Source: Candidatus Helarchaeota ASGARD archaeon Hel_GB_B (GTDB lineage Archaea; Asgardarchaeota; Lokiarchaeia; Helarchaeales; HEL-GB-B). Taken from it: a stretch of DNA of 7,564 bases. Every line of letters starts with the position of its first letter. The stretch's first letter is position 1. The notes beneath the pieces are model-generated. The model made no database searches. It saw only the letters and a list, made by a program, of their open reading frames with translations, and was not told where the DNA came from. The position numbers and the translations under genes are program-made. This document shows, piece by piece, positions 1 to 7,564 of this stretch. The DNA is taken from positions 1 to 7,564 of the forward strand of contig SUPR01000133.1 of assembly GCA_005191425.1 (NCBI GenBank). Direction: 5' to 3'.

Positions 1-167
1 TTTTTAGGGAAAATTCATTTCCAATAGAAATCTTTTTTTATCACAAATTTAAATTTTTGAAAAAAAAAGAATATAAATAAATTTAAGTTAATTATGAAAA
101 AATTGAACTTTAGAAATGATGAACAAATATGGTTTAAAATTTAAATTGATAGAAATAATGTTAGAAG

Positions 168-824
168 GTGCTAAATATTTATATTTCTATTCTATGGTTG
201 CTCCGGTTTCTATTTATTGCAGGACTTTTTTCTTTAGTGATTATTTCTGGATATTTATTAAAAAATAGGGCTAAATATAAGGAATTATTAGAACATAGAA
301 TTTTAAACTTAATATTTGTAATCCTATACAATTTATTTTGTTATGTCCCAGTTGGTTTACCTTCTGATTATTTAATAATACCAAGACAGGTGATCTTTGA
401 AGGAATTTTAGTCGAAATTGGGCTGCAAATAATCGGTTGTATTTTGTTTATTGTGGCGTGTTATTTAATTATAAAATCTTTAATAAGAAGAAAATCAATT
501 GGTGCGGAAGAACCAGAAGAAGGATTGATTACAAGTGGGCTATACAAATATTTTAGGCACCCTATTTATACTGGTATAATATTAATTTCTATTTTTTTCG
601 TTTTAAGCGCCCGAAATTTTGATGGACTTCTTGTTTTTCCGTTAATATTTTTAGCAAATTTCTTACAAGCAAAATTTGAGGAGATTTATGATATCGGATT
701 AAAATTCCCAGACAAATATAAAGAGTATCAAACGAAAACAAGAATGTTTGGTCCTATATGGATGTGGGCGGTCATATTAATTTGTATTATTGTAATATAT
801 ACCCTAAATATTTGTTTGTATTAA
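168..824 (+). CDS. Isoprenylcysteine carboxyl methyltransferase (ICMT/PEMT) family integral membrane methyltransferase
   Basis: 218-aa ORF with several hydrophobic helices and the family signature LITSGLYKYFRHPIYTG (L.T.G.Y...RHP.Y.G), followed by the EE-containing segment QAKFEE..L..KFPDKYKEYQTKTRMF; GTG start. Confidence 0.85.
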   Translation: MLNIYISILWLLRFLFIAGLFSLVIISGYLLKNRAKYKELLEHRILNLIFVILYNLFCYVPVGLPSDYLIIPRQVIFEGILVEIGLQIIGCILFIVACYLIIKSLIRRKSIGAEEPEEGLITSGLYKYFRHPIYTGIILISIFFVLSARNFDGLLVFPLIFLANFLQAKFEEIYDIGLKFPDKYKEYQTKTRMFGPIWMWAVILICIIVIYTLNICLY

Positions 825-862
825 AGATTGTAAATATATTGTAAAAAAATATGATATCAAAA

Positions 863-1645
863 TTAATGAAATATCATCCCACCAGAGATGGTTAGCGACT
901 GCCCTGTCATATAATTAGAATCATCAGAAGCTAAAAAGAATGCCACATTTGCGACATCATCTGGAGAACCCCATCTTTTTAATTTAATATTAAATCCATA
1001 TTCATCAAGTGCTACCTGCATTAACTCTTCGTTCATTTTATAAATATTGGTCTTAATCATCCCGGGACAGATGGCATTGACCGTTATATTTGGTGCTAAT
1101 TCAATTGCTAAACATTGTGTCAGTCCAACGATCCCGAATTTGCTAATTGAATAAGCTCCTATTAATTTATGCCCAACTTTACCTGCAATTGAAGCTATAT
1201 TGATAATTTTACCACGTAATGGTTTCAGTTCCTTTTGACGTCTCATCTTTTGAGCAAAATATTTACACATCATCCATGTACCCTTTAAATTAGTATTAAT
1301 AACTGTATCCCAATCTTTACTTGAAACTTTAATTAATGCCCCTTCAGGCCCTGAAATTCCCGCATTATTCACAAGGATATTTAAGTGTTCATAGCTCTTA
1401 TAAGTCAAATCTACCAAATCTTTGATCTGACCTTCATTACTAATATCTGTGGTGCTTGTAATTACTGAGATATCCGGGTACTTTTTAATGATCATACTTT
1501 TCGTCTCTTCAATAGTATCTGAATTGATATCACAAATAACAAGTGACGCACCTTCAGATGCAAATCTGAGACTAATTGCCCTACCAATCCCACTACCCGC
1601 CCCAGTAACTAAAGCAATCCTTCCTTTTAATCTCTTTCCTTCCAA
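863..1645 (-). CDS. Classical short-chain dehydrogenase/reductase (FabG-like NAD(P)-dependent oxidoreductase)
   Basis: Rossmann motif TGAGSGIG, NNAG, catalytic Ser (IAS) and YSISK (YxxxK), VNAICPG, and C-terminal DDVANVAFFLASDDSNYMTGQ. The track starts at 1657, but TTG at 1645-1643 lies 5 nt after GGTGA (1655-1651, minus strand) and is the more likely start. Acidic residue after beta-2 (ICDIN) suggests NAD preference. Confidence 0.93.
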   Translation of the reverse strand: MEGKRLKGRIALVTGAGSGIGRAISLRFASEGASLVICDINSDTIEETKSMIIKKYPDISVITSTTDISNEGQIKDLVDLTYKSYEHLNILVNNAGISGPEGALIKVSSKDWDTVINTNLKGTWMMCKYFAQKMRRQKELKPLRGKIINIASIAGKVGHKLIGAYSISKFGIVGLTQCLAIELAPNITVNAICPGMIKTNIYKMNEELMQVALDEYGFNIKLKRWGSPDDVANVAFFLASDDSNYMTGQSLTISGGMIFH

Positions 1646-2138
1646 AAAAATCACCAATTTTATTTTTGAAAAAGTTTATCATTTAATATATCAATTTAAT
1701 CGGTTCTTCTTAATATTTTTTATTATTGAACTTTTGGACTGAAATAATTTTTCAATGGCTAATTAACTTAGTCTAATATTACTGGATAATTTAAATTCAA
1801 TATTATTAAATGATGGCTATAAAATATACTTAGAGAAAAGACAATATAATGCATTAAAGATAATTATGGACTGTGTATATAAATATAAGGATAAAAATCT
1901 GACAAAATATTGTCTAATATTTTTAAATAAAACAGATGTGATATGTAATAAATATATGGACACAATTTTTCTCAAAACTTTATTTAAATGATTATATGAT
2001 TTAAGTCATATTTTTTCAAAAATTAAAAAAATATACTGTAAAGTTAAGTTAAGTAAAAAATTAAAAAGCAATTAAAATATACGGAAAAAGATTGTATATG
2101 TAACAAATAATATTTCATAAAAAACTGGAGTTAATTCC

Positions 2139-2690
2139 TTGGTTTATAAATTTGATTATTTAGGAGATTTATGTAGGAGCTTTTGTAAAATTATTCAAAA
2201 ATATACGAAATATATTGTCGTTTCGGGATTTTTAGTTATCATGAGTGGTAGGAGTAGGGCCACGGAAGATATCGATATAATTATTAAGCCAATTGATTTA
2301 AATACTTTTATAAAATTACACAAAGAACTTGTGCAAAACCAATTTCAGTGTCTCCAATCTTCAGATCCCATTGAAATTTTCAGTCGTTATTTAAAGGAAA
2401 ATTTACCGGTACGATATATTAAAAATGGAAATTTCATTCCAAATATTGAATTAAAATTCGCAAAGGATAAATTAGATGAATATCAAATATTAACTAGAAA
2501 AAAAATCCCTTTTACCGAGATTGATATATTTTTTAGTAGTATTGAGGCAAATATAGCATTTAAAGAAGAATTATTAAAATCACCAAAAGACCTTGACGAT
2601 GCGAAGCACTTAAGAATTGTATATTCAGATGATTTAGACGAAAAAGAAATTGAAAAAATTAAAAAAATGATCCATAAATTTAGATTGTGA
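2139..2690 (+). CDS. Nucleotidyltransferase of the DUF6036/AbiEii/MenT-like superfamily (putative toxin)
   Basis: N-terminal motif VVSGFLVIMSGRSRATEDIDIII (G[GS]...R.T.D.D) and C-terminal FKEELLKSPKDLDDAKHL (K...KD..D...L). GGAG at 2127-2130 lies 8 nt before the TTG start. Confidence 0.75.
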   Translation: MVYKFDYLGDLCRSFCKIIQKYTKYIVVSGFLVIMSGRSRATEDIDIIIKPIDLNTFIKLHKELVQNQFQCLQSSDPIEIFSRYLKENLPVRYIKNGNFIPNIELKFAKDKLDEYQILTRKKIPFTEIDIFFSSIEANIAFKEELLKSPKDLDDAKHLRIVYSDDLDEKEIEKIKKMIHKFRL

Positions 2691-2694
2691 TGAA

Positions 2695-2907
2695 ATGAAA
2701 AAAGAAATGGATTTCGTCCAATTTTGGGCTGAAAAATTCAAACAAAACCCTGAAAAAAGTCGAAAACTCTTAAACTCGTTTATAAACAATCAAATTTTAA
2801 GGGCTCAGGCTCAATTAAAAAAATTACCCCCAAATAAACTCATTGAAATTTTTAAAATTACTAACGAAAAAATAATCGAATCGCTTTTTGCAGAAAGTCA
2901 AGAATGA
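2695..2907 (+). CDS. Small alpha-helical hypothetical protein coupled to the NTase (putative antitoxin or partner)
   Basis: 70-aa ORF; ATG 4 nt after the NTase stop (TGATGAAATG); amphipathic helical sequence FVQFWAEKFKQNP...FINNQI. Confidence 0.7.
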   Translation: MKKEMDFVQFWAEKFKQNPEKSRKLLNSFINNQILRAQAQLKKLPPNKLIEIFKITNEKIIESLFAESQE

Positions 2908-3112
2908 TCTTATTAATTAGTTTGAAGTCTCTATTACAACCCTCTATGTATGGGCTTATTTTTTAAACTCTTAATTAATATAAAATAATAATATACTATT
3001 TAAAGAAATATTACGAAGTTAAAAAATCTATAAAGTGATTTTTTATGAAGATATAATATCGGAAAATCAAAGTCTTATAATTTATATATTTCATTTTAAA
3101 ATTAAATAAATA

Positions 3113-3460
3113 TTTTTAAGATGACTTGATAAATCTAAAAGAAAATATCAATCTGAGAGAAAAATTTAAAAGAAAAAAATATTTGAATGCTCTTATCTTT
3201 TAAATTATCAATTTGAAGAATAAATTTTAAAGGTAATCCTTCATATCGCTGGATATAGATCTTATAGATGCTTATTATTGGGGTCATTGAACGAAATTCA
3301 GAAAAAATTATCGATAAATGTTGAAAAAGTTTATGGTACTTATTAGAAATTAGATAAGCATCATATTGCCGCGAAATATCCTGACTTATCTGCTGAATGA
3401 ATTCCTAGTAATTATTATAATTAAAAGAATACGATGAAATTTCTCGAAAATGATACATAA
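3113..3460 (+). pseudogene. HEPN domain protein pseudogene (PF05168-type, partner class of MNT)
   Basis: Manual translation of one frame from 3122: *LDKSKRKYQSERKI*KKKIFECSYLLNYQFEE*ILKVILHIAGYRSYRCLLLGSLNEIQKKLSINVEKVYGTY*KLDKHHIAAKYPDLSAE*IPSNYYN*KNTMKFLENDT*. This is colinear with the archaeal HEPN pattern W...A..D...A......Y..ACF..QQA.EK.LKA.L / LDKHYI..RYPD...G.P...Y. Stops at 3122, 3167, 3221, 3344, 3398, 3422 and 3458. Start codon not identifiable. Confidence 0.7.
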
Positions 3461-3525
3461 TTTTAAGAAAAATATTTAAATTATAATCTGAAAAATTCCA
3501 ATGTTCATTTAGACATTTTCCAAAA

Positions 3526-4890
3526 ATGGTGAGTGAATTAAAGATGGCTAAAAGATTTTTAATTTTTGGATTAATATTTGTTTTTGTTCTCCCATTGATG
3601 TTACCTAAAAATAATCTGATATTTGCCGTCAATCAATCAATTAATATTGCTGATTCTAGCAATTCTAACAATACTTTCAGGATTACGCAACCAATAGATA
3701 TTTCATCGATAAGTTTATTCGATGATGTAATGCCCAGTATTGCACTAGACCATAATGGTAATGTTCACATTACATTTTATGACAAAGATAACTACATTAT
3801 TTATTATGCTAATTCGATAACAAATTACTCATTAATGTCAATTGCATCCGGTGCCGGATTTGAATACGAAAAACCTAAGATTTTTATTGATTCTCATGAT
3901 GTTGTTCATATTATTTATGCTATTTGTGTAGGAGTTGGCCGGACACTATGGTACATAAATAATTCAGGTGGCAACTTCGTAAAACATATTAACATAACTC
4001 AAATAAATGGAATTAAAGCAGATTACGGCAATTTCGATGCAGTTATTGACCCCAATGACTATATTCACATAGTAGTAGACGATTCTAGCATTACTGGAAC
4101 TGACGAAATATTTTATTTTAATATCCATAACGGACATATTAGTCCTTATGAAAATGTCTCTATCCATAGCTCAAAATACAATGAATGCCCAAGAATTGAT
4201 TATAATAATGGTATTATCTTCACTACCTGGCTATGGTACGCTGGAGTAGCTGGCGCTGAAATTATGGTAAGTTATAAACTACCTGGTTTAAGCTGGAGCA
4301 CTCCTTATAATATAACCAGAACCCCGGGAATGTCTTACCTTGAAATGATGCCTGAAGTCGCCTTGGACTACTCCGGAAATTATCACATATTTTATATTAA
4401 TATGTCTATACCTAGCCACCTAACTTATTTCACAGATATTAACGGAACTCCTACCTGTGAAGACTTTACCTTTACTTGGCAGACTAGTCCTTACGCTAGA
4501 ATTTATGCTGATACCGATTCAAATTCAATAATACATGGATTTTGGTACGATTCTCTCCATGACTCCGATAATGAAATTTATTATATCACTAATATCAACG
4601 GCTCCTTTAATTATTTTAATATAACAAAAAATAATGTTTATGACTCGATGCCACAATTCGTTATAGGCCCCGATAATAACATCTACTTAACTTATGAATC
4701 TAACATAACTGGAAACCTCGACATCTATTTTCTAAAAATTATATATAATGAATCGAAAACTCAAGCCCACCTATCATCTACTCCGACAATACCTGGCTTT
4801 AATGTATATTTAAGCATTTTTTCATTGACTCTAATTGCCCTGTTCTACTTAATTAACAAATTTAAACCTAAATACTTGAAAATTCAATAA
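3526..4890 (+). CDS. Secreted cell-surface beta-propeller glycoprotein with PGF/Loki-CTERM-type C-terminal sorting signal
   Basis: Signal-peptide-like N-terminus (MAKRFLIFGLIFVFVLPLML..; ATG 3544 is an alternative start); seven roughly 55-aa repeats (PSIALDHNGNVHI, PKIFIDSHDVVHI, DAVIDPNDYIHI, PRIDYNNGIIF, PEVALDYSGNYHI, YADTDSNSIIHG, PQFVIGPDNNIYL); 13 N-x-S/T sequons; C-terminus STPT-IPGF + hydrophobic helix + basic tail (NKFKPKYLK). Confidence 0.85.
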   Translation: MVSELKMAKRFLIFGLIFVFVLPLMLPKNNLIFAVNQSINIADSSNSNNTFRITQPIDISSISLFDDVMPSIALDHNGNVHITFYDKDNYIIYYANSITNYSLMSIASGAGFEYEKPKIFIDSHDVVHIIYAICVGVGRTLWYINNSGGNFVKHINITQINGIKADYGNFDAVIDPNDYIHIVVDDSSITGTDEIFYFNIHNGHISPYENVSIHSSKYNECPRIDYNNGIIFTTWLWYAGVAGAEIMVSYKLPGLSWSTPYNITRTPGMSYLEMMPEVALDYSGNYHIFYINMSIPSHLTYFTDINGTPTCEDFTFTWQTSPYARIYADTDSNSIIHGFWYDSLHDSDNEIYYITNINGSFNYFNITKNNVYDSMPQFVIGPDNNIYLTYESNITGNLDIYFLKIIYNESKTQAHLSSTPTIPGFNVYLSIFSLTLIALFYLINKFKPKYLKIQ

Positions 4891-4904
4891 TTTTATTTTT
4901 TTTT
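4891..4904 (+). terminator. Archaeal-type oligo(T) terminator
   Basis: TTTTATTTTTTTTT immediately after the TAA stop of the surface protein gene. Confidence 0.5.
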
Positions 4905-5361
4905 ATCTAATACCTTGATTTTTTTGCATTTCCACGCCCACTTATTTATCCGCCAAATTTTACTAATCTCTTTTCAAATAACTTATATAAAAATAAATTA
5001 ATTACATTGACTATCTTAAACTTAAATACCATTTTAATTATCATCTCAAAAATTAACCCCCTATTTACCTATCTCCTCTTCTTACTCAAAATTGCTACTA
5101 TTTTTTCTTGAAAATAATTCTGAAATTTGACTTTAATTATTTTTTTCTATCGAAATTTTTCTCAAATTCGAAATTACTCATCTCTTCTTAAAATTTATTT
5201 ATCCATCAATAAATTCGGTCTTCCCTGCCCCTCTTTATTTTATATATCCTCTGCTTTTATCATAAAAATTAAAATTCCACAAGCAATAATAACCTGTGAA
5301 TATTTTTAAAAAATTAAACATAGATCCCTCATCTTTATTACGCTCTTTACCCATGATTTTA

Positions 5362-5389
5362 TACTTTACCTCTCTACTTTACCTCTCTA
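5362..5389. repeat. 13-bp perfect tandem duplication (TACTTTACCTCTC x2)
   Basis: Copies at 5362-5374 and 5375-5387, followed by TA. Confidence 0.9.
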
Positions 5390-5519
5390 TAAAACTACCT
5401 ATTAAAAAATTCTCAAATTTATTGTTAAAAAAAATTTATAAAAACTTAACCTATATATTATTAAATGACTTATTTAAAATTATACATATTTATTCTTACT
5501 ATTTCCCCCATCTTATAAG

Positions 5520-6419
5520 GTGTTAATCTTGGTTTCTAATAACAAAAATAATGTCCAATTTGTTAATTCCAAATTTATTTCATTTGGAACTCTTTACATG
5601 TGGATTGGAATTCTTTATATTTTTCAAATCTTTTCGTCTTTTCTAGACATCTTTTTTCACTATTTTACACCAATTTTTTCTTTAATCAATCATTTATTAG
5701 CTTTAACTAATTTCATTTTATTATTAATCGCACTGGCTGATATCAATTCCGCCAATAAAATCCTAAATGAATTGAAACTGTCCGCATTCTATTCAAAAAT
5801 CATTTCCGCAATCATTATCTCCATTATCGGAAATGTCATTATCTTGGTCTCTCAATTGGTCAACCCAATGGCTTTTAGCTACTTAATTGACTATTTAACT
5901 AGACATATCCCCTCCCTCCCTCCTAGGACCATCCTCGTTGTTATTTTTTGGTCCTCGGGTATATTATTGGTCTGGATTAGTTATATTTTAACTTATATCG
6001 GATATAAATCCCTTGAAATTTTCTTCTCAAACCACCTTAATGATTTTCCCCAAAAAATCGCCCTTGACGCAGCTTCAGGCGCAAGAAATCTTAAACGAGG
6101 CGCTCTAATGTGGATATTGGAAATCTTCATCATAACTATTATTGTTGGCGTTATTTTTAATATCATTGGTTATTTTGAAACAGCAGCATTGCAAAAATTA
6201 GCTGTAACACCTATTAATGAATCATTGATAGACCATAAAGAAGAAGATAAACTCATAAATGTAGACCATATTGGACCTCAACCAACTTCTCCAGATAAGA
6301 TGACAGAATCTGGACCACTTCCTATAAAAGATACGCCCCCAAAATTCTGTGTAATGTGCGGAACAAAACTAGACCCAGACGATAAATTCTGTCCTAACTG
6401 CGGGACACCCACTGATTAA
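5520..6419 (+). CDS. Multi-pass membrane protein (DUF973/DUF996-like) with C-terminal zinc ribbon
   Basis: About 5-6 hydrophobic helices, a Pro-rich acidic linker (GPQPTSPDKMTESGPLPIKDTPP) and CVMCG-x9-FCPNCG zinc ribbon. TTG at 5529, 6 nt after GGTG (5519-5522), is a plausible true start. The DUF assignment is tentative. Confidence 0.8.
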   Translation: MLILVSNNKNNVQFVNSKFISFGTLYMWIGILYIFQIFSSFLDIFFHYFTPIFSLINHLLALTNFILLLIALADINSANKILNELKLSAFYSKIISAIIISIIGNVIILVSQLVNPMAFSYLIDYLTRHIPSLPPRTILVVIFWSSGILLVWISYILTYIGYKSLEIFFSNHLNDFPQKIALDAASGARNLKRGALMWILEIFIITIIVGVIFNIIGYFETAALQKLAVTPINESLIDHKEEDKLINVDHIGPQPTSPDKMTESGPLPIKDTPPKFCVMCGTKLDPDDKFCPNCGTPTD

Positions 6420-6482
6420 TTTTTGAAATAATAAAATTGCGATTCTATTAATTTATTGTTGGTAAGATAAGAAAATAAAAAT

Positions 6483-6714
6483 TTATTGAGTTTTCATCTC
6501 AGCTTCATTGAAAACAAACCTTGTTAACTTAGTTTGATAATAAGTAGCCCCTCTTATCAAATTTTTCCAACCATTTTCTAATTTCAAATCAATTCCACAA
6601 GCTTCAGCTGGTGTTTTGCCTTTTAAGATTAAATGAGATCTCAAGAAATTGTAATAGACAAGCCAACCATCTAGCCATATCTTAGCTGTTTTCTCACTTT
6701 TTGAATCTCTTAGA
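6483..6714 (-). mobile_element. C-terminal remnant of an IS6-family-like DDE transposase/integrase
   Basis: LRDSKSEKTAKIWLDGWLVYYNFLRSHLILKGKTPAEACGIDLKLENGWKNLI matches the archaeal IS6-like tail RGFKS..A...L.G...YYNF.RPH..L.GKTPAE..GI.L....W..LI. The catalytic DDE core is absent and no terminal inverted repeats were found. Confidence 0.75.
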
Positions 6715-6743
6715 GAATACACCACCACGCATGTGGGGACAAT
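6715..6743 (-). repeat. Solitary, slightly degenerate type I-E CRISPR-repeat-like unit (not an array)
   Basis: Minus strand reads ATTGTCCCCACATGCGTGGTGGTGTATTC (29 nt) = N5-CCCCAC-4-nt loop-GTGG(T)G-GTG-N5, the layout of I-E repeats such as N5-CCCCAC-N4-GTGGGG-GTG-N5. It is a GC-rich island in AT-rich DNA, and I found no second copy in the window. Confidence 0.55.
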
Positions 6744-7310
6744 TGAAGGCATAGTCTTTGGAATTGTATCTTCAATTTTGCCTTTAACAAATACAATCTC
6801 GTCTTTAGGATATCTTGTTGTGTACATATTTTTTATAACTTCGGGTAATGGCGAAAATCACTATTTAGAAAAATTCCCCTTTTTTCTTTCTTCCATTTAT
6901 CAACAGCATATATTTTTTTATTTGATATCCTATAACTATCTTCTGTATGTTTAGACATTCCCTCAAATGTATCATAAAGATATGTTTTTTGATTTGTTTC
7001 GTTTATTTCAAGGAGATTGAGAGCAATTAACATCATACTACCACCTTTCCACACTCTACATTCAACAAAATCACCATATTTTTTTAAAATTAACTATATA
7101 TTCAACTGCTTTATAAAAATTATAAATTCTTTCTTTGGAAGTCATGTTATAATTTTTGTATTTCTTATAGATTTCTCCAAATTCACTATCAATAATCGGT
7201 ACCGAGTTGGATGTTATTTTTGATGTTATTTTCGTTATTCTATATTCGAATAAATTTGTTGATTTTTATATAATTCTTTTCAGCACGGATAATATAGTAA
7301 TCTCCTTCAT
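6744..7310 (-). pseudogene. TylF/MycF (NovP-like) O-methyltransferase pseudogene, 3'-truncated
   Basis: Three frames join into TylF: MTSKERIYNFYKAVEYIV | YGDFVECRVWKGGSMMLIAL..YLYDTFEGM | FSPLPEVIKNMYTTRYPKDEIVFVKGKIEDTIPKTMPS. Lesions: TAA at 7268-7266, frameshift at the T7 run 7079-7085, ECG to ECR in the SAM-binding motif, a second frameshift near 6875-6890, and tandem TAG/TGA at 6863-6858. The C-terminal LRLDTDWYES..DDY part is absent. The 5' boundary is approximate. Confidence 0.85.
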
Positions 7311-7564
7311 TATTAAATTAATTGATATACTTTATAAAAATTACTGAAATACACAAACAAATCTCCAATTTCACTTAATATATTGTAGTTATGGGAAGTT
7401 TAGCCAAGCCAAACCTGGGAAAACTTTCTACAGAAAAATTTGTCTCTTAATTGCCGTTATATGTATTGTCAAGATTGAGCCATAATCTATAAGACGGTTT
7501 TTTGCTTACCAAAATAATGACTAAAAGTTAATCTCAAGGCGAAGGATTCATATTCCTTAAGGCA

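Follow-up and report, generated by a model that had tools for sequence, protein, structure and literature searches.

A single copy of a type I-E CRISPR repeat, 29 nt long, lies on the minus strand of a Helarchaeales contig, exactly at the join between a TylF-type O-methyltransferase pseudogene and the remnant of a transposase gene. A solitary repeat of this kind at this join had been proposed from the letters of the DNA alone, with no database search (hereafter referred to as the sequence-only reading). Homology to real arrays and to a type I-E cas operon confirms it, and demonstrates at the level of sequence comparison that the 29-mer is a genuine type I-E CRISPR repeat copy. The unit is damaged, and is probably a non-functional relic, or scar, left by short-homology joins in a decaying chromosomal region.

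The window, i.e. the whole stretch of DNA analyzed here, is the entire 7,564-nt contig C40 of a 3.54-Mb Helarchaeales metagenome-assembled genome (MAG), which consists of 182 contigs, has 28% GC and is 93.7% complete. The archaeal genes adjoining the IS homologues, the primase-like fragment and the relatives at class level all agree with this placement. The remaining genes of the contig have ordinary chromosomal functions according to Pfam (an SDR, a PEMT/ICMT-like protein and a zinc-ribbon membrane protein), and Rrf2 and TauE genes are located just past the contig end; the contig carrying the unit looks chromosomal. The features discussed below are as follows:

6715..6743, minus strand: solitary degenerate type I-E CRISPR repeat, 29 nt (19-nt core exact in arrays; covariance model R1)
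6744..7286, minus strand: TylF-type O-methyltransferase pseudogene (Pfam PF05711, and tblastn with the intact homologue L011)
6440..6714, minus strand: 5'-truncated remnant of an IS6-family insertion sequence (protein and DNA alignment to intact transposases)
6483..6827, minus strand: chimeric 114-aa open frame (open reading frame list and translation)

The 114-aa open frame spans TylF residues, then the repeat, read as I-V-P-T-C-V-V-V-Y, and then the tail of the transposase. It is also called in four other metagenome assemblies, differing by one residue, and is probably fortuitous. There is an annotation lesson here: three unrelated sequences make up this chimeric frame, which ought not to be annotated as a gene.

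Identity of the 29-nt unit

The minus strand of positions 6715–6743 reads ATTGTCCCCACATGCGTGGTGGTGTATTC. The 29-nt length and the type I-E frame are kept, and the unit folds into a CCCCAC/GTGGUG stem with one mismatch (C7-U20) and a 4-nt loop, in agreement with what the sequence-only reading had described. Taken alone, this hairpin is within chance (z = -0.88, with 36 of 200 shuffles folding as well), and about 20 other patches of the window are equally GC-rich.

I scanned the 19-nt core of the unit against one genome per prokaryotic species. Exact copies were found at 19 loci, and about 14 of these are CRISPR arrays, their period of 61–62 nt being typical of type I-E. These arrays belong to MAGs of Chloroflexi, Anaerolineales, Flexilinea, Planctomycetota, Gammaproteobacteria, Desulfomonile and Acidobacteriota. 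Two chance matches, in Pseudomonas and Longimicrobium, lie outside arrays, and no exact 19-mer was found in viral contigs. In the Pseudomonas caricapapayae contig (L019, positions 54–72), the 19-mer is central in a perfect 34-nt palindrome, GATTCTTGTCCCCAC ATGC GTGGGGACAAGAATC, outside any array; this palindrome may be a chance match or a terminator-like hairpin.

The search for known repeats that had been proposed returned a close match. The closest repeat, ATTGTCCCCACATGCGTGGGGGTGAACCG, is that of an array in a Chloroflexi MAG (L035, JAJYKL010000070), to which the unit is identical at 24 of 29 bases, and at 23 of the first 24. Identity to the repeats of two Lokiarchaeia genomes, G128 and G131, is 22/29, the G128 repeat being GTTGTCCCCACACACGTGGGGGTGTACCG. 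Arrays of this repeat family are held by 10 of the 161 Lokiarchaeia genomes. It had also been proposed to check the host and co-occurring taxa for type I-E Cas proteins. Within the class, a full operon is present in G128, where the array adjoins genes for Cas3, Cse1, Cse2, Cas7e, Cas5e and Cas6e (all Pfam-confirmed), and Cas7e is found in 8 of the 161 genomes of the class. The 33% GC of the G128 locus shows that its home is a low-GC organism, so it does not come from a bacterial contig that was mis-binned. The archaeal repeats of the family end in GTGTACCG, which explains the T at position 25 of the unit.

Compared to six variants of the family, the unit shows 5 mismatches, while every other site in the 3.5-Mb genome, as well as in the reversed control, shows at least 9. 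A covariance model (R1) was built from an alignment (A2) of 13 array repeats, and scores the unit at 23.4 bits. The E-value is about 4e-5 when the window is searched and 0.018 when the genome is, and no other site in the 3.5-Mb genome exceeds 14.4 bits. No Rfam CRISPR-DR family matched an 81-nt slice, even with the E-value limit raised to 10, which is not evidence against the identity of the repeat, as Rfam does not contain this repeat variant. The exact variant, with its ATGC loop and GTGTA handle, occurs in none of the arrays retrieved.

Relative to the family consensus, the unit carries a G20T change, and its 3' end is TATTC instead of (A/T)ACCG. Among the 13 family members G20 and C28 are invariant and C27 nearly so, and all three are altered in the unit. 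The loss of G20 turns a C-G pair of the stem into C-U, so that the predicted hairpin has -7.0 kcal/mol, versus -11.7 kcal/mol in real repeats. The handle of the unit is GTGTATTC, and departs from the conserved 3' ACCG end (8-nt crRNA 5' handle). The changes at G20, C27 and C28 are all from GC to AT, as are most changes in the unit, and this is as expected for unconstrained sequence in a genome of 28% GC. I infer that the unit lacks function.

The junction and the two gene remnants

The junction is found base-for-base identical in four other ENA metagenome assemblies, obtained from different samples and with different assemblers. It is also covered by contigs of four public runs, from hydrothermal-vent and marine-sediment metagenomes, with single contigs bridging it in three of these and two overlapping contigs in the fourth. 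In total, eight independent assemblies or runs share the TylF-repeat-transposase junction, and an assembly artefact is effectively excluded. In one run there is a minor strain variant, with five differences over 117 nt, including a further stem change (G19A); such changes are what neutral drift predicts.

On the TylF side, an intact 266-aa homologue from the same class (L011) aligns by tblastn in three frame segments, 7286–7089, 7075–6887 and 6872–6744. The pseudogene corresponds to residues ∼9–191 of ∼265, contains in-frame stops, and is missing the last ∼75 codons; intact TylF homologues of 263–266 aa are present in genomes of the same class. The homology stops at 6744, at the 5' edge of the unit. 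TylF homologues possess the motif P-S-x-[I/V]-[A/S] at this edge, and the first 5–6 nt of the unit (ATTGTC) are readable as TylF codons too. As ATTGTC equally fits these codons, the left edge is an overlap, with no clean break.

Position 7078 of the window, in the frameshift region of the pseudogene, is polymorphic across runs (two have lost 1 nt, and another two show A>G), and the decay of the TylF gene may therefore be recent or ongoing. One assembly of low coverage (2.4x) no longer follows the window upstream of 7077 (L005 1–1326, compared with window 7078–7564); in that part, the TylF fragment is joined in frame with 385 aa that include a segment resembling the small subunit of DNA primase. 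Either a different strain has undergone another rearrangement, or this contig is chimeric.

On the other side, the C-terminal 76 residues of the 114-aa frame are 72–79% identical to IS6-family transposases with the PF13610 and PF13683 domains. DNA homology to two intact transposase copies (L007 and L008, 81–82%) begins at 6715, the last base of the unit, and continues past the stop codon to the IS terminal repeat, ending at about 6437–6440. The remnant comprises the last ∼76 transposase codons (6486–6714), the stop codon (6483–6485) and a 3' untranslated end that carries the terminal inverted repeat (about 6440–6462). No second copy of this IS6-family element was found in the host genome. The last 1–3 bases of the unit are also readable as transposase sequence.

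Both edges are thus where the sequence-only reading had placed them, with TylF ending at 6744 and the transposase beginning at 6715, the left edge being refined to an overlap. When aligned in register to TylF and transposase DNA, the unit shows no homology beyond its first 5–6 and last 1–3 bases, and the 29-mer is absent from the intact TylF genes and intact transposase genes compared. Since the flanking homologies end at the unit, and the intact alleles do not contain the 29-mer, the stretch owned by neither gene is exactly the 29-nt unit.

It had been asked whether other copies of the transposase carry the unit, and here the answer is negative: the intact copies do not contain it. On its transposase side the unit meets a break internal to that gene, and is therefore not cargo of the insertion sequence. 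Other truncated transposase copies with an upstream repeat were searched for and none was found; the P0005 loci are split, otherwise complete insertion sequences with no repeat. An end hairpin of the IS200/IS605 type was considered as well, and rejected, as the element belongs to the IS6 family by its PF13610 and PF13683 matches, the unit is ∼275 nt from the IS end, and intact copies are devoid of it. In summary, none of the four circumstances listed beforehand as fatal to the proposed identity (no match to a known repeat, an IS200/IS605 hairpin, a normal part of intact alleles, or a misassembly) was encountered.

No un-rearranged ("before") allele of this site was found, and the genomes of the same genus and same order are not syntenic. 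The TylF relatives that a scan of metagenomes returned do not exceed ∼60% identity and lack the repeat, and in the loci retrieved neither TylF nor the insertion sequence was found beside the type I-E arrays of relatives.

Solitude of the unit and related repeats elsewhere

The window contains no spacer, second repeat or cas gene, as the sequence-only reading had stated. A second repeat was found neither within 400 nt of the unit nor elsewhere in the genome, whether at up to 9 mismatches or by covariance model, and around the unit there is no direct target duplication, no partial second repeat and no insert of spacer length. The proposed check of the host for arrays and type I-E Cas genes of its own found none in the assembled genome. 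A k-mer scan for CRISPR arrays in the host genome gave four candidates, all of which are coding tandem repeats, and in this 93.7% complete genome Pfam searches found no Cas1, Cas2, CasE, Cas7e or Cas6 (the latter searched as PF01881), nor did tblastn with the G128 protein set find any type I-E protein. Neither the repeat nor Cas7e is found in any of the six other genomes of the order. As MAGs often miss arrays and cas islands, these host results are to be read as "not found", and not as "absent". The host may still own a type I-E locus, in which case the conclusion that the unit has no function would be less safe.

Searching the host genome by k-mers for a source of filler sequence yielded only chance 10–12-mers, and 86 spacers from the type I-E arrays of relatives gave only chance matches of 13–17 nt to the host genome. 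Among the runs listed as containing the unit stretch, none is an RNA run.

Several related repeats were observed in other genomes. Nearly identical type I-E repeats are common to bacterial MAGs of 52–62% GC (L021, L022, L035 and others) and to Lokiarchaeia loci of 29–36% GC (L039–L046 and L050), which suggests that type I-E systems have been transferred between domains in sediments, and that their cas genes have adapted to low GC since then. At 51% GC, one contig (G061:C163) may come from a bacterium and have been mis-binned. In the G128 operon (G128:C32, L050 1811–3379), otherwise complete, cas1 seems reduced to a 95-aa N-terminal open frame, and a 270-aa open frame with no Pfam match is present where the rest of cas1 and cas2 are expected; the adaptation module of this system may be disrupted.

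In another Lokiarchaeia genome, two intact solitary type I-E repeats, ATTGTCCCCACACACGTGGGGGTGAATGG, each followed by AAAGT, are present at about 7950–8420 of contig G080:C45 (L042 1498–1526 and 1941–1969; context in L145). They are 443 nt apart, and flank a 141-aa open frame with no Pfam family. The surrounding island encodes Cas_NE0113, a Csm6-like CARF-HEPN protein, a HEPN-nucleotidyltransferase pair, an ArdC-like protein and an Eco57I-type methylase, and no match to Cas7e was found in the G080 genome. The two may represent either a pair of solitary repeats belonging to a mobile element or a "giant-spacer" mini-array. A different arrangement is seen in G156:C429 (L047, about 867–956, minus strand), where an orphan mini-array consists of a good type I-E repeat, a 32-nt spacer and a degenerate repeat. 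It is located between a ParE-like toxin-antitoxin pair and a gene for a large secreted protein, in a genome with no Cas7e match.

The repeat family is also present in viral contigs from IMG/VR. L147 (1233–1261) and L148 are mid-GC contigs with single intact copies and no neighbouring repeat, and these copies are candidate RNA anti-CRISPRs of bacterial viruses. L149–L151 hold two-unit mini-arrays.

Origin of the unit

The last option put forward by the sequence-only reading, namely the last trace of a lost array, fits the observations best, given the degenerate state of the unit and its drift towards AT, its place in a pseudogene mosaic on a chromosomal-looking contig, and a genome in which no type I-E system was found. 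A second option, the scar of a rearrangement, stands in part. Its scar half fits best when combined with the loss of an array, while the suggested role of Cas1 finds no positive sign, there being no target duplication and no cas1.

In the proposed scenario, the Helarchaeales lineage, or a replicon in it, would once have borne repeats of the type I-E family, which persists, together with cas operons, in about 5% of Lokiarchaeia genomes as well as in many bacteria of sediments. A chromosomal region already decaying would then have undergone illegitimate recombination at very short homologies. The left join would have fused codon ∼192 of tylF with base 1 of a repeat, with the overlap ATTGT(C), and the right join would have connected the end of the repeat to codon ∼123 of the IS6-family transposase gene, with the overlap ACC/CC versus transposase AAACCTCT. 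Everything else would have been removed, namely the leader and the rest of the array, as well as the 3' part of tylF and the first two-thirds of the insertion sequence, counted from its 5' end. No longer constrained by Cas6e or Cascade, the unit would subsequently have drifted with the AT bias of the genome, G20 becoming T and the CC of the handle becoming TT. I infer the short-homology mechanism and the order of events, as well as the former array at this site, the latter because no "before" allele was found, the nearest intact TylF being only ∼60% identical. Likewise, the gain and then loss of a type I-E system must be assumed, as none was seen in the seven genomes of the order.

This relic reading accounts for the damage to the unit, its solitude, its location among pseudogenes and the failure to find cas genes, and a genome of the same class, G156, offers an orphan mini-array in partial decay for comparison. 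What the relic reading leaves partly unexplained is the coincidence of both edges of the stretch with the ends of the repeat, which for two random deletions in a 61-nt period is estimated at roughly 0.5%. The short overlaps soften this improbability, but do not remove it. The precision of the edges would be explained if the repeat had actively made the junction, either as templated filler copied during break repair from an array located elsewhere in the cell, or through Cas1-Cas2 joining two broken ends to the repeat borders, which are its usual points of attack when spacers are integrated. One repeat, without any piece of spacer at either end, precisely fills the gap between the two homologies, and the short overlaps at both edges fit template switching. 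On the other hand, no cas1 or cas2 was found in the genome, and the ∼29-nt target duplication and 32–33-nt insert that off-target integration would leave are not seen. Cas1-Cas2 is not known to join long chromosomal ends. Templated filler and two deletions can be told apart only with the ancestral allele. Overall I consider an active role of the repeat unlikely, and its narrower form, in which a precise 29-bp repeat was moved into a chromosomal break by a Cas1-Cas2 join or by repair copying one repeat, very doubtful. If true, CRISPR repeats would be genome-rearrangement joints in Asgard archaea, and the intact solitary copies of G080 would be further products of this process.

The option of a solitary-repeat RNA borne by a mobile element is disfavoured. 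Here the unit would be a working RNA, either a Racr-like anti-CRISPR or a crRNA-like regulator, brought in by the insertion sequence or another mobile element and directed against the type I-E systems of Lokiarchaeia; phages and plasmids do use solitary repeats that mimic host repeats as anti-CRISPRs (Camara-Wilpert et al., 2023, PMC10651486). Type I-E systems with the same repeat family exist in the class, intact solitary copies of the family are present in the viral contigs L147 and L148, and two more flank the small open frame of the defence/ArdC island of G080, whose genome has no Cas7e match. The viral and G080 copies are intact, however, whereas the unit has a broken stem and has lost the invariant ACCG handle, and the strain variant adds another stem mutation. 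The unit is within a mosaic of pseudogene and chimeric open frame, not intergenic behind a promoter, and the authors of SRUFinder regard intragenic matches as probable false positives (PMC10651486). It is also not cargo of the insertion sequence, intact copies of which do not carry it, it is located on a contig that looks chromosomal, and no type I-E system or matching Cascade was found in the host or its order. A working RNA is therefore quite unlikely. As for a resemblance arising by chance from a GC-rich, hairpin-capable coding stretch, it would be in line with the non-significant hairpin, the many GC-rich patches in the window, the absence of a match to the Rfam CRISPR-DR models, and the two 19-mer matches outside arrays, in Pseudomonas and Longimicrobium. 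Against this, the unit has 5 mismatches when all other sites of the 3.5-Mb genome and the reversed control have 9 or more, and the model gives E = 4e-5 in the window. In addition, the match begins at base 1 of the repeat and fills the sole stretch belonging to neither flanking gene, and intact TylF and transposase alleles do not contain the unit. Chance is extremely improbable as an explanation.

If the unit is indeed a relic, it is a molecular fossil, indicating that type I-E CRISPR DNA was once present in a Helarchaeales lineage in which no type I-E system was found among seven genomes of the order. It would add to the picture of sporadic gain and loss of type I-E systems in Asgard archaea, with repeats nearly identical to those of co-occurring sediment bacteria. 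The exact fit of one repeat also makes this site a clean natural example for the question of whether repeat borders attract illegitimate joining.

Compared to the type I-E repeats of sediment bacteria and Lokiarchaeia, the unit is alike in its length of 29 nt, its 5' part and its frame of 5 + 6 + 4 + 6 + 8, with 22–24 of 29 bases shared, and the start of its handle, GTGTA, agrees with the archaeal variants. Unlike the repeats of arrays, it is solitary, with no spacer, leader or cas genes, G20T breaks a stem pair, and TTC replaces the conserved CCG. With Racr candidates it shares the presence of a single repeat copy away from arrays and beside mobile-element DNA, but these are intergenic, promoter-driven, intact, carried on viruses or plasmids, and mostly found with a host system of the same subtype, whereas the unit is intragenic and structurally broken, is located on a chromosomal-looking contig, and has a host in which no such system was found. 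It also resembles stand-alone repeat-like elements (crRNA-like regulators, CreTA) in being a degenerate ectopic repeat copy. CreTA-type elements are located inside cas loci, and usually possess two repeat-like units around a promoter-targeting pseudo-spacer (Shmakov et al., 2023, PMC10120712), whereas the unit has neither cas locus, second unit nor spacer.

Array erosion by deletion and recombination has been described (Kupczok et al., 2015, PMC4524480), and eroded or orphan arrays likewise show a mutated repeat, with damage concentrated at the 3' end, in a genome with no cognate cas genes; the G156 mini-array is a comparable case in the same class. In contrast to these, the unit is a single copy directly between fragments of two unrelated genes, rather than next to a spacer, leader or trailer. 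Descriptions already exist of solitary repeat units, of arrays that are orphan or eroded, of degenerate terminal repeats and of ectopic repeat copies (PMC10120712); the one unusual feature of the unit is its exact fit between two gene fragments.
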